Shown here in pieces: positions 1 through 64,000 of a stretch of 64,000 bases of DNA. The notes below the pieces were generated by a model. It saw only the letters and a program-made list of their open reading frames with translations, was not told the DNA's origin and ran no database searches. Numbering within the stretch: the first letter of the stretch is position 1; each line of letters opens with the position of its first letter. The stretch is taken from positions 1 to 64,000 of the IMG/VR virus record IMGVR_UViG_2974513524_000001; one strand, written 5' to 3'. Made by a program: the position numbers and the translations under genes. This DNA comes from a virus. Lineage: Duplodnaviria; Caudoviricetes.

Positions 1-9
1 TATGACCTT

Positions 10-1335
10 ATGACCAACAAGGCAACGTCTACATTCATGGAAGACTTTAGCGAGAAGCTGGGTATGCGGGCAGATATGTCCAACATGCATACCATTCTTA
101 CCATGGACAAAGAAACAGCACTGGCCGTTATTGAATATCGACTGTACTGCGAGAAACTGGCTGATGAAATGCCAGCGCATGAAGAACAGAAAAAGGCAGA
201 GCTGTCGCACCGTTACTTCAAGGCACTTAAAGCCGCAGGTGCATATGCATTCATTGATGGATCTCCGACCCTGACCATGGGGCACTTCGAGAACGCAGTA
301 AAGCTGGCCGAAGCCAGTGGTAAAGCGTTTGAAATGTTGCTTTCCCGTGATCGTTCGTACGTCAAACTGGCCAATTACTTGGCAGCAGTTGGCACACCTT
401 GTACTCAACCAGACCTGATGGAGGACTTACCGTTCTTCAAAGGTTCCAATGGTGCACGAGCAGACATGATTTCTATGGCTGTCGCGTGGGGTTACAAGAA
501 CAACATCATTATCAAGAAATCCTATGATGATGGTGTTGAATTTATCAGTGGTGAGGCACTTAAGCCTACTGATCTCAACAAGCTCATTGTGTCCTACACA
601 CGAAACCATGACATGACTTCTGGTTACCAAAACCAGCATGCTCCATGGGACCAGTTACCCAAACTGGTGAACGCACCTGGCTTCCACTGGCTTAATCACC
701 ACGTGCAAGGCGGGTATCGTAACGAGGAAAATGCTGTGCCTGGGTTCAACATGATTGTGTTGGATATTGATGGCACCATGAACCTCAAGGCTGCGAAGAA
801 CCTGCTTAAGGACTACAAAGCCTTGTACTACACCACCAAGAGCCACACTGACGAAGTGAACCGATTCCGTATAGTCCTGCCTATCAACTATGAGTTGAAG
901 CTGGACCGGAAGGAGTACACGGAGTTCATGAAGAACGTAATGAGTTCGTTACCATTTGCTGTAGATGAGTCTTGTGCCCATCGCTGCAAGAAGTGGCTAT
1001 CACACGATCAACTGTGTGAAGTAACTGACGGTGACTTGTTCGACGTTCTGCCTTTCATCCCGAAAACCAGTAAGGATGATGAGCGTAAAGCTCGACTGGC
1101 CACACAAGGCCAGCTGGATAACTGGGAACGTTGGATTCTCAACAATTCCGGTGACGGTAACCGCAACACTATGTTGCACCGTTACGCCATGTCCCTTGTG
1201 GACAATGGGTTCCAGCTCCAGCAAGTGCTGGATAAGGTCAAGGAGTTGAACTCCAAAATGCCTGACAAGCTTGAGGAAATCGAGTTGATGAACACTGTGT
1301 TCGTCACCGTAACCAAGGCTTTGCAAGGCAAATAG
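10..1335 (+). CDS. DNA primase, N4 gp43-like (N-terminus probably truncated by the window edge)
   Basis: AEP-like motifs LDIDG and YTTKSH..RFRIVLP, C-terminal PriCT-like GNRNTMLHRYA; directly upstream of the gp44-SSB-resolvase block as in N4. Confidence 0.85.
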   Translation: MTNKATSTFMEDFSEKLGMRADMSNMHTILTMDKETALAVIEYRLYCEKLADEMPAHEEQKKAELSHRYFKALKAAGAYAFIDGSPTLTMGHFENAVKLAEASGKAFEMLLSRDRSYVKLANYLAAVGTPCTQPDLMEDLPFFKGSNGARADMISMAVAWGYKNNIIIKKSYDDGVEFISGEALKPTDLNKLIVSYTRNHDMTSGYQNQHAPWDQLPKLVNAPGFHWLNHHVQGGYRNEENAVPGFNMIVLDIDGTMNLKAAKNLLKDYKALYYTTKSHTDEVNRFRIVLPINYELKLDRKEYTEFMKNVMSSLPFAVDESCAHRCKKWLSHDQLCEVTDGDLFDVLPFIPKTSKDDERKARLATQGQLDNWERWILNNSGDGNRNTMLHRYAMSLVDNGFQLQQVLDKVKELNSKMPDKLEEIELMNTVFVTVTKALQGK

Positions 1336-1338
1336 GTG

Positions 1339-1361
1339 TGAGGCCCACTCCGTGGGCTTCA
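1339..1361 (+). promoter_or_regulatory. Triloop DNA hairpin (C-TCC-G class), candidate vRNAP-type promoter
   Basis: TGAGGCCCAC-TCC-GTGGGCTTCA; the template strand has a C-GGA-G loop like N4 early promoters. Confidence 0.5.
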
Positions 1362-1386
1362 TTGATATCTATCACAGGGAATCTAA

Positions 1387-2106
1387 ATGAATGACCACCT
1401 GTTACTTATCGTAGGCAAATCTGCCACCGGTAAGTCAGCTTCACTGCGTGCTCTCACGAATCCTGAGCGTACGATGTACCTGAACACGGAGGCTGGCAAG
1501 AAACTGCCATTCCCCTCCAAGTTCAAATGGGATAAAACAGTAACCGACCCTATGCAGGTGTTCGAAGCATTCGACGTGGCTGAAACGCTGCCAGATTGCG
1601 ACACCATCATCGTTGACAGCCTCACTTTCCTTCTGGACATGTACGAATCCAAGTACGTGAAGGGTGCAGTTGACGGGCGAGCAGCTTGGGGTAACTTCGC
1701 AGAGTTCTTCAAATCTCTGATGCAAGAGAAGGTTGCTAAATCCACCAAGACCGTGATCTTCACTGCCCACACTTCGGACAAGTACAACGAGTCCGAGATG
1801 CTGATGGAAACGTCAGTACCTGTGAAGGGTTCCTTGAAGAACAACGGCATCGAAGCCTACTTCACCACTGTGATTGCGACCAAAAAGGTCAAGATCGCTG
1901 ATCTGGATGAGACCTCACCTCTGTTAACCATCACAGATAAAGAGCGTCGGCTGGGCTTCAAATACGTTTTCCAAACCGACATTACTGCCAGTACGATCAA
2001 CGAACGCATTCGTGGTCCTATGGCGATGTGGGAAGAAAACGAGGTATACATCGACAACAACGTTCAGTTGGTTATCGACCGCTTCAAGAAGTATTACGGT
2101 CAATAG
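1387..2106 (+). CDS. P-loop ATPase, N4 gp44-like (Sak4/AAA_24-type recombination protein)
   Basis: Walker A GKSATGKS, Walker B IIVDSLT; lies between primase and SSB. Confidence 0.85.
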   Translation: MNDHLLLIVGKSATGKSASLRALTNPERTMYLNTEAGKKLPFPSKFKWDKTVTDPMQVFEAFDVAETLPDCDTIIVDSLTFLLDMYESKYVKGAVDGRAAWGNFAEFFKSLMQEKVAKSTKTVIFTAHTSDKYNESEMLMETSVPVKGSLKNNGIEAYFTTVIATKKVKIADLDETSPLLTITDKERRLGFKYVFQTDITASTINERIRGPMAMWEENEVYIDNNVQLVIDRFKKYYGQ

Positions 2107-2121
2107 ACTGCCTCCGGCAGT
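2107..2121 (+). promoter_or_regulatory. Triloop DNA hairpin (C-TCC-G class) upstream of SSB
   Basis: ACTGCC-TCC-GGCAGT followed by TCTTGG. Confidence 0.45.
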
Positions 2122-2158
2122 TCTTGGCTTCGTAATATCAATCGTTTCAGGAGACTAA

Positions 2159-2920
2159 ATGTCCAATCCGTTTGCAAGTACAGCTAATACCGCCGGTGAA
2201 AAAATCGGTGGTGAATCCGACCGTCTCGGTGGTTTCCGCGTCTACGACACTGATGTCTACGAAGCGACCATCAAGAACGCCTATGCCGGTAAATCCGACG
2301 GTGGCGCAGCCAACATGACCTTTGAGGTCGAGATGGCAGACGGCAGCAAATACAGCTGGGTTGAGTGGGTAACGTCGGGTAACGAGAAAGGCAACCTGCC
2401 GTACTACATCAACAAACAGTCGGGCGAGAAAGAATATCTCCCTGGCTTCAACCGCTTCAACGCAATTGCACTGATGACTGCTGGTAAAGAGCCTGCTGCA
2501 CTGGTGTTCGAAGAAAAACATGTGAAGATCTACAGCTACGCTGCCAAGGCCGAAGTTCCTACTCCGGTGCAGGTTGCGGTCGAGCTGCTGGGCAAGAAAA
2601 TCTTGCTGGGCATCGAGAAGCACAAGGTCAACAAGCAGGTCAAATCCGGCAAGCAACTGCCTAATGGCAAAGACGAATACGTCGATGGACCTGAAGCCCG
2701 CGAAGTAAACGAAGTCTCGAAAGTGTTCCACTTCGAAACCCGTCGTACTTTGCAGGAAGCCATTGCCAAACTGGACGCTGGCGTATTCATCGATAAGTGG
2801 ACCGAAGCCAACAAAGGCAAGGTCAAAGATAAGATGAAGCCAGTTGCTGGCGGTGCTACCGCAGGCGCTCCAAATGCCAGTGGCGGTAGCGACAAGCCAA
2901 CCGCCTCGCTGTTCTCGTAA
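2159..2920 (+). CDS. Single-stranded DNA-binding protein, N4 gp45 (N4SSB)-like
   Basis: Synteny; DRLGG, YLPGF, NEVSKVF motifs and a flexible tail ending SLFS; SD GGAG. Confidence 0.85.
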   Translation: MSNPFASTANTAGEKIGGESDRLGGFRVYDTDVYEATIKNAYAGKSDGGAANMTFEVEMADGSKYSWVEWVTSGNEKGNLPYYINKQSGEKEYLPGFNRFNAIALMTAGKEPAALVFEEKHVKIYSYAAKAEVPTPVQVAVELLGKKILLGIEKHKVNKQVKSGKQLPNGKDEYVDGPEAREVNEVSKVFHFETRRTLQEAIAKLDAGVFIDKWTEANKGKVKDKMKPVAGGATAGAPNASGGSDKPTASLFS

Positions 2921-2929
2921 GGACCAACC

Positions 2930-3478
2930 ATGACCGATAAAGCAGAGCAGGAACTGGAAACCAAGTTGCAAGACTTGGGATTGACCAGTGCACCTCGCGT
3001 AACCCCGGCCATGGTTGACGCCATGATCGAACGCACCGAGTACATCATGTTGCCCGGTGATAACCACATGATCTGCAAGCTCTACCTCTTTGGTGGGCGC
3101 TTCACGGTCACTGGTGAAAGTTCGACTGTATCGAAGGAAAACTTCGATCCAAAGATTGGCGAAGAACTCAGCTTGCGTAATGCCCGTAATAAGCTCTGGC
3201 CACTGGCTGGTGCCATCCTGGCTTACGACCTGCAACATCACCGCGCTCCACTTCCACCTGAAGTCCTGGCTCTGCCAGAAGACGTACAGCTGGTTGTGGT
3301 AGAGCTGAACCAGGTAATGTCCCGGCTGAAAGCACTGGGACCACTGGTTGCCAACGAAAAAGAACTTTTTGCCGCTGGCGTATCACAAGAAGAAGTGCAA
3401 CTGCTGAAAGAGCAGTTCACCTTCATGTCCGGGTATAGCGAAACCCTACAAAAGCGCTTGGCGCGAATCGGCCTGTAA
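2930..3478 (+). CDS. N4 gp49/Sf6 gp66-family domain fused to a T4 Y16Q/crAss001_48-like helical domain (candidate nucleotide-signal sponge)
   Basis: APRVTP..FTVTGES..S.ENFD..IG......NA..KLWPL.G motif, then LLKEQFTFMSGYSETLQKRL. Confidence 0.7.
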   Translation: MTDKAEQELETKLQDLGLTSAPRVTPAMVDAMIERTEYIMLPGDNHMICKLYLFGGRFTVTGESSTVSKENFDPKIGEELSLRNARNKLWPLAGAILAYDLQHHRAPLPPEVLALPEDVQLVVVELNQVMSRLKALGPLVANEKELFAAGVSQEEVQLLKEQFTFMSGYSETLQKRLARIGL

Positions 3479-4044
3479 TGGCAATCCTTAAGGTCTTGGG
3501 GATGGACCCTTCACTTCGAAACTGGGGAATTGCAGCCGGTACTCTGGATACGGAGACCGGAAAGCTAACAGTGAAGCATGTGAAAGTGATCCAATCCGTA
3601 ATTCCCGAAGGTAAGCAAGTTCGACAGAACTCAAAGGATTTATCAGCCGCTCAACAAATCATGGCTGGGATTCTTCCATATCTGAATGAAAAGCCGCACC
3701 TAATTTTCGCTGAGGTGCCTGTGGGAAGCCAGTCCGCAAGGGCTATGGCTTCCTATGGCCTATGTGTGGGTATTCTAGGTTCGATCCGAGCCTTAGGTAT
3801 CCCTTTCTTTGAAGTCACCCCCAACGAAGTCAAAATGGCTACAGTTGGAACGAAGACTGCAACTAAAGATCAGATGATTGCATACGCTACCCGCGAGCAA
3901 CCTGATGCAAATTGGCCTATGCGTGGTGGCGTCCTATCAGCAGCTAAAGCAGAACATATGGCAGACGCCTATGCCGCTATCGTTGCTGGTTTGAACACAA
4001 ACGAATATCTTCAACTCGCTGCTATGCAGCAAACGAAAGGATAA
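3478..4044 (+). CDS. RuvC-like Holliday junction resolvase, N4 gp46-like
   Basis: GMDPSLRNWG, FAEVP, KDQMI, EHMADA acidic motifs of the RuvC fold. Confidence 0.85.
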   Translation: MAILKVLGMDPSLRNWGIAAGTLDTETGKLTVKHVKVIQSVIPEGKQVRQNSKDLSAAQQIMAGILPYLNEKPHLIFAEVPVGSQSARAMASYGLCVGILGSIRALGIPFFEVTPNEVKMATVGTKTATKDQMIAYATREQPDANWPMRGGVLSAAKAEHMADAYAAIVAGLNTNEYLQLAAMQQTKG

Positions 4045-4524
4045 ATGATGCAAATCAAACTGACTGAAGTGGATATCCGTGCAGGTATTGCACTGTATCT
4101 GACCGACCGTGGTATTACCGGCGTCACTGCCGATAACCTGCAAGTCACCTTCACCGCTGGCCGTAAAGGCTCTGGTCTGACCGCTGACGTGGTAACCAAT
4201 CCATCGCAGAATGGTCAGGGCAAAGCTCAAGGCTCAGCACCAGTTCAAGCCAAGGAGAAATCCTCGGCTGACCTGCCTAAGCAATTGGGCGGTACTGCTG
4301 GTGAAACCTCCGGCGTAGCCGGTGCCGACGAAGCTGCCAAGAAATTGGAAGCTGAACGTCAAGAAGCTGATGCCAAAGCTCAACAAGCTGCCAAGGGTAA
4401 CGCCCCTGAAGTAGCTCCTGAGAAGGGCATCGAATCGCCACTGACTGAAGAACAGCCTGCCGCTCCGGTAGCTGAACAGAAGCCACAGGGCGATGCTCCA
4501 GAAGGCGGTAGCCTGTTCAGCTAA
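4045..4524 (+). CDS. Conserved-position hypothetical protein with a long disordered tail ending SLFS
   Basis: ORF with SD; short globular N-terminus followed by an A/E/Q/P-rich tail. Confidence 0.7.
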   Translation: MMQIKLTEVDIRAGIALYLTDRGITGVTADNLQVTFTAGRKGSGLTADVVTNPSQNGQGKAQGSAPVQAKEKSSADLPKQLGGTAGETSGVAGADEAAKKLEAERQEADAKAQQAAKGNAPEVAPEKGIESPLTEEQPAAPVAEQKPQGDAPEGGSLFS

Positions 4525-4546
4525 TAACTGAACTGGTTTAACAGAT

Positions 4547-4570
4547 AGCCCGACTAGTTCGGGCTTTTTG
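4547..4570 (+). terminator. Intrinsic terminator
   Basis: AGCCCGA-CTAGT-TCGGGCT followed by TTTT. Confidence 0.75.
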
Positions 4571-4581
4571 TTGGAGGTTAC

Positions 4582-5112
4582 ATGTCCAAAGCAGTATTAA
4601 AGCATTGGTACATCGCATCATTCATGGTCCAACATCCTGGCTTGTGGGTTCCCACTAGCTTTGTGTTTGGCTTAGAAGAAATGGGTGTAACTATTGCTGA
4701 TCTGCACCGTGCTAAACATGAAAACAATGTTCCTGAGAATTCAGTAATCATTGCAGTGTCTTACCTTGGCTTCAAAACCAATAAGGCAATGCAAGGTTTA
4801 CCGGATATCGATCCACCAACTGAACCTTCTGAGAAATTCAAAGAAGGTATGGTTGCTGCGATTAAGTATGTGGAATCGGATTCAAATCCTATTCTTAATC
4901 CTTACTCGCTTAACCCGGATAACGATCCTCAGCTCATGCACGATGCTGATGAGTGGAATCGTGGTTATCGTACTGTGCGAACTTCGCATTACGATCCCAA
5001 GTACGATACTGCTAAGCCAATGGTGCCAACTGTGCATAAAGAACAGTTGCCATCTACGCCGCAGAAAGAAGCTGTTAAAACTCCTTCTGAAGTCACGAAG
5101 AACACCAAGTAA
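4582..5112 (+). CDS. Hypothetical protein
   Basis: 176-aa ORF with SD GGAGG; contains an NPY..EWNRGY element. Confidence 0.7.
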   Translation: MSKAVLKHWYIASFMVQHPGLWVPTSFVFGLEEMGVTIADLHRAKHENNVPENSVIIAVSYLGFKTNKAMQGLPDIDPPTEPSEKFKEGMVAAIKYVESDSNPILNPYSLNPDNDPQLMHDADEWNRGYRTVRTSHYDPKYDTAKPMVPTVHKEQLPSTPQKEAVKTPSEVTKNTK

Positions 5113-5119
5113 TCACCCC

Positions 5120-5990
5120 TCAGAGACAACTGAGTTATCAAACCCGTAACAGCTTTGCCTCTTTGGCAACAGTCTGTATCGGAGGTAAGCCTTCTGGTTC
5201 CGTACCCGGCGAACTGTTGTGAGCTGTTCTTTATGCGATGTATTTTGTGAATACTGATTGCTAGTATCCTAAGAGACCAGGTTGTGATGTGAGCCTTTGG
5301 CCGTCATGTGAATAATTCCGGGCAGAGAACGAATCTATGGATCACAACAATCCTCATGCGAAGTGGCTTATAAGCAACGACTGGTAGGTTGGATACCTAC
5401 ATACTGGAAGGCTTCCCTCCGATGCAGAATGATCTGCATCATTCCTTTATTTACTTAAGCAAAAAGAACGTAAAGGATCTCTCTAGAAAATCGAATTAAA
5501 GCGCGGCGTTCTGAGAGTGATACACCCTCAATAGGCTACGAGTTAGTAGCAGAAAAAATGCTTGATACACAATCTAAGCCCGTTCCTCGAAGTCCGGGTA
5601 GTTTGCGTGAGCAAAATAATAGCTAGCGCTATTAGGCATATCGGTGATTCAAAAAGAAATGTTTGTGGCTACGAAAGTAGCAAAACAGGACGAGTTGGTT
5701 AAGAACTTAGTTCTGCGCGTGAACCGGAAACCATGTGAAGTGGTGCTTCACCCGATTTAACCGCCACCGCAAGCTGACCGAAAGGAGGTTTGTAACTAGG
5801 AGGTTATATCGGTGGGTACATAGTAGTTGCTGGTGTAAGTACGGGGTTCGATTCCCTGACTTGTCTCTTTTGGCAGGTAGGCTTTGGTAGCAATTAAGAC
5901 TTAGAACTAGAGGTTCGATTCCTCTCGCTATTATGTCCCCAACCGATGTAACCATCGACTGTCGTTGTAAAAAATACTTCCTATAGGAGC
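5120..5990 (+). ncRNA. Candidate large structured non-coding RNA (class unknown; compare ROOL/GOLLD)
   Basis: ~880 nt without a credible ORF in a gene-dense genome; 26-nt long-range duplex 5173-5198/5403-5428 with G-U pairs; many hairpins with GNRA loops; T-loop motifs. Boundaries approximate. Confidence 0.65.
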
Positions 5991-5996
5991 TACACC

Positions 5997-6593
5997 GTGT
6001 CCAATGCAAACCGTATCCACCTGTTGTCCCTCGCTGCTGGCACTCTTGGCCATATCGCCAATGAGTACAACAACGATGACGCCCGCTCAGCTCTCAAAGC
6101 TGTACTGGCTGATATCACCTCGTTAACCGAATCCGGTGCAGTTAAATTGACTGGCGAAGTCAACGTGGGCCCTGAAAAACCATCGTCGTACAAGAACGAC
6201 GAAGTACGCGCCACTGCTGGCCCTGAGCCAGAGCTGAGCGTAAAAACTCCGTGCGGCTGTGGTGATCCGTCCTGTGCCCTGATCGATGTGATCCTGGGCA
6301 ATCGCAGCGACTTCACCATCGAAAGCCTGCTGGTTTCCTTCAAGCAGGACTTCAACTCTAGTGAAGTTGCCACCATTGTGATCGACGCAATCGAGCGTGT
6401 TCAACAAGGTGTCCAATCCGGCGAGCTGAAGCCAAGCCTGGAATCGGCCAAGCGTCTGATCGAGCTGGCAGAAGAAGGCAAGAAGTTCGACGCTGAAGTT
6501 CGCGCTTCCAAAGGCCCACAATTTCACGTTGTGCGCAGCACTGCCGACTTCGAAAGCCTGCTGAACGAAATCTTCGGCAAAAAAGGCCAGTGA
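5997..6593 (+). CDS. Hypothetical protein with a CGCGDPSC motif
   Basis: SD AGGAG, GTG start, C-ending codon bias. Confidence 0.75.
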   Translation: MSNANRIHLLSLAAGTLGHIANEYNNDDARSALKAVLADITSLTESGAVKLTGEVNVGPEKPSSYKNDEVRATAGPEPELSVKTPCGCGDPSCALIDVILGNRSDFTIESLLVSFKQDFNSSEVATIVIDAIERVQQGVQSGELKPSLESAKRLIELAEEGKKFDAEVRASKGPQFHVVRSTADFESLLNEIFGKKGQ

Positions 6594-6916
6594 GTAATAC
6601 CCCACAGGGTATGCTCCCAGGCGACGAGTTCTCGCTACCAGACTGGGCGCAAGCTCAGTCGCGCAAGAAGAATGCACTGACTATTCCGGTAGAAGTGCAG
6701 GAAGCGATTGATAATCTGCTTTCAGTATGTGAAACCCACGGTGTACCTGTATTGACAGCTGTAGAAGGCTGTCAGGGTGTAGCCATGGATTCATCACTAG
6801 GCGTAGATCCGTCAATCGTATCTGCTGAAATGCTTATGTCACGTGCCATGCTCAGTAATAATCCTGAACATGTAATGCATGTGGCTATGGCACAGATGCA
6901 GGGTATGAAACCTTAA
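6590..6916 (+). CDS. Hypothetical protein
   Basis: GTGA overlap with the upstream stop. Confidence 0.7.
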   Translation: MSNTPQGMLPGDEFSLPDWAQAQSRKKNALTIPVEVQEAIDNLLSVCETHGVPVLTAVEGCQGVAMDSSLGVDPSIVSAEMLMSRAMLSNNPEHVMHVAMAQMQGMKP

Positions 6917-6928
6917 CCAAGGAACCGC

Positions 6929-7165
6929 ATGAAGAACGCCCTATGGGTGCTAGCCTGCATTTCTGTTGTCGTAGGAGTAATCCTCGCGATAGTCACAGTA
7001 TGGTTTGCCGTAGGACTTATTCTAAGGATCATCGGTTTCTTTGTAGCCATTATTGGCTTCATATTAATCGTTGCATTCGTAGTCTGGAGTTGGTGGACCG
7101 AATGTGTGGTTGAGCCGTACCTGCTGAAGCGTAAGCTAAAGCAGCAAAAGAATAAGCCCCAGTAA
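6929..7165 (+). CDS. Small membrane protein (two hydrophobic segments, basic tail)
   Basis: Hydrophobic sequence; SD AAGGA. Confidence 0.7.
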   Translation: MKNALWVLACISVVVGVILAIVTVWFAVGLILRIIGFFVAIIGFILIVAFVVWSWWTECVVEPYLLKRKLKQQKNKPQ

Positions 7166-7180
7166 TGGGGCTTGTTTTAT
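7151..7180 (+). terminator. Intrinsic terminator
   Basis: AATAAGCCCCA-GTAA-TGGGGCTTGTT followed by TTATT. Confidence 0.7.
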
Positions 7181-7184
7181 TAGT

Positions 7185-7261
7185 AGGTCATTAGCTCAAC
7201 AGGATAGAGCAGCTGCCTTCTAAGCGGACGTACACGGGTTCGAGTCCCGTATGACCTGCCA
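7185..7261 (+). tRNA. tRNA-Arg(UCU)
   Basis: Acceptor AGGTCAT/ATGACCT, D arm GCTC..GAGC, anticodon loop CT-TCT-AA, T arm ACGGG-TTCGAGT-CCCGT, encoded CCA. Confidence 0.9.
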
Positions 7262-7375
7262 TATCTATAACGAAGTCAGTCTGGCTGATGAGGTGAGAAT
7301 TAGAGACTCTTTCCGCAGCGTTTCAGGGGGTGGCCAGTAACACGGACAACCTAACAGACTGACCCCGTATAGATA
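7262..7375 (+). ncRNA. Candidate ~115-nt structured RNA between tRNAs
   Basis: Nested stems TATCTATA/TATAGATA, GTCAGTCTG/CAGACTGAC, AGGT/ACCT, TCCG/CGGA. Confidence 0.5.
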
Positions 7376-7382
7376 CATACAT

Positions 7383-7453
7383 GCCCAAAGTAGCTCAGAT
7401 GGTAGAGCACTCTTAGCCGAGAAGGTCAGTGGTTCGAATCCACTCTGAGGGCA
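7383..7453 (+). tRNA. Atypical tRNA-like element with a shrunken anticodon arm (no assignable anticodon)
   Basis: Canonical D arm TAGCTCAGATGGTAGAGCA and T arm AGTGG-TTCGAAT-CCACT; anticodon region only CTC-TTAGCC-GAG; acceptor has two mismatches; no CCA. Confidence 0.6.
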
Positions 7454-7461
7454 CTTATTAT

Positions 7462-7597
7462 GGGTGGTTTAGCTCAGTTGGTAGAGCACTAGAGCCAAAA
7501 AAGATCGTTTCTACGTAAGTAGACCCTAACGGGGGCAAAGCCAACGATCCGATCTTTGAGAGCCAGAGGTCGCCGGTTCAAGTCCGGCAACCACCCA
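7462..7597 (+). ncRNA. tRNA-like RNA with a structured insertion replacing the anticodon loop
   Basis: Perfect 8-bp acceptor GGGTGGTT/AACCACCC, canonical D and T arms, ~78 nt between D arm and variable loop containing a four-way junction. Confidence 0.75.
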
Positions 7598-7602
7598 ACC
7601 TT

Positions 7603-10600
7603 TTACAGGAATTTGAATACTGGCAACTCGTCCAGAGTGCCGAAGTATCCAAATGCCCCGTCTTGCAGTGGATTACGACCCAACCGGTTAGTCCAGCTGG
7701 AGTTAATCACCGAAGACATACCGTTGGTGTATGCATCAATGGCAATTGCACCCAGTACACGTGCTGGTTTTTCCTTAACCAGTCGCATGATGGTTTTCTG
7801 AATGCGCATGTAGTACTTGGTGAACATCACGATACCCATGTCGTTCAGATACTGGATCGAACGGTGCGAAGGCAAGTCATAGTTCACAAAGCTTTCCTCA
7901 GCCTGACGCAGAGCATCTGCTTGGCTTAGAGGGTTACGTGCACGATTCATAGTGTGCTGATACATAGCATAACGAGCAATCAAGTCAGACAGCTGTGTAG
8001 TCTGGCTCAAGAACTTGTAGGTGCTAGTATCGTGAGTCATATACACCTGCTTACCAGCTTCTTTCAGAAGCTTAGGTACGCGAGAGGTGTACTTACTCAC
8101 ACCACGTTGCAAGCGAGACTTATAGCTGTATTGGCTGTCGTCTGCTTCCACATCTTCAACGATAGTTGGCATCAAGCCAGCATCTACCAGAGGCTTAATC
8201 GGGTTACGCGCCAAGCGATCCTTGATCTGAGCCAGTTCAGCTTCCAAAGCTGGCTGACCTTCTGGAATGTAACCAATCTCGATTGCTTGTTCGATCTGCA
8301 TTTCCCGTTTACGGTCTTTGCGATAGTCCAACGCCCCTTTAAGTGCTACTGCGTGAGAGTTAATCATCTCTTTCGGAGATACACCCTCGATACCCAGCAA
8401 AGACAGGTTAGAAACGATGTTACCTACCAAGGTAGTCACGTTCTTCACAACCAGAATGTCTTTCATCTCTTTTACCAGCTCTTGCATAACGTCTTCGGCT
8501 TGACCGACACGCAGTGCAGCCTTATCCCCAAGAAGGCTACGAGTAACCATCACAAACAATTGTTCTGCCCAGTTACGATCACCATCGCCAGCACGAGACT
8601 TCAAGTCACGTTCAGGTTTAGCAAAAGCTTCAGTCAGACTGTATTTGCGATAGCCCATGATCATGTTCAGCTGATCTGCTGGAATCATCATGTTATCCGA
8701 CTTCCAAATACGCTTAATGTCGCGTTTGGTAGATTCAGGCAACAGACGATACAGCTCAGCAATCTCAGGATCTTTACTGTCCTTACCTACCTGCAAGTAG
8801 CTGCTAGGACGGTTATTGTAGTCGGCACGATACTGGTCATACATGGCACCTACCACATCAGCGTTTTGCTGTGCGGAGGCTACCTTGTCTACGATCTGAC
8901 CAGCAAATGTACCTAGCACCTGCTCCATGGCGTTCTCACGATCCAGCAGAGTATCCCGGTTGTTCTCGGTCATCATGTATCGGTAATCAGCAATGCGACC
9001 ATCTGGAGCAAGCACAGGCACCATCTTGCCAGCTTCTTGATTACGAGGATCGTAGCTGAGATCACGATTAAGCAAGGCATCAATCAAAGGCTGTTTAGCC
9101 TTACGGATCATGCTCTTATGCTGAGCCGAGGTTACTTGGTTTCCGTTGAGCAGGTTCACGCTGGCACGGTCAGGGCTAGAACCTTTACGGTGATAGCCAG
9201 TGTAAGAAAGTGCACCAGTGAGCAAGCCAGATTGGCCAGAGCCACGACGGGTAACCATTACACGGTCATCCTTCGTTTGGTCTGTCGAATCTTTTTGCAG
9301 CTCAGTCGCTAAACGGTAACCAGCTTTCTCAAATTTATCCAAGTCAGCACGAGCCACCAACATCACTTCGATGTTGTTGTCGTGGATTTCAGGTACATAG
9401 CCGGACTGTTGCAGAGCCTCTTGGCCTTTGAACAGATCGGTGGTGGACTTCTTCTGCAAGCCAGAATGCAACTTGAGAATCATGTCGATACCGTTCTGAC
9501 CATTGCCACGATTAGCTTCGGTGCGGAATGCCTGCATAGCTAGTGCTTTGTCATAAGTACCGGTGTAGCTGTGTGCATATACAGCCAGCAGTTGATCCAG
9601 CAGAGGTACAAGCTGTTTCACATTGGTTTGAGTACCTGCTTTCTTGGTGCCGTACATCTCAGCAATGTTGCGAGTGTTCAGCATCAAGTTGTGGGACACG
9701 TTGCCACCTACCACTTTGTGGTAAGCCAGATCTTTAGTCGCAGCGGTCAGGTAACCAAAGTCAGGGCTCATTGCCTGTACTTGTGCTTCCAGATCTTTGC
9801 GATGCTTGGTCATTTCAGCAGGACTTTCCATAAGCTCTTTCAGGCGGTCGATACCTACGGCATCTGCCAGTGCGCTCATGTTGGTACGCAAGAATACCCG
9901 TGTAATAGAGTCTTTAGTCTCTTTGTTCAGGTATTCCCCGCCATCCTTAAACGAAGCCATGACCTGTGCAACAGTGTTTTCGATGTGATCTTTACGATCC
10001 TTCTCGATAGCCTTTGCACCTTTGAACAGTGCGTCAGCAATACGGTTGCCATCATGCAGACCACGCATCTCAGTGATGGCCCCCATGATCACGCCATGCT
10101 TGTCTTTGAATGCACGGTCACGCAATACAGTGGTGTGATCCAAGATCGCACCTACACGGTCACCTGCCAAGGCAGAGATACCGGCACCTGCTACACGTAC
10201 ATAGGCAGAGCTGTTCTGTTTGAAGAATGGAATCTTGCCAAATGCCTCAGCGCGTTCACGAACATTGTCCGCTACGCTGCCGATAGCCATCTCAACCTGA
10301 TCCATACCGGACAGCTTGTTACGCAGCATTTCATCCTTGTGCTTGGCTTCAATGTCTACCAGCTGATCCAGCAGGGTAGCCAGTGCAAAGTCAGCACGAG
10401 TGTTAGGCGATACCTTGGTATGCAAGGAAGCCAGTTTAGTCATCACTCGACGGAACAGTTCTACCAGACGACCAGCAATTGGCAGTGAAGCCAATGGCAC
10501 AGTGGCGTCAGAGGTACGGAAAGTGAGGATGTTCTTCACTTCTTCACTTGCGATACCCATTGCAGCGAACTGGGTTACGTTGCTGTTTTTAAACAAGAAT

Positions 10601-13600
10601 TCATGCTTCTGCTGAGCAATATCCTTCTCAGTAGGAGTAGCAGTTGCCCAATCACCTTTATGGAAGTTCTCTGGCTTAAGAGCCTTACGACCATCGTTGA
10701 ACAGGTTGGTCAAAGCTTGACGCACGAACACAGTGTTCGGGTTAGTCATAGCTGCTTCCAAGCTAGCCTGTACCGATTCCAATACGAACCCTTCTTGCTG
10801 ATTCACATTGAATGGCGAGGCCAGTGCACGCGAAGCAAATGGCTTAGTGCCTGTGTCCAAGGACTTCAGGTAAACATCCATTGGAGTGATAGCACGATTC
10901 GCAGCAGCTTCTTCTTTGAAGGCGCCATAAGGCCCGTAGAGAGGTTCTACCAAGTTGGTCATAACATCTTTCAGATGTGCTTGGTGCGCCTCACTGGCGA
11001 TACGTGGAGAGGCTCCTTCCAGTGCTGTTACCACTTCTTGTGCAGTCATTGCATTGATGTGATCTACAGCATCTTCATAGGCCAAAGTCTTGGCATCACG
11101 AGTCTTACGCAGATCAGCAGCAGCTTTAAACAAGCCAGCTGACTGAGCTACCAGCATACCCAAGCCAGTTTCATTAGCCTTGGTGTTGCTACCACGGAAC
11201 AACATACGAGCCAGCGAATCAACGAAGGCACGCATACCGGACCAAAGACCTTTGGCACGGCTTTGAATCTGAATGTTAGCCAGTACTTCTTGTTGGAACC
11301 CTTGGTTGGTCAAACCCCAAGCCAGCAGTTCATGTACGTTGCCTACTGCATTCTGGTATTTACCAGACAGGGAGCCATTGGCTTCCATCAGTTCAGCAGC
11401 TTTCAATCGCAGAGCTTCCAGATCGGCTACAGCCTGACCTACCGGATTGTTCTTGCCAGTATTTTCATCTACCAAACCAGCCAGAGCAGCATGGACCAAT
11501 TCATGGGTCAGCATCTCAGGAGTGATACCCGACTCTACAAAGTCAGGGGATTTGACGTAGATAGCAGCAGCACCGGCTTCTTGGTGATACCAGCCACGTG
11601 CCTTACTCACACCAGTACCCAATGCACCATCAGGGGCAGTGTCTGGAGTGATGTAGTTCACTGGCATGCTTGGCTTAACTGTACGTTTGATCATCTCCAG
11701 CAATTTGCCAGTGAATGGATCAGCATTCAGTGCAGCAAGCGAATCAACCAGTTCAGCAGCAGTCAGCTTGTTGGTAGCCAATACGTTGACCAGATCAACA
11801 TTCGACTGCACCAGTGGAGTACCAACCTCACCCCAAACACTGAGTTTGCGAGTGTTGTCATTCACTTGATTTACCAGTTCAGCAGCTTGATGCTCAGGCA
11901 ATACTGCTTTAGCAGCTTCCAACGTAACGTTGTTAGTCAGCATTGCTTCACGTACAGCTTGTACTTCTGGAGTTTGTTCCAGACGATCAAGAGTGTTTAG
12001 CGTGGTAGCAGGGCTGAGAGTTTCAACAGAGTTACGGCTCAATGCCTTAGCAGCAGCAGCTTTTAGATCAAGTGGCTGAGCTTTAGTCAGTTGATCGATG
12101 TTAGCAGCAGATTGCTCAGCAGCACTGTCGAAGTTTTCACCAATCGAATCCAGCTGTTTCAGGGCAGCAGTACGGTCTGCATCGGTAACGATGTAGGAAC
12201 CACCTTCTGTTGCGTACTGACCTACAGCCTGCATCGAAGCCAGCATGTTCAGCTTCTCGGTATCAGCTGCACGAGCAGTGTCACGAATAGCGGTCAGCTG
12301 TTCTTCAAAGGTGCCCAGCTTCTTCTGTGCCATTTCATTGGCCAGAGTCTTCAGCTTAGGTTGGATACGGGCAGCCAACTCAGGATCTTGCATCAGGTTG
12401 TCCAAGCCAGCCAACACGCGTTCCAGAGTCGAAACCATCTCAGCTGGTGCCGAGTAGTTCAGCATGTTATCGAAGGTGGCTTTGTTCAGCTTCTGGCCAA
12501 CTTCTTGTGCTTGGTGCAGGTTTACACCCAAGGCATCGTGCACGTTCAATGCATTCATTTCACCGTATACCGACGAAGCAATCGACGAGTCAGTCGAGTG
12601 AATCGAGGTAATGAACGGTGCTACACCTGGGTCAGTAGCCTTGGTACGCAGACCATTTACCGAAGTGGTTGCACGATTAACTACAGAACCATCTTCTTGG
12701 TAGGTAGGCACTGCATCACCGAAGTAAGCCTGAGAGGTGAATGGGTCGGTACGATCCAGTTCACGTTTCGACTTGCTCATGTTCATACCAGCGGCCAATT
12801 GGTCACTTTGCTTGGACATTGCAGTTTGCAAGATAGGCTGCATATCGGTCAGACGATCATTGATCGCTTTGACCTCAGCAGTACTCAACGAGCTGAGAGC
12901 AGTTTGCTTACCAGTCTTACCGGTACGACGTGCAATGCTAGTCGAGGTTTCCTCAGCTTGTTCAGTCAGAGCTGTGTAAGCAGCATCGTACAGACGGAAA
13001 GCCAGTTGAGCAGTCTTATTCACAGTGTCACGACGAGCGATGAACAGACCGTAGTTGTCTTTCAGCGAGTCTTCTACTTTGCTACCCAGCATCTCATGGA
13101 ATGTAGCTTTGATTGCGTCCACTTGACCTTGAGTCAGGTTGGTTTGCATTGCTACATCGATACCCATGTTCGCATCAAGGTGCAAACCTTTGAAGCGAGT
13201 CAGAGTGTTCACAGCGTTCAGCAGAGTACGCATTGCCTCAGGATCTTTAGCCTTGGCAGCATCTTCCATTTTCGAGTAGATGGATTCAATGAAACCATCT
13301 GCCATGCCCTGTACAGCAGTAAGGGTGTTCGAACCGAACATCATTGCAGTCAGTGGCTTTTTGATGACATTACGACCTTTCGAAGATACAGCGCCTTCTT
13401 CTGTCAGCAACTGGCCAGTAACTACCTGCAAAGCGTTAAGCAAAGCTGGGTCAGTACCATCCAGACGCTTAAGAGCATCAGACACAGTAGATTCATAGAG
13501 GTCATGGTTACCCATGCCTTTGTAGTCGTTGAACTGGATCAGTTCATTGCCATTGGCATCCAACGCACCCTGCGGAATGAAACCACCTTGGGTCATTACG

Positions 13601-16600
13601 TCGAAGCCTTTAGCACCCAGCATCATCAGGGACAGCATTGGACCGTTAGTCAAACCATCCACTTCTGCCATCAGAGTGGTGTTGAACTTACCGTCTTGTG
13701 CGTTCTGCATATGAGCCAGAGATACCAGAGCATCCAGCGAATGCATGTTCTCGCCAGCTTCTGCTACACCAGCAACGATTACATCTTCGTTAGGGTTGGT
13801 TGCTTCACCACGCAGGATTGTAGCCAGCTCGTTTACAGCAGCTTGGATACCCGGAGTGTTGACCTTAGCATCGTACGCAGGTAGCACCAGTGCAGTGGAC
13901 TTGGCTTCAGTTTTCACACCGAAGGCTTCCAGTACACGCAGCTTGAAGTTGTTGAATTGAACTGGATCATTGATATCTACAGACGACTCCCAACCTTCCA
14001 TAGCCAGCATATGGCGATGAACCTTGGAGGTCTGTGGGTTGATCACGTTAGTGTTCAGACCTACACGCTGTGGCATCCATACAGAGCGACCGAAGTACAG
14101 AGGTTGCTCAATACCTTCAGTGGTTGGGTCATTAGTCATCTTCTCTACGAAGGACTTGAAGTTATCCACCTGATCAATCAAGCCAGCATTCTTGGCATCA
14201 CGCGAAGCCAGGTTATATGCATGGGTTGGGTTGTCAGTAGTGTCGATAACACCAGCAATCTTGTAGAGAGCATCAGACGACAGAACACCAGCAATCTGGT
14301 TCATATCCTGACGTACGAAGTGCTTTTTAGAGCCTTCTTTGTCCAGAATCTTAGCCAGAGTGGATGGAATCTCACGGTTGGTACGCTTAGCGTAAGCCTG
14401 ATCGAATTTCACTGGTTCATAGCTTGGCTCTTTGCCAGCAGCTTCTACAGAGAACAGTTTGTTTACAACAGACTGCGAGCCAGTAGTGGCTTCGCGAATC
14501 TTACGTACAACCTCGTTGGCTACATCACGGTCATTCACTTTCTCACTGGCTACAGTGACGAAGGTGTGTACTGCATTGGAGACAGCAGGATCTTGAGTGT
14601 TCATCAGACGTTGCATGGTTGCATCGCTGATCTCAGTACGCTTGATTAGGCCAGCACGGGCCATTGCACCAATGGCTTGAATGCCAAGTGCAGTTTCCAG
14701 TCGCGCAGTGTCAGACGCCGACGCTTCTGGCTTAGCTCGCAGGCCAAGGGCTTGTGCAATGCGTGCACCAAGTTGGTTGGCAACAACGTCTTCACGTGTA
14801 CCAATCCGACCAAGAGTGCGGTAGGCATCAGGGGATACTTCATCATCAATGTCTCGGTTCAGGATCATATTGATCCCGGCATCAGTGTTGTAGAGGTTCC
14901 CAGCATTTTCGCTCAGCCACGAGAACATGCCGTAGCTGATAGCAGTACGGGCGTTTTCGTCTACCGAACCATCCTCATTAATGAGGTACTGGGCGTAGTC
15001 TTGGAAACGGAACTCAGGGCTACGACGACGAGTGAAACCAGCAACTACGTGCTTATCTACCAGTCGAGCGAAGCCAAAGAAGTTATTGATAGCTGCACGT
15101 TGAGGGCCAGCAATCTCACCTTTCTGAGCCAGGAAGTCTTGCACACGTACTTCACCAGCACGAAGTTTGGAAGCGAAGTTAGGCACCGAAACCAATGGTT
15201 TATTGGATGCGTCCAGCTCCGATCCAGCGTTCTGAGTGAACAACTCACCTACAAGGTTTACTTGTTGACGATTTTCAGCAGTAACAGCTTCACCAGTTGA
15301 TTGCTTAACAGCAGTCAGCTCACCAGTTTCATTTACAACTGGCGCTGGTTCTTCGGTTGTTTGTTGTTCTGCGTTAGGTACAGCAGTGTCAACCCGCTGA
15401 TCATCACTGACAGCAGTATCAGTAGGAACGGTAGTAGTTTCAGCATCTGTAGTCTCTTGTACCGGAGCAGCCTGTACTTCTGGCAGCTTAGGAGCAGCAG
15501 TAACCATGGCTTGGAATGCATTGGCATTCTTGGTCAGCACGTCAGCTTCAGCAGCTACGTCAGCAGCCAAGCGGAAAGAGGTTGGACCTACCATCAGGCC
15601 ACCAGCTTTACGAGTGTCAGCCGGACCCATATCAGTCTGTACCCAGTTCCCAGTGGAATCAGGTGCAATGCTGATTTGGTTGTTAGTGCCTTTCACTTGT
15701 TCGTAAGCTTGTGCCAAAGCAGTAGCTTTACTCACACGACTGGTAGCAAAGCTATTCAGGGAATCAACCTGAGCTTGTGCAGCTTCGGTATTGCCATCAG
15801 TGATGGCCATGCGAATAGCGTTACGGTACTGCTCCAAGCCTTTGAAGCCAGAACCACCGTTGATCACATCCGAACGTACACCTGCCCGACCTTTAAAAGC
15901 ATCAGTAGCTTCTTGAGCTTCACTGAACGAAGCCATTGCTTGGCGTTGCTCAGTAGACAAGCTTTCATTACCTGCCATGGCTTGAGCCATCTCAGTAGTG
16001 ATAGCGTCCGGGTTGGTCATTGTCAGGGTAAGTACACGGTCAGCAGCTTGTACATCACCAGTGTTGGCTTGCTCTACGAGCGAGTCCACATCAGGAGTGC
16101 TATCCGTAAACAGACGCTGCGAAGCTTCCTGTACAGAATCCAGTTGGTTTTGCAGTTGGAACGCTGTGGCTTCATCAGCTTTACGTTTAGCTGGGGTGTA
16201 AGCCTCTGCTGCTTTGATAGCATCAGCTACTGCTTTCTTATCAGAAGCAGTACCGTTGTTATCTTCAAGCCATTGAGCAGTCTCACGAAGATCAGCTACG
16301 CCTTCCTCAGAGTACATTTCCATACGTGCTTGTACGTTGGACAAGTCACTGTTCAAGTCTTTGTAGATCTGATCTGCTTTAGCAGTGTTAGCGTCTACAG
16401 TGGCTTGGTCAGCATCTTTACTCAGCTCACCCAGAGCTTGTACAGCCCGAGTTGGATCAACCCGAGCAAGATCGCTGATATCGCCAGAAGCAACGGACTG
16501 TTGGAAAAGGTCTTCCACATTTTGGTTAGCCTCAATTTTTTCAGCGGCAGAGTTTGCAGTGCCAGCCGCACGCGAACCACCAGCAGCAGCCAATTGGAAG

Positions 16601-17712
16601 TTGCCACCAACCAGTGCACCAATAGTTGCGCCCTCCACGATTTCCTCAATCGTAGGTTCTTCAAGTTTTGCACGAGCTTCTGCATAGGTCTGGTAACCCT
16701 CAGTTACGCCTTCGCGTGTACCTGCACCAGCAACCGATGCAGCACCTGCTCCAATACCTTTGCCAGAGTTCTTGAACCCTTTGATAAGGGATACGTCACC
16801 AACCATCTCAGCAGCAGCTGCGGATGCGGCAAACAAGCCCATCTCAGCACGCTCAGATTCGTTAGGAAGTTGACCTTCATTCTTGTCTGCGTATTCAGTG
16901 ATACCTTCACGGTAGGCATCGAAGCCATAACCAGCATTGGTTGCAGTGAGTGCAGCAGGGTTGTACATGGCTGCAACGATCTGAGGTACGTTTTCTACAA
17001 CGTATTCAGTAACAGCGCCTGGGTCTTGTGCACCAGTGCTGATTGCACTGCCGATAGTACGGAATAAACCAGCAGCACCATCTTTAGCAGCATCTGTGTA
17101 CTCACCTTTATCGAACGATTCCTTGGCGTCACGAATTTGCTGAACACTGTCAGCAGTTTCATTACGCAGGTCATCAGACAGGCGATCACGTCGAGTAGTA
17201 TCGACAATCCCGGAGATATCAAAGAAGTCAGCGACTTTCTTACCTACTTGCTGCAAGCCAGTAGAGCCTTGCAGACGTTCACGGTAAGTCTGTGGAATAC
17301 CGTCATCAAGAGGTGCAGTTTGATCCAACAGTGCATCATCACCCGGCTGAACTTCACCAGTGAGAGAACGGTTATATGCTTGGATTTGAGCTTCTGGCAC
17401 AGTGCCTTGAGCCATGCCAGCAATCAGGTCAATTGGCAGAGTAGCCACGTTACCTACAGTACGGCTAGCACCAGACAACAGAGAAGCGCCAAGGTTAATG
17501 CCCTGAGCAGCAGTATCTTCTGCGTCAAGGCCCATCTTACCAATCCAGGCATCTTGCACATTGCGCTCTTTACGAGCCTGCAAGGTAGCCATATCGGCAA
17601 GCTTGATCTCGGCTACATCAGCAAAAAGGGGGCGGTACTCTGTAGCACCAACCCCCTGAGCTTCTTGCACCGGGTCAAGGATGGAAGTGTAACCATTTCC
17701 AGTCTTGGCCAC
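7603..17712 (-). CDS. Virion-encapsidated RNA polymerase, N4 gp50-like (vRNAP)
   Basis: 3369 aa; T7-like motifs A (EVDGLTNGP), B (RNVIKKPLTAMMFGS) and C (NVHDA); no Cys seen on reading; hallmark of Schitoviridae. Confidence 0.97.
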   Translation of the reverse strand: MAKTGNGYTSILDPVQEAQGVGATEYRPLFADVAEIKLADMATLQARKERNVQDAWIGKMGLDAEDTAAQGINLGASLLSGASRTVGNVATLPIDLIAGMAQGTVPEAQIQAYNRSLTGEVQPGDDALLDQTAPLDDGIPQTYRERLQGSTGLQQVGKKVADFFDISGIVDTTRRDRLSDDLRNETADSVQQIRDAKESFDKGEYTDAAKDGAAGLFRTIGSAISTGAQDPGAVTEYVVENVPQIVAAMYNPAALTATNAGYGFDAYREGITEYADKNEGQLPNESERAEMGLFAASAAAAEMVGDVSLIKGFKNSGKGIGAGAASVAGAGTREGVTEGYQTYAEARAKLEEPTIEEIVEGATIGALVGGNFQLAAAGGSRAAGTANSAAEKIEANQNVEDLFQQSVASGDISDLARVDPTRAVQALGELSKDADQATVDANTAKADQIYKDLNSDLSNVQARMEMYSEEGVADLRETAQWLEDNNGTASDKKAVADAIKAAEAYTPAKRKADEATAFQLQNQLDSVQEASQRLFTDSTPDVDSLVEQANTGDVQAADRVLTLTMTNPDAITTEMAQAMAGNESLSTEQRQAMASFSEAQEATDAFKGRAGVRSDVINGGSGFKGLEQYRNAIRMAITDGNTEAAQAQVDSLNSFATSRVSKATALAQAYEQVKGTNNQISIAPDSTGNWVQTDMGPADTRKAGGLMVGPTSFRLAADVAAEADVLTKNANAFQAMVTAAPKLPEVQAAPVQETTDAETTTVPTDTAVSDDQRVDTAVPNAEQQTTEEPAPVVNETGELTAVKQSTGEAVTAENRQQVNLVGELFTQNAGSELDASNKPLVSVPNFASKLRAGEVRVQDFLAQKGEIAGPQRAAINNFFGFARLVDKHVVAGFTRRRSPEFRFQDYAQYLINEDGSVDENARTAISYGMFSWLSENAGNLYNTDAGINMILNRDIDDEVSPDAYRTLGRIGTREDVVANQLGARIAQALGLRAKPEASASDTARLETALGIQAIGAMARAGLIKRTEISDATMQRLMNTQDPAVSNAVHTFVTVASEKVNDRDVANEVVRKIREATTGSQSVVNKLFSVEAAGKEPSYEPVKFDQAYAKRTNREIPSTLAKILDKEGSKKHFVRQDMNQIAGVLSSDALYKIAGVIDTTDNPTHAYNLASRDAKNAGLIDQVDNFKSFVEKMTNDPTTEGIEQPLYFGRSVWMPQRVGLNTNVINPQTSKVHRHMLAMEGWESSVDINDPVQFNNFKLRVLEAFGVKTEAKSTALVLPAYDAKVNTPGIQAAVNELATILRGEATNPNEDVIVAGVAEAGENMHSLDALVSLAHMQNAQDGKFNTTLMAEVDGLTNGPMLSLMMLGAKGFDVMTQGGFIPQGALDANGNELIQFNDYKGMGNHDLYESTVSDALKRLDGTDPALLNALQVVTGQLLTEEGAVSSKGRNVIKKPLTAMMFGSNTLTAVQGMADGFIESIYSKMEDAAKAKDPEAMRTLLNAVNTLTRFKGLHLDANMGIDVAMQTNLTQGQVDAIKATFHEMLGSKVEDSLKDNYGLFIARRDTVNKTAQLAFRLYDAAYTALTEQAEETSTSIARRTGKTGKQTALSSLSTAEVKAINDRLTDMQPILQTAMSKQSDQLAAGMNMSKSKRELDRTDPFTSQAYFGDAVPTYQEDGSVVNRATTSVNGLRTKATDPGVAPFITSIHSTDSSIASSVYGEMNALNVHDALGVNLHQAQEVGQKLNKATFDNMLNYSAPAEMVSTLERVLAGLDNLMQDPELAARIQPKLKTLANEMAQKKLGTFEEQLTAIRDTARAADTEKLNMLASMQAVGQYATEGGSYIVTDADRTAALKQLDSIGENFDSAAEQSAANIDQLTKAQPLDLKAAAAKALSRNSVETLSPATTLNTLDRLEQTPEVQAVREAMLTNNVTLEAAKAVLPEHQAAELVNQVNDNTRKLSVWGEVGTPLVQSNVDLVNVLATNKLTAAELVDSLAALNADPFTGKLLEMIKRTVKPSMPVNYITPDTAPDGALGTGVSKARGWYHQEAGAAAIYVKSPDFVESGITPEMLTHELVHAALAGLVDENTGKNNPVGQAVADLEALRLKAAELMEANGSLSGKYQNAVGNVHELLAWGLTNQGFQQEVLANIQIQSRAKGLWSGMRAFVDSLARMLFRGSNTKANETGLGMLVAQSAGLFKAAADLRKTRDAKTLAYEDAVDHINAMTAQEVVTALEGASPRIASEAHQAHLKDVMTNLVEPLYGPYGAFKEEAAANRAITPMDVYLKSLDTGTKPFASRALASPFNVNQQEGFVLESVQASLEAAMTNPNTVFVRQALTNLFNDGRKALKPENFHKGDWATATPTEKDIAQQKHEFLFKNSNVTQFAAMGIASEEVKNILTFRTSDATVPLASLPIAGRLVELFRRVMTKLASLHTKVSPNTRADFALATLLDQLVDIEAKHKDEMLRNKLSGMDQVEMAIGSVADNVRERAEAFGKIPFFKQNSSAYVRVAGAGISALAGDRVGAILDHTTVLRDRAFKDKHGVIMGAITEMRGLHDGNRIADALFKGAKAIEKDRKDHIENTVAQVMASFKDGGEYLNKETKDSITRVFLRTNMSALADAVGIDRLKELMESPAEMTKHRKDLEAQVQAMSPDFGYLTAATKDLAYHKVVGGNVSHNLMLNTRNIAEMYGTKKAGTQTNVKQLVPLLDQLLAVYAHSYTGTYDKALAMQAFRTEANRGNGQNGIDMILKLHSGLQKKSTTDLFKGQEALQQSGYVPEIHDNNIEVMLVARADLDKFEKAGYRLATELQKDSTDQTKDDRVMVTRRGSGQSGLLTGALSYTGYHRKGSSPDRASVNLLNGNQVTSAQHKSMIRKAKQPLIDALLNRDLSYDPRNQEAGKMVPVLAPDGRIADYRYMMTENNRDTLLDRENAMEQVLGTFAGQIVDKVASAQQNADVVGAMYDQYRADYNNRPSSYLQVGKDSKDPEIAELYRLLPESTKRDIKRIWKSDNMMIPADQLNMIMGYRKYSLTEAFAKPERDLKSRAGDGDRNWAEQLFVMVTRSLLGDKAALRVGQAEDVMQELVKEMKDILVVKNVTTLVGNIVSNLSLLGIEGVSPKEMINSHAVALKGALDYRKDRKREMQIEQAIEIGYIPEGQPALEAELAQIKDRLARNPIKPLVDAGLMPTIVEDVEADDSQYSYKSRLQRGVSKYTSRVPKLLKEAGKQVYMTHDTSTYKFLSQTTQLSDLIARYAMYQHTMNRARNPLSQADALRQAEESFVNYDLPSHRSIQYLNDMGIVMFTKYYMRIQKTIMRLVKEKPARVLGAIAIDAYTNGMSSVINSSWTNRLGRNPLQDGAFGYFGTLDELPVFKFL

Positions 17713-17729
17713 TATATAACTCCTATAGG

Positions 17730-19013
17730 TTAATTATCTTCTTCGCGTTCTGGCATCATCTCCAAACCCTGACGGGCCTTGAGATCCCAACTGTTGTCGG
17801 TGCCTGGTGAACGTAGTGTACCCGATAAGTTATCGAGACTGATAGAGCTTCGGCTATTCAGCAAACCAGACTTCTTGTCGCTCAAGCTCTTAGCGATATT
17901 ACGCAAATTGCTCTGTGCTTCACTGGCTTGGATAGCTCGTACACCCAGTTGTGGGTTACGTTCATACATCTCACGGAAGTACGAGTTGATGCTATCAGCT
18001 GTACCACCAGAGAAGAAGTTGAAGTCTCCTTTATGTACATCAACAAACTGTTGCATTTGGGATGGCGTAATCTTGATTCGTTGAGCTGGAGTATCTGCAT
18101 CCAGCTTGACTTCAACACCATCAGTAAGCAGCTTTTGGATAGTTTCCTGAGCTTGTCGCTTACTATTGCTGGTGAAACCAATCAAAGGATTAGCAGTGTC
18201 TTCCAGCTGTTTCATGATAACGCTGGTATCTTTTGGAGCATCCAGGCTGATTTTGCCACCTGGGTTAATGGCTTCAGCTTGTGCCATCTGATTTTTTACA
18301 TCAGTCAGTGCACTATCCAACACTTGGTTAGTCCGCTTAAACACACGGTCTTCACGCAAGTCATTGAATTGTTCACGGCGTAGCTCACGGTTTTCCTTAG
18401 CCGCAGACATAGACTCAGCAAACTGAGCCTCGCTACGTCGTTCGCCACGGGCAGCACGAGCTTGACCTTCAGCAGCATACTCACGTTGAGTTTGCTTATC
18501 GAAGACACCATCCAGCTCACTCGCCAGCTTACCTTCTTGCAGGAAGTTCACTTCACCCAGCATCTTGTCTACGCCAGCTTTGTCACCATCGCGTGCGTAT
18601 TGATACAGCTGTTCAACCAATGGACGTTGTTCACGCTCAAGGGTCATGTCAGCAAACTGGTTTTGTTGTACTTCCTGTTTCATCAGGTCAGCAGCACGCT
18701 GATCTACAGCATTACGAGCTGCACCACGATCAATCAGATTGCCGTAGCTCAGTCGTGCGGTATCCAACTGCTGACGAGTCTCAGGATTAGTCAAGTCACC
18801 AGCAGTGCCAATGGCAGCTACTTGATCAAGATAATCCTGAGTGTTGTTGTCTCGCAAAACCTTTTGGTTTCGCACATTGATTGCTTGTTGGTCGGCGGCT
18901 AGGCGTTGCAGAGACTGGAGTCCCTGCTGAATCATTTGCCCACCAGAGGCAGCAAGGTTGCCTGCCCCCATATCACCGCCACCAACGGTACGCCATGTGA
19001 TGGGTCCGGCCAT
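17730..19013 (-). CDS. Ejection protein, N4 gp51-like
   Basis: Position upstream of vRNAP; N-terminal PITWR motif; helical and Q-rich. Confidence 0.7.
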   Translation of the reverse strand: MAGPITWRTVGGGDMGAGNLAASGGQMIQQGLQSLQRLAADQQAINVRNQKVLRDNNTQDYLDQVAAIGTAGDLTNPETRQQLDTARLSYGNLIDRGAARNAVDQRAADLMKQEVQQNQFADMTLEREQRPLVEQLYQYARDGDKAGVDKMLGEVNFLQEGKLASELDGVFDKQTQREYAAEGQARAARGERRSEAQFAESMSAAKENRELRREQFNDLREDRVFKRTNQVLDSALTDVKNQMAQAEAINPGGKISLDAPKDTSVIMKQLEDTANPLIGFTSNSKRQAQETIQKLLTDGVEVKLDADTPAQRIKITPSQMQQFVDVHKGDFNFFSGGTADSINSYFREMYERNPQLGVRAIQASEAQSNLRNIAKSLSDKKSGLLNSRSSISLDNLSGTLRSPGTDNSWDLKARQGLEMMPEREEDN

Positions 19014-19015
19014 GA

Positions 19016-19534
19016 TTAAGTAATCCGATTCTTAGCAAGGTAGGAGTCAACAGACTCGTAAGCGTTCGGGTTAGCAGCTACACGTGCACGCTGACGGTCT
19101 TCCAACTGAGTGTTGGTAGTCTGCCGTTGTGCGTTGTAGTTGGCATCGAACTGCCGTTTGCTTTCTTTGAACCGATCTTCAGCCATGCTCAGTTGCTTGT
19201 TGCCTTGGATCGCACCAAAGATGGTACTAGCGATACCAGCAGCTGGGCCAACCCAACCACCAGACGCTACACCTTTATCATCCAAGCCACCAAACATGCC
19301 CGACTGAGAAAACAGTCCTTTATCCGCAAACAGCGAGCTAAACAGGTTAGCTACACCGGATGCTGGAGCAGCAGCTACAGTTGGACCACCTGCCGATGCA
19401 CCAATATTAGCTGCAAGAGAAGCTGGTGCACCTGAGCCATAGCTCATGCCTGGGAGTCCGTTACCCAATCCAAATTGGAAGGGGCTTTCTTCCTCCGTGA
19501 TACCCAAATTAAGATTCGGGAAGTAGTTCGCCAT
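19016..19534 (-). CDS. Structural/ejection protein, N4 gp52-like
   Basis: Gly/Ala-rich with C-terminal NTQLEDRQRARVA..YESVDSY; synteny. Confidence 0.75.
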   Translation of the reverse strand: MANYFPNLNLGITEEESPFQFGLGNGLPGMSYGSGAPASLAANIGASAGGPTVAAAPASGVANLFSSLFADKGLFSQSGMFGGLDDKGVASGGWVGPAAGIASTIFGAIQGNKQLSMAEDRFKESKRQFDANYNAQRQTTNTQLEDRQRARVAANPNAYESVDSYLAKNRIT

Positions 19535-21809
19535 TATCAAAATCTCCTTCTACATCAGTGAGTTTAGGCAATTGAAGTGCATATGTATGGTAGTACTCCA
19601 CCAGTTCATACGAAGATGCTCCAATATTACCTGAGTGCACAGTACGAGAGTAGTAATCCTGCGGACTCTCCCCAAATATCGTATCAGGCACCAGTGCAAT
19701 CAGATCTAGACCATCTAGACCTTGGAATTGCGGATTCAATCCTAACTGATCTCGTTGTTCCTTCAAGCTATCAAACTGACCAGATGTGTACTCTTGGAAC
19801 TCCATGATTTCATCTTGAATATCTTCAACCATTTTGCCCATAGCAGCAGTGGATTGACGTGCAAGACCATTGCCAATGGCAATCAGGGACTCGCCCCAAG
19901 TGCTGTTAGCCGGTGCACCAAAACCAGTGTAAGCACCGTATGCCATAGCAGCTACCGCAGCGATGAAACCAATCTCAGGACCAAACTTTTTCACAAATAG
20001 TTTGATGGCCAATTGGATGATGATGGCATTTAGGATCATAGAGATGATCGTAATAACCAGTGCTGTAGTACTGATTGCAGCAGCTGCAACAATGGTTTGC
20101 CATGCAGTACCAGCTGAGAAGACAGTGATCACCACAGCTACAATGATCATTACCCACTTAAAGATACCGGACTGATACCACTCAGTTTTAATTACCTGAA
20201 CAGTGTTAACCAGCATGTGCATAGCACGGCATACCAGCTGTTCCCGGTTAGGGACAGAGATAGTACGCATGATATTGCGATCTACTGGGATCAACAGCTC
20301 AGGGTCGGTGCCTTGTGCACCAAAACCCTTTTTATAGTGAACGTTATAGTCAATACGTAACCCGTATACAGCGATCTCTTCATACATAGAATCAAGCACT
20401 TGGCGTCGATAGATGTATGCAGGTTGTCCATTACTCTGTACAGCCATAGCTGTACCAGTAGGGGTAATCTTCATAAAGTTTTGAGCAGTAATAGGCACCA
20501 CACCATAGGTGCTAGTGTAAGTACCCACTTTCCCAATGCTGCCCGGAATACGTTTCTTGGTAATACCCGAATACTGTAGGGTCTGACCAAAAGCATTATC
20601 TGAGATGTACTGAATCTGGCTTGGGCTTGTAGAGAATGCCTGGAACTTTTCATTCAAATTGTCAGCGATTTGAATCTGAGACAGGCTATTCTCATGCATC
20701 AGAGTGAAGTGCTTAAACAGGTACTCAATACATGCTTTATGTTGATCACCTGGATGTACACCCAGTTGCAGAATGCACTGAGCTACCTGAGCTACATCAG
20801 GGTCAGCTTCTACAGCCTCAAGCATCTGATCGTAGTTCACACCCAAGAACTTGGCGTAGCCCTTACAGCTCTTGTAGATCTCCGGCATAAACCGTTCAGA
20901 CACAATCTGGTCGCGGATACGGAAGTAAATCCAAGGGTAGTACTCACCAAAACCTTCGCCTAGCTCAAGCTGGTAGATAGCGTCGAGTGCTGGATAAGTC
21001 CCTGCACCGTTGAGGTATGTAAAGAATGCATCCTTACCATCAGCACGTGTGTACCGTACTTGGTGATAGTCACCCTGCTCTGCAATACCTTCGATTGGCA
21101 CTGTCAGCCCACGTTCAACGAAGTTACCGTCCGCATCGACAAACTCATAGGTCACTGTGACGTAATCTTCTACAGCAGTCGCACTGACCTCGTACGCAGG
21201 CTGTGGAGCGTACGCACCAATACCCAATGGCTTGAGTGCTGTATATGGCTTGGAAGGCGTCCAGCCTGATTGTGGGGACGGCCCGAGCTGTTCCAGTACA
21301 CCCATATCAAACGTCTGCACCATGAAGTCATACGACTCCTGCGTGTAGGTAGCTCGCATGTCTTTCAGATAGCACTTGAAACCAGTGGTCGCACTGAGTG
21401 CTTCGATCTCATTCGTCAGGGTGTTGTACTGGTGGGTATTAACCAACCAAGTCCACCCATAGTGCAATGAGTTCATAGGACCAAAGCGGTAGTACCGAGG
21501 GCTAATAGCACCACCTTCATTGACTGCAATGAGGCGCATAACTGCGTCACGTGCTGTGATGTTGGAGACTACAGCAGCTCGTGGGATACCTGTGGCGTAG
21601 TTATTCTTTTTAGCCCAAGCCAAGCCAGTATTGATCTTGATACCAATAGAGCTGGACAGTTCTTCCATGATGTACTCATTGATATCCCCTTCCGCAGTGA
21701 TGCCTTTCACAATGCCTTGCAAAGCAGAGTGAGGGATCAAGCGTTCTTCGAAAATCTTCTGTACCGTCACGTTGACGACGTACTTCTTCTTGCTACTGAA
21801 CCAACCCAT
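19509..21809 (-). CDS. N4 gp53-like protein with C-terminal transmembrane segments
   Basis: MGWFSSKKK start, WYQSGIF followed by hydrophobic helices; synteny. Confidence 0.75.
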   Translation of the reverse strand: MGWFSSKKKYVVNVTVQKIFEERLIPHSALQGIVKGITAEGDINEYIMEELSSSIGIKINTGLAWAKKNNYATGIPRAAVVSNITARDAVMRLIAVNEGGAISPRYYRFGPMNSLHYGWTWLVNTHQYNTLTNEIEALSATTGFKCYLKDMRATYTQESYDFMVQTFDMGVLEQLGPSPQSGWTPSKPYTALKPLGIGAYAPQPAYEVSATAVEDYVTVTYEFVDADGNFVERGLTVPIEGIAEQGDYHQVRYTRADGKDAFFTYLNGAGTYPALDAIYQLELGEGFGEYYPWIYFRIRDQIVSERFMPEIYKSCKGYAKFLGVNYDQMLEAVEADPDVAQVAQCILQLGVHPGDQHKACIEYLFKHFTLMHENSLSQIQIADNLNEKFQAFSTSPSQIQYISDNAFGQTLQYSGITKKRIPGSIGKVGTYTSTYGVVPITAQNFMKITPTGTAMAVQSNGQPAYIYRRQVLDSMYEEIAVYGLRIDYNVHYKKGFGAQGTDPELLIPVDRNIMRTISVPNREQLVCRAMHMLVNTVQVIKTEWYQSGIFKWVMIIVAVVITVFSAGTAWQTIVAAAAISTTALVITIISMILNAIIIQLAIKLFVKKFGPEIGFIAAVAAMAYGAYTGFGAPANSTWGESLIAIGNGLARQSTAAMGKMVEDIQDEIMEFQEYTSGQFDSLKEQRDQLGLNPQFQGLDGLDLIALVPDTIFGESPQDYYSRTVHSGNIGASSYELVEYYHTYALQLPKLTDVEGDFDNGELLPES

Positions 21810-21819
21810 TTTGTACTCC

Positions 21820-21848
21820 AAAGAAAAAGGGGACTCGAAAGTCCCCTC
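21820..21848 (-). terminator. Intrinsic terminator (minus strand)
   Basis: Minus strand reads GAGGGGACTTTCGAGTCCCCTTTTTCTTT. Confidence 0.8.
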
Positions 21849-21864
21849 ATGTTAGCAACTAGTG

Positions 21865-22614
21865 CTACGCCTCGATACCGTCCAATACTTTGGTTACTGC
21901 ACGCCCGATAGTGGCATCGCTCAACTTGTTCGTTTCGTCGGCAATAGTGCCTTCATCTGTAGTACGACGAATGTTCCAAGTATCAATGAGCATTTTGGCA
22001 GCTTTTTGCTCGGCATCTCGTTTGAAGCCGTCAGTTTGGGCCTTATACAGGGCTTTCTGACGACCGATTACAGAGTTCTCATCGATACCGATATCAACTG
22101 TTTGAGCTTTCTCTGTAGCAATCTTCTGCTGTACGAGCGAAGTCTGAGCAGTAGTTTGCAGTTTCTGGACCATAGTTAGGTCATATTGTGCTTTAAGCAA
22201 GCATTGCTGAGCCAACAGAGAGTCATTCTCGGTAATGATGTTGACTGTTTCTGCTCGTACCTTAGCGGCTTGGGCTTCCAACAAATCACGAGTGAGCAGC
22301 TCGCGATCAATTTCCTTTTGAAGCAATTCAGCTTGTAGCTTGGTGAGATCAATTTGTGCTTGAACCAAGAGAGCTTTATTCGCTGCCTCATCCTTCTGCA
22401 AGAGGAACACAGAGGAGTTCTGTAGCACATACTGCATCGCAGTGAGGTAGACCTGAGCGTAATCCTGACCCTTGATGCGGTTCTTATCGAACTCCCGCTG
22501 GACGTGTAGCCCAGCGGTTTCCATCAGTACGTCAAAGACCCCAGTGCCTCCGATCTTACCCTCGGTAAGATCTTTCAGTGTAATCAGCGGAACTGTGACA
22601 ACTGGGTCGGCCAT
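21865..22614 (-). CDS. Structural protein, N4 gp54-like
   Basis: G.GVFDVLM..RIKGQDYAQVYL and SVIGRQK..FKRDAEQKAAK motifs; synteny. Confidence 0.8.
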   Translation of the reverse strand: MADPVVTVPLITLKDLTEGKIGGTGVFDVLMETAGLHVQREFDKNRIKGQDYAQVYLTAMQYVLQNSSVFLLQKDEAANKALLVQAQIDLTKLQAELLQKEIDRELLTRDLLEAQAAKVRAETVNIITENDSLLAQQCLLKAQYDLTMVQKLQTTAQTSLVQQKIATEKAQTVDIGIDENSVIGRQKALYKAQTDGFKRDAEQKAAKMLIDTWNIRRTTDEGTIADETNKLSDATIGRAVTKVLDGIEA

Positions 22615-22617
22615 TTA

Positions 22618-23328
22618 TCAATCCTCGTCGGCTTGAGTACCAGCAGCCATGGCTTGACGTTGGGCCAGTTCTTTCAGCTCTTTCTCAGTCAGCGGTGGCA
22701 GGATTGCAATTTGTAGTTCCTTGATGGTACGTGGAGTCTTCACTTCCTGGCCGGTTTGACGGTCTTTACGAGTGGTGAAGATCTGGCACTTACGTTCTTC
22801 CATGACGTTCAGCAGAGCTTGCTCAACGTGCCAATCAGTATTGAACGGTACATAACGTTTGATCGTACCGATCACGCCATTACCTACACAGTAGGTGTCA
22901 CCTTCCCATTCCTTACGGAAAGGGTTCATGTTCATGACGTTGACACGTACCAGTTTGGTAGCTTCTTTGCGCAGACGATAGCGCTTAGCTTCTTTGGTTT
23001 CCTGCACGGCAGCAGCCAGTACAGTAGTAGCCAAATCCGAAGCCAGCTTGGTATCAGCTACAGCTTGTTCCAGTGCTTCTTTGGTGATCAATGGAGTCTG
23101 CTCGTTAATCAGTGCAGAAGGAGCAGGAATTTCTTCGACTGGTTCTTCAACAGGGGTTTCTTGAACAACGGCGGGAGCAGGGAAGGCAGCATCAATGCGC
23201 TCTTTCAGCTTCTCCAGGCCAATGTTTGGATGGAATTCAATGCCGAGACCGGTTGCGTACTCTTTGAGTTTATCCAGTTCGGTCTGTTCTACTTCTTCTA
23301 CTACAGGAGTTTCAGTTACTTCGGTCAT
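22618..23328 (-). CDS. N4 gp55-like protein
   Basis: LGIEFHPNIGLEKL, LVRVNVMNMNP, LPPLTEKEL motifs; follows the capsid gene. Confidence 0.8.
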   Translation of the reverse strand: MTEVTETPVVEEVEQTELDKLKEYATGLGIEFHPNIGLEKLKERIDAAFPAPAVVQETPVEEPVEEIPAPSALINEQTPLITKEALEQAVADTKLASDLATTVLAAAVQETKEAKRYRLRKEATKLVRVNVMNMNPFRKEWEGDTYCVGNGVIGTIKRYVPFNTDWHVEQALLNVMEERKCQIFTTRKDRQTGQEVKTPRTIKELQIAILPPLTEKELKELAQRQAMAAGTQADED

Positions 23329-23350
23329 TTGGGTATTCCTTAGGGTAGGC

Positions 23351-23378
23351 AAAGAAGGGGCAGACTAGCTGCCCCCTC
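23351..23378 (-). terminator. Terminator downstream of the capsid gene
   Basis: Minus strand GGGGCAG-CTAGT-CTGCCCC followed by TTCTTT. Confidence 0.65.
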
Positions 23379-23385
23379 AGTTAGC

Positions 23386-24576
23386 TTAGATGAAAGCCAG
23401 GGTCTTGATGATACCGATGCGTTCTGGACGCAGGACCATGAAGCCGTAGTACCACTTGATGGACATGAAGCCCATTTCGCCGTACGGGTCCAGACGGTCC
23501 GCAGTTTCACGGCCTGGTTTCTTGCTGGTGATCACAAACTTGGTGGTCTTGCCATCAGTTTGGAAGCCAATGGTGGTGAACGACTCGTTACCGATAGTCA
23601 GCATCGGGAACACGTCGTAGTTCGCACCGTTGTCGTAGTGGCTAGCATCGCCAGCTTCTACAGCAGCACCAGCGCCACCCCACTTGAACATCTGCGGAAC
23701 AATGACGATGCGGAATGGGCCGATAGAGCCGATCTCGCCAGTCAGGGTGTTACCAGCAGCTGCGTACTTCTCGATGGATACGAAAGCTGGAACGCCGTGC
23801 AGATCTTTCATCGCCAACAGAGTTGGGATCAGTTCCGAACCGCAGTACAGCACACGGGCACCCATGATGGTGCGAGTGTCGATCATGCGAGAGCCAGTGA
23901 TCATGGTGATCTTACGTGGCGACAGGTTCTCAGTCAGGGTGATATCCAGACGGATCAGGTCATCGTAAGTAACTACATCACCTTTGGTCAACTGGTTGGT
24001 AGCAGTAGCACCACCAGCGAAGCGGATCACACCAGCAGCGTTCAGCAAGTCGATCTGAAGCAGTGCTTCAGTCATCTCGTTGGCGCCGTTCACCATTTCA
24101 CGGGTGATGTGCATATCCAGCTCAGCATCGCTATCGAAATCCAGCGATTCCTGAGTGTATTCGCGGAAGAAGCCGTACTTCTCAAGCGAACCTTCGATCA
24201 TCTTCCGGGTGAAACCAACACGGTTTACTCGGCCACCGACTTCAGTCAGCAGAGGCATTTTGCCTGGGATTACACCAACGTCCTTGCTGGAACCCCACAG
24301 GTTACCGTTAGCAATGACTGCACCGTTCGCATCAATACCTTGGTCGTTGATGTTACGGTCGTCGAGCAGTGGCATGTAGTGGTACTTGGTGATCTTCTTG
24401 CCGTAGTGTTTCGGCATGTCGGTCACGTCAGCCAGTTGGCTGAAGTACTGTTCTTTACGGGCTTCGATCAGCGCCGTCTTCTGGTGGTACTCGGTATAAG
24501 CCTGAGGACCAATCGAGGAAGGCGAGCCTGGAGGGGCGTTGTACTTACCCGGTTTGTAGGTATCTGGAGCAGCCAT
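23386..24576 (-). CDS. Major capsid protein, N4 gp56-like
   Basis: [47 protein letters not shown] motifs; strong codon bias. Confidence 0.95.
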
Positions 24577-24591
24577 TTGAATCTCCTAGTT

Positions 24592-25761
24592 TTAATATGT
24601 TTCTTTGGCTAGTTTTTCGAATTCTTCGTCCGAAAGTGCCAATGGATTGAATGACGGTTTTGCAGACTTCCCAGTAGGGGTTGTCTTTGCCGGAGCGGCT
24701 GCTGCTTTCGCTGCTGCGACTGCCGGATCTACAGGCTTCGGAGCCTTTGGTTGTACAACTACTGGAGGCTTCTCGACAGCTGGCGTCTTTTGCAGGTGGT
24801 TGAAGGCTCCCTTCTCAGCGAGATGCTTGCCAACTGCGTCATATGCCTGAATGTCGTTCAGACCTTTCAGATTGCCCAACACTTTCTGCTTTGCAAGTTC
24901 CGCTTGGATCACATCGAAGACGCCGGATTCTACCTGCTCTGCGAAGTGCATAAGCACATGCGGATTCTTGATAATCAGTTGCTTAGAAGCGTTGTCGATC
25001 TGGTTGCCAGCGAAATTGATAACTCGGTCGTAAGCTGGTGTCTGCTTAAGTTCAGACATTACATCTTCGAGTGCGGTCTCAGTCTCACTAAGTCCATATT
25101 GATCGGGCTTATACGCTGCAACTTGCTTGTCATCGATATCCAGCAGGTCAACGCCAGAATCTTTAACAAGTTTCGCGATAGCTTCAGGCTTTTTCTTATA
25201 CAAGTCAATAAGTTCATTGATCTTGTTTGGATCAAGCAAGCCTTCGCGTTCCAAAGTACGCACAATGTTCAGACTTGGCTTTAAGCCAGCCATCTTATCG
25301 TGGTAATTCAGACCTTTTTGTGCGAGCTGAATAGCTTCTTCCACAGAAGAGATTTGTAGAGTGCGACCGCTAGCTTTAATCGGCGCAAAGAGCTTAGCCA
25401 ACTGGTCTTCAGCAGAGACGACAGGAGCTTGTTCAACTTCTGGAACCTTACCAGTAGTTTCCTTGCCTTGGTCGGCAGTGGGCTCGGGCTTAACATCAGC
25501 TGTAGCCTCCACTGGCTTAACTGGTTGAGACTGATCGTCATCAACATCGTCAGGGTCATCAACATTATCTGCTGGTTGCTGATCGGCAGGCTTATTACCT
25601 TGTTCTTGTTCTTCTTCAACATGTTGGTCGTCATCTTGGACAACCTCCGGTTGTTCTTGGGGCGGTTGCTCTACTGGTTTTTCAGCAGGAGCTTCGTCAA
25701 AAGACTGTGGACCCAGCGCCAGCAAGTCTTCGTCAGACATTGCGAGGATGTTTTTGTCCAT
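24592..25761 (-). CDS. N4 gp57-like protein (scaffold-like; often annotated tape measure)
   Basis: MSDEDL and LSDEEF terminal motifs, acidic disordered N-terminus; upstream of capsid. Confidence 0.8.
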   Translation of the reverse strand: MDKNILAMSDEDLLALGPQSFDEAPAEKPVEQPPQEQPEVVQDDDQHVEEEQEQGNKPADQQPADNVDDPDDVDDDQSQPVKPVEATADVKPEPTADQGKETTGKVPEVEQAPVVSAEDQLAKLFAPIKASGRTLQISSVEEAIQLAQKGLNYHDKMAGLKPSLNIVRTLEREGLLDPNKINELIDLYKKKPEAIAKLVKDSGVDLLDIDDKQVAAYKPDQYGLSETETALEDVMSELKQTPAYDRVINFAGNQIDNASKQLIIKNPHVLMHFAEQVESGVFDVIQAELAKQKVLGNLKGLNDIQAYDAVGKHLAEKGAFNHLQKTPAVEKPPVVVQPKAPKPVDPAVAAAKAAAAPAKTTPTGKSAKPSFNPLALSDEEFEKLAKETY

Positions 25762-25767
25762 GGTTTG

Positions 25768-26103
25768 TTACTCCGAGATTTCTTGACGGGCCAATTCTTG
25801 TTCAGCTTCGTAGTTAGCTAGCTGTACACGAACGTCTTGCCCAACGAGGTTGATAGTGCGGAACCAGGAAACCAAACCAGCAATCATGTCGAGATCCTTA
25901 ACGATCTTGGCACGAGCTTCTTCGGATTGGTGGGCTGGGTCTGCCAGAAGATGTGCGAGTCGCACAGGTTCTTGTTGGAACAGTTTCTTTTCGATGAGAT
26001 GGAGGAAGTCACGGTTCTTATACAAACGATCCAATGCCTCAGAGTCTTTGGCAATTGTCTTGGCTGTATCGATTTGCAGTTGAATTTGTTGGACGTCGTT
26101 CAT
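25768..26103 (-). CDS. N4 gp58-like protein
   Basis: ALDRLYKNRDF motif; between portal and gp57. Confidence 0.75.
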   Translation of the reverse strand: MNDVQQIQLQIDTAKTIAKDSEALDRLYKNRDFLHLIEKKLFQQEPVRLAHLLADPAHQSEEARAKIVKDLDMIAGLVSWFRTINLVGQDVRVQLANYEAEQELARQEISE

Positions 26104-26171
26104 TTCTATTCCTGTTAAGTGGTATATGGCCACAAGAGTGTGTGGCCATACTATATCGTGTGATTATCGGT

Positions 26172-28322
26172 TTAGCTACTTGGTTTTGCCATTTGCCCAG
26201 GTTCGTTTTGTCGTACTACCGACTCAACTACCTTCAAAGCAGCCTGAGATTCAGCTTGTGCACGCGTAGATTGCAGGTTTCGCTCTTGAGTTACACCTGT
26301 GGATTGTTCTACGAAGTCCAAGTTTGTCTTATCGGCAGAGGCATCCAGTGCCTTAGCTTTAGCAACCTCAGTACCCTGTTTAACAGTGCTGAGATTAGCA
26401 CCTGCACCAAAGGATGCAGCTCGTGCGTACTCTGTAGCAATCTGAGCTTCAAGCAACTTGATCTCTAGCTGAGCTTTCGCTTCAGCAAGCGGATCTGGAG
26501 TTGGCTGGAAATCCATAATTTTCTTGGCTACGTCAGGCATCTTACGAAGCTTGGCAATATCAGCCATAACCATCTTGGTCAGATCGATACCCATTACTGG
26601 ACCAGCAGTTTGCAGAATGAAAGCCAGCTCTTGAGCTTTGGCGTTATCTTCTTCAGCAGTGCTGATAGTCAATGCAAGGTCGAATGCACCTTCCAAGTCA
26701 TCGCGTCGTACGGTGGTGAAGTGTTCGTTAGTAATACGGACCACTTCTTCCTCATCAAGCCAAGCTTGGTTCATGGCAATGATCTTACGACCTACCTTAA
26801 CCACGCCAGACGAGATACGACGGAGCAAACCAAGTTCACGCTTGGATGCAGCGTCCAACGCACCACGAATACCTGTTGCAGTGTCACCAAGAGCCTGTCC
26901 TGCGATACCAGTACTGAATGCTTTCACACCAGTAATGGATTCAGCTTCAAGGTTGTTGGTGTTGATCATGTATTCCGCGCTGGACGGAATGTTTGGGAAC
27001 TCGTGTTGGTGGATAGCAGCTCGTGGATCTGCACCTGGGTTCCATTCGTAGTCTTCACCACGCTCAAACTTGCGTCGGTTGACCGTATCCAGTGTACCTT
27101 TCATTACACCAGTCTGGCCGTTGGCAGATTTGGCGAAACTATCGATCAAACCACGGGTTACTGCACCAACTACCTTCTGATTATCAATCAGTAGTGAACC
27201 ATCAGATTCACCGTAGATGCTATTACGCACTGGCAAGTACGGAATAGTCACAAATGGCAGCTGTTTATCAGGGAATGGGTTTTCTTCCATCCGAATCTTG
27301 ATATCACCTACCCATGTAGCCACAAATGGCTTAACAATCCCGCTGCCATCAATGTCACGGAAGCCCCAGTACTCGTAAACAATGAATTTACGGCGTGCCT
27401 TGTCCTTGAAATTGAAGTTTTTAGTGCCAGTAGAGGTAGGTGCATAGTCAGGTTCACCCAAAATCGACTGGTTTTCAGCGTTGATGTACTCCAAATTGCT
27501 ATATCGACCGTCTGCTTTCAGGTCAGACAGCGAACTTTCCCATTTGTGGATCACAAATTGGGCTTTGTTAATGTCTCCAGCAGCAGATGGATCAATGATG
27601 ATGTTCCGATAGTCACAAACCTCCACAGTTGGCTGGTTTTTGATCGTCTTTTCCACCTCAATAGGGGTGTAAGACGTGACTAACGGCACATGAATCATGT
27701 CAGTCTCCACACTTGCAGTGTGTGCAGCGCGCCATTCTTCAGGTAACTCGTTGTATTGGCTAGGACTTTGCTTGAACAGCTGGTCAATGGCCATGATTTG
27801 TTCTTCACCGGCTGGATCAGGAACAATCGTGTACACAGGTTGCTGTTCAGTGACAGTTTCAGTCCGATATTCCCAACCAGTTTTGAGAATCGCAGTACCT
27901 TCATCCACCGCAGCACGAACCAAGTTGTCGATAAACACTTGTTTATCCAACCGGTTGTTGAACTGGTGGTTAAGTACCAGACTATTCTGGATCGCAGCTT
28001 CACGATCTTCCCAAGTAACTGGCTTGACCTCGAAAATGTCAGGCGAAGAAAGGAAAGGCTCACTCAGGTTGGTGTAACGCCATTCGGCTTGCTTGCGAAT
28101 GAGCTTAGGCTGAACGCTAGACCGGTTAGGTTCTGGCTTCAGTTTCTGAGCATCACGGATAAACAGATGATCAAGCCATTCAGAGATCTGAGTTACTTGT
28201 GCATCGTGCGAAGATCGGGCATCTTCGTAATCCGCCTTCAGCTCTTTGAGCGTAGGCTCTTTCGCCCACTCTGTGAGCTTGTTGTCCTCCTGCCCAGGAG
28301 GTAGTTCCATTGTTTCGGCCAT
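26172..28322 (-). CDS. Portal protein, N4 gp59-like
   Basis: LTEWAKEPTL, SSVQPKLIRKQAEWRY, ALDAASKRE motifs; 716 aa. Confidence 0.95.
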   Translation of the reverse strand: MAETMELPPGQEDNKLTEWAKEPTLKELKADYEDARSSHDAQVTQISEWLDHLFIRDAQKLKPEPNRSSVQPKLIRKQAEWRYTNLSEPFLSSPDIFEVKPVTWEDREAAIQNSLVLNHQFNNRLDKQVFIDNLVRAAVDEGTAILKTGWEYRTETVTEQQPVYTIVPDPAGEEQIMAIDQLFKQSPSQYNELPEEWRAAHTASVETDMIHVPLVTSYTPIEVEKTIKNQPTVEVCDYRNIIIDPSAAGDINKAQFVIHKWESSLSDLKADGRYSNLEYINAENQSILGEPDYAPTSTGTKNFNFKDKARRKFIVYEYWGFRDIDGSGIVKPFVATWVGDIKIRMEENPFPDKQLPFVTIPYLPVRNSIYGESDGSLLIDNQKVVGAVTRGLIDSFAKSANGQTGVMKGTLDTVNRRKFERGEDYEWNPGADPRAAIHQHEFPNIPSSAEYMINTNNLEAESITGVKAFSTGIAGQALGDTATGIRGALDAASKRELGLLRRISSGVVKVGRKIIAMNQAWLDEEEVVRITNEHFTTVRRDDLEGAFDLALTISTAEEDNAKAQELAFILQTAGPVMGIDLTKMVMADIAKLRKMPDVAKKIMDFQPTPDPLAEAKAQLEIKLLEAQIATEYARAASFGAGANLSTVKQGTEVAKAKALDASADKTNLDFVEQSTGVTQERNLQSTRAQAESQAALKVVESVVRQNEPGQMAKPSS

Positions 28323-28356
28323 TTCGTGGTCCTATTAATCAAGTGAGACAATCATA

Positions 28357-28791
28357 ATGCAATTCAAGAAACTACACGCTAACTTCCAACTGCCTCAACG
28401 TAGCTCTGAGCAGGCTGGTGGTTATGATCTGTTCATGCCAGAAGCTGGTATCGTGCATCAACACGACATTCCAGATCAGGGCAAGTTGGTAGGACTGGGC
28501 TTTTCAGCAGCAGTACCTACTGGTTTTGTTGCGCTTATACTCCCACGTTCTGGCGCTGGTGCCAAACACGGAGTAGAACTACGTAACACCGTTGGTGTAA
28601 TTGACGCCGACTACCGTGGTGAATGGATGGTTGCTGTTAAAACCAAAGGTGGTACTGAATTCGGTTGGGCCGAGGGCGAACGCCTGTTCCAATACGTACT
28701 TGTACCAGCAGGTATCAGCGAGCCAGTGCTTGTAGAAGAACTGGATGCTACTGCACGTGGTGAAGGTGGTTTCGGGAGTTCAGGCAAATGA
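28357..28791 (+). CDS. dut: Trimeric dUTPase
   Basis: AGGYDL, PRSG, GVIDADYRGE, RGEGGFGSSG motifs. Confidence 0.95.
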   Translation: MQFKKLHANFQLPQRSSEQAGGYDLFMPEAGIVHQHDIPDQGKLVGLGFSAAVPTGFVALILPRSGAGAKHGVELRNTVGVIDADYRGEWMVAVKTKGGTEFGWAEGERLFQYVLVPAGISEPVLVEELDATARGEGGFGSSGK

Positions 28792-28946
28792 GTACTGATC
28801 GGGCTATTGCAGACATTCTATCCTCGCTGACAGCATTCAAACGGTATCTGGACAAAGGCCATGTTGATTCAGCACTGGTCTACTTGGACTCCACTACCGA
28901 GAAGCTCCAAGCCTTGAAACAAAAACTGGAAGAAGCCAATGATTAA
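28788..28946 (+). CDS. Small hypothetical protein (52 aa; not in the ORF track)
   Basis: ATGA overlap with the dut stop; MSTDRAIADILSSL...; fills the gap to the next ORF. Confidence 0.6.
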   Translation: MSTDRAIADILSSLTAFKRYLDKGHVDSALVYLDSTTEKLQALKQKLEEAND

Positions 28947-29235
28947 GGTTCAACGAACCAGTCCAGTGTATCTGGCTATCCAGTACACCGGTAACATCGA
29001 AGAACTACAGACTGCTTTGGCAGACATCAAAGTAAAAACCCGTGTCACCTCGCATCAGCGTATTGGTGATGACGAAGCTTTGTATGCCATGGTGGAGTTT
29101 GACGGCCAGGACCAGCCTACTTTTGTACAGAAAGGTGAATGGCTGTTGTTCAATGAAGCCAGCAACAATCTTGTGAGTACTATCTCACAATATGGTTTCA
29201 GCTTCGCTTTCAAGGAGGTTACCAATGAAACCTAA
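28939..29235 (+). CDS. Hypothetical protein (IQYTG..KGEWLL family)
   Basis: Overlaps the upstream stop; shares motifs with ORFs at 32.9-33.6 kb. Confidence 0.7.
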   Translation: MIKVQRTSPVYLAIQYTGNIEELQTALADIKVKTRVTSHQRIGDDEALYAMVEFDGQDQPTFVQKGEWLLFNEASNNLVSTISQYGFSFAFKEVTNET

Positions 29236-29343
29236 TGACGAACACGACGCTTTGATTTAAAGTAGCGTCGGACACCAAAGTATTCCTAACGGGATGTTGT
29301 AAACATAGTGATTCAAAATGCCGGGAGCGGCGAGCGTCATAAT

Positions 29344-29375
29344 AAGGGGACCAGAAATGGTCCCCTTTTCTATTT
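29344..29375. terminator. Probable bidirectional terminator between convergent genes
   Basis: AAGGGGACCA-GAAA-TGGTCCCCTT flanked by A-rich and T-rich tracts. Confidence 0.75.
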
Positions 29376-29376
29376 C

Positions 29377-30102
29377 TTACGGGAAGCCTTTTTGACGGCG
29401 CTTCCAGTTATCAGCTACATCATCGATATCAGTACCATCAGCTTCCAAGCGTTGGCACTCGGCAAGGTACTTGCCCCAGTAGTTGTTACCCTCGTGCACT
29501 GTCTCAGGGCCAAAGCCCTGTGGGTTGTGCAAGCGACTGGCTACGAACAAGCACAGTGCATGCATGTACACGTAGTCCAATTCTACGTAGATGGTTTCAA
29601 AGTCTGTCTCCCAGTTATTACACGACTGCAAGAGATCAGCATTCATTCGATACGTGACAAACAGTTCACGTACACCACGATCATTCCAATGAGCTTCAGG
29701 CACACCGAGTACGTGAGTACTTTGGGTGTAGACACTAAAGCGTCCGTCATGACCATTGAGGCTGAGTTGTCGCCCGTGGTAGTCGGTAACCTCTGTGATC
29801 TTTAACAGGTTTTGTTTAACCCGCGTACCTTCTGCATCAATGAACTGCACAGTACCTGGTGGTGCTGGGTTACCTTCTTGGAACATAGGCAGAATAGGGT
29901 AGGTCACCTGCCCAGGAATCAAGTTGATCTTGATCTTACCTTTCTTGAGCAAGAATCGCGTATGCAGATCTGTCAAAGCCAAGTTGATACTGGTGCGCAG
30001 CTTAGCTTGGTGCTCTACCTTCAGCTTACCCAATTCATCGAACAGGGAAAGGTTGTTAAGCTCCCCTGCTTGTAGCGTAGTGAGAATATCACTGAGTTTC
30101 AT
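29377..30102 (-). CDS. Head-tail adaptor, N4 gp67-like
   Basis: GELNNLS..INLALTDLHTRF..ALCLFVASR motifs; downstream of terminase. Confidence 0.85.
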   Translation of the reverse strand: MKLSDILTTLQAGELNNLSLFDELGKLKVEHQAKLRTSINLALTDLHTRFLLKKGKIKINLIPGQVTYPILPMFQEGNPAPPGTVQFIDAEGTRVKQNLLKITEVTDYHGRQLSLNGHDGRFSVYTQSTHVLGVPEAHWNDRGVRELFVTYRMNADLLQSCNNWETDFETIYVELDYVYMHALCLFVASRLHNPQGFGPETVHEGNNYWGKYLAECQRLEADGTDIDDVADNWKRRQKGFP

Positions 30103-30104
30103 AT

Positions 30105-31745
30105 CTACCCTCCGAGGTAGCTCTTAAGTGGGGATGGATTATCTGTAGGTTTGCTGGCACCCCAGTAACCGCCGAAGTCATTGTACTCCAGATCCTCAGA
30201 GCCACTCGGTGCAAATGGTTTCATTACACTGAGCATACTGATCGTATCCAAGAAGTCATCTTTCTTGGAACGGAAGCCAGAAGGCGAGGCCAGTGATACC
30301 TCGTTGTACATCTCCAGCATGATTGGCTGTTGCTGCTTCTCTTTAGGGAAGTAGATCTTCTTCAGCTTGAACAACGGAACCACTGTGTGGAATCGTTGAA
30401 TCTTGTTCGTCAGTGGTCGAATACCCGGCGAGTTGCTATTGCTATCTGAAGCCAGATTGAAATAGATATTACGACGGTTCATCTCAGACATAATCCAGTC
30501 AACGAACGCACCTTGCTGACCAGACACCTCAATGCCTACAGACATTGGCTTCCACTTGGAAACAAAGGTGAATAGATCATTAATGTTTGAGTTCATGTCC
30601 TGTCGAACACATACCCCGTCACACCAAAACCAGTCGCCATTATTGTTGTACGCCCATACGCTGATCACCGAGAAGTCGTTAGCTGTCTTGCTTGTAGTAG
30701 CGAAGTCAGTGGTGATGTAGAAGTTAAAGTTGCTTCGGTTCTCAAAGAAATTTCGAGACTGGTACCACTGGATATCACTATCCAGAACCATACGATCTTC
30801 ATCCGACATGATTCGCAGCATAAGTTCTTGGTTGAATGTATCGACCTTGCCGGCTAGCACAGACTTACGATACTTCTCTTCAACGTGTCGGTAGTTGAAA
30901 CGATCAGGCCACGCCCCCACGAATTCATCTTCGTTGACGGGGAAGGACTCGCATACCGGGTACACGTTTACTTCCCACGCCCCACTTTCTACTGCTTTGT
31001 ACAGTGGATCTTTTGCGTTAAAGGGGGTACCAGACCATACAATCATGTTCTTCTTAGGGTGAAGCGCGTAATCAATAGCCTTGTACACAGTATCCTCAAT
31101 AGAGGCGATTACTGTAGCGGATCGTGCATCTTCATCGGATAGTAAGTCATCGAGTACTGCAAGTTGTGGTCGAGTACCCTGCTCTTTACTACCCCGGACC
31201 CCTGTCTTGGCACCGTAGCCTTTGATGATGAATGTGTTCCCCATAATATTGGTGAACTCCCAGCGAATGTCTGTGAACTTGACGCCATCGCTGCCATCCT
31301 TCTTCTTCTTGGGCAAATACTTCTGTAAAAACGCGGAGTTCTCCCAACGATACTCCAAGTTCTTACGCATGTTCTTCACGCCGTTCTCAATAGAGTCCGA
31401 TACGTACAGTGCTAGGTTGATCTTGCCAAACCCCGGCAGCTTCCCGTACACAGCGATGTACAGAAACAAATACTCGCCAAGCACAGTGGTCTTGCCAGAA
31501 CCCCGGAACACCATGTTGGCAATACGTCGTTGATCACTGTCATTACTGACTAGTGTGTCCAACATCCGCATATGTAGTACAGGTGTCTTGTTTTCCTCAC
31601 CTTCGCCTCCGTTCACCAGCTTGATAAACGTAATGAACTCCAAAGCAAACAGACTCGGAACATAATCCGGGTCTTCTTTGTAGTCTACATTACGTAACCA
31701 TTCCTCAACCGTAGGGAAGATCTGGTCTTCTAGAGCTGTGCTCAT
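30105..31745 (-). CDS. Terminase large subunit, N4 gp68-like
   Basis: FRGSGKTT Walker A, LAVLDDL Walker B, nuclease motifs TTDFAT and DDFLDTISML. Confidence 0.95.
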   Translation of the reverse strand: MSTALEDQIFPTVEEWLRNVDYKEDPDYVPSLFALEFITFIKLVNGGEGEENKTPVLHMRMLDTLVSNDSDQRRIANMVFRGSGKTTVLGEYLFLYIAVYGKLPGFGKINLALYVSDSIENGVKNMRKNLEYRWENSAFLQKYLPKKKKDGSDGVKFTDIRWEFTNIMGNTFIIKGYGAKTGVRGSKEQGTRPQLAVLDDLLSDEDARSATVIASIEDTVYKAIDYALHPKKNMIVWSGTPFNAKDPLYKAVESGAWEVNVYPVCESFPVNEDEFVGAWPDRFNYRHVEEKYRKSVLAGKVDTFNQELMLRIMSDEDRMVLDSDIQWYQSRNFFENRSNFNFYITTDFATTSKTANDFSVISVWAYNNNGDWFWCDGVCVRQDMNSNINDLFTFVSKWKPMSVGIEVSGQQGAFVDWIMSEMNRRNIYFNLASDSNSNSPGIRPLTNKIQRFHTVVPLFKLKKIYFPKEKQQQPIMLEMYNEVSLASPSGFRSKKDDFLDTISMLSVMKPFAPSGSEDLEYNDFGGYWGASKPTDNPSPLKSYLGG

Positions 31746-32185
31746 TTCTTCTCCCCGAGACCCCAAAATTTCTTATAGCCCCCCTCGGCATACGCCTTGG
31801 CTTCGTCCTCAGTCTTGAAACTACGATACTCACCAGACTTCATGGCGTACTCAAAAGCGTCACGATCACCCAACTCCACAAGCTCATTGGCTTTCTTGGG
31901 TTGCACGATAGTTGGATACGCTACATAACGCCCATCAGTCTCACCATATGCCATACGATGTGTAGACACACTACCGTCGTCATTGGGTATTGCAGGATAT
32001 TCATTTGGTTTCAGTACCCGCTTCTCAAAGTTCAGCTTGGTATTGAGATCAATAGTCGGACTTTGAATCCGACTACCTCCATCACGAATCTGATTGTCTT
32101 CCTCAGTACCCCACTTGGCCAACATACCAAGAGGCTTATCGTCATCTTCTACCAGCCCAGTAGGGCGCCATTGGTTAGGAGTCAT
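31742..32185 (-). CDS. Hypothetical protein between the terminase subunit genes
   Basis: ATGA-type overlaps at both ends; NDDGSVSTH..YPTIV..FKTEDEA motif. Confidence 0.75.
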   Translation of the reverse strand: MTPNQWRPTGLVEDDDKPLGMLAKWGTEEDNQIRDGGSRIQSPTIDLNTKLNFEKRVLKPNEYPAIPNDDGSVSTHRMAYGETDGRYVAYPTIVQPKKANELVELGDRDAFEYAMKSGEYRSFKTEDEAKAYAEGGYKKFWGLGEKK

Positions 32186-32898
32186 ACCTGTTTCCCTGTG
32201 TCATTATCAAAAGTCAGAGAATGCTCGGCCACCCCCACTGCTGTGGTGCGCTTCTGACGTATCTGCTCTTGCTGCATCTCTACCAATGCCATAGTAGATT
32301 CGTGCAAAGCCTTGATAGCATCGTTGGCTTCAGTACTAACATCAAGTTCAACCTTAGCTTTCTCAGGCATCTTCAGGTGCGTGAGGATACTATTAGCCGC
32401 ATCAGTACGAACCTTCTCACTCTGTGCACTGACCATCAGTTCAGCCTGCACATTGAGCGCCTTCTGATACATATCTTGGTTTAAGATCCAAGATGGGATC
32501 AGACTCTGCTCCATAATGGCAGACACAAGCTTGCCCTTGTTATAGGCAGTCACGTAGCTGGCAATATCCTTCGGGCTAACACCACGATTCACGAAGTCCT
32601 GATAACGATCAGGAAACGTAAGGGTATACGCCTCAATGTTGGTCTTACCCATAACCTTATACGTGCAGTACTTAACAGCATTCACATAGCTCTCAAGCTT
32701 GTGCTTACCATCGTTCATTACACTCGTGTAACCGATCAGGTTCTCACGAAAGGTTTCATGCAAGTTCACATCGCTGATCATGTTGATCACACCAGCAACA
32801 ACCTCCTTCGACACAGACTTCTTCATCTTGTCAGGCAGAGCAGCCTTGAACTGTTCAACAGTCATCTGTTGTTCAGGGGTATACGGTACAAGGCTCAT
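32182..32898 (-). CDS. Terminase small subunit, N4 gp69-like
   Basis: YVNAVKY, FPDRY, SEKVRTDAANSILTHLK.PE motifs; upstream of TerL. Confidence 0.85.
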   Translation of the reverse strand: MSLVPYTPEQQMTVEQFKAALPDKMKKSVSKEVVAGVINMISDVNLHETFRENLIGYTSVMNDGKHKLESYVNAVKYCTYKVMGKTNIEAYTLTFPDRYQDFVNRGVSPKDIASYVTAYNKGKLVSAIMEQSLIPSWILNQDMYQKALNVQAELMVSAQSEKVRTDAANSILTHLKMPEKAKVELDVSTEANDAIKALHESTMALVEMQQEQIRQKRTTAVGVAEHSLTFDNDTGKQV

Positions 32899-33170
32899 AC
32901 AGCCTCCTTGAATTCAAATAGATTATGTACGTCGGCATCATCAATGTGCCAGACAGTGCAGCTTGCAGTACAGATCACCCAGTCTCCAGCGTACACAGGC
33001 CACCACCTGCCGGTGATTACCTTCACCTCAAAGGGGCTTCGCTCAGTAGGCAGCTTGGCATTGCCAGCCTTCACCACAGCTTCAAACCATGGAGGAATGG
33101 GGCCTAGTGGTCCCTTGTACTGGAAGCCCGTCATAACCTGCCCAGTGCGCTTAGAAGTAAAGGCAGTCAT
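32895..33170 (-). CDS. Hypothetical protein (FQYKG..AGDWVI)
   Basis: Translationally coupled ORF. Confidence 0.7.
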   Translation of the reverse strand: MTAFTSKRTGQVMTGFQYKGPLGPIPPWFEAVVKAGNAKLPTERSPFEVKVITGRWWPVYAGDWVICTASCTVWHIDDADVHNLFEFKEAV

Positions 33171-33349
33171 TTGTATGGCTTCTGAAAAGTAAGTACATCG
33201 TCTTCAACAGTGAAGACAACACCAACAGGTACAAGCTCACCCTTGTAGGTCAGCTTACCTCGTTCATCGTAGTCAAAGTCTGTAGACCACATAGCCAGTA
33301 TCTTGGTCACGGACTCAGCTGTGCCTGTGTATTCAACAGTAGTAGTCAT
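33167..33349 (-). CDS. Hypothetical protein (VEYTG..)
   Basis: Translationally coupled ORF. Confidence 0.65.
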   Translation of the reverse strand: MTTTVEYTGTAESVTKILAMWSTDFDYDERGKLTYKGELVPVGVVFTVEDDVLTFQKPYK

Positions 33350-33567
33350 TTGACCACCACTAGCACAGACGTGCGCTTAATCCAGACAGTCTGGCCAGGT
33401 TCAACATATAGGTCACCAGCAGGCAGCTCTATACGAACATGACCAGTAGAACCTAGCTTAACGATGGACCAACCCTTACCAGCAGGGCCAAACCATTCAG
33501 TTAGGCAGTCAGTCAGGGCACTGAAGTTATCAGCAGAATACTGAAGTGTAGAAGCTGCGTGAGTCAT
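33346..33567 (-). CDS. Hypothetical protein (LQYS..VEPGQTV)
   Basis: First gene of the minus-strand late block; SD AGG. Confidence 0.65.
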   Translation of the reverse strand: MTHAASTLQYSADNFSALTDCLTEWFGPAGKGWSIVKLGSTGHVRIELPAGDLYVEPGQTVWIKRTSVLVVVK

Positions 33568-33599
33568 AGTTAACCTATAGGTAGAACATAGTTCGCCAT

Positions 33600-33750
33600 A
33601 GTGTACAGGATTAAAAAAATTTTATGGGGAAATCGGGTTAGGGGAAATTTTATTGTTGGAAGACGAATGCAGTACTTAAGGTATGGGACCGTAAAACCGA
33701 AACCGTCCCCCCCTACCTCATCGTGAATGAGTTTTCTCATTACCCTACCC
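33600..33750. other. Probable genome terminus / terminal repeat region
   Basis: Divergence point between late (minus) and early (plus) genes; A/T/G runs and a C7 tract just before the first hairpin promoter. Confidence 0.5.
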
Positions 33751-33770
33751 CACCTACGGTGCTGTCATGA
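33751..33770 (+). promoter_or_regulatory. Candidate vRNAP early hairpin promoter 1
   Basis: CACC-TAC-GGTG-CTGTCATGA; template C-GTA-G triloop. Confidence 0.6.
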
Positions 33771-33795
33771 CTACCACCTCATGGATGTACTACCT

Positions 33796-33870
33796 ATGAA
33801 CTACTACGCTATTGCTGGTGCCTGTGCGCTAGCTACTGTGTGTGTACTGTTGTACCTCATCGTACTGTAA
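33796..33870 (+). CDS. 24-aa hydrophobic peptide (not in the ORF track)
   Basis: MNYYAIAGACALATVCVLLYLIVL; shares the leader GTACTACCTATG with the next gene. Confidence 0.5.
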   Translation: MNYYAIAGACALATVCVLLYLIVL

Positions 33871-33889
33871 GGCTACGCCTATGTAGTGG
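33870..33889 (+). promoter_or_regulatory. Candidate vRNAP early hairpin promoter 2
   Basis: AGGC-TAC-GCCT-ATGTAGTGG. Confidence 0.7.
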
Positions 33890-33925
33890 ATACCATGTGG
33901 TGTCTACTACTCTGGAGTACTACCT

Positions 33926-34216
33926 ATGTTTGCAATGATCCGTCAATTCTTCGCTATGTTCTCTTCCCTGTTCTCCGCAGGTGAGAAGCTGGCTAACGGC
34001 CTCAACCATGCTGCATCCTTCGTCGAAGGTGAAGCTGCTGGCTTCAACGAACGTACCTCTCTGGCTCGCTCCCAAGAGCTGAAGAAACTCCGTTCCATGT
34101 ACACCATCGAAGATCGTGAGCTTGCTGCTGCTGACGCTATCTCCGCTCGTGACCTCGACAAAACCCTGCGTGAAACTGCCGTAAAACAAGGTAAAGCCGC
34201 TACTGCTGCTGCCTAA
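33926..34216 (+). CDS. Early protein, positional N4 gp1-like
   Basis: First sizeable early ORF; SD GGAG; amphipathic helical; strong codon bias. Confidence 0.65.
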   Translation: MFAMIRQFFAMFSSLFSAGEKLANGLNHAASFVEGEAAGFNERTSLARSQELKKLRSMYTIEDRELAAADAISARDLDKTLRETAVKQGKAATAAA

Positions 34217-34223
34217 TCCACCT

Positions 34224-34245
34224 TAGGGGGACTTCGGTCCTCCTA
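34224..34245 (+). terminator. UUCG-capped hairpin (terminator or processing site)
   Basis: TAGGGGGAC-TTCG-GTCCTCCTA; no U tract. Confidence 0.5.
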
Positions 34246-34267
34246 TCCATAATCTAGGAGTATATCC

Positions 34268-34459
34268 ATGCGTACTATCATCGCTATCCTTGCTGGCATT
34301 GCTATCTTCATGTATGCCGATCTCGCTCTATCCTATGAGCTTATTGGCTATGGCCTCACACCTTACATCGCTGTACCTGCAATCATCGCTATCTTAGCCA
34401 TGACTACCTTTGCGTTCTGCGCTGAACACAAACGCTTCATGTTCAACCTCTCCAACTAA
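34268..34459 (+). CDS. Small membrane protein
   Basis: Two hydrophobic segments; SD AGGAG. Confidence 0.7.
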   Translation: MRTIIAILAGIAIFMYADLALSYELIGYGLTPYIAVPAIIAILAMTTFAFCAEHKRFMFNLSN

Positions 34460-34492
34460 CCTCATTCCTTCGGGAGTGGGGTTATCCCTTTT
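34458..34492 (+). terminator. Terminator hairpin
   Basis: AACCTCATTCC-TTCG-GGAGTGGGGTT followed by ATCCCTTTT. Confidence 0.65.
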
Positions 34493-34710
34493 AAAAGCAC
34501 ACAACACGTCACACAACCAACACACATCGTAGACAGTAGGATTATCAAGGGGATAGTTATTCATAAGTCATCTCCTAATCACTCTAGTGATCCTACATAC
34601 GAGAGATAGGTAGGGATATTCGGGGCAAAGTAGTACTTGTGTGGTACATCCTCCCAATTCCGATATCCTACCTATGTACATCCTCAATTCCGGTATTCAC
34701 CGATAAACTA

Positions 34711-34730
34711 AAGCTACGCTTCTGTAATGG
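34711..34730 (+). promoter_or_regulatory. Candidate vRNAP early hairpin promoter 3
   Basis: AAGC-TAC-GCTT-CTGTAATGG. Confidence 0.7.
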
Positions 34731-34763
34731 TATTTATATAGTCCATTCTGAGGTGTTATCACT

Positions 34764-34976
34764 ATGTCTTTGACTCTTATCCTCCTGCCTTGCATTCATG
34801 CATCCGATACAACCATTGAGCTGCCGGTCTCTGATCGTGCTCAAGCTGTTGCAGTGGTTCAGGCATATGGTATTGACCGTCTGGATCATGCGGCTCTTGT
34901 GCGCTATCACAAGGACGTTACAGACGGTTCTCCATACGAAGAACTCATGACCCTTCACGATTTCATTACTGCTTAA
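34764..34976 (+). CDS. Hypothetical early protein
   Basis: SD GAGGTG; in the early operon. Confidence 0.65.
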   Translation: MSLTLILLPCIHASDTTIELPVSDRAQAVAVVQAYGIDRLDHAALVRYHKDVTDGSPYEELMTLHDFITA

Positions 34977-34979
34977 GAG

Positions 34980-35267
34980 GTGTATATGTCCACTCTTCCA
35001 GATGTACCAAATAACAAGATCGTATCCATTCACGTGCAAACCACGCGTCTTACTGGCGCTGGTGTTGAGGTCATCTCTTATCGTGATAAGGGTGATAAGG
35101 CTACTCACTGGTCTATCTATCTGCGTAAGGCAGATGGTTCGGTAGTGTGGGTAAGTGACATTCCAATTGGTACTGGTCACCGTGCCAATAACTACTACAG
35201 TGAAGCCGTGCTTGCAGCTGCCAAGTTGTCTATGGAGCATAAGGCGTTCATAGAACAAATCCAATAA
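34980..35267 (+). CDS. Hypothetical early protein
   Basis: Tandem ORF; HWSIYLR motif; start may be the ATG at 34986. Confidence 0.65.
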   Translation: MYMSTLPDVPNNKIVSIHVQTTRLTGAGVEVISYRDKGDKATHWSIYLRKADGSVVWVSDIPIGTGHRANNYYSEAVLAAAKLSMEHKAFIEQIQ

Positions 35268-35272
35268 GTCTT

Positions 35273-35491
35273 ATGGCTAAGACTAAATGGTATTTCATTG
35301 ACGACAATGGGGATGTTCAAGTTAGTTATGACTTGAATTCCTTATGCCATACAGGCTACAGACAAGCTATGCATGGAGCTACTTACGATCCACATTGGCG
35401 TCGTAAGGACATAGACAGAATATCTTCTGTTTATATAGAAAATACTGAAGTCCCTCAACTAATCTTAATGGCTCATTTAATAGGTGTATAA
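35273..35491 (+). CDS. Small protein with C-terminal PxxLxMxxLIG tag (member 1)
   Basis: Ends EVPQLILMAHLIGV. Confidence 0.7.
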   Translation: MAKTKWYFIDDNGDVQVSYDLNSLCHTGYRQAMHGATYDPHWRRKDIDRISSVYIENTEVPQLILMAHLIGV

Positions 35492-35493
35492 CC

Positions 35494-35931
35494 ATGGCTG
35501 CTCGCGTAAATAACTATCACGTTGTAATCACCACTGCTATTGCTACCTTTGCAATGTCACGCCCTATTCAGGATAGTCCTGATATGGTCAATTGGGTGGC
35601 TAAGCAGATTTCTGAAACCAACAATGCTGATGTAAGCATTTACCTTAATGGTGTGTGCAAGGCTCAGCATAAAGTATTTGCAGATGGTCATGTACCAGCT
35701 GTATGGACTCACACTCCACTGCCTGTTGGTATGGCCGCTGCTGCACTTCAAACCAAGTTTGAAGAACGCGCTGCTGTTGTACTGGGTGATGCTGACTCAG
35801 GCACCAACTTCGCTTTGTGGAAGTCAGGAACTCATAGCAATGCGGACAATCGTTACATTGATCCAACTGTGCGTGCTGCTTGGATGATGTATGTCGATCA
35901 AGCCATCGAACACTTCGTCGCTACTAAATAA
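35494..35931 (+). CDS. Hypothetical early protein
   Basis: Tandem ORF; C-terminal FE..YIDPTVRAAWMMY element. Confidence 0.7.
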   Translation: MAARVNNYHVVITTAIATFAMSRPIQDSPDMVNWVAKQISETNNADVSIYLNGVCKAQHKVFADGHVPAVWTHTPLPVGMAAAALQTKFEERAAVVLGDADSGTNFALWKSGTHSNADNRYIDPTVRAAWMMYVDQAIEHFVATK

Positions 35932-35942
35932 GGAGATACACC

Positions 35943-36263
35943 ATGGTTGCTACTCAATTGCCTAAAGGCTGCAAGTTCGTTCGTATGGAAGATGCCGGTC
36001 GCTTTGCGCTGCCTCCTGAAGCCATCGTGGTACATGCTGGTCTCATTGATGAATTGGTGAAAGGTGATTATGTAAAGATCACCGTTGACTTCGGTGAAGC
36101 CAGTGAGAAGTTCTGGTGTGACCTGATGGGTTATGACCCTGAAACAGGGCTCATGGAACTGCGTGTAGCCAATGATTTGGTGTACGCCAAGTTCCATGGG
36201 CTTGATGATGGTCACATCATCATAGTTGAAAAACAATACCTCTGTGCTGCTATCAAGGAGTAA
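35943..36263 (+). CDS. Hypothetical protein (GDYVKI..EKFW motif, DUF2314-like)
   Basis: SD AAGGAG; motif resemblance only. Confidence 0.65.
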   Translation: MVATQLPKGCKFVRMEDAGRFALPPEAIVVHAGLIDELVKGDYVKITVDFGEASEKFWCDLMGYDPETGLMELRVANDLVYAKFHGLDDGHIIIVEKQYLCAAIKE

Positions 36264-36266
36264 ACC

Positions 36267-36560
36267 ATGATCCTGTCTGCCCTGATGTATGTCTGCATTC
36301 AAACTGCGGATGGCAACCGTGAGTGTGATGTTCGTGCTTCGCGTCGAGTTGACGTAGTAAGTGAAGACAGTTGCACTAAGCAACTCAACACTGCTGTAGT
36401 TGAGTTAGTTAAACATACACTCAAAGAAGAAGGAGGTACTGTAATTACCAAGACGTATGTTAAATGCATGCGGATTGGAGACTATACAGCCTCACTCCGT
36501 GAGGTTCCTGTAACGCTGGAGAGCTTAGGCTACTCCACAGTCGTACTATCCTTCTTCTGA
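36267..36560 (+). CDS. Hypothetical Cys-containing protein
   Basis: SD AAGGAG. Confidence 0.65.
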   Translation: MILSALMYVCIQTADGNRECDVRASRRVDVVSEDSCTKQLNTAVVELVKHTLKEEGGTVITKTYVKCMRIGDYTASLREVPVTLESLGYSTVVLSFF

Positions 36561-36570
36561 GGTACTTAAT

Positions 36571-36771
36571 ATGGATGCCGGTAAAATACTTTTGTTCGGG
36601 GTACTTATGTGCCTCGGACTGGTAGCCTCTACCATCGAAGTTCAAAAAGTGGATGCAGGTGGCAATAAACCAATTGAGTTGGTGTATGGCCCTGATATCC
36701 ACGGTGTAGTTTGTTATCGCGATGCGCGTAACTCCTACGGTGATCCACTTTCCTGCGTAAAAGCGTACTAA
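36571..36771 (+). CDS. Small exported or membrane-anchored protein
   Basis: N-terminal hydrophobic stretch; GVVCY..LSCVK motif. Confidence 0.65.
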   Translation: MDAGKILLFGVLMCLGLVASTIEVQKVDAGGNKPIELVYGPDIHGVVCYRDARNSYGDPLSCVKAY

Positions 36772-36772
36772 G

Positions 36773-36952
36773 ATGGTTACTGCAATTTGCGTAGGACTAC
36801 TACTCTGGCTGATATTCATCGGCTGGGTAGTAGTCACTGGTGATGATCGGCCAGAGGATGTTCCTTCAATCTTCCTGTTGTTGGTTATCAGCGTCTCATT
36901 CTGTGTTGTTGTTCAACACTTCGGTTCAATGCTTATTGGAGCAATAGCATGA
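36773..36952 (+). CDS. Small membrane protein (59 aa; not in the ORF track)
   Basis: MVTAICVGLLLWLIFIGWVVV..; ATGA overlap with the next ORF. Confidence 0.55.
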   Translation: MVTAICVGLLLWLIFIGWVVVTGDDRPEDVPSIFLLLVISVSFCVVVQHFGSMLIGAIA

Positions 36953-37329
36953 TCTTCGTATTCGGTAGTAACTTGGCTGGTCGCCATGGTGCAGGTGCAG
37001 CAGCGTATGCATATAACCATGAGGGTGCTGTATATGGTCAAGGCATTGGCCACTTTGGTAATAGCTATGCTATTCCAACCAAAGACCACAACATCCAAAC
37101 CATGGAGCTGGTGGACATTCAACAATGTGTTGAGTTGTTCATTCAGTATGCTGAGTTGAACCCTGACCTTAAGTTCAAGGTAACTCGCATTGGCTGTGGT
37201 CTGGCTGGCTACAAGGACGAGGACATTGCACCAATGTTCTCTAAAGCACCATCCAACTGCTGGTTCGATCAAGTATGGTTTACGCACTTGCCTGAACCTA
37301 ACAGCCGTAACTACTGGGGCACCATGTAA
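36949..37329 (+). CDS. Macrodomain-like phage protein (A1S_2505-type family)
   Basis: IFVFGSNLAGRHGAGAA..SYAIPTK..VTRIGCGLAG signature. Confidence 0.8.
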   Translation: MIFVFGSNLAGRHGAGAAAYAYNHEGAVYGQGIGHFGNSYAIPTKDHNIQTMELVDIQQCVELFIQYAELNPDLKFKVTRIGCGLAGYKDEDIAPMFSKAPSNCWFDQVWFTHLPEPNSRNYWGTM

Positions 37330-37532
37330 TGGATAAAGCCCACATAGTTATGTATGCCTTAGCGGTGTACGGTCTGTTAACCATGATCCTAAGTTTTCTT
37401 GTATGGCTGGGTGAGTGCAATAACTTCGAAGAAGCCAAACCAGATGTATGCATGAGCAACTTCTGGAAATGGGGATTTGTGATCACTTTGATCATCATTG
37501 TGATCGCATTCCTCATTGGCCCACCGGAGTAA
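37329..37532 (+). CDS. Small membrane protein
   Basis: Two hydrophobic segments; coupled start. Confidence 0.65.
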   Translation: MDKAHIVMYALAVYGLLTMILSFLVWLGECNNFEEAKPDVCMSNFWKWGFVITLIIIVIAFLIGPPE

Positions 37533-37534
37533 AT

Positions 37535-37816
37535 ATGCAGCTACCTCAGTTGTACAGCAAGCTCACGTACGTACAGAGACGTATGGTGCGTGAGCAGTAC
37601 ATGGAGTTGCAGCATAACCTGTGCTACTGGTGTCGTGGCCACTTGTGGGAACCACCACCAGAGCGCATCTTGAACACGCCAATTAACTTGGCATTGTTCC
37701 CGCCCAACTTCCTCAAACATCCAATTCATTTACAACATAACCACAAGACTGACGAGACAGAAGGTGCAGTTCATGCACGCTGTAACGCAGTGATGTGGCA
37801 ATACCATGGGAGATAA
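37535..37816 (+). CDS. Endonuclease VII/HNH-like zinc-finger protein
   Basis: CYWC..HLQHNHKT..GAVHARCN; SD GGAG supports the ATG at 37535. Confidence 0.7.
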   Translation: MQLPQLYSKLTYVQRRMVREQYMELQHNLCYWCRGHLWEPPPERILNTPINLALFPPNFLKHPIHLQHNHKTDETEGAVHARCNAVMWQYHGR

Positions 37817-37819
37817 ACC

Positions 37820-38233
37820 ATGATTCATTGCAACTGTGCTACCTGCCGATTGAATGGCTATCAAGGGCGTTCATACATTGAGTACAGTGGGCAGAATTAC
37901 TGTACTGCCCATCCTCAATACATCAGCATCAAGCGTTACAAGCAGGCTCTTGATCTGCTTGGTGCACCTAAACCAGACACTGACTGGTATTCGAAGGTAC
38001 ATGTACCTGTGGTACAGACGCCTAAACCCAAACCTAAACCAGTGTTACACACCTACGTGTTGAGCTTTCGTGATGCTCGTGGAGTAGAGCAAGACTGGTT
38101 CATTAAGTCTGACTGTGACGAAGATGCTTGTAATCAAGCACAAGCTTTCATGAAGTGCCTACCCTTCTGTAACTCACCTTTCACTCTCATTCGTGAGACT
38201 GAAGTACGGCTACTTCAAGTACTCAACCGATAA
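37820..38233 (+). CDS. Hypothetical protein with an N-terminal Cys cluster
   Basis: HCNCATC..YCTAH; PKPKPKP linker. Confidence 0.65.
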   Translation: MIHCNCATCRLNGYQGRSYIEYSGQNYCTAHPQYISIKRYKQALDLLGAPKPDTDWYSKVHVPVVQTPKPKPKPVLHTYVLSFRDARGVEQDWFIKSDCDEDACNQAQAFMKCLPFCNSPFTLIRETEVRLLQVLNR

Positions 38234-38315
38234 TATAAAGTACTCAAAATGAGTATTTTTGACTAAGAATCCGATAGGGCAACCGAGGTAGTTTCGGTTG
38301 TCGGAGATACTCTAA

Positions 38316-38600
38316 ATGGGGTGTGTTATGACCGTAATGAAGAACGACTTTGCTTGTGCTGAGTTGAACAACCGTAAGATTGAGTTGATCGAACTGCTGC
38401 AACGTCATATGGAAGCACGTCGTCGCTTCCGTAAAGTGTCTGTGGCAACCATGGGCGAAGAACTGGGTGTCGGTGAACGTACTGCTGCCAAGGTACTGGC
38501 TGGCCACTTTCTCGACTTGTCGATGGATATCCTGTTCTGCATGAGTGTTCGTGCAGGACTCACTGTAACCGTAAGCACTCGTGCAATCGTAAGGAGCTAA
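38316..38600 (+). CDS. XRE-type helix-turn-helix protein
   Basis: VATMGEELGVGERTAAKVLAG..LSMDIL pattern; start uncertain. Confidence 0.55.
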   Translation: MGCVMTVMKNDFACAELNNRKIELIELLQRHMEARRRFRKVSVATMGEELGVGERTAAKVLAGHFLDLSMDILFCMSVRAGLTVTVSTRAIVRS

Positions 38601-38603
38601 ACC

Positions 38604-38831
38604 ATGCTTGTTCAATATGTACTGGCGTTCGTCGCAGTGATCCAGATGTTCCTGATCTTGGCACTGTTCAAGCGTGTAGAGCTTCATCGTAAGCTTCATA
38701 TGCGTGGTGCTGAAGCTGGTGTAAAACTGGCCATGGCCTGTATGGCTATGGGTGCCGATGTAATTAAACTCAAGAAAAAGGTTGGTATCGATGGCGATCA
38801 ACAACAAAGCACTACAGATCATAAAGAATAA
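38604..38831 (+). CDS. Hypothetical membrane-anchored protein
   Basis: SD AAGGAG; hydrophobic N-terminus. Confidence 0.65.
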   Translation: MLVQYVLAFVAVIQMFLILALFKRVELHRKLHMRGAEAGVKLAMACMAMGADVIKLKKKVGIDGDQQQSTTDHKE

Positions 38832-39051
38832 CACCCACCTGCCTCCAAGCATTCTTCAGAATGTGCTGCAAGCACAGGGACAGATCGTGCCATTGGGCCA
38901 GATCTCCGAGATCATTGAAGCCATCAAAGAGCACGATCAAGTGCACACAGTGACCTCACCGAAAGGTCTTAAGGTGAACATCAGTGACATGGATACCATC
39001 CTCCAATACGCATTGGCTGGTGGTATGCCTCGAGAACTGTTGCGTAAGTGA
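38791..39051 (+). CDS. Hypothetical protein
   Basis: Tandem ORF. Confidence 0.6.
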   Translation: MAINNKALQIIKNNTHLPPSILQNVLQAQGQIVPLGQISEIIEAIKEHDQVHTVTSPKGLKVNISDMDTILQYALAGGMPRELLRK

Positions 39052-39058
39052 TATCGCT

Positions 39059-39079
39059 GGGGCTACGCCCCTGTAAAGG
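39059..39079 (+). promoter_or_regulatory. Candidate vRNAP early hairpin promoter 4
   Basis: GGGGC-TAC-GCCCC-TGTAAAGG. Confidence 0.7.
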
Positions 39080-39119
39080 CAATCATGCCATCAAATATTT
39101 ATCCGTAAGGAGAGCCATC

Positions 39120-39425
39120 ATGGCCGTAGCAAAGAAAGGCGCCACTCGTACCACTTCGACTCAAGCCGCTCAGGGCAACCAGTGGGAAAAAGCTTCTGCG
39201 TTCCTCAACATCTCGCTGCCGACTGCCGGTGGCGACAACGTGCGTGTTGACTCGATCAAACTGAAAGAGTCCAACGTCGTGCACGCACAGATCATCAGCA
39301 AGTTGTCCGACCCAGCGTTGTCTGCTGAAGAACGCGCTGAAAAGCTGAAAGCTCTCACCGGCCTGCTGATCATCGACTTCCAGGTCGTCCGCAGCGACGA
39401 AGAAAAAGAGCTGGTCGATTTCTGA
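39120..39425 (+). CDS. Probable N4 gp2/Drc-like ssDNA-binding RNAP II cofactor
   Basis: Own hairpin promoter and terminator, strong codon bias, KASAFLNISL resembles gp2 KAQYWLNIGY (from recall). Confidence 0.55.
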   Translation: MAVAKKGATRTTSTQAAQGNQWEKASAFLNISLPTAGGDNVRVDSIKLKESNVVHAQIISKLSDPALSAEERAEKLKALTGLLIIDFQVVRSDEEKELVDF

Positions 39426-39431
39426 TTCCCC

Positions 39432-39468
39432 ATGGTCACTACCTTCGGGTGGTGGCCATCCTTTTTTC
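39432..39468 (+). terminator. Intrinsic terminator
   Basis: ATGGTCACTACC-TTCG-GGTGGTGGCCAT followed by CCTTTTTT. Confidence 0.8.
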
Positions 39469-39479
39469 AAGGGCACACC

Positions 39480-39956
39480 ATGAAAAAGAAGTTCCTCGGC
39501 CTCAGTGATGATGGCTTCCGGGTGTACACCATGTGGACGCCGGGTGAGAAAGGTGACTGCGGCATCGTTATGACGATTGGTTATCGAGACGATGAGTTCA
39601 TGGTCTATGAATCTGAGCCTTGGGCAAACCAACAAGAACAAGAGATAGAGCGTATTGCTCTGTCCGCTGCTGATGAAATGCGCAATCTTCAAACCATGAT
39701 GATGAGTAGCGTCACATTTGGTTATGGAGCACGTGGTTTCGGTAAAAGAAGTATTGGTCAGCTAGATCAGATTACAAAGGGTAGCTTTGCTGATCTTGAA
39801 GCCAGGGCTAAGCGTTCACATAGCAAATCGCTCATGTTTATTGATGAGTATAAAGCAAGGAACCCCAAAATTACGGTTACTCCTGATCAACAGGGGCAAC
39901 CAAAGCGTAAACCTCAACCTAATCGTGGCCCAAGAGGCCGTAAGGACTGGAAATGA
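39480..39956 (+). CDS. Hypothetical protein with a basic C-terminal tail
   Basis: Ends RKPQPNRGPRGRKDWK. Confidence 0.65.
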   Translation: MKKKFLGLSDDGFRVYTMWTPGEKGDCGIVMTIGYRDDEFMVYESEPWANQQEQEIERIALSAADEMRNLQTMMMSSVTFGYGARGFGKRSIGQLDQITKGSFADLEARAKRSHSKSLMFIDEYKARNPKITVTPDQQGQPKRKPQPNRGPRGRKDWK

Positions 39957-40246
39957 ACATTACTCCTAATGAAATGCTGGGTTTGCTGATTGTTGTTGTG
40001 GTTCTCTTGATGCTTCTGCTGCTTGGTGCAGCAAAGCGTCGTAAGCACACAAAGATCTATCCAATGTGTGTCGTATTCTGGTGTGCACACAGTAATGAGC
40101 AATTCATTACACCTGTGCGCAATCTTGGTGCAGCTCAGACACTGATTAACAAAATTAATCTGTTGTCTGTAGTAGAGCCACATATTGATGTGGCAGGCAC
40201 TGCAACCCATCGCCTTGAGCGTGGTATCTGGAAGATGATCGAATGA
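39953..40246 (+). CDS. Membrane-anchored hypothetical protein heading the tagged-protein array
   Basis: N-terminal TM helix followed by KRRKH. Confidence 0.7.
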   Translation: MNITPNEMLGLLIVVVVLLMLLLLGAAKRRKHTKIYPMCVVFWCAHSNEQFITPVRNLGAAQTLINKINLLSVVEPHIDVAGTATHRLERGIWKMIE

Positions 40247-40500
40247 GATACCAACTGTTCTTTAAGTGTGGCGATGAAATAGAGGTTCTCCAGTCGGATA
40301 ACCTCGACGACTCAGAAACACAGAAGAATGCTGGTCTTAAGTGGTTTTCAGGTGGTGATAAAGAGCTTTATATCCATGACAGTCGTTTCGACTTCTGGCA
40401 ACAAGCTCGTGTAAATCACCAAGACAAGATCAGTACACTCGGTGTAGTACGTACTGAATACATTCCTCCATTGGTGCGTATGCGCCACCTCATTGGGTGA
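40243..40500 (+). CDS. Small protein with C-terminal tag (member 2)
   Basis: Ends YIPPLVRMRHLIG. Confidence 0.7.
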   Translation: MRYQLFFKCGDEIEVLQSDNLDDSETQKNAGLKWFSGGDKELYIHDSRFDFWQQARVNHQDKISTLGVVRTEYIPPLVRMRHLIG

Positions 40501-40504
40501 AACC

Positions 40505-40786
40505 ATGGCCGTAGTATTCGTAGTAAAGAATGATGCTGTCGTGCATCGTGAAGAGATAGATCTTGCTAATCGCAAGAAGCTTCTCGGAGCTTTATACCGT
40601 AAATACGGTACTAACAGGCTGTTTATACGTGGTGTAAACAGCTCAGGAGATAGAACTAAGTGGGCTCGTGTCGAGTTTGTATGGAACTCAGGCTGCACTG
40701 AGATCAAACATGCCCACATGTACTTCTTACCTGTTAAGGAGTTACCACCAGTGCTTCAGATGATGCAGCTGGTAGGTGCAGCATGA
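40505..40786 (+). CDS. Small protein with C-terminal tag (member 3)
   Basis: Ends ELPPVLQMMQLVGAA. Confidence 0.7.
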   Translation: MAVVFVVKNDAVVHREEIDLANRKKLLGALYRKYGTNRLFIRGVNSSGDRTKWARVEFVWNSGCTEIKHAHMYFLPVKELPPVLQMMQLVGAA

Positions 40787-41043
40787 TGGAAATAAATCCG
40801 GTTACGAAGAAGTTTGGCTTCAAACTTGGGTACTACTCATTCATCAACGGTGAATGGAAGTACCTGTCTGCGTATGTGAGTTCTGTGGAAGTTCACATGG
40901 CTTACAAAGCCAACAATGGCGTCTGGTGGTACACCAGTGCTATGAGCAAACCATGGCGTGAAATGATCGTACCCGGTCGTTGGCGCCCACTGGATGGAGA
41001 ACCTAAACCGTTGCAGATGCTGCGACTTGTAGGTGCATTGTGA
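40783..41043 (+). CDS. Small protein with C-terminal tag (member 4)
   Basis: Ends EPKPLQMLRLVGAL. Confidence 0.7.
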   Translation: MMEINPVTKKFGFKLGYYSFINGEWKYLSAYVSSVEVHMAYKANNGVWWYTSAMSKPWREMIVPGRWRPLDGEPKPLQMLRLVGAL

Positions 41044-41297
41044 GTACTGAAGAATGTACTGACTATTATCTGGATGAAAATGAAATTCCAATAAGCAAGT
41101 ACAGTCATGCGTACTCTGAAGACACTTCATTAAAAGATGGTGCTTGGTGTGAAAATACCACTAGAACTATCTATTCCGTGGATAACAAGAATAAAACATG
41201 GATAAAGGTGTTCTATGAGCAGAAACAATTTGTTGTTAAACGAGTAGAAGAACCTCCAAAGACACTTCAAATGGCTTTATTAATAGGTGCTATATGA
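41040..41297 (+). CDS. Small protein with C-terminal tag (member 5)
   Basis: Ends EPPKTLQMALLIGAI. Confidence 0.7.
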   Translation: MSTEECTDYYLDENEIPISKYSHAYSEDTSLKDGAWCENTTRTIYSVDNKNKTWIKVFYEQKQFVVKRVEEPPKTLQMALLIGAI

Positions 41298-41728
41298 AAC
41301 TCATGGTTGGAAACATGATGGATGTGTTCCCGTTAGTGGACCACTTCATCGTATGTGTCGGTACGAATCTCAAGCGTACTACTGGTGAGTTGATCATGCC
41401 TGACGGCATGTATAAGCAGCTCGCGGACAAGCATCCTGAACTACCCAAAACCATTGGTGCTTGGGTACGTGAGCAGGATCTTGATGGTGGCATCTTCGGT
41501 CTGAAGTGCACCAGTAAGGTGGGCCTGTTCCAGAACACCATTGTGCTTGCTGACAGGCCAGCACTAGGGGTTATCTCCATGTCTGCCAAGATGCTAAAAG
41601 CCAAGGCTGAGATGCATCCTGACAAGACCTTTGCCCTTGAAGCACCGAATGCCAAGGAACCTTGGTTCTTGATTGAGGGCATAATGCAAACACTACCTGA
41701 CAACGTTCAGGTATGGAGGCCGGAGTGA
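41294..41728 (+). CDS. Degenerate macrodomain-like protein
   Basis: MKLMVGNMMD..GELIM..QLADKHPEL..SAKML..FAL pattern of phage macrodomains, with the glycine loops lost. Confidence 0.55.
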   Translation: MKLMVGNMMDVFPLVDHFIVCVGTNLKRTTGELIMPDGMYKQLADKHPELPKTIGAWVREQDLDGGIFGLKCTSKVGLFQNTIVLADRPALGVISMSAKMLKAKAEMHPDKTFALEAPNAKEPWFLIEGIMQTLPDNVQVWRPE

Positions 41729-42027
41729 GTCTGTACGTTGTAGAAAACAATGTCACACGGAAAGCCACAACCAATGGTTTTGGCTCTAGTGCAGTTATTC
41801 CATGCAAAGACTGGCGTAACTGTAAACCTAACCGTTTTATATACGCAGAAGCTAAAGGTCTCTGGTACATCATGAGTGCAGGTGGCTTCTGGAATGTTTT
41901 ACCAAAGAAGCCAGATGTAATCTCTATGGCTGAACTTGTTGGTGCCGTAGGCAAAGTTAGTCTTAAGGAAATCAAAGATGAAATATCGTCTGATTCGTTT
42001 TTCGAGAACCAACGAAGTCGTACTTGA
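41725..42027 (+). CDS. Small protein with sub-terminal tag (member 6)
   Basis: Contains KKPDVISMAELVGAV followed by an extension; SD GGAGG before GTG 41725. Confidence 0.65.
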   Translation: MSLYVVENNVTRKATTNGFGSSAVIPCKDWRNCKPNRFIYAEAKGLWYIMSAGGFWNVLPKKPDVISMAELVGAVGKVSLKEIKDEISSDSFFENQRSRT

Positions 42028-42238
42028 TGTTAAGTGCCAAGCTCCAAACCAGTTTGGTGATAACGAGTTGTTCGCTCAGACTACAGGAGGTACTGCTGTA
42101 CTCTACGACTACTCAGTACAGCGTTGGTATGAACTAAACCCAAGTGAGTCTAAACGATTCACAACTTGGTGGGAGTATCCCAAGGATAAGGAGCTTCCCG
42201 GTTACGTCAAGATGATCCAGTTGGTTGGACAAATATGA
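41978..42238 (+). CDS. Small protein with C-terminal tag (member 7)
   Basis: Ends ELPGYVKMIQLVGQI. Confidence 0.7.
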   Translation: MKYRLIRFSRTNEVVLDVKCQAPNQFGDNELFAQTTGGTAVLYDYSVQRWYELNPSESKRFTTWWEYPKDKELPGYVKMIQLVGQI

Positions 42239-42495
42239 GGACAACCAACTTCTACTTCAATGCTGACGGTTCCCTAGATCATACAGATGACGCAGAAACT
42301 GCGATATTTAGATGTAGGGCATGGGTTAAATCTGACAAAGATAGGAGTGTGCTTCAGTACAGACACGAATCTAAGATTCTGTACATCTACCGTAATGAAG
42401 AAACAAAGAATCCAAACATGATGATTTGGCGTCCGCCGACACCATCAGAAATACCCGATCACATCAAGATGATGAAACTGATAGGAGCAATCTAA
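42235..42495 (+). CDS. Small protein with C-terminal tag (member 8)
   Basis: Ends EIPDHIKMMKLIGAI. Confidence 0.7.
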   Translation: MRTTNFYFNADGSLDHTDDAETAIFRCRAWVKSDKDRSVLQYRHESKILYIYRNEETKNPNMMIWRPPTPSEIPDHIKMMKLIGAI

Positions 42496-43418
42496 TGCAA
42501 CTAATGCGTACCTATGACATGCAGCTGGCGAATGAATATCGCTTCGCTCGTGCCCACATCGACAAGTATATGCGTGACTACGTTAGGAATGACGTTGAAG
42601 TGCAGCCTCTGCTTGCTGAGGGGCTTGAACTGCTGAGTGCGTACGTATGGGCTGAATACGATTACACCTCTAAGAACCTGCGTGTAGCTCAGCTACGCAA
42701 CATGGATCTTGAAGAACTGGTGTTCGAAATTGTTGTAGCCAGTGCTTACTGTCAGTATGAAGAAATGCTTTCAAGCTTCTGTGCCAAGTTGGCCGGTACT
42801 CTGAAGTTCTCTGACAAGGTAGACAGCATTCAAACCATCAGTGAGATGGTTGCTGTGCTGTGGGATACAGGTCTTTATGAGCTGATCAAGAATGACAAGT
42901 TCGATAGCTGGCATATTCAGTCAAACATCGAGCTGAGTCATGAACTTGAGCAGTACATTGTGAACTGTTCCTACCTCCCGCCTATGGTTCATAAGCCTGA
43001 ACCACTCAACAGCAATCGTGACACTCCGTACCATACCATCGGTATGGATAGTGTCATTCTGAACAAAGGTCACCACGAGGGTGACGTATGTTTGGATGTT
43101 CTTGACCGCATGAACATGACTGCACTATCACTCAATATTGAGTTCCTGTGCAGAGTTGAAGAAGAACCTAATGCCGATATGTCGTCGGCTGATAAGCAAG
43201 CCAACTGGCTTAGCATGAAGGCTCAGAGCCACGAGCATTACAAGCTCATGGTTTCACAGGGTAATCGCTTCTGGCTTGGCCACAAGTGTGACCGTCGTGG
43301 TCGTGGTTATGCTCAGGGTTATCACATCTCCACTCAAGGGAGCCCATACAAGAAAGCCATGATCGACTTCGCTGATAAGGAAGTTGCTACAGGCGTACCT
43401 CAGGAGTACATGCTTTGA
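42495..43418 (+). CDS. RNA polymerase II subunit 1, N4 gp15-like
   Basis: YLPPMV, DRRGRGY (DxxGR) motif, YHISTQG; SD AGGAG at the TAATG overlap. Confidence 0.92.
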   Translation: MQLMRTYDMQLANEYRFARAHIDKYMRDYVRNDVEVQPLLAEGLELLSAYVWAEYDYTSKNLRVAQLRNMDLEELVFEIVVASAYCQYEEMLSSFCAKLAGTLKFSDKVDSIQTISEMVAVLWDTGLYELIKNDKFDSWHIQSNIELSHELEQYIVNCSYLPPMVHKPEPLNSNRDTPYHTIGMDSVILNKGHHEGDVCLDVLDRMNMTALSLNIEFLCRVEEEPNADMSSADKQANWLSMKAQSHEHYKLMVSQGNRFWLGHKCDRRGRGYAQGYHISTQGSPYKKAMIDFADKEVATGVPQEYML

Positions 43419-43984
43419 ATATAAAACCAGTAGTTAGCATTAGCCTCAGTGCACCAAAAGTTATTGATCATGACTTCTTTGTGTTCACTAGTCAGGTGCG
43501 TTACAAAGAATCAAATCAGTATTGGCTTGTTAAATGCATTTTCACCAGCTTCGAAGGTGCTAGGCGCCTAAAGGAATTCCATTCTATGTACAAAGCTAAA
43601 GCTTTGTACGAAGCCTATGAATGGCTGAAAGAGCAGAAAGGGCTGGACGATAAGATTCAACGTGAGTTGAAGAAAAAGAAAGACCATCGCAGTTCTAGTT
43701 ACATGACCAAGATGCGTCTGCGTCAAACTGTTATCAAAAGCACGATGGGCGACAAACGTTATCGTCTTACTTACAGAGATGTAAGTGATGAGAATGCTCT
43801 GTACTTTGGGTACGGTGATACACCACAAGAAGCCTATATGGCTTTGGTTGACGCAATGTCTGCCGTATACAACAAACCTCCACGTCGTCGTAATGAACAT
43901 GGCGTTGTAATCGGCCTGACTCCTACCAATGACACAACAAAATACCGCCAACACTGGTGGCAATTCTGGAGACCAAAACTGTGA
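43415..43984 (+). CDS. Hypothetical protein between the RNAP II subunit genes
   Basis: Coupled ORF; GYGDTPQEAY and WWQFWR elements. Confidence 0.65.
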   Translation: MNIKPVVSISLSAPKVIDHDFFVFTSQVRYKESNQYWLVKCIFTSFEGARRLKEFHSMYKAKALYEAYEWLKEQKGLDDKIQRELKKKKDHRSSSYMTKMRLRQTVIKSTMGDKRYRLTYRDVSDENALYFGYGDTPQEAYMALVDAMSAVYNKPPRRRNEHGVVIGLTPTNDTTKYRQHWWQFWRPKL

Positions 43985-44355
43985 GTTCATCACAAGAGTT
44001 TCGCTTAATAGTTGCTGGTGGTCGTGACTTCACGGACGTTGATCGTATCGTCCAAGAAGTCTATGGCTTGATGGTCAATGAGTTGAAAGACTTTGAGATC
44101 GTCATTGTACAAGGCGAAGCCAGAGGTGCTGACAAGTCTGCAAAGATTGCAGCACAGCGTCTCAAGTTAAAATGTGAATCCTTCCCTGCTGAGTGGGACT
44201 TGCATGGCAAGGCTGCTGGTCCGATACGTAACAGAGCAATGGCAGAAGTTGCTGATGGTTTACTGGCTTTTTGGGACGGTGAATCCAAGGGCACTGCCAA
44301 CATGATCCAAGTTATGCGTACGCATGGCAAAAACGTACGTGTTCGTAGTTATTAA
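43981..44355 (+). CDS. SLOG/YspA-family nucleotide-binding protein (DUF2493-like)
   Basis: IVAGGRDF..GEARGAD..AEWDLHGKAAGPIRN..AFWDGESKGT signature. Confidence 0.85.
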   Translation: MSSSQEFRLIVAGGRDFTDVDRIVQEVYGLMVNELKDFEIVIVQGEARGADKSAKIAAQRLKLKCESFPAEWDLHGKAAGPIRNRAMAEVADGLLAFWDGESKGTANMIQVMRTHGKNVRVRSY

Positions 44356-44369
44356 TTGAGAGAGTCCAT

Positions 44370-45620
44370 ATGAAAGCTTACTCCGCGTTCGAAATGATCT
44401 GCATTGATATCGCCAACCAAGGTTGGGACGATAAGAAGCTGTTTGAAGAACGCATTCAGTGGACTCTTGATAACTTCCGTCGTCTGACGGTTATCGATAC
44501 TCCAAAGAAGGAGCGTCCTCTGTATGTTAAGGCCGTAATGGCCTTGTTCGACTGCTGCCGTGGCATTGCCATCGGTCACATGGTTGGCTTGGATGCAACC
44601 TGCTCAGGCATGTCCATCATGTCTGTGCTGACCAAGTGCTACAACGGTTGCTATGCAACCAACCTGATTGACCCCAACGTACGTAACGATGCCTACACCA
44701 TGGTAACTGACCACGCGTCAGAGAACCTTGGTGGTGGTCTGATCGTAACCCGTCAGGATGCCAAAGATGCAACCATGAAAGGTCTGTATGGCTCTCAGGC
44801 TGAACCAAAGAAAATCTTCGGTGAAGATACACCTGAGCTGGCTGCGTTCTACGTTGGCTTGACCAAGACTGCACCGGGTGCTGTAGAGCTGCTGGGTGAC
44901 CTGCGTCATGCATGGCAAGCAGGTGCATTGTTCCACGCTTGGACCTTGCCTGACTGCTACCGTGCACACGTCAAGGTCATGGTTATGCAGGAAGCTCGTA
45001 TTGAAGTAGACGAGCTGGATCACTCTACTTTCACTCACATCTTCTATGTGAACGAAGGTACTCAGGGTGACCTGAAACTGATTGCAAACGTGACCCACAG
45101 CTTCGATGCATACCTGCTTCGCTGCTTGGTTCGCCGCTGCAACTACAACGAGGAGCGTATCACTAAGTCCGATGCAATCCTCGTTGCAGAAGCTCAGGCA
45201 CGTCGTGCTGGCAAGTCGTACGAGCTGGTCATGGAAGAAGCTGAAACCATCGAAGATAACCTGATTGAACGTTGGTTCAGCTCAGGTGTTCCAGATGCTC
45301 GGCTGTTGGACTACCTGACCAAGGAAGGTGTTAAGTTCATGTCTGATCTGCACATTAAGCAGATGATCCGCATCGCTAACGAGATGCTCTCCTACCCGTC
45401 ATTCCCAGTGGTAACAGTCCATGACGAATTCAAGTGTCACCCAAACAACAGCACGCAAATGCGTAAACACTACGTCTCGATCCTTGCAGATCTTGCTCGC
45501 GGTAGCGCATTGGAAGATGTGTATGAACAGATCACCGGTGATGTTCCGACTTATGCCGGTGGTATGGATGGCGATGAACTCGCTGAACTGATCCTGGAGT
45601 CTAACTATGCAATTTCGTAA
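44370..45620 (+). CDS. RNA polymerase II subunit 2, N4 gp16-like
   Basis: Motifs A GLDATCSG, B RQDAKDATMKGLYGS and C TVHDEF. Confidence 0.95.
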   Translation: MKAYSAFEMICIDIANQGWDDKKLFEERIQWTLDNFRRLTVIDTPKKERPLYVKAVMALFDCCRGIAIGHMVGLDATCSGMSIMSVLTKCYNGCYATNLIDPNVRNDAYTMVTDHASENLGGGLIVTRQDAKDATMKGLYGSQAEPKKIFGEDTPELAAFYVGLTKTAPGAVELLGDLRHAWQAGALFHAWTLPDCYRAHVKVMVMQEARIEVDELDHSTFTHIFYVNEGTQGDLKLIANVTHSFDAYLLRCLVRRCNYNEERITKSDAILVAEAQARRAGKSYELVMEEAETIEDNLIERWFSSGVPDARLLDYLTKEGVKFMSDLHIKQMIRIANEMLSYPSFPVVTVHDEFKCHPNNSTQMRKHYVSILADLARGSALEDVYEQITGDVPTYAGGMDGDELAELILESNYAIS

Positions 45621-45723
45621 CAAGCTTGCCTTAGCAATCTACTACGCCTACAACAAAAACATGTGGGAGCACGTACGAGTAGTACGTGAACCATCTTGGT
45701 TTGATGTAAGGCGAATTAGTTGA
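45607..45723 (+). CDS. Possible 38-aa peptide
   Basis: SD GGAG before ATG 45607; MQFRNKLALAIYY... Confidence 0.35.
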   Translation: MQFRNKLALAIYYAYNKNMWEHVRVVREPSWFDVRRIS

Positions 45724-45728
45724 GCTAG

Positions 45729-45743
45729 CGTCACTCCGTGACG
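45729..45743 (+). promoter_or_regulatory. Triloop DNA hairpin (C-TCC-G class)
   Basis: CGTCAC-TCC-GTGACG. Confidence 0.5.
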
Positions 45744-45744
45744 A

Positions 45745-45786
45745 TCCTTGATCCCTCCATTAGGAGGGGTTGAGGATAATTTTTTT
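45745..45786 (+). terminator. Intrinsic terminator
   Basis: TCCTTGATCCCTCC-ATTA-GGAGGGGTTGAGGA followed by TAATTTTTTT. Confidence 0.65.
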
Positions 45787-45801
45787 CTAGTAGAGGTAGT
45801 T

Positions 45802-46011
45802 ATGCCGCAAGCCTATGAAATGCTTAGCAACAGTAAGATTGAGCCGGAAGCAACCATCGGAAAGACAGTCTACAAGTGCGCTCGGCACGATTACGGCTGT
45901 GCCGGTGATGACACCCGTACCACTGGTGTGGAACACATCAGTTTGTCTTTGAAACCGGACGGTGATTATCCGTTCTTTACACACCGTGTTAGCGAACTAA
46001 AAAAGCTGTAA
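45802..46011 (+). CDS. Small conserved-type phage protein (HDYGCAGDD..GDYPFFT)
   Basis: SD GAGGT before ATG 45802. Confidence 0.7.
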   Translation: MPQAYEMLSNSKIEPEATIGKTVYKCARHDYGCAGDDTRTTGVEHISLSLKPDGDYPFFTHRVSELKKL

Positions 46012-46039
46012 CACAGACAGTCAGTCAGGAGAGTCCCAA

Positions 46040-48550
46040 GTGGAAGTAACTCAAAAAGATGACCACATTACCCATGCGGTAGCTGGTCAGCACGAATCCG
46101 TTGAAATGGGTATGAGTAGCAGTGCTGCACTCATGCACATCATGTCCGCAGCGTTGTATACGCACCCGGAGCTGGCAACTGTACGTGAGCCTATCTGCAA
46201 CGCTTGGGATGCTCACATCACTGCTGGCAAGACAGATCAACCCATCATTATCAATGTTACTGAGCGCGCTTTCAGCGTTCAGGACTTTGGTTCTGGTATC
46301 CCGCATCACAAGATCGGCCAGATCTATGGCACCTATGGTGACTCCACCAAACGTGAAGACAGCGATGTAACCGGTGGCTTCGGCCTGGGTTCTAAAGCCC
46401 CATTCGCGTACACAGACCTCTTTGAAGTGGTCTCGTGCAACGAAGGTACGAAGACTATATACCGTGTCTCCAAGTCGTCTATGGAGAAGGGTGGCAAACC
46501 AGCCATCCACAAGGTAGTAGACATGCCTACAGAGGACACGGGTATTACTGTGTCCTTTGGCTTGAAAGAAGGCCACCGTAGCAAGTTCCTGAAGCTGGTC
46601 AAAGAAGTGGTTGCACTTGGTGCAATCAAAGCTGTGATCAACGAAGGTGCTGACGACGTTGACATTCTTCCGCTAGAAGACAGTCCGACCGGCTACATCA
46701 TTAGCAGTGTATCAGGCACTGTTACTGACACGATCAACCTGCGTTATGGCAATGTGGTTTATCCCATCCCTTGCCGAGAGGAATATGCGCACGAGTTTAA
46801 GATCGTGATGAAATTCATGGACCATCTGTGGGGTGACGCCAATATCATTTTCATGGCTGCACCAAACACTGTGTCTATCGCACCAAGTCGTGAGAACTTG
46901 ATTCTCACAGACTGTACGGTAGCTACCATCAAGAAAGCTCTTGGTCAATTTGACCCTAAGCTGATTGAGCGAGTAGAAGAAACCAACAAGCAGAACCTCA
47001 ACCAGTTGCGTAACAAGACGTTGGAACTGGAAAAGATTCCTACGAGTTACTCTGACATAAACCAGGCAGTGACAATCGACATTACTGGTAAAGAAGGTAA
47101 GCGTCTTGGTTTGCTTCCATATGCCTATACGGTTAAAGAAGCACACCAACAGCAGTTCCTGCGCAACACTGACAAAGATGTTCCCACTGATCTCGCGTTG
47201 ATGCGTCGAATCAAGAAACTCGTTGACAGCCGCCAGTGTAACTCTGTGCTTGGTAAAGAAATCATCAAGTATTTGAAAGTTGAAAAGCGCCAGCTTGAAA
47301 ACTTTTATAAAGCACCTGTACGCGGTATGAAGCCTTCTCGCGTTATACGCAACAAAGAGGTAATCAACTCAGTTCGTAAGCATGTTTTCTTGCCAGTGTA
47401 TGAAGCCATCAAGGCTGAACCACGTGTAAGTAAAGATCGCTTTCAATGCGTTGAATCCTTCAGCTGGGGTGGCCCTACGTTCTGTAGACCAAAAGACTTC
47501 CGCATTAGCGATTACTCTACTGCGGCTGGCTTCCTGTTTCCTCGTGTGATTATTGGTACAACGAATGCGCGTATTGGTCAGTATCTGAAAGATCAGAACC
47601 AAAATCGTTATTCGCATGACCGTGATCATTCTTGGATGGTCTATCGCAGCTCTACGCAACCAGCTTCAATACAAGCAGCTGTGGATATGTTCCAGAAGCT
47701 TGGTTTCGAAGTGCATAACGTAGCTGTGGCGGCTGCACCACGTAAGAAGCTTGCTGACTTTGTTGGCCCTATGTTGCCTAGTGCACCAAAGGCTAAACCA
47801 AGGAAGAAGCTTCTGAGCTTGAATCAGAGCTATGACCGTAGTTCACGGACATACTTGCTCTCTACAGCTCGTGGGCATAAAGAGGGTGAATGTGAGAGCC
47901 CTCTGGCTTGGGTAATACTGCGTAGCAAATCAGCAGGTGGACCCGGCCCTAAACGTATTGGTTATATGAGCATCGAGCAGTCAGCAATTGTTCGTAAATT
48001 GCTAGGTGATCGCATTGCTGTGGTAACCAGTGCACAAGCTGACGCGCTTAAGTTAAAAGGAGTTGTTTCCGTGCAAGAAATGATCAACAAGTACGTTAAC
48101 GACAAAGTGGCTGAATCGCCATTGTTCAAACGTTATATGGCGTTTGGTTTCCATGCATCAGAGCGTTCTGAGTATGGAAACGGTGCTGATCAGCGTATCT
48201 ATAAGTTAATGCATCAGTTATCGGTGCAGAAAAATTTCATGGACAGTATCGGCCTGCGTTTCAGCGTGGATGCAGAAACTGCAATGCTGGTTAAGTTCAT
48301 GGAACACGAGGACGACGAATGTTTCCCAGCACTCGAAGAAGTGAAGAAACAGGTTAAGCCTCACGAAATGTTCACGAAGATGTATCAGCTGATTAAAACA
48401 TCTGAGTGGGCACCCTTTATCAACATGGGCGCGCTGGGAACAGCGTTGGAAATGGCTGGTAAAGATTTGAGTGAGGATTCTATCCCGCTCAAAATCATAC
48501 GGGAACTAGTCCCGTTCAAGAAACTCCACTCTCGACAGGTAGCTACCTAA
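46040..48550 (+). CDS. rIIA: rIIA-like protein (GHKL ATPase N-terminus)
   Basis: LYTHPELATVREPICNAWDA, DFGSGI, GGFGLGSKAPFAY motifs; paired with rIIB. Confidence 0.92.
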   Translation: MEVTQKDDHITHAVAGQHESVEMGMSSSAALMHIMSAALYTHPELATVREPICNAWDAHITAGKTDQPIIINVTERAFSVQDFGSGIPHHKIGQIYGTYGDSTKREDSDVTGGFGLGSKAPFAYTDLFEVVSCNEGTKTIYRVSKSSMEKGGKPAIHKVVDMPTEDTGITVSFGLKEGHRSKFLKLVKEVVALGAIKAVINEGADDVDILPLEDSPTGYIISSVSGTVTDTINLRYGNVVYPIPCREEYAHEFKIVMKFMDHLWGDANIIFMAAPNTVSIAPSRENLILTDCTVATIKKALGQFDPKLIERVEETNKQNLNQLRNKTLELEKIPTSYSDINQAVTIDITGKEGKRLGLLPYAYTVKEAHQQQFLRNTDKDVPTDLALMRRIKKLVDSRQCNSVLGKEIIKYLKVEKRQLENFYKAPVRGMKPSRVIRNKEVINSVRKHVFLPVYEAIKAEPRVSKDRFQCVESFSWGGPTFCRPKDFRISDYSTAAGFLFPRVIIGTTNARIGQYLKDQNQNRYSHDRDHSWMVYRSSTQPASIQAAVDMFQKLGFEVHNVAVAAAPRKKLADFVGPMLPSAPKAKPRKKLLSLNQSYDRSSRTYLLSTARGHKEGECESPLAWVILRSKSAGGPGPKRIGYMSIEQSAIVRKLLGDRIAVVTSAQADALKLKGVVSVQEMINKYVNDKVAESPLFKRYMAFGFHASERSEYGNGADQRIYKLMHQLSVQKNFMDSIGLRFSVDAETAMLVKFMEHEDDECFPALEEVKKQVKPHEMFTKMYQLIKTSEWAPFINMGALGTALEMAGKDLSEDSIPLKIIRELVPFKKLHSRQVAT

Positions 48551-50439
48551 TGTCCACAATCCGCATCATCTTTGCCGACTTGAATAAGCAAGAACTGCTT
48601 ATGTATCGTCAGGACGGCAGCAAAATCATCATTCACCAAGGCGATCCTCGTATCGCTGCACTGGTGGATAAAGTGTTCCCCGACATGCGCAAGCAGAACT
48701 ACTGCGATCTGCCAGAAGCTCTGCTGGACAAGTCGAACCCATTCAGCGACACCGAGAAGAAAATGAACGGCTTCGTTCGCTTCTTCAAGATGGCGAAGGC
48801 GAAGTTCGATGAAATCATTGGCAATACTAAGGAAGAGGTTAAACCAGACCTCCCACCTCAGAAAGCCGGTGACCTCAGCGCATTGCAGTCGATCCTGCAT
48901 CCTGTTGCACCCACTGTTAAAAAAGTGGTGAAGGACCAAAATGAGCCGGGTGATCAAGACCCGCTCACCAAGTCCGAACAGGCAGTAAAAGAAATCATGG
49001 CTCACGCCACGCCGTCGAGTGATCGTAGCTTCCAGGAAGAATCTGTTGGCACTCAAGCCACAGTGGCTGTACTGGAAGATGGTACGATCATCGAAAACGC
49101 TGACAAGCTGAAAGTGCAGCTGGAAGCGGTGAATGCCGGTTTGGCCAGCGAAACAGGGTTGAAAAACTTCCTGAATCGCATGGCTTCGGTAAGCCGTGCC
49201 CACAGCGCTCAAGACCTCCTGACCTTCATGGAAAAGGGCGAACTGCCCATTGCCGATGACGGTACGGTTCTGGTCTACAAGCGCCTGCGCAGCACCACAG
49301 CGAAAGGCGTATACGTAGACTGCTACAGCGGTAACGTGAAACAGAAAGTAGGCTCCCATGTCTTCATGGATGCCTCGCTGGTTGATCCAAACCGTAGCAC
49401 CGAGTGCAGTAGCGGTCTGCATGTGGCCCGACGTGACTACCTCACCGCCTTCAGTGGCGATATCTGTGTGCTGGCCAAGCTGGCACCAGAAGACGTGATT
49501 GCCGTGCCTCACGGTGACCCACGTAAGCTGCGTGCAAAGGGCTACCACATCATCGCGGTCCTCTCCCAAGAAGACCATGATCGTGTGGTGCGTAACCAAC
49601 CGCTGAAAGATGAAAACCTGCTGGGCAATGCCATTGCAGGTAATCACGTTGGCGTGTTGCAGACCGTGCAGATCACCCAGCACCGAGGCGGTGGTGTTAT
49701 CTACACCGACGTTGCTGGTAAAGCTGAGTTCGTCTCCGACGAATCGCTCAAGTCCAAGTCTCTCGATACCCTGCCAACTGAAGGCAAGGTAAACGTTGAC
49801 GCAGTGGCTGTAGCGAAAGCCGACGAGCTGTTCAAAGCTGAGCCAGCTGGCCCTGTAAGCGAGCCATTGGGCGTAGCTGAGCCTGTTCCAGAGCCGGTGT
49901 TTACCGAGGTTGCTCAAACCAAGGCAGCACCGAAACCAGCTAACAAACTGTACAGCTTGCTGGCAGCTTACGCTGATGCTGAACCTGGCTCTGTGGCCGA
50001 GCATGTCGCCGCGACTAAATTGGTGGACTTTAAAAAGTCTTCCCGTAAGTCGTGGACTGCATTGGGCGTCTCTTTGGATGTGCACAGTGCAGTGGTTGAG
50101 CTGGCTGCTAAGCCTTCTCCTGTTGAGGCTACCAAGCCTCAGAAGAAGACCAGCAAGCCAGTGAAGGCTAAACCAGCAGCTGCAAAGCCTGCTGCGAAGA
50201 AACCAAAAGCAGCGGCTAAGCCAGTAGTGAAAGCGACCCGCAACATCGGTCCTGTCACCAAGGTGACTGATACTCCGGCTGAAACTGTTCAACAGCTCGT
50301 TATTCGTGCTGTTAAGAACAAATCTCAGGCGCTTGCACTGCAAGCCTTCGAAGCTAAAAAAGCTAAGAAGAAAAGCTGGGATGCATTGGGCGTAGCACCA
50401 TCTGATGTGGTGACTCTGACCAAACTGGCCGGTAAGTAA
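48550..50439 (+). CDS. rIIB: rIIB-like protein
   Basis: LPIADDG.VLVYK..VDPNR..ECSSGLHV..PEDVIAVP motifs; Lys/Ala/Pro-rich tail. Confidence 0.92.
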   Translation: MSTIRIIFADLNKQELLMYRQDGSKIIIHQGDPRIAALVDKVFPDMRKQNYCDLPEALLDKSNPFSDTEKKMNGFVRFFKMAKAKFDEIIGNTKEEVKPDLPPQKAGDLSALQSILHPVAPTVKKVVKDQNEPGDQDPLTKSEQAVKEIMAHATPSSDRSFQEESVGTQATVAVLEDGTIIENADKLKVQLEAVNAGLASETGLKNFLNRMASVSRAHSAQDLLTFMEKGELPIADDGTVLVYKRLRSTTAKGVYVDCYSGNVKQKVGSHVFMDASLVDPNRSTECSSGLHVARRDYLTAFSGDICVLAKLAPEDVIAVPHGDPRKLRAKGYHIIAVLSQEDHDRVVRNQPLKDENLLGNAIAGNHVGVLQTVQITQHRGGGVIYTDVAGKAEFVSDESLKSKSLDTLPTEGKVNVDAVAVAKADELFKAEPAGPVSEPLGVAEPVPEPVFTEVAQTKAAPKPANKLYSLLAAYADAEPGSVAEHVAATKLVDFKKSSRKSWTALGVSLDVHSAVVELAAKPSPVEATKPQKKTSKPVKAKPAAAKPAAKKPKAAAKPVVKATRNIGPVTKVTDTPAETVQQLVIRAVKNKSQALALQAFEAKKAKKKSWDALGVAPSDVVTLTKLAGK

Positions 50440-50440
50440 C

Positions 50441-50713
50441 ATGAAGAAGCTCAACGAAGGTCAGCGTTTCACAACTGACCCCGTTGATGCCTCTCGCACT
50501 GCCTATGTAGTCGAGGAAAGTGATGTTGGTAAACAACAAATCAACTACCTCGGCTACAACCAAGCATACACATTTCAAAAGGACGACGTAGGTCGTCTGA
50601 TTGAAGTAGTACGCAATATGTCCCCAGGCAGCGTGAGTTGGTACTTCGGGTCAATGTTCTCGGAACTGCGTAAGCAGTATCCCGATCCAAAGCCATACAT
50701 TAAACAAGAGTGA
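50441..50713 (+). CDS. Hypothetical protein
   Basis: Tandem ORF; internal repeat YVVEESDVGK / YTFQKDDVGR. Confidence 0.65.
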   Translation: MKKLNEGQRFTTDPVDASRTAYVVEESDVGKQQINYLGYNQAYTFQKDDVGRLIEVVRNMSPGSVSWYFGSMFSELRKQYPDPKPYIKQE

Positions 50714-50904
50714 ATGGCATGAACTGGATTTTAGCGTTAATTGTCGTGTTTTCGATCGGTTTCGCCGCCGGTCGATACACACCCAACAGCGATATCTTGA
50801 ATGAGTGCGTCACCAAAGGTGAAACCACTCTGAAAGGTACTCGTATCTCCTGTAAACCAGTTGCTACCACGGTGGGCAACGAAGAAGTCGAGATCAAGCA
50901 ATGA
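50710..50904 (+). CDS. Small membrane-anchored protein
   Basis: Hydrophobic N-terminus; coupled. Confidence 0.6.
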   Translation: MNGMNWILALIVVFSIGFAAGRYTPNSDILNECVTKGETTLKGTRISCKPVATTVGNEEVEIKQ

Positions 50905-51215
50905 GCGAAATGGAACGTGTTCCTGAGAAGGTCGAAGATACTCCAGATGACCTGAAGTATCTTCATGACGCTGCTTTCAAGCAATTGCTGACAATAGCAG
51001 AGCAAATGGAAGTTTCGGTTGGTAATCGTATTGATTTCGATACGCAGACCACAGAAGCTTTTGTGTTCTTCCACTATGGCGACGGCACTCCCGACGAAAT
51101 CTTGGCCAAAGCGACTCACGAAAACCCAATCGAAGCAACCCGGCAAGCATTGCTGGCTACCGCCGAACTGCTGGAAGCTCGACAAGAAGCCAAGCAAAAC
51201 AAGACGTTGCACTAA
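50901..51215 (+). CDS. Hypothetical acidic protein
   Basis: ATGA-coupled ORF. Confidence 0.65.
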   Translation: MSEMERVPEKVEDTPDDLKYLHDAAFKQLLTIAEQMEVSVGNRIDFDTQTTEAFVFFHYGDGTPDEILAKATHENPIEATRQALLATAELLEARQEAKQNKTLH

Positions 51216-51565
51216 TGGAAGTCTTGTCTGATCGTCGGAATGAAATCATTCTGCGAATCCATGAACGTGTGGACGTAGTAGACACTGGTTTCGTACTTGA
51301 TGGTAAGGCAAGCCCTTGCCATCTGTGGACCGGTCCTGATTCAGGTACTGGTCGTGGTGGTGGCTACGGTCGAATGTCCTTGGGCAGTCAGACTGTAGCC
51401 GTTCACCTTGTTGTATTCACCCACTTCTACGGATACATACCCGGCAAGAAGCAAGTGGATCACAAGTGTAACAATCGCTTGTGCTGTAATCCTGCTCATC
51501 TTGAGCTGGTTACCCATCTCAAAAACCAACGACTTCGCGCTAAGCGTGCTAAGTCTGGATCTTAG
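51215..51565 (+). CDS. HNH endonuclease
   Basis: CHLWTG..GGYG..VDHKCNNRLCCNPAHLE. Confidence 0.9.
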   Translation: MEVLSDRRNEIILRIHERVDVVDTGFVLDGKASPCHLWTGPDSGTGRGGGYGRMSLGSQTVAVHLVVFTHFYGYIPGKKQVDHKCNNRLCCNPAHLELVTHLKNQRLRAKRAKSGS

Positions 51566-51641
51566 GCGCACTCCGTGCGCTTTTGCGTTGAATAGAACTG
51601 GTTAATTGTTAATCGGTATGTTCAGGCAGCCTCCGGCTGCT
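51566..51641 (+). promoter_or_regulatory. Two tandem C-TCC-G triloop hairpins upstream of the AAA ATPase
   Basis: GCGCAC-TCC-GTGCGC-TTTTGCG (51566) and GGCAGCC-TCC-GGCTGCT-TTTGTGCG (51625). Confidence 0.55.
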
Positions 51642-51704
51642 TTTGTGCGTTGTTAAAACTCAATTGCCAATTTCGGCACACTCTCGTTTGAAAGGAATAA
51701 GTCA

Positions 51705-53177
51705 ATGTCCCGTTCTGCCCCTGCTCTGTCCCGCAATCTGTCCGACGAAGACAAACGCGTCCAAGTTGCCGAAGTTGTTCACCACGAAGGTCAACTGGCG
51801 ATCCCGAACGGCATGTCCGTCCGCCAAGCCATCAACCTGCTGGAACGTCGCGAGAGCTATCTCGAAGAAGACGTGCAAGTTTCCCGTACCTTCAACGTCT
51901 TCCCGTGGGACGGCGCCAACGCCCTGAACATCGCGTTGAAGGACAAGTTCGGCTGGGCTGCTGCTGAAGCCACTCCTGGTTTCTTCGGCCCTACCCCTCC
52001 GAAAATGATCACCATCGAAGTCGGCTTCGGCATGACCCGCACCATCCCGTGGGGCCGTTTCAGCCTGCCCGGTATCACTGGTTTCCTGCAAACCGGCGCC
52101 AATCGCAAAGATGGCCGTGTGATCTTCGAATGCCATGCCATCGTCAAGCGTCAAGACGAAGCGACCATCGAAGACCTGTACGACCGCATCGGTGCGTACC
52201 TGAACGACAACAGCATCTACGCCGGTCAAGCGGTGAAGATCCGTTTCCGTGACGACGACGGCGACCTGCTCGACATGCCTGAACCCAAGTTCATGGACAC
52301 GTCGTTCATCAGCCGCGACATGCTGGTCTACTCGAAAGACGTGACCGAAGCCATCGAAACCAACTTGTTCGCTCCAATCGAGCGTATCAAGGACTGCGTT
52401 GCCAACGGCATCCCGGTCAAGCGTGGCGTTCTGCTGGGTGGCCCATACGGCACCGGTAAGACCATGGCTGCAACTGTTGCATCGCGTCTGGCCGTGGATA
52501 ACGGGGTTACCTACCTGTACATCCCACACGCCGACGAGCTGTCCGACGCCATCGAATTCGCGAAGCAATACGAGCGTAACGCTTGTGTGATCTTCTGCGA
52601 AGACATCGACCGCGCCATCAACGGCGAGCGTTCGGTAGCGATGGACGATATCCTGAACATTCTCGATGGCATCGACACCAAGAATGCTCAGATCATCACC
52701 GTCCTGACCACCAACCACCTGGAAAACATCAACCCGGCCATGCTGCGCCCAGGCCGTCTGGATGCGATCATCAACGTGAACGCCCCTGACGCCGAAGCAG
52801 TGCAACGCCTGATCCGCCTGTACGGCAAAGGCACCATCGCTGAAGAAACCGACCTGTCCGCAGCCGGTGAAATTCTCGATGGCGCTATCCCTGCCGTGAT
52901 TGCCGAAGTAGTTAAGCGTGCCAAGCTCGCTCAGCTGCGCCGTCAAGAGCCAGGCACCAAGGTCGAAAACATCACTGCTGAAGCGGTGGTGGACGCGGCC
53001 AAGTCGATGCAAAGCCAGATCGACCTGCTCAACGAGCAGTCGAAGAAGAAGCACATCGAACCTACGTTCAAGGACGTAATGGGCGATGCAGTTCTTCACG
53101 CGCTGGGCAAAGACGCCGGTGAGCTGTTGGCCCGTCAAGGCAAGCAAGTTGCTGAGTTGCACGAACGCATCATGTAA
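51705..53177 (+). CDS. Classical-clade AAA+ ATPase (FtsH/proteasome-type ATPase domain, no protease domain)
   Basis: RGVLLGGPYGTGKT, IFCEDID, LTTNH..AMLRPGRLD second region of homology. Confidence 0.9.
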   Translation: MSRSAPALSRNLSDEDKRVQVAEVVHHEGQLAIPNGMSVRQAINLLERRESYLEEDVQVSRTFNVFPWDGANALNIALKDKFGWAAAEATPGFFGPTPPKMITIEVGFGMTRTIPWGRFSLPGITGFLQTGANRKDGRVIFECHAIVKRQDEATIEDLYDRIGAYLNDNSIYAGQAVKIRFRDDDGDLLDMPEPKFMDTSFISRDMLVYSKDVTEAIETNLFAPIERIKDCVANGIPVKRGVLLGGPYGTGKTMAATVASRLAVDNGVTYLYIPHADELSDAIEFAKQYERNACVIFCEDIDRAINGERSVAMDDILNILDGIDTKNAQIITVLTTNHLENINPAMLRPGRLDAIINVNAPDAEAVQRLIRLYGKGTIAEETDLSAAGEILDGAIPAVIAEVVKRAKLAQLRRQEPGTKVENITAEAVVDAAKSMQSQIDLLNEQSKKKHIEPTFKDVMGDAVLHALGKDAGELLARQGKQVAELHERIM

Positions 53178-53194
53178 CTCACCCGCAACAACAG

Positions 53195-53226
53195 AAAAAG
53201 CCCTTCTTCGGAAGGGCTTTTTTTAT
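53195..53226 (+). terminator. Intrinsic terminator
   Basis: AAAGCCCTTC-TTCG-GAAGGGCTTT followed by TTTT. Confidence 0.9.
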
Positions 53227-53258
53227 TCGACACTCAGTTGCTAACAGGAGGCAACACC

Positions 53259-53630
53259 ATGCGACAAGTACGTAAAGGTAATGTCGGTCTTCCTCTAGCG
53301 GTTGTCGAGGCTTATATCAAAGCCATGGATAACCCTACAGACCCGGCGTCAGCGGAAGCAGCTGCGAATATGCATCGTGCAATTTTGCATGGTTATACGC
53401 AGATTCAACAAGGTGTAGAACAAGCCACACTGAAGGTATGCATTGGCAAGGTCGGTTACTTAGACCCTGACGATGTACGGCGTTTCCTGTCTAAAGAGAT
53501 CCCGCGCTTGACGCTGTATCGTGACAAGAAATCTCACCACAATATGCCGTTGTACTTCGCGCAGAAGCCTTCTTACTACAAGAAGAATCAGGCGCCGAAG
53601 ACGAAAGCCCCGGCCAAGAAAAAGAAGTAG
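53259..53630 (+). CDS. Hypothetical basic protein
   Basis: SD AGGAGG before ATG 53259. Confidence 0.7.
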   Translation: MRQVRKGNVGLPLAVVEAYIKAMDNPTDPASAEAAANMHRAILHGYTQIQQGVEQATLKVCIGKVGYLDPDDVRRFLSKEIPRLTLYRDKKSHHNMPLYFAQKPSYYKKNQAPKTKAPAKKKK

Positions 53631-53639
53631 GTAATTACC

Positions 53640-53840
53640 ATGGCCACTCAAGAAAAAGCTAAAACTCGTGATCAACGCCACTTGCGTATCACATCTGACA
53701 AGCTGCGTGCATTGCTGCATGAAGCCTGGAAGAAAGGTAACGATAGTTACCTCGACCACGCCAAGCCAGATGGCACCGACGAACGTTACGCCTATGTTGA
53801 TCAAGTGATGATCGACAAGGGCTATAAACGTCCAGAATAA
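53640..53840 (+). CDS. Hypothetical protein
   Basis: SD AGGT. Confidence 0.65.
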   Translation: MATQEKAKTRDQRHLRITSDKLRALLHEAWKKGNDSYLDHAKPDGTDERYAYVDQVMIDKGYKRPE

Positions 53841-53941
53841 ATTCATATCCCTCAGTTATGAGCTGGGGGATCTGATATTCATTTCAAAAGCATCAATTGC
53901 CTAAGATGGTGTTTTTAATATGAATATTTAACCAGCGGGGC

Positions 53942-54151
53942 ATGAATGTCCTGCTAAGGATTCTCATGCAGTCTAAAGAGATACCTACCGAGCCATTACC
54001 TATCCACGACACGATGGACAGTCTGCTTGGTGTAGTAAACCTAGCTTTAGCCAGTATTAAAACAGATACCCCAAACCAGATCACCACTATGTTGATGATC
54101 TATCACAATACCTTGCTCCACCTGTTAAAAGAGCAAGGCAAACTGAAATAG
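53942..54151 (+). CDS. Small hypothetical protein upstream of the gp24-like ATPase
   Basis: LMIYHNTLL motif; synteny with N4-like phages. Confidence 0.6.
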   Translation: MNVLLRILMQSKEIPTEPLPIHDTMDSLLGVVNLALASIKTDTPNQITTMLMIYHNTLLHLLKEQGKLK

Positions 54152-54162
54152 GAGCGTTACCC

Positions 54163-55230
54163 ATGTTTAAGAAGGAATTCCACGTTACTCTCAGTCAAGC
54201 AGCACAATTGGTTAAGGAATCCTTCCTTGCAAGTGTGGTGCCTATGCTGCGTGGTAGCCCAGGTATCGGTAAGTCAGCAATCATCCATTGGGTAGCCAAG
54301 GAGATGAACCTGCTGGTGATCGACGCACGTTTTGCGGGCTATGACCCAACTGACGTGAACGGATTCCCAGGTCTGGTTATCGAAGAGGGTATTGCAAAAT
54401 ACTACCCACTCGAAACCTTCCCACTGGAAGGCCAAGAACTGCCTATCAACCCACTCACTGGCGAGCAATATGCCGGTTGGGTTCTGTTCATGGACGAGTT
54501 CAACTCGGCTCCGCGAGCAGTACAGGCAGCTTCGTACAAGCTCGTACTGGACCGCATGGTTGGCCAGCGTAAGCTGCATGCTGCCGTGTACATGTGCGCA
54601 GCTGGTAACTTGGACAGCGACCAAGCCATCACTGAAGAAATGTCCACTGCGATGGTCAGCCGTATCTGCAACTTGCAGGTGAAGGAAGACCTGAAATCGT
54701 GGATGGAGTGGGCAAACCATGCCAACGTGGATACGTTGATTACCTCGTACTTGCAATTCCGCAAGGACAAGTTCTACACGTTCGATCCAGAAACCCCAGA
54801 TCGTCCGTTTGCATCGCCACGGACCTGGGAATTTACCCACAGCTACCTGAAGGTGTGGAAGGACAACAACGTCAACATCAAGGATCGTCTGCCAATCTTG
54901 GCTGGCTTGCTTGATGAAGCCGTAGCACTGGACTTCAAGGCATTTGCCATGATCCGTGACGGCCTGCCACGCAAGGAAGACATTCTGTCTAACCCTGCTA
55001 ACGCCATGCTGCCTTCTGACCTCGGACCACTGTATGCCCTTACAGGTGCATTGGCGGACTGGGCCAACGAAGACAACCTGCAACAAATCATCGACTACAC
55101 CAGTCGTATGACTCCATCCGACTTCCAAGTAGCCACGCTGCGTAGCATCAACGCACGTAATCCTCAGTTCTCCAACCACCCAGTTCTCACGAAGTGGATG
55201 ACGGATAACATGAGCAAGTTCTTGGGATGA
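54163..55230 (+). CDS. MoxR-like AAA ATPase, N4 gp24-like
   Basis: GSPGIGKS, LFMDEFNSA, AAGN, FASPRTWE motifs. Confidence 0.92.
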   Translation: MFKKEFHVTLSQAAQLVKESFLASVVPMLRGSPGIGKSAIIHWVAKEMNLLVIDARFAGYDPTDVNGFPGLVIEEGIAKYYPLETFPLEGQELPINPLTGEQYAGWVLFMDEFNSAPRAVQAASYKLVLDRMVGQRKLHAAVYMCAAGNLDSDQAITEEMSTAMVSRICNLQVKEDLKSWMEWANHANVDTLITSYLQFRKDKFYTFDPETPDRPFASPRTWEFTHSYLKVWKDNNVNIKDRLPILAGLLDEAVALDFKAFAMIRDGLPRKEDILSNPANAMLPSDLGPLYALTGALADWANEDNLQQIIDYTSRMTPSDFQVATLRSINARNPQFSNHPVLTKWMTDNMSKFLG

Positions 55231-55721
55231 GCCTGGACTGGAACAGCTACGTAGACGACAGCGAGGAGTTGAATATGCACATATTGGCAATACCAACCTC
55301 AGCTGTCAAAAGCGTAGAAGATCTGATCCCAGCAGCGCATAAGCAAGCAATCGTAGGTGATGTGACGTTGCTAGTTTTCTTGCCTCATAACGGTGGGGCA
55401 GACCGAATTGCTATAAAAGACCTGCTTGAGTTTGTTTTGAACGAGAGCATTTCGCACAACTATGTCTATTTCAACAGTAGATCGAAAATGCCTGATGCTG
55501 GACATTCGATACGGTACACCGCACAAGGTGAACTGGATGAAAGGCATGCCTTCTATGCAGACCCTGCTCTGCTTGAAGTGCTGGAACAACTGTTGAAGAA
55601 GGTTTACTTGGGTAAAGAGGTCTTACAGCTGGCCCACTGCTACGCCATGAATGCTGATTGGGACAACCATGAAGCCAATGGCAAGATGAACAAGATGCGT
55701 AAGCTCATAGGAGGCTTGTGA
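55227..55721 (+). CDS. Hypothetical protein inside the ATPase-VWA pair
   Basis: Coupled at both ends. Confidence 0.7.
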   Translation: MSLDWNSYVDDSEELNMHILAIPTSAVKSVEDLIPAAHKQAIVGDVTLLVFLPHNGGADRIAIKDLLEFVLNESISHNYVYFNSRSKMPDAGHSIRYTAQGELDERHAFYADPALLEVLEQLLKKVYLGKEVLQLAHCYAMNADWDNHEANGKMNKMRKLIGGL

Positions 55722-56947
55722 TGGAAATCGTTTCCCCTGATAAAGCCGAGAAGATCGATGCAGCGTTTACACAAGCTCGTATCGAGCTGATGCGTCACGA
55801 TAAGTGGACGTTCTTCTCAGCTCTGACAATGCTGCTCAAACAAGAGGTTGATACAAACCCCAACGTTAAAGATGCAGCTGTGTCCGACACGCATACTTAC
55901 TACAACTCAGATTACATGCTGGGTTTGACGAAGATGCAGCGTGTCACTGTTATGGCCCATTTGGCCATGCACGTAGCCCTGAAACATGGGCTGCGTCAAG
56001 GTGATTGCGATCCGGCTTTGTACAACGAAGCATGTGATCACGTAACAAACCTGGCTTTGGCTGGTGCTGGTTTCGACCCGATTCCAGAATGGAAATGTGA
56101 TTCACGTTTCCGTGACATGACCGTCCCGCAGGTCTACAAGATCTTGCTGGAAGAACAGCCGCCACAACCTCCGCAAAGCCAGCCAGACCCTGATTCTGGT
56201 GATGGGCAAGGCCAGCCTCAGCAAAGCGAGGGCGATAAACCTTACCCAATGTCTGGTGACATTCTCCCACCTGAAAAGGGTGAGGATGGTGAAGCCAAGG
56301 ATGAAATCGAAGTCTCTGCCGAGATTGACAGCAAGCTGATGCAGGCTGCTCAAATGGTCGAGATGGGTAGCAATCCAGGCAGCATACCAAAGGACATTCA
56401 GGTCTATCTTGATAGCCTGTTGAAGCCTAAGTTGCCAATGGCTTACTACCTACGTCGGTTCTTCCGCAAGCTCGATAAAAGCGATTACAGCTGGAAGAAG
56501 ATCAACCGTCGGTTCGCACCGATGATGATCCCTGGCTTGTCCAGTGAAAACAAGCTTGATGACCTCGTGTTCGCATACGACATGTCGTGTTCGGTCACGA
56601 TGGAGGACATTAAGCGTTACAACTCAGAAATGGTGGGTGTAACCCGCCAGCTGAGGCCGGATTCGGTCAAGATCGTCCAGTTTGATACGCAGATTAAATC
56701 TGTGGATACCGTCAAGTCTGTTAAAGACCTGATGGCACTCAAGCTGGTTGGTCGGGGTGGTACGAACATCGAACCACTCATGCAGTGGGCAAAGAAACAT
56801 AAGCCCAAAGCATTGGTCGTCTTTACGGATGGTGAATATCGCCATCCTGAAACCAACCCCGGTTGTCCTGTGCTGTGGATGATCCACGGCCGTAGTCGTG
56901 AACGTTTCAAGTGCGACTTCGGGACGATCATTCGTTTTGAGGTGTAA
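55718..56947 (+). CDS. Metallopeptidase-like plus VWA domain protein, N4 gp25-like
   Basis: HLAMH..H, NEACDHVTN, MIDAS DMSCS, GRGGT, VFTDG motifs. Confidence 0.9.
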   Translation: MMEIVSPDKAEKIDAAFTQARIELMRHDKWTFFSALTMLLKQEVDTNPNVKDAAVSDTHTYYNSDYMLGLTKMQRVTVMAHLAMHVALKHGLRQGDCDPALYNEACDHVTNLALAGAGFDPIPEWKCDSRFRDMTVPQVYKILLEEQPPQPPQSQPDPDSGDGQGQPQQSEGDKPYPMSGDILPPEKGEDGEAKDEIEVSAEIDSKLMQAAQMVEMGSNPGSIPKDIQVYLDSLLKPKLPMAYYLRRFFRKLDKSDYSWKKINRRFAPMMIPGLSSENKLDDLVFAYDMSCSVTMEDIKRYNSEMVGVTRQLRPDSVKIVQFDTQIKSVDTVKSVKDLMALKLVGRGGTNIEPLMQWAKKHKPKALVVFTDGEYRHPETNPGCPVLWMIHGRSRERFKCDFGTIIRFEV

Positions 56948-58195
56948 ATGACAGATATCGTTTATACACCGGGGCAGTTGAAAGGGTGGGAGAAATTCGC
57001 GTCCTTCTACTTGTCCCCGTTGGAAAACGTGATGCTGCTGAAAGGTTATGCAGGGACTGGTAAATCCACGCTTGTGCGTATGTTCGCAGAGAAGACACAC
57101 AAGCTGGATGAAATGAGGAAGCTGGTGGACCCCAATTGGGCTGGCATGACTATCATGTACACAGCTACCACCAACCAAGCGGCTACGTCGCTGGCGCAAG
57201 CCATGGGAGGTGGGGTTAAAACCAGTACAGTGCACACTGCATTGCAGTTAAAGCTGATTACTGAAGACTACAGGACAAAGAAGAAGAAGCTGATTCCGTA
57301 CGGCGAGAAGGTACGCAATGCGTTAATTTTTGTTGACGAAGCCAGCTATATCGACCAAGCCTTGCTCAGTCTGATCTTCCATCAAACCGAAAACTGCAAA
57401 ATCGTTTTCATCGGTGACCCAGCTCAGCTGACACCGGTAGGTAGTACGTTTATGCCTGCCTTTGAGATGAATAGGAACGAAATCGAGCTGACCGATCTGG
57501 TTCGCTTCGATGAAGGCCCTATCTCCACAATGGTAAGCAATCTGCGGGACACAGTGCTGACTAATACTTGGCACAAGTTCCAGCTAGCCGATGGCATCAT
57601 CGAACATGTGAGCCGTGCAGACTTTGACATGCTGGCACACAGGGCGTTTATGAATGAAAAGGAATGGGGTGTGACCAAGATCCTTGGTTATCACAACGAC
57701 CGAGTAGTTCACTTCAACAATAAGCTGTCTGAACAGGTGATCGGTACTTCCGAACTCCAAGTAGGTCAGCGTGTTGCAAGCAATACCGCCGCCAGCAATG
57801 GCAGTAGCCGCGTGTACAACAACGAGGAAGTCTTGATTGAGGAACTCGAAGAAACGCGTAGCTATGGTTTCGATGGCTGGATGGTTCGACTAGCGAACAA
57901 AGAAGGCATCTATTTCATGCCGAAGGAACGTCATTACAAGAACGAAGCCCACAAGGTTGCTGTTCGTGAGGACGACTACGACGCCATGAAATACATTGAC
58001 GAAGAATGGGTTGATCTACGGCCAGCATTCAGCTGCACCGTAAACAAGTCTCAGGGTTCTACCTATGACACTGCGTTCATTGACCTTGACGATATCAATG
58101 CTGGTGCCCGTACGGCAAACCAACTGGCTCGCCTGCTCTATGTAGGCAATGGCCGGTGCCGTTCTCGCTGCATCATGACTGGGGACGTAGGATGA
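56948..58195 (+). CDS. SF1 Dda/RecD-like DNA helicase, N4 gp37-like
   Basis: GYAGTGKS, FVDEAS, IGDPAQL, TVNKSQGSTYD motifs. Confidence 0.93.
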   Translation: MTDIVYTPGQLKGWEKFASFYLSPLENVMLLKGYAGTGKSTLVRMFAEKTHKLDEMRKLVDPNWAGMTIMYTATTNQAATSLAQAMGGGVKTSTVHTALQLKLITEDYRTKKKKLIPYGEKVRNALIFVDEASYIDQALLSLIFHQTENCKIVFIGDPAQLTPVGSTFMPAFEMNRNEIELTDLVRFDEGPISTMVSNLRDTVLTNTWHKFQLADGIIEHVSRADFDMLAHRAFMNEKEWGVTKILGYHNDRVVHFNNKLSEQVIGTSELQVGQRVASNTAASNGSSRVYNNEEVLIEELEETRSYGFDGWMVRLANKEGIYFMPKERHYKNEAHKVAVREDDYDAMKYIDEEWVDLRPAFSCTVNKSQGSTYDTAFIDLDDINAGARTANQLARLLYVGNGRCRSRCIMTGDVG

Positions 58196-58707
58196 AAACC
58201 CTAACTACCACGAACATAAGGTTCGTTATCCTGAAAAAACTAGAGGAATATATCTATATGCCGGTTTACCTGCGTATGGGAAAAGACCTCGAAAATATAG
58301 TAAGGCGTAACGATGCGTTCAGTAACTCTGACAAGCGCGTGTTCTGGTACAGGGGTGAGAAATGGTCATCTGATATGGTATTTAACAGTCAGGGTGTGCC
58401 TCGGTTACACGAGGAATTGCACCCTGTAATGGACAAGTACGTAGATGAACGTAACTACATCCGTAACGTAGAAGGCCCGCTTGTATCTGGCTTCCTGCGT
58501 TGTATCCTCAATCACAGCAAAGACGCCAGAGAGATGCTGAGCCTTATACCGGTGTCTTTACAAGACCCGATCATGGGCCTCCTGAAGGACACCTTTGACG
58601 AGATACCTTGCCTATCCACGGATCAGGTAGCGGAAATCGTTAAAGCCCCTCAGAACGCAACAGAGGCTATCAAAACGCGGATGATGCGCAACATGCTGGA
58701 GGGATAG
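58192..58707 (+). CDS. Conserved-position protein between helicase and DNA polymerase (N4 gp38-like)
   Basis: ATGA overlap; synteny. Confidence 0.7.
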   Translation: MKTLTTTNIRFVILKKLEEYIYMPVYLRMGKDLENIVRRNDAFSNSDKRVFWYRGEKWSSDMVFNSQGVPRLHEELHPVMDKYVDERNYIRNVEGPLVSGFLRCILNHSKDAREMLSLIPVSLQDPIMGLLKDTFDEIPCLSTDQVAEIVKAPQNATEAIKTRMMRNMLEG

Positions 58708-61334
58708 TGTTCCATCACATATTCCAGAAAAAACCAGACAACAAGTACAAGGTTGCGATCCTGTTAAAGGAACACGCCTTTGACCAGTCTCGGATACGCA
58801 GTACATACGTTGATAAATTCGTTGAAGGGGGCATTGCCCTCGACGACGTAATTGCGTTCACGTTGCAGTATGACGACCCTAAAAAGGTCTCTGCAAAGAC
58901 AGTAAAGGCATACGTGCCCAAGCTGTTACCTGTGTTGAAGAACCTGGAAACCAAGTACTTATACGTGGCGGACTCCACGTACTTCAAAGCACTGACGGGC
59001 GAAAAGAAAGCTGAACCCCATTTGGGGTACATCATGAATTGCTGCCACCAAGGCTACGAAGATATCAAAATTGTCTATGGCATCAATTACCAGCAATTAG
59101 TGTTTGACCCCGCAAAGGCTCCACTACTGACTGCTGGTATCAAAGCCATAATCTCCGACGACACAGGTACTTATGTACCTCCGGGAGACGGGATCATTCA
59201 TAGCGAGTGGTATCCCGACACAGCAGAGGAAATTGCCAAGGCTCTTGAGTTCTTGAAGCAGTTTCCGAAACTCACCTGTGACATTGAAGCGTTTGACCTG
59301 AAGCTGGAAGGTGCCGGAATCGGCACCATTCAGTTCGCATGGGATAAGCACAACTTTGTTGCGTTTAAGGTAGACCTGCAAGAGTTGGCTGCTAGGGACG
59401 ACGACAAAAACTACAGTCGCCGTGTAGACAACCCTGTCCGCCGTAAGCTCTTACGTGAGTTCTTTGAGAGCTATCACGGTGCAATGATCTACCACTCTGC
59501 GACATTTGACGTTAAGCACTTGATTTACAACCTGTTCATGAAAGATCCATTGGATCGAGTGGGTTTGGTTGATGGGCTTCACGTCATGTGCCGCAACCTG
59601 CACTGCACAAAGGTAATGGCCTATTTGGCCACCAACTCATGTGCAGGGAACACACTGGGCCTGAAATTTCTGGCACAGGAGTTCGCAGGTAACTGGGCAG
59701 TAGATGACATTGTGGATATACGGAAAATTCCGGTCCACGAATTGCTCAGGTACAACGGGGTTGACGGGCTGTCTACGTTCTACGTGGCAGAAAAGATGTA
59801 CCCCATCATGATCGCGGATAAACAGATCGACCTGTACAACGGGTTGTTCAGGGCATCGCTCAAACTGCTCATACACACCGAGCTGGTTGGCATGCCGATG
59901 TGTCCGAAGAAGATTGTGGAAACCAAGGTAAAACTTGAGGCTCTGCAAAGGGACTACAAGAAGATTATCGATGACCATCCGATGGTTCAGAAGCTCAACC
60001 AAGTGTTGCAGCTGAAAGAGCAAACCAAGGTGAATAGTAAGCTCAAGGTGAAGCAGCATCCGCTGTCGCACTTTGCAGGCACGCTGTTCAACCCAGGCAG
60101 TCCACTGCAATTGCAGGAGCTGCTATATGGTTTGATGGGTCTACCAGTCCTTGAGGTGACGGGTACCAAGCAACCGGCAACGGGAACGAAGGTAATCAAG
60201 AAGCTCATGGAACACGAACGAGCCAAGCCCTATAAGGACTTGATGCAGGCTCTACGTGACTTCTCTGCGGTCTCTAAAATCATCTCTGCATTCATTCCTG
60301 CCTTTGAAAATGGGCAGCTGAAAGCAGATGGTATGCGCTACCTACATGGTTGCTTCAACCTTGGCGGTACAGTCAGTGGACGCCTATCCAGTTCAGATCC
60401 AAACATGCAGAACATCCCAGCAGGCTCTGCCTACGGCAAGCTGATTAAGGAGATGTTTATGGCACCACCCGGATGGTTATTCGTGGGTGCCGACTTTGCA
60501 TCATTGGAAGACCGGATCAGTGCACTACTGACCAAAGACCCAAACAAGCTAAAGGTATATACCGATGGCTTCGACGGTCACGCACTGCGAGCAGTGTCGT
60601 ACTGGCCAGATGAAATGCCTGACATTGACCCTAACTCTGTAGCTAGCGTTAACGCACTCAGTGAGAAAGGTCATAAGTATGGGCACTTCAGGCAAGACTC
60701 CAAGACCCCAACATTCTTGTTGACCTATGGTGGTACACACCACGGGATGATGAGGCAGCTGGGCTGGGATAAAGCCAAATCCATAGAGGTAGAGAAACGC
60801 TATCACGACCTTTACAAAGTGTCGGATGAATTCATTGCAGAACGCATTGAGCGAGCAACGCGAGACGGCTACGTAGAAGTTGCATTCGGTCTACGTGTTC
60901 GTACCCCGTTGTTAGCCAAGTCGATCTTGAATACCAAGAGTACTCCCTACGAAGCAGCCGCTGAGGGGCGTACAGCCGGTAACGCAATGGGCCAGTCATA
61001 TGGTCTGTTGAACAACCGTGCTGGTATCGACTTCATGGAACGTGTCTACGCAAGTGAGTGGCGTTACTCCATTCACCCGGTCGCATGGATTCATGATGCG
61101 GGTTACTACATCCTTGAGCAGAACCTTTCATGCTTGAAGTTCGCCAATGACGGTATTGTCGATGCGATGAGCTGGCAGGAATTGCCGGAAATTGCACACG
61201 ACGAAGTAAAACTAGGTGCTGACTTAGACCTGTTCTACCCATCATGGGCACAAGCTTGCACGCTTCCCAATGGAGCGAGCGAAGCAGAACTGAAAGCTGT
61301 TTGTAACGCCCACGCAGAGAAGTGTGCTGCATGA
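58707..61334 (+). CDS. Family A DNA polymerase, N4 gp39-like
   Basis: Exo I CDIEA, GTVSGRLSSSDPNMQN, motif A ADFASLE, B RQDSKTPTFLLTYGG, C IHDA. Confidence 0.97.
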   Translation: MFHHIFQKKPDNKYKVAILLKEHAFDQSRIRSTYVDKFVEGGIALDDVIAFTLQYDDPKKVSAKTVKAYVPKLLPVLKNLETKYLYVADSTYFKALTGEKKAEPHLGYIMNCCHQGYEDIKIVYGINYQQLVFDPAKAPLLTAGIKAIISDDTGTYVPPGDGIIHSEWYPDTAEEIAKALEFLKQFPKLTCDIEAFDLKLEGAGIGTIQFAWDKHNFVAFKVDLQELAARDDDKNYSRRVDNPVRRKLLREFFESYHGAMIYHSATFDVKHLIYNLFMKDPLDRVGLVDGLHVMCRNLHCTKVMAYLATNSCAGNTLGLKFLAQEFAGNWAVDDIVDIRKIPVHELLRYNGVDGLSTFYVAEKMYPIMIADKQIDLYNGLFRASLKLLIHTELVGMPMCPKKIVETKVKLEALQRDYKKIIDDHPMVQKLNQVLQLKEQTKVNSKLKVKQHPLSHFAGTLFNPGSPLQLQELLYGLMGLPVLEVTGTKQPATGTKVIKKLMEHERAKPYKDLMQALRDFSAVSKIISAFIPAFENGQLKADGMRYLHGCFNLGGTVSGRLSSSDPNMQNIPAGSAYGKLIKEMFMAPPGWLFVGADFASLEDRISALLTKDPNKLKVYTDGFDGHALRAVSYWPDEMPDIDPNSVASVNALSEKGHKYGHFRQDSKTPTFLLTYGGTHHGMMRQLGWDKAKSIEVEKRYHDLYKVSDEFIAERIERATRDGYVEVAFGLRVRTPLLAKSILNTKSTPYEAAAEGRTAGNAMGQSYGLLNNRAGIDFMERVYASEWRYSIHPVAWIHDAGYYILEQNLSCLKFANDGIVDAMSWQELPEIAHDEVKLGADLDLFYPSWAQACTLPNGASEAELKAVCNAHAEKCAA

Positions 61335-61522
61335 CAACACATTACGTGTTGGTGGCTATTAGCACTCCCGGAATGGACGATCATGAACTTGCCGCTGAGA
61401 TGGTCTCTGAGATCCTCGAAAATGATGAGTTGCTTTATATGATCGGTCATTCCGGTGGTCCTAACCCACCTTATGAACGCCATGCTGAGATTATCAGCGT
61501 GACACCTGAAACCTTGGGGTAA
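61331..61522 (+). CDS. Hypothetical protein
   Basis: ATGA overlap with the polymerase stop. Confidence 0.6.
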   Translation: MTTHYVLVAISTPGMDDHELAAEMVSEILENDELLYMIGHSGGPNPPYERHAEIISVTPETLG

Positions 61523-61525
61523 ACC

Positions 61526-61969
61526 ATGCTCAAACCACTGAAAGAAAAGTACTGGCCGATGTACATGAACATGGCTTATGCAGCGGAAGCTCAAACTGCT
61601 GCTCGGCGTGAACAAGTCGGCTGTGTGATTGTCACTCAGACTGGTTTGATCTTGCCCGGTTACAACGGTCAGCCTGCTGGCCACCACACCAACTGTTGCG
61701 AAAACACGCCTGTCGTCGAACACGGTGTACAGCGTATGAAAACAGATCCCACTGTCATTCATGCCGAGGACAATGCTTTGCGTAAAGCCAAGCTATCTGG
61801 AGTTGATATGGAAGGGGCTCACCTGTTCGTAACTGTGTCGCCTTGCCCAACGTGCTGCGCACTCATTGCTGAAACAGGCATTGAAGCTGTGCATTACCAT
61901 CGGCATCACGATGACATGTCGGGGTTCCAAATCCTCGATGAGGCTGGGATCGCAATCATTCCCTCATAG
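61526..61969 (+). CDS. dCMP deaminase
   Basis: VGCVIV, GYNG, HAEDNA, SPCPTC zinc motifs. Confidence 0.92.
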   Translation: MLKPLKEKYWPMYMNMAYAAEAQTAARREQVGCVIVTQTGLILPGYNGQPAGHHTNCCENTPVVEHGVQRMKTDPTVIHAEDNALRKAKLSGVDMEGAHLFVTVSPCPTCCALIAETGIEAVHYHRHHDDMSGFQILDEAGIAIIPS

Positions 61970-61978
61970 GAGTGTTGT

Positions 61979-62224
61979 TTGATCTTTGCTCACAATGTCA
62001 ACGGAACACCCTGCCTTGTGCAGGTAACACACTACTCAGCACCCTGCCCAATGCGGATTACCGGCACTGGCTTTGGTGATGCTGAGCCGCCTGAACACGA
62101 AGAATTTGAGTACAACATCCTTGACTGTGACAACCGTCACTGGCCGGAGATGGAAGACCAGATGACTCGTGATGACCACGCCAAAGTTCTCGCTGCCTAC
62201 AAGGATAAGCGGGGGCTTCGATAG
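61979..62224 (+). CDS. Hypothetical protein
   Basis: SD AGGAG; DAEPPEHEEFEY motif. Confidence 0.65.
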   Translation: MIFAHNVNGTPCLVQVTHYSAPCPMRITGTGFGDAEPPEHEEFEYNILDCDNRHWPEMEDQMTRDDHAKVLAAYKDKRGLR

Positions 62225-62233
62225 GAGCCAACC

Positions 62234-62674
62234 ATGGCCTATGAACGAACACCGCATACACCGGGTATCTACGGCCATGCACCTGTCAACGGTAAATGGT
62301 TCTTCATCCACGAAGCCAGTCGTATGGTTCGCGTGGATGACTTACAAACCCAACCAGTCCCAATTAATGCGGGCTGGAAACAAGTCTCGCTGGCAGAGTG
62401 GGTAGAGTTCCGTAAGGAAACTGCCGCTATGTCGCCGGTTAAACGTAACAAAATGCACAGGAGTCTGTACGCATGCAATACATTCGACAAACCGTCACCA
62501 TCAGCCACTACATCGCGGCAGACGACACCCTCACAGAAGAAGTCCAGCAGCAAATCGCAGCAGATGTCCGGCTGCTCCTCAAAACCCAAGGCGAAAACGT
62601 CATCGCCCAAATCGGTGGATACCTCAACCTCCAAGCCGGTCGCGACGAAGAAGCGCGGCCAGAAATCCTCGTAA
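62234..62674 (+). CDS. Hypothetical protein with a Ser/Lys-rich extension overlapping the next gene
   Basis: SD AGGAG; globular first half. Confidence 0.6.
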   Translation: MAYERTPHTPGIYGHAPVNGKWFFIHEASRMVRVDDLQTQPVPINAGWKQVSLAEWVEFRKETAAMSPVKRNKMHRSLYACNTFDKPSPSATTSRQTTPSQKKSSSKSQQMSGCSSKPKAKTSSPKSVDTSTSKPVATKKRGQKSS

Positions 62675-62733
62675 CTGTTACGAGCGAAGAAATCTGTGAC
62701 GTATCAGCGGAGTCAGGATATGGCCAGGACTAA
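62473..62733 (+). CDS. Hypothetical protein
   Basis: SD AGGAG 9 nt upstream; normal composition. Confidence 0.6.
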   Translation: MQYIRQTVTISHYIAADDTLTEEVQQQIAADVRLLLKTQGENVIAQIGGYLNLQAGRDEEARPEILVTVTSEEICDVSAESGYGQD

Positions 62734-63049
62734 AGGTTTTCGTCAGATCAAGTTTACCGACGAACAGTTGGCTGAACTTAAGAAACGATATGAAGCCGGG
62801 GAATCAACCACTAAATTGTCGAGAATTTATGGTATGCACCCGACTACAACAGTTACGTACCTACGTCAGTTAGGTGCAGTAATTAAACCAGCACATGCCC
62901 CTTCGGCAGTTACAGAAGCACAACTGGGCCAGGTTGCAGACCTTAAATCAAAAGGTTACACCTGGGCACAGATGGGCGAACTGTTTAAGGTAAACGATAA
63001 GACACTTCGTCATGCTTATTACCGTTACCTGAAAAGAGACGAACAGTAA
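62720..63049 (+). CDS. Tandem helix-turn-helix protein
   Basis: YEAGESTTKLSRIYGMHPTTTVTYL and KGYTWAQMGELFKVNDKTL. Confidence 0.75.
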   Translation: MARTKGFRQIKFTDEQLAELKKRYEAGESTTKLSRIYGMHPTTTVTYLRQLGAVIKPAHAPSAVTEAQLGQVADLKSKGYTWAQMGELFKVNDKTLRHAYYRYLKRDEQ

Positions 63050-63120
63050 ACTGTATAGACTCCGTATTGGTATGTATCATGGCACTCGGCTTCCATGTAT
63101 ATCATTAACGGAGTTTCAAC

Positions 63121-63447
63121 ATGCCGGGGACTAGTGATCCGAATGTCTGGAGCGTTATCGCTGCGATCATTGTCACCTTAATCAGTGGCTTGTTAGCAAT
63201 TGCGCACAGACTGACTGATGGCCAACAGAAATTCAGTTGGCTTTGGTTTCTAACGCAGATGGGTGGTGCCGTTTTAGCCGGATACTTGATGTGGGATCTC
63301 TATCCCTTGGTCAAAGACCAATTGCCAGTGTGGTGTACCCAACCGATTATGATCAGCTTGTCTGCTCACTACGGTGGTAAGTTCTTCTCACTAGCAGAAT
63401 TTGTATTCAAGAAGCGCTACAACCTACCTCTCTCAGGAGGTAGTTAA
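63121..63447 (+). CDS. Probable holin
   Basis: 108 aa with two to three hydrophobic segments and a basic C-terminus; near a spanin-like gene. Confidence 0.65.
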   Translation: MPGTSDPNVWSVIAAIIVTLISGLLAIAHRLTDGQQKFSWLWFLTQMGGAVLAGYLMWDLYPLVKDQLPVWCTQPIMISLSAHYGGKFFSLAEFVFKKRYNLPLSGGS

Positions 63448-63464
63448 AACCATCGAACAACCCT

Positions 63465-63490
63465 AAGCCTCGCATTCGCGGGGCTTTTTA
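63465..63490 (+). terminator. Intrinsic terminator
   Basis: AAGCCTCGC-ATTC-GCGGGGCTT followed by TTTA. Confidence 0.8.
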
Positions 63491-63504
63491 TTGGAGACAC
63501 TCAA

Positions 63505-63783
63505 ATGAATTTGCAGACGGTCGTATACGACGAAGATGAAGAGTATTCAAAATCCATTATTATGGATCTGTGTAATACAGGAGCTGTCACAGCTTGCTGC
63601 GAAGGTGACGCTATCCAGCAACGTGATGAAGCATTGGCTTGGGCTACTGCTGTAACCGAAGCCAATAAGGTTGCTCACCTGTTTAACAGTGGCAGTGGGA
63701 TGATGATGCATTTGCAGCAAGAATATGGCAAAGCCCTTATGGCTTTGGAAGAAAGTATGAAAAAGGAGCCTAACGGCTCCTGA
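63505..63783 (+). CDS. Hypothetical protein
   Basis: SD GGAG. Confidence 0.65.
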   Translation: MNLQTVVYDEDEEYSKSIIMDLCNTGAVTACCEGDAIQQRDEALAWATAVTEANKVAHLFNSGSGMMMHLQQEYGKALMALEESMKKEPNGS

Positions 63784-64000
63784 TATCATCGTAGAAGGCA
63801 GTGCATTGCGTTGCCTTTACGTACCACTCGTCAGCTGTTCCTGCCACCCTTTGAAGTTCTTCTGTTGCCTCTCCGAACAGCTTGGTAAGCACCAATGCGG
63901 TTTGGATTGTACCCTCATGGATTCCGGCATCGCGGGCAAGCTGGCTGGCTTTACGAAGGCGGGACTCGGTTCCGGCGAGCGTACTCCGCAAGCTGTCAGC
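63770..64000 (-). CDS. Rz-like spanin, C-terminal part (runs off the window)
   Basis: Helical, ending ADEWYVKATQCTAFYDDIR like DUF2514/Rz spanins. Confidence 0.6.
   Translation of the reverse strand, partial: ADSLRSTLAGTESRLRKASQLARDAGIHEGTIQTALVLTKLFGEATEELQRVAGTADEWYVKATQCTAFYDDIRSR

Follow-up and report, generated by a model that had tools for sequence, protein, structure and literature searches.

The window analyzed here is a 64,000-nucleotide stretch that comprises the first 64 kb of a 74,895-bp IMG/VR record (IMGVR_UViG_2974513524_000001) from a Pseudomonas N4-like phage. The N4-like hallmark, a gene for a 3,369-aa virion RNA polymerase (vRNAP), lies on the minus strand, and two plus strand genes flank a long gap that we consider a putative non-coding RNA locus. 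tRNA genes lie 1.2 kb downstream of the gap. The genes and the gap are arranged as follows.

4582..5112, plus strand: upstream neighbor, the phrog_7212 gene (PHROG match, E 2e-57)
5113..5996, plus strand: ORF-free gap of 884 nt with no credible ORF, the putative non-coding RNA locus
5997..6593, plus strand: downstream neighbor, encoding a 198-aa protein with a GTG start and no known role
7603..17712, minus strand: vRNAP gene

An initial annotation of this DNA had pointed out ≈880 nt without a credible ORF, and our analysis confirms that observation. Each plus strand frame of the gap carries 15-23 stop codons, the longest plus strand ORF within it encodes 51 aa (5735..5890), and a 100-aa ORF on the minus strand (5707..6009) overlaps it. 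None of the nine small ORFs of the gap has a PHROG match. In alignments of the gap with two relatives introduced below, indels are rarely multiples of three (11 of 12 are not in the comparison with phage 98PfluR60PP, nor are 25 of 28 in that with locus L006). The gap at 5113-5996 is non-coding. The 198-aa protein encoded downstream of it has no relatives in viral contigs.

The sole match to the gap in the phage collection is Pseudomonas phage 98PfluR60PP (Littlefixvirus), which is 85.7% identical across 85% of the query. The two align as a mosaic in which near-identical blocks alternate with four wholly replaced patches, V1 (5146-5172), V2 (5222-5375), V3 (5692-5709), and V4 (5816-5938). Because the neighboring genes of the two phages are themselves 91-95% identical, the conserved blocks carry little weight on their own. 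A more informative copy was located in IMG/VR through a gp46-like gene (84% aa identity); this locus, L006, carries at L006:6521-7393 a full-length and far more diverged version. The flanking proteins of the window and L006 are only 46% and ≈29% identical and their genes give no blastn match, yet blocks of the element retain 77% (5376-5472) and 90% (5724-5753) identity. Exact scans with conserved 20-25-mers returned no matches in viral, metagenome, or genome contigs. A survey of gap sizes downstream of gp46 (61 of 80 loci) was discarded as confounded by the opposite-strand vRNAP gene.

Structure prediction and comparison of these copies delineate the following features within the gap.

5119..5134, plus strand: hairpin H1, CTCAG / loop AGACAA / CTGAG, right after the upstream stop codon
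5146..5172, plus strand: variable tip V1, a small hairpin TTGCC-TCTTT-GGCAA
5173..5428, plus strand: 5' domain enclosed by duplex P3 (5173-5198/5403-5428); inside P3 lie an unpaired conserved block (5199-5221), variable V2 (5222-5375), and hairpin P3a (5384-5400, loop TGGAT)
5421..5440, plus strand: local 8-bp hairpin GATGCAGA-ATGA-TCTGCATC with a terminator-like score
5443..5477, plus strand: hairpin P4, TCCTTTAT...GTAAAGGA, with an inner CTT/AAG stem (pair probability 0.97/0.96)
5478..5714, plus strand: central hairpin cluster, with P5 (5535-5550), hairpins at 5578-5599, 5602-5615, 5617-5634, and 5668-5681, and variable hairpin V3 (5686-5715)
5715..5822, plus strand: 3' core, matched by covariance models R1/R2 in 11 genomes, with hairpin Ha (5735-5751), strand X (5752-5762), helix Hb (5769-5793), and strand Y (5802-5815)
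5816..5938, plus strand: variable tip V4 of the window type, with a 9-bp stem (5818-5826/5928-5936), two tRNA T-arm-like hairpins (5842-5858, 5909-5925), and one middle hairpin
5939..5953, plus strand: strand Z, partner of Y (5802-5815), which closes V4

The initial annotation had named folding energy relative to shuffled controls as a test of this region. On the plus strand the gap folds at -278.7 kcal/mol as compared with -243.1 ± 8.9 for the shuffles (z -4.00), and none of the 20 shuffles does as well. The minus strand of the same region gives a z of -4.03, and because both strands score alike, energy alone cannot choose between them. We gathered homologous regions and looked for covariation in the three full-length copies (the window, 98PfluR60PP, and L006, two of them close), using a MAFFT alignment not fitted to structure and seven helices (H1, P3, P3a, P5, Ha, Hb, and Y-Z) picked from RNAalifold and partition-function predictions on the same three sequences. 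Across the 70 pairs of these helices, 99.5% of 209 cells are paired, and 15 pairs have changed on both sides; no shuffle of 500 scores as high, and slid controls give 35.9-43.1%. G-U pairs, each of which would read A-C on the minus strand, occupy 18 of 209 cells in the three full-length copies and 39 of 207 in the 3' core of eight sequences, and two G-U pairs of Hb are invariant in all eight. The tetraloop caps, moreover, are exchanged for other stable tetraloops between relatives. These conserved G-U pairs and tetraloop-to-tetraloop changes place the RNA on the plus strand, in agreement with the initial proposal, which had been based on GNRA loops and G-U wobbles. A structured plus strand RNA in the gap is selected at the RNA level.

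All of the stems listed in the initial annotation are present in the window at the positions given for them; in relatives, five are backed by covariation and three are not maintained. The five are the 26-nt duplex 5173-5198/5403-5428 (P3), GCTAC-GAGTTA-GTAGC at 5535-5550 (P5), GTGAAG/CTTCAC at 5735-5751 (Ha), CC-GAAA-GG, which is the tip of helix Hb, and CCGATTTAACC/GGTTATATCGG (5752/5802), a competitor of 5802-5815/5939-5953. The alignments give no support in relatives to AACAGCT/AGCTGTT (5148/5222) and CAACAGT/ACTGTTG (5167/5213), both of which cross the 26-nt duplex P3, or to GTTGTGAT/ATCACAAC (5281/5341). 98PfluR60PP has the hairpins at 5602, 5617, and 5668 unchanged, except that two of their loops switch between GNRA sequences in that alignment; in L006 these hairpins cannot be aligned.

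At the 5' end of the element, the stem of H1 becomes CATGG/CCATG in L006 around an unchanged loop, with three of its five pairs changed on both sides. The V1 hairpin is replaced in the 98PfluR60PP alignment by another one, GGCGA-CGACC-TCGCC. Duplex P3 comprises 25 pairs, of which five have changed on both sides, with 98.6% of cells paired and a base-pair probability of 0.91 in both close phages; two of the six pairs of P3a have also changed on both sides. The hairpin at 5421-5440 and the base of P3 both use the strand 5421-5428 and are therefore alternatives. This hairpin is identical in L006, where its U-rich tail has been lost, and the resulting three-strand set (5173/5421/5433) is conserved with too little variation for a test. 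At the position of P4, L006 aligns with TTCTAC...GTAGAA. In the central cluster, P5 has two of five pairs changed on both sides, and the remainder is invariant in 98PfluR60PP and diverged in L006. Fold z scores across the cluster range from -0.93 to -2.07, and the stretch 5572-5720 shows no fold advantage over shuffles (z -0.93; 28 of 200 as good).

The three full-length sequences contain no variation-supported helix that joins the 5', central, and 3' parts, which by itself does not prove that these are separate RNAs. A 7-bp joining helix is predicted (5111-5117/5643-5649); it is invariant between the window and 98PfluR60PP, and no counterpart was seen in L006 by eye. Similarly, a kissing partner for the conserved H1 loop is found only in the V4 of the window and is absent in L001 and L006.

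The 3' part of the element has a wider distribution than the rest. A search with nhmmer gave weak matches, for this part only, in three further loci that include phage phCDa (Shizishanvirus). R1, a covariance model of 5715-5822, identifies eight loci among 85 sources at E<=5e-7, and R2, a rebuilt model, recovers the same eight and none besides. A degenerate pattern of the core matches seven stretches in IMG/VR viral contigs, three of them in new contigs, and has no matches in metagenome contigs. The family thus defined has 11 members, which belong to Littlefixvirus and Shizishanvirus or come from IMG/VR contigs. R1 gives the window 129 bits and R2 gives it 106 bits; Ha and Hb are both present in it, and its strand Y is complementary to X as well as to Z. 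In an eight-sequence alignment of the 3' core, which was fitted to the model and so leans towards structure, 97.6% of 207 cells are paired and 13 of 26 pairs have changed on both sides; none of 500 shuffles does as well, and slid controls give 41-48%. An independent MAFFT alignment of eight 3' domains from the phCDa clade gives 99.7% of 320 cells paired and two-sided changes in 9 of 40 pairs, a result that no shuffle in 500 equals. Helix Hb retains an invariant inner loop and a tetraloop tip. The 3' domain is an RNA family new to the catalogues, present in two clades of Pseudomonas-type N4-like phages; it is evolutionarily the widest part of the locus and the sole part that recurs in the second clade.

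A central feature of this domain is that strand Y has two mutually exclusive partners. The X-Y helix encloses Hb, and the Y-Z helix encloses V4. In every one of the 11 members, each of the two pairings retains 10-11 of its 11 positions, the phCDa Z in this count being the syntenic one. Although Y differs at most positions between the clades, both pairings are kept. Y-Z consists of 14 pairs, 100% paired in the three full-length sequences, and its equivalent is 99.4% paired in the eight phCDa-clade sequences. Six of the 11 X-Y pairs have changed on both sides across clades; within the phCDa clade there is one such change, and 68 of 500 shuffles score as high. Y-Z has more Watson-Crick pairs than X-Y, and in every lineage a further stem, S1, extends it. 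The swapped cassette is flanked by X and Z, which form near-identical direct repeats.

The remainder of the phCDa-clade gap (≈1 kb) is conserved within that clade. Neither blastn nor nhmmer finds similarity between it and the 5' and central parts of the window element, and blastn of the phCDa gap against the phage collection returns only itself. Downstream of the element, the two clades carry unrelated genes (no BLASTP alignment), which, given the shared 3' domain, argues against a gene-specific leader. The end of Z lies ≈20 nt before the ribosome-binding site and start codon of the next gene in the phCDa clade, and ≈44 nt separate Z from the next gene in the window clade. Two candidate functions were judged by eye and set aside for want of a conserved motif in their favor: an Rsm/CsrA sponge and a sequestering role for Y or Z at the ribosome-binding site, which neither strand overlaps.

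The V4 tip folds well on its own (z -4.05, 0 of 200 shuffles) and has no blastn match in the phage collection. Look-alike modules are detected by nhmmer at L048:3287-3424 (E 5.8e-32), in another N4-like contig, and at L171:2782-2874 (E 3.2e-11), and both of these stand alone. T-arm-like hairpins also occur in the phCDa gap. We compared Logan contigs from four public runs (X1, X2, X4, and X17) with the window over 4400-6700. Contigs from X1 and X2 are nearly identical to the window (X1 shows no differences over 5089-5570) and break off at the edges of V4 into letters like the tip of the 98PfluR60PP/L006 type. X4 and X17 carry the V4 of the window type, and in X4, 5525-5709 is replaced by 161 unrelated letters. 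Such breaks at helix boundaries in near-identical phages indicate that tips and whole subdomains are exchanged between close relatives. The locus is modular, with V4, the central part, and the small tips swapped between otherwise near-identical phages.

Rfam 15 (4227 models) has no match inside the gap at gathering score when run on the 64-kb window. At E<=10 over 4900-7700, only chance-level matches far under threshold appear inside it, namely, mascRNA-menRNA (18.4 bits; threshold 42.5), RAGATH-12 (16.1; 75), RFPL3-AS1_1 (12.7; 70), and cyano_tmRNA (12.4; 70), and the homologous loci L001, L003, L006, and L060 are blank at E<=1. GOLLD and ROOL match neither at gathering score in the 64 kb nor at E<=10 over 4900-7700, so the distant membership in these classes suggested by the initial annotation is not borne out. 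The Rfam comparison that it had recommended for group I and II introns, RNase P, and tmRNA likewise yields no match in the gap, nor do 6S RNA or known riboswitches. By these Rfam results, the element cannot be recognized as a ROOL, GOLLD, intron, RNase P RNA, or tmRNA. Despite its T-arm-like hairpins, V4 has no cloverleaf. The tRNA model has no match in the gap at E<=10 and matches only 7185-7258, 7384-7452, and 7463-7596; ARAGORN reports 7185-7261 only, with no tRNA or tmRNA within the gap. The YrlA model gives one weak match (21.1 bits; threshold 69) at 7399-7517 and does not match V4. Literature searches for N4-like non-coding RNA, Schitoviridae structured RNA, and the phage and genus names gave no description of this RNA among the matches listed, and the terms "non-coding" and "intergenic" are absent from the 98PfluR60PP genome paper (PMC6325676).

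The genomic position of the element provides a further point of comparison. A phrog_7212 gene lies directly upstream of the gap in the window, L006, L060, phCDa, LUZ7 (ORF69, E 6.9e-65), and PEV2 (gp66, E 4.9e-76). The order in all six is the same: the phrog_7212 gene, a non-coding gap, a few small genes, often tRNA genes, and a convergent vRNAP gene. The slot after the phrog_7212 gene is a conserved RNA-gene site. Excerpts of the LUZ7 study describe heavy late transcription of the orf69-orf70 gap, with RNAs mostly <250 nt and three named species, sRNA1-3, two of which share a start site and one of which probably arises by processing (Putzeys et al. 2022, PMC9163698). The record of PEV2 has an ORF in the same slot that is annotated as "very strongly transcriptionally expressed." The window locus resembles the LUZ7 hotspot in that it occupies the same slot on the same strand and is ORF-free and hairpin-rich. 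It differs in length (398 nt in LUZ7 versus 884 nt) and in the promoter, since a sigma-70-like TTGACT promoter is common to the LUZ7 and PEV2 gaps and none was found in the gap of the window. Expression, moreover, has been shown for the LUZ7 locus, and the window locus is known from sequence. The LUZ7 and PEV2 loci (L004 and L005) have no R1 or R2 match at E<=1, no blastn similarity to the element, and no nhmmer match at E<=10, and the expression argument consequently rests on position. The statement in the initial annotation that no such RNA was known from Schitoviridae thus stands only in part: a hotspot has been published at the same slot (in excerpts of PMC9163698), and by these tests it is not homologous to the element.

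Within the element itself, a promoter scan of the plus strand finds no sigma-70-like sites, and there is no convincing terminator; the sole terminator-like hairpin (5421-5440) is without a U tail in L006. Parts of the stretch occur in 20 public sequencing runs, and the runs listed include no RNA dataset for it. The X17 match, a 191-nt contig that covers 5682-5870, comes from a library labelled RNA-Seq; it is rated as probably DNA and is given no weight on expression.

Our preferred interpretation, which we hold with modest confidence, is that the gap is a plus strand non-coding RNA locus of separately folding, exchangeable domains and most likely the precursor of stable small RNAs. It would comprise at least three domains, a 5' long-stem domain (5113-5440), the central hairpin cluster (5443-5714), and the 3' domain (5715-5953). 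In the last of these, Y can pair with either the upstream X or the downstream Z, the Y-Z helix closing a swappable tip that in the window is a tRNA-like module with two T-arms. By analogy with the LUZ7 slot, the locus would be strongly transcribed, and host RNases might cut at the long duplexes and the tRNA-like tip to release stable small RNAs, which could act in trans in middle or late infection. Exchange between X-Y and Y-Z would refold the 3' domain once Z is transcribed or removed.

A second reading, which is possible although we think it rather doubtful, is that the gap is a cis-acting untranslated region of a polycistronic middle mRNA that serves as an RNase processing or stability element, as a transcription insulator after the rightward gene block, or, through X-Y/Y-Z, as a switch for the translation of the next gene downstream. 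The short distance from Z to the next gene (≈20 nt in the phCDa clade, ≈44 nt in the window clade) and the lack of a promoter found in the element are consistent with it, as is the resemblance of the two three-strand sets to expression platforms. Long perfect duplexes, here the 25 pairs of P3 and Y-Z plus S1, are of the size class cut by double-strand-specific RNases. However, the 3' domain is kept in front of unrelated genes in the two clades, the ribosome-binding site lies outside both Y and Z, and 880 nt far exceeds the need of such signals. The LUZ7 slot also has its own start site and discrete small RNAs, according to excerpts of PMC9163698. The initial annotation had instead proposed one large ornate RNA of a ROOL-like or new class. 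The non-coding character of the region, its selected plus strand structure, and its absence from catalogues accord with that proposal; a single ≈880-nt RNA is not established, and the parts are exchangeable. One large multi-domain RNA of ≈0.85 kb, a new class in the sense of ROOL and GOLLD, would fit the size of the element, its many helices with GNRA and other stable caps, the variable tips on a conserved core, the tRNA genes 1.2 kb downstream, the whole-region fold z of -4.0, and the 7-bp helix (5111-5117/5643-5649) predicted in two close phages. Yet that helix never varies in the close phages and has no counterpart seen in L006, and Rfam, ROOL and GOLLD included, gives no match even at E<=10. 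The phCDa clade pairs the 3' domain with an unrelated 5' part, one relative (X4) has its central part replaced wholesale, and the complement of the H1 loop is confined to the V4 of the window. We consider such an RNA unlikely. It is slightly less likely still that the whole gap is one ≈0.85-kb RNA of a new class that refolds through the 5173/5421/5433 and X/Y/Z sets in the course of transcription or RNase cleavage and serves as a timing device at the junction of the middle and late gene blocks, with plug-in tips, such as a double tRNA mimic, that recruit host tRNA enzymes.

Two further explanations place function outside RNA or deny it altogether. N4-like phages use DNA hairpin promoters, which excerpts of PMC9163698 report for N4 early and for LUZ7 early and middle transcription; the hairpins might accordingly act in single-stranded or supercoiled DNA, serving either as promoters for phage RNA polymerases or as a site of replication or recombination. 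In keeping with this reading, the gap contains several hairpins of 5 bp with loops of 4-6 nt, and the near-identical direct repeats X and Z surround the swapped cassette. We nonetheless regard it as very improbable, as pairings reach across 130-230 nt, many of the conserved G-U pairs would become G-T or A-C mismatches if the element worked as DNA, loops exchange one stable RNA tetraloop for another, no iterons or tandem repeats were found, and the stems are unlike the LUZ7 middle promoters described in those excerpts (GC-rich stems of at least 6 bp with 3-4-nt loops; PMC9163698). That the gap is what remains of lost genes or decayed tRNA genes and has no function today is barely credible. The T-arm-like hairpins in V4 and the phCDa gap and the mosaic replacement patches could be read as such debris, but compensatory changes keep base pairs across genera, blocks of the element are better conserved than the flanking genes, none of the nine ORFs matches PHROG, and no tRNA model matches the gap at E<=10.

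The locus can also be set beside known systems. Like GOLLD and ROOL, it is a phage-borne, helix-rich non-coding region of several hundred nucleotides near tRNA genes. Unlike them, it matches neither model, one contiguous fold is unsupported, and it is confined to a few N4-like Pseudomonas-type phages. A long hairpin-rich gap, as this case cautions, need not be a single ornate RNA. V4 also recalls the tRNA-like phage small RNAs with two T-arms and the YrlA-type Y RNAs (RF02553), with its two T-arm-like hairpins under a long closing stem. This likeness covers only the tip at 5816-5938, however; other members of the locus carry an unrelated tip, and the V4 module is nested inside the helix of another RNA. 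Helix exchange is the principle of several RNA switches, including riboswitch expression platforms, attenuators, and the refolding of hok mRNA. The element shares with these a strand, Y, that has two conserved and exclusive partners, X and Z, along with the second set at 5173/5421/5433. We identified neither a conserved ligand pocket nor a leader peptide or antisense partner at the window locus, and the terminator-like U-rich tail after 5421-5440 is absent in L006.

N4-like phages are models of transcription and several are candidates for phage therapy; to our knowledge, hardly any of their non-coding RNAs are known. In at least four genera, the position behind the phrog_7212 gene is a general site for RNA genes. 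In LUZ7 it has been known only as a small-RNA hotspot without explanation, and in P. fluorescens-type phages it holds an uncatalogued, covariation-backed RNA domain with a conserved two-state helix. This 3' domain has a socket for different RNA tips that are swapped by recombination, and in the cultured phages 98PfluR60PP and phCDa, it offers a small mutable target (≈110-240 nt) for the function of structured RNA in phages.

In the window, the swappable tip inside the shared 3' domain is a module in which a long closing stem stands over two T-arm-like hairpins, and the same architecture occurs free-standing in other phage contigs. The look-alike in the N4-like contig L048 is preceded by a terminator-like hairpin, and that in a further locus, L171, has a 14-nt inter-arm stretch in common with the window.

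Two-T-arm modules
Window 5816-5938: tip of the 3' domain
L048, 3287-3424: look-alike in the N4-like contig
L171, 2782-2874: look-alike in the further locus

Within the 1-kb gap of phCDa (L003), a T-arm-like hairpin at about 2962-2992 is followed by seven bases and GCCA, an arrangement that resembles a tRNA 3' end; ARAGORN and Rfam searches returned no tRNA or tmRNA call for it. Upstream of the shared 3' domain, the phCDa clade also has conserved non-coding blocks of its own, which extend over about 0.7 kb (L003, 2528-3354; the related locus L060, 6450-7320; alignment A7). These blocks are unrelated to the 5' part of the window's RNA locus, and one of them, about 60 alignment columns long, shows almost no variation among the five sequences of the alignment.

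Further tRNA-like and terminator-like elements flank the locus in the window.

Flanking elements in the window
4547-4565, +: good intrinsic-terminator-like hairpin between the 159-aa gene and the phrog_7212 gene
7154-7173, -: good intrinsic-terminator-like hairpin just left of the tRNA-Arg gene
7384-7452, +: tRNA-model match, 37.6 bits, no ARAGORN call
7463-7596, +: tRNA-model match, 48.4 bits, no ARAGORN call

In the second match the acceptor, D and T arms are all perfect, with about 70 additional nt at the expected position of the anticodon arm, and the stretch 7461-7601 is absent from the close phage 98PfluR60PP. Both matches may represent tRNA-like RNAs or an interrupted tRNA. The minus-strand hairpin fits leftward late transcription ending before the RNA locus.

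Across four genera, the non-coding RNA slot always lies immediately 3' of the phrog_7212 gene (window 4582-5112, with counterparts in L006, L060, L003 and the LUZ7 and PEV2 loci, L004 and L005). A Pfam search with the encoded protein gave no match; this protein is a candidate partner for the RNAs that occupy the slot.

What the first reader, a model, noticed from the sequence alone, without database searches (positions are those of the whole stretch)
7462..7597. tRNA scaffold whose anticodon loop is replaced by a perfect four-way junction
Seen: a perfect 8-bp acceptor, canonical D arm and canonical T arm (GCCGG-TTCAAGT-CCGGC), but ~78 nt lie where a 17-nt anticodon arm belongs. Inside, GATCGTT/AACGATC (7503/7543) closes three abutting hairpins TCTAC-GTAA-GTAGA, CCC-TAAC-GGG and GGC-AAA-GCC with no unpaired junction bases. 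A tandem CGATC copy allows an alternative AAAGATCG/CGATCTTT register. There is no anticodon and no encoded CCA, and the insert is too short for a group I intron. Known: an extra G-C pair atop the acceptor is typical of bacterial tRNA-His, and the body loosely resembles it. Inference: a natural tRNA-scaffolded RNA, for example a decoy or inhibitor of anticodon nucleases or other tRNA-sensing defences, or a carrier for an aptamer domain. Intact arms argue against simple decay.
Basis: partly seen in the sequence, partly recalled or inferred. Interest (0 to 1): 0.85.

Follow-up and report, generated by a model that had tools for sequence, protein, structure and literature searches.

The report
Conserved tRNA body carrying RNA module
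This phage gene is a complete tRNA body whose anticodon arm is replaced by a conserved folded RNA module, one member of a small undescribed family shared by very different phages, so it is probably a tRNA-shaped small RNA that does not decode codons.

Summary
Window 7462-7597 is a tRNA body (Rfam tRNA 48.4 bits) with 78 nt where the 17-nt anticodon arm belongs.

The insert is not unique. The same gene with the same module occurs in Escherichia phage Jgk1, a 341-kb phage contig, and ~100-kb enterobacterial phage-like plasmids. PGAP labels the plasmid copies 'tRNA-OTHER'.

- **Structure is selected.** Two of the three hairpins and a closing helix keep pairing through compensatory changes.
It is AAAGATCG/CGATCTTT, not the gapless junction.
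- **Origin.** In sister plasmids the same scaffold at the same locus is an ordinary tRNA-Thr(TGT).
- **Not a restorable intron.** No single excision restores an anticodon arm in 0 of 8 members. The same test restores 31 of 49 other insert-bearing phage tRNAs and 23 of 980 shuffles.
- **ARAGORN's 'tRNA-Arg with intron' is worthless.** 914 of 1000 shuffled inserts also get a call.

Best reading (0.55): a non-decoding, tRNA-scaffolded structured RNA. What the module does is untested. This scan has noted other interrupted or non-decoding phage tRNAs before, but not this module.

The parts
7462..7597 (+). whole tRNA-like gene (tRNA body plus module)
   Evidence: Rfam tRNA 48.4 bits at 7463-7596. 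Family model R1 scores 124.8 bits at 7462-7596.
7462..7469 (+). acceptor stem 5' strand, including the extra base -1 (G7462)
   Evidence: Pairs with 7589-7596. 5 of 8 pairs show changes on both sides across relatives.
7472..7487 (+). D arm: GCTC, AGTTGGTA, GAGC
   Evidence: The stem is invariant in 8 of 8 sequences.
7489..7499 (+). 5' linker CTAGAGCCAAA. The core AGAGCC...AAA is invariant in the family. It repeats the D-stem 3' strand (AGAGC).
   Evidence: Alignment A4. RNAalifold offers an alternative D pairing with it.
7500..7507 (+). closing helix 5' strand in the covariation-supported register (AAAGATCG)
   Evidence: Pairs with 7550-7557. 96.5% of cells are paired, with one pair seen as C-G in 6 and G-C in 2 sequences. 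RNAalifold chose this register independently.
7503..7509 (+).
   Evidence: Pairs with 7543-7549. The outer pair fails in 6 of 8 sequences and the rest never vary.
7510..7523 (+). hairpin 1: TCTAC-GTAA-GTAGA
   Evidence: The stem is invariant. The loop is GTAA here and TTCG in the 7 other sequences.
7524..7533 (+). hairpin 2: CCC-TAAC-GGG
   Evidence: Relatives have CAGC-NNN-GCTG at this place, a different sequence that still forms a hairpin.
7534..7542 (+). hairpin 3: GGC-AAA-GCC
   Evidence: Relatives have GTC-(A)AAY-GAC. The middle pair changes on both sides.
7543..7549 (+). AACGATC: 3' strand of the gapless register, or an unpaired junction strand in the other register
   Evidence: AACGA is invariant in 8 of 8 sequences.
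7550..7557 (+). closing helix 3' strand (CGATCTTT)
7558..7566 (+). 3' linker GAGAGCCAG. GCCAG is invariant.
   Evidence: With 7489-7493 it forms only 3 of 5 standard pairs.
7567..7571 (+). variable loop AGGTC
   Evidence: Invariant in 8 of 8 sequences.
7572..7588 (+). T arm: GCCGG-TTCAAGT-CCGGC
   Evidence: 3 of 5 stem pairs change on both sides across relatives.
7589..7596 (+). acceptor 3' strand plus C73
7384..7452 (+). neighbouring tRNA-like gene A. It has the same D-arm type and only 13 nt in the anticodon-arm position. In phage 98PfluR60PP the same scaffold holds a different ~52-nt insert.
   Evidence: Rfam tRNA 37.6 bits. Alignment with L001.
7185..7261 (+). ordinary tRNA-Arg(TCT) heading the cluster
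   Evidence: ARAGORN. Rfam 58.2 bits.

Best explanation
The gene encodes a non-decoding, tRNA-derived small RNA. A full tRNA core (acceptor, D arm, variable loop, T arm) is kept. The anticodon arm is replaced by a conserved module of about 75-78 nt. The module has purine-rich linkers, a closing helix and three short hairpins.

I propose that the tRNA core makes the transcript a substrate for the cell's tRNA-maturation enzymes: RNase P at the 5' end, and trimming plus CCA addition at the 3' end. That would give it tRNA-like stability, as in the engineered 'tRNA scaffold'. The module, displayed where the anticodon would be, would be the working part. It most likely binds a host or phage factor.

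The gene arose from, and in plasmids is allelic with, a phage tRNA-Thr(TGT)-type gene. It spreads among phage tRNA clusters, probably by recombination through the conserved tRNA segments.

**Shown:** the family, its structure and covariation, the allelism, and that it cannot be restored to a tRNA by one excision.
**Inferred:** processing, stability, binding and any benefit to the phage.
For: 1. **Real tRNA core.** Rfam tRNA scores 48.4 bits. The G18-G19 pair of the D loop, the T loop and the AGGTC variable loop are kept in 8 of 8 sequences.
2. **The module is a family.** It occurs in phage Jgk1 (L137), in IMG/VR loci L139-L145 and in enterobacterial plasmids. Model R1 scores members 124.8-160 bits. 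It scores 56 bits or less on every other hit in 98 further loci totalling 887 kb.
3. **RNA-level selection.** On alignment A4, 98.3% of cells pair, against 89.8% in shuffles (0 of 500 reach it). 10 pairs change on both sides. Slid controls give 29-45% paired. RNAalifold independently finds the same hairpins and closing helix.
4. **No anticodon arm.** In 0 of 8 members does any single excision give a 5-bp stem, U33, R37 and a 4-5 nt variable loop. The same test passes 31 of 49 other insert-bearing phage tRNA scaffolds and 23 of 980 shuffles.
5. **Allelism.** The same scaffold at the same place, after tRNA-Asn, is tRNA-Thr(tgt) in L147 and L150.
6. **Setting.** It always lies in a tRNA cluster.
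7. **RNA libraries.** Contigs of two RNA libraries from one study span the whole module-bearing gene unspliced. The only joint found carries the 18 nt of the plain tRNA-Thr allele, so it is a different allele and not splicing.
8. **Engineered precedent.** tRNA scaffolds with the anticodon stem-loop turned into an insertion site are recognised by E. coli cellular factors and protect the inserted RNA (PMC3753655, passages read).
Against: - No direct evidence of a discrete RNA, of its ends, of CCA addition or of any partner.
- The RNA-library contigs may derive from DNA or from long precursors, and contigs cannot show ends.
- The family rests on four lineages only. Five of the 8 rows are one plasmid group, so cell counts overstate the number of independent events.
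- Hairpin 1 and most of both closing registers never vary, so they are untested.
- The linkers form no standard helix, so how the module stacks on the tRNA core is unknown.
- The module allele is rare: 6 of 5426 complete E. coli genomes, and 11 of 1237 matching plasmid records cover at least 80% of the query. Rarity fits a neutral or selfish element as well as a useful one.
- The discriminator base and acceptor identity differ among members, so no common charging identity is apparent.
Confidence: 0.55

Rival explanations
1. It is an interrupted, still functional tRNA. The module is a short protein-dependent intron that is cut out and the halves religated, like the 'enigmatic' short introns of other phage tRNAs.
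For: - Short inserts in phage tRNA genes are common, and most behave as introns: 31 of 49 are restorable, many of them by an insert after position 28 or 29 of the anticodon stem.
- Lak megaphage tRNAs carry conserved introns of unknown splicing route (bioRxiv 10.1101/356790, passages read).
- The locus is allelic with tRNA-Thr(TGT).
- In all 8 members the 7 nt before the invariant GCCAG read N-T-N-N-N-R-R, a loop-like pattern. The strings are TTTGAGA, GTGTGAG, ATGTTAG, ATGTTAA and ATCTGAG.
Against: - No 5' strand exists to pair with GCCAG. No excision gives a 5-bp stem in any of 8 members.
- The loop-like bases are the 3' strand of the covarying closing helix. That explains the conserved T without invoking U33.
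- The would-be anticodon would differ (TGA, GTG, GTT, CTG) among otherwise homologous scaffolds.
- ARAGORN's 'tRNA-Arg(ccg), intron 52' also appears for 914 of 1000 shuffled inserts, and its loop is absent from relatives.
- No spliced joint was seen in RNA-library contigs.
- No Rfam intron or ribozyme family matched at E<=1.
Confidence: 0.15
2. It is a selfish or neutral DNA cassette. In this reading a small mobile or recombination-spread insertion has knocked out tRNA genes, and the RNA itself has no role.
For: - In the window the insert has a 7-nt direct repeat, AGAGCCA at 7491-7497 and at 7559-7565. It also has inverted ends, AAAGATCG and CGATCTTT.
- Distribution is patchy across unrelated phages, and frequency in E. 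coli plasmids is low.
- tRNA genes in these clusters do recombine. The Moo19 'tRNA-Ile' joins the 5' part of a tRNA-Ile to the T arm and acceptor 3' strand of the Jgk1-type gene. Its acceptor strands do not pair, and ARAGORN does not call it.
Against: - Compensatory changes inside the module, in hairpins 2 and 3 and in closing-helix pair 42-95, indicate selection on RNA pairing.
- There is one copy per genome.
- No true copy turned up in one genome each of 185,579 species (one search gave 1 hit, a chance match in an A+T-rich stretch).
- The direct repeat is imperfect in relatives (AGAGCCA against GAGGCCA or TAGGCCA).
- No transposase or nuclease gene was found to travel with it, but this was not searched for systematically.
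Confidence: 0.2
3. It is a decaying pseudo-tRNA with a chance insertion.
For: - Neighbouring tRNA-like gene A has two acceptor mismatches and a 13-nt stump in place of the anticodon arm.
- The cluster turns over fast between two phages that are 96% identical.
Against: - All stems of this gene are perfect.
- The same module is kept in Pseudomonas and Escherichia N4-like phages, a 341-kb phage contig and plasmids, with compensated stems.
Confidence: 0.05

Closest known systems
Engineered 'tRNA scaffold' for recombinant RNA (Ponchon and Dardel; PMC3753655, passages read)
   Same: The acceptor stem, T arm and D arm are kept. The anticodon stem-loop is turned into an insertion site for a foreign structured RNA. 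The chimera is recognised by E. coli factors and protected.
   Different: That construct is man-made, and its insert is joined through a designed continuous helix. This one is natural and conserved. It is joined through invariant linkers that do not form standard pairs, and its processing is not shown.
'Enigmatic' short introns in phage tRNA genes (Lak megaphages; bioRxiv 10.1101/356790, passages read), and the insert-bearing tRNAs I found in IMG/VR
   Same: A short structured insert in the anticodon region of a phage tRNA gene, too small for group I. tRNA-Thr(TGT) is among the hosts.
   Different: Removing most of those inserts restores a perfect anticodon arm (31 of 49). Removing this one does not (0 of 8). 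The module shares no sequence with them; model R1 gives them 56 bits or less. Table S6 of the Lak paper, which holds the intron sequences, could not be seen.
Stable RNAs of unknown function in the phage T4 tRNA cluster (species 1 and 2, RNA C and D)
   Same: Small non-tRNA stable RNAs encoded among phage tRNA genes and matured with them. This is recalled, not checked: my search found no paper in the held library.
tRNA-mimicking non-coding RNAs: tmRNA tRNA-like domain and bacterial Y RNA-like YrlA (Rfam RF00023, RF02553)
   Same: A tRNA-like module is fused to another functional RNA domain.
   Different: YrlA scores 21.1 bits against a gathering score of 69, and that match spans two adjacent genes. 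ARAGORN finds no tmRNA. There is no tag reading frame, and a complete D arm is present.
Phage P1-type trnT, tRNA-Thr(UGU), downstream of trnA (Asn). The gene names come from earlier notes of this scan.
   Same: Identical acceptor strands (GCCGGTT and AACCGGC) plus ACCA. The T arm is the same or differs by one base. It holds the same position after tRNA-Asn as the plasmid members of this family.
   Different: P1-type trnT has a normal 17-nt anticodon arm. The family has the module instead.

Membership tests
tRNA (Rfam RF00005) | Acceptor stem, D arm and T arm with a T-loop, scoring above the gathering threshold | tested here: met
   48.4 bits against a gathering score of 29, model positions 1-71.
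tRNA (functional, decoding) | A 5-bp anticodon stem with a 7-nt loop (U33, purine 37), either present or restorable by removing one intron | tested here: not met
   Default ARAGORN makes no call. No single excision restores it in 0 of 8 family members. The test is calibrated: 31 of 49 other insert-bearing scaffolds pass, against 23 of 980 shuffles.
Group I intron in a tRNA anticodon loop | A catalytic core (P3-P9), usually more than 200 nt, detectable with Rfam Intron_gpI | tested here: not met
   The insert is 61-78 nt. No Rfam family other than tRNA, and two weak chance-level hits, appear at E<=1 in 7000-7800.
Archaeal or eukaryal endonuclease-type tRNA intron | Excision at a bulge-helix-bulge restores a canonical anticodon arm | tested here: not met
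   No excision restores the arm. The bulge-helix-bulge motif itself was not modelled.
Small self-cleaving ribozymes (hammerhead, twister, twister-sister, pistol, hatchet, hairpin) | A match to the curated covariance model | tested here: not met
   No such family appears at E<=1 in the permissive Rfam scan of 7000-7800.
MITE-like mobile insertion | Terminal inverted repeats plus a target-site duplication | tested here: inconclusive
   The window has inverted ends of 8 bp and a 7-nt direct repeat. In relatives the repeat is imperfect. The 'inverted repeat' is the covarying RNA helix.
MITE-like mobile insertion | Multiple dispersed copies in a genome | tested here: not met
   One copy in the 74,895-nt record. 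One place per genome in 6 of 6 E. coli genomes that hold it.
tmRNA or YrlA tRNA mimics | A match to the family model; for tmRNA, a tag reading frame | tested here: not met
   ARAGORN finds no tmRNA. YrlA scores 21.1 bits against 69.
Natural tRNA-scaffolded RNA (working class proposed here) | Made as a discrete stable RNA with tRNA-type processed ends | not testable with these tools
   Only contigs from RNA libraries were available. They span relatives of the gene unspliced but cannot show ends, and they may include DNA.

The most novel reading that the evidence does not exclude
Phages keep and exchange a set of 'anticodon-arm cassettes'. These are structured RNA modules slotted into tRNA bodies by recombination through the universal D-arm and T-arm sequences. 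They would yield stable tRNA-scaffolded effector RNAs. On this reading, this module is an effector that captures or blocks a conserved host factor which inspects the anticodon end of tRNAs, for example a tRNA-directed defence nuclease. Its two competing closing registers would act as a conformational switch.
Probability: 0.15. Interest if true: 0.85.

Novelty: new variant of a known kind. Interest (0 to 1): 0.6.

Why it matters
Phage tRNA clusters are usually read as codon-usage helpers or as spares against tRNA-cutting defences. This gene shows a third kind of content. It is a tRNA body that has given up decoding yet keeps a sequence-conserved, structurally compensated module. It is shared by N4-like phages of Pseudomonas and Escherichia, a 341-kb phage contig and enterobacterial phage-like plasmids.

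It is a natural counterpart of the laboratory tRNA scaffold. Members sit in E. coli plasmids and in an E. coli phage, so expression, processing, partners and phenotype are all directly testable in standard strains.

It also gives annotators a way to resolve some 'tRNA-OTHER' calls. The calibrated excision test separates intron-like inserts from non-restorable inserts in phage tRNAs.

Tried and rejected
- **ARAGORN with introns allowed** calls 'tRNA-Arg(ccg), 52-nt intron, 13-nt variable loop'. Rejected: 914 of 1000 shuffled inserts also get a call, and the proposed loop TCCGAT is absent from relatives.
- **tRNA-His identity.** The G-1:C73 pair is not conserved. The -1:73 column reads U-A in 5 sequences, A-U in 1, G-C in 1 and unpaired in 1.
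- **Close relatives of the phage.** The vRNAP C-terminus found 11 IMG/VR loci and 5 metagenome loci. None carries this gene. Their cluster holds ordinary tRNAs or nothing.
- **An exact 47-nt core of the insert** has 0 hits in IMG/VR.
- **blastn of the 91-nt insert region alone** against the phage collection found no match at E<=1. The Jgk1 relative surfaced only with the 601-nt query.
- **Flank-only pattern AGAGCCAAA...GCCAGAGGTC.** It gave 14 stretches: 7 known members and 7 matches without tRNA features. Model R1 gave none of those 7 a match at E<=1.
- **Genome contigs pattern scan.** One hit, a chance match in an A+T-rich stretch without tRNA features.
- **RNA evidence.** RNA runs held only small shares (0.07-0.21) of the sampled words. 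The four I laid are contigs, so depth, ends and absence of a spliced form carry little weight.
- **Single-sequence MFE folds** of the eight members disagree with one another, so I did not use them to choose a register.
- **Literature.** Searches for phage tRNA introns or interrupted tRNA genes, for tRNA-like RNAs of N4-like phages and for T4 stable RNAs found no description of this module. The library lacks most subscription journals, and supplements were closed.
- **No sigma-70-like promoter** on the + strand in 6800-7800, so how the cluster is transcribed is open.

Full report
**What is there**

The window is most of a 74,895-nt IMG/VR virus record. It is an N4-like Pseudomonas phage. A 3369-aa ORF on the minus strand (7603-17712) is 98.8% identical over its last 400 residues to the virion RNA polymerase of Pseudomonas phage 98PfluR60PP, genus Littlefixvirus.

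A cluster of RNA genes on the plus strand converges on the end of that ORF:
- tRNA-Arg(TCT), 7185-7261;
- a structured spacer, 7262-7383;
- a tRNA-like gene A, 7384-7452;
- the finding, 7462-7597.

Rfam's tRNA model matches 7463-7596 at 48.4 bits, skipping 70 nt in the anticodon arm. The RNA folds far better than shuffles: -57.5 kcal/mol, z = -5.86, 0 of 200.

**Is it an intron-bearing tRNA?**

I kept the tRNA body and shuffled the 83-nt middle. ARAGORN still made a call in 914 of 1000 cases, so that call is no evidence.

I then enumerated every single excision that leaves a 17-nt arm and a 4-14-nt variable region. None gives a 5-bp stem with U33 and a purine at 37, in the window or in any of its 7 relatives.

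The test has power. I scanned IMG/VR for a common D-arm motif followed 60-90 nt later by a T-arm motif. Among 129 candidate pairings, 74 had at least 6 of 7 acceptor pairs and 4 of 5 T-stem pairs. Of 49 distinct inserts with perfect acceptor and T stems, 31 are restored to a canonical arm by one excision, against 23 of 980 shuffled inserts. Most of these inserts sit after position 28 or 29 and share a hairpin followed by an ACAGCAA-like motif. So short intron-like inserts are common in phage tRNAs, and this gene is not of that kind.

**It is a family**

The nearest cultured phage, 98PfluR60PP (96% identical around the cluster), lacks this gene. It has another odd tRNA-like gene at that place. 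It also carries a different ~52-nt insert in the scaffold of gene A. Eleven IMG/VR relatives and five metagenome relatives of the phage lack it too.

The 601-nt blastn query, however, hit Escherichia phage Jgk1 at 74% identity across the insert. Motif scans built from the two sequences then found:
- L139, L140, L142 and L143, which are identical to each other;
- L141, on a 341-kb contig;
- L144 and L145.

The L139 type is 100% identical to a ~103-kb Escherichia albertii plasmid. Related copies lie on non-mobilizable E. coli and Salmonella plasmids of 106-115 kb. IMG/VR also lists such sequences as viral. Calling them SSU5- or P1-like phage-plasmids is my recollection, not a test.

PGAP labels the E. 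coli copies 'tRNA-OTHER'. They occur in 6 of 5426 complete E. coli genomes, always once and always on a plasmid. One genome each of 185,579 species gave only a chance hit.

A covariance model of the eight sequences scores members 124.8-160 bits. It scores nothing above 56 bits in 887 kb of other phage loci rich in tRNAs and insert-bearing tRNAs.

**Structure**

In all members the order is the same:
- tRNA 5' half;
- C-N-AGAGCC-AAA;
- (G/C)ATCGTT;
- hairpin 1, TCTAC-loop-GTAGA, with loop GTAA in the window and TTCG elsewhere;
- hairpin 2, CCC/GGG in the window and CAGC/GCTG elsewhere;
- hairpin 3, GGC/GCC in the window and GTC/GAC elsewhere;
- AACGA-Y;
- CG(A/G)T(C/G);
- a few bases;
- GCCAG-AGGTC;
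- T arm and acceptor.

Those pairs never vary, and the outermost pair fails in 6 of 8 sequences.

The other register pairs (G/C)ATCG with the distal CGAT(C/G). It is 96.5% paired and has a compensatory pair, C-G in 6 sequences and G-C in 2. It also shows G-U/A-U and U-A/U-G variation. RNAalifold chose it without guidance.

Both 3' strands are conserved as a tandem pair. A hybrid or switching arrangement therefore cannot be excluded.

For the whole structure, 98.3% of cells pair (shuffles 89.8%, 0 of 500 reach it). Ten pairs change on both sides. Sliding the partners by 1-3 columns drops pairing to 29-45%.

Two cautions apply. Five of the eight rows are one plasmid lineage, so there are four lineages, not eight events. 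MAFFT also misplaces the window's hairpins 2 and 3 by one or two columns, so their covariation is read from the sequences directly.

The two linkers, CTAGA... and ...GCCAG, make only 3 of 5 standard pairs in the window and are invariant in the family. I cannot explain this. The 5' linker also repeats the D-stem 3' strand, which gives an alternative D pairing.

**Origin**

In plasmids L147 and L150 the same scaffold sits at the same place, directly after tRNA-Asn(GTT). It has the same acceptor strands and ACCA end, and a T arm that is the same or differs by one base. There it is an ordinary tRNA-Thr(TGT). In L148 and L149, and in the viral loci L139, L144 and L145, the 17-nt arm is replaced by the module. 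L148 and L150 share near-identical upstream flanks, so the two forms are alleles.

The Shigella phage Moo19 gene annotated 'tRNA-Ile' joins the 5' part of a tRNA-Ile to the T arm and acceptor 3' strand of the Jgk1-type gene. Its acceptor strands do not pair, and ARAGORN does not call it. tRNA genes in these clusters therefore recombine through their shared segments. That offers a route for the module to spread. It also means that covariation in the acceptor and T stems could partly reflect different recipient tRNAs. The compensations inside the module cannot be explained that way.

**Expression**

For a plasmid-type relative (L145), two metatranscriptome runs of one study contain contigs that span the whole gene with the module. 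One is a 147-nt contig covering 4522-4654. Two runs, X2 and X4, from different studies, show a joint that skips 75 nt. It carries 18 other letters, which are the anticodon arm of the plain tRNA-Thr allele. That is another allele, not splicing. Contigs cannot show RNA ends, and the libraries may hold DNA. This is only a weak hint that the unspliced form exists as RNA.

**Reading**

The best-supported account is a non-decoding tRNA-derived RNA. Its tRNA core serves as a handle for maturation and stability, as in the engineered tRNA scaffold (PMC3753655, passages read). The conserved module is the functional part.

What the module binds or does is unknown. A role against tRNA-directed host factors is attractive, but nothing here tests it.

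The rivals are:
- a protein-dependent intron, 0.15;
- a selfish or neutral cassette, 0.2;
- decay, 0.05.

**Novelty**

I found no Rfam family for it. My searches found no paper describing it. The library is incomplete and supplements were closed. In particular, Table S6 of the Lak megaphage paper, with the Lak intron sequences, could not be compared.

Earlier notes of this scan describe other short inserts in phage tRNAs, and a non-decoding coliphage tRNA-like gene, on other DNA. They also describe the P1-type Asn-Thr tRNA pair. None describes this module.

Noticed in passing
window 7262-7383 (+); also L001 1762-1884, L130 about 4095-4200, L131 3570-3695 (-): A conserved structured RNA lies between tRNA-Arg and tRNA-like gene A. 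It has a long outer stem and inner hairpins around the invariant GGCTGATGAGG...CCGCAGCGTTTC. RNAalifold finds 27 pairs, 6 of them with compensatory changes among 4 sequences. No Rfam match appears at E<=1. In L131 it does not lie next to the polymerase gene end.
   Followed up: partly
window 7384-7452 (+) and L001 1884-1993: tRNA-like gene A has a tRNA body with two acceptor mismatches and only 13 nt in the anticodon-arm position. In phage 98PfluR60PP the identical scaffold instead holds a ~52-nt insert with a GTAA-capped hairpin. This is a second scaffold with exchangeable content.
   Followed up: partly
L001 1669-1760 and 1999-2085 (Pseudomonas phage 98PfluR60PP): The sister phage has two further odd tRNA-like genes that the window lacks. 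One has acceptor and T arms, an encoded CCA and a non-tRNA body. The other has a 6-bp stem and a 13-nt loop in the anticodon position. Neither is called by ARAGORN or by Rfam at gathering score.
   Followed up: no
window 5150-5995: About 850 nt have no long ORF but hold T-arm-like motifs followed by acceptor-like strands. At 5811-5865 there is a weak match to the tRNA-like mascRNA model (18.4 bits, E 0.95). A second GGTTCGATTCC motif lies near 5910-5925. Relatives L009 and L013 carry an RNA of about 131 nt, closed by acceptor and T arms, in the same kind of region.
   Followed up: no
L137 193-318 (Escherichia phage Jgk1): A match to the permuted-tmRNA model scores 34.7 bits, below the gathering score of 47. 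The aligned stretch ends in GCUGCUUAA, the kind of ending a tmRNA tag reading frame has. I did not translate it. A T-arm-like motif lies about 140 nt downstream. It may be a phage-borne tmRNA-like gene.
   Followed up: no
L138 1263-1335 (Shigella virus Moo19): The annotated 'tRNA-Ile' is a chimera with non-pairing acceptor strands (TGCTTCA against AACGGAC). About 1.1 kb of RNA genes present in Jgk1 is missing between its two halves. ARAGORN does not call it.
   Followed up: partly
IMG/VR loci L015-L129, for example L032, L036, L050: A recurrent class of inserts of about 45-50 nt occurs in phage tRNA genes, placed after position 28 or 29 of the anticodon stem. Each is a hairpin followed by an ACAGCAA-like motif. 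Removing the insert restores a perfect anticodon arm. 31 of 49 distinct inserts carry such a motif, and 31 of 49 are restorable. I did not check whether these are the same 31.
   Followed up: partly
L048 1926-2062 (+): A tRNA scaffold has a normal anticodon arm whose loop reads ATTTAGA. That gives anticodon TTA, which would read the stop codon UAA. It also has a variable region of about 60 nt.
   Followed up: no
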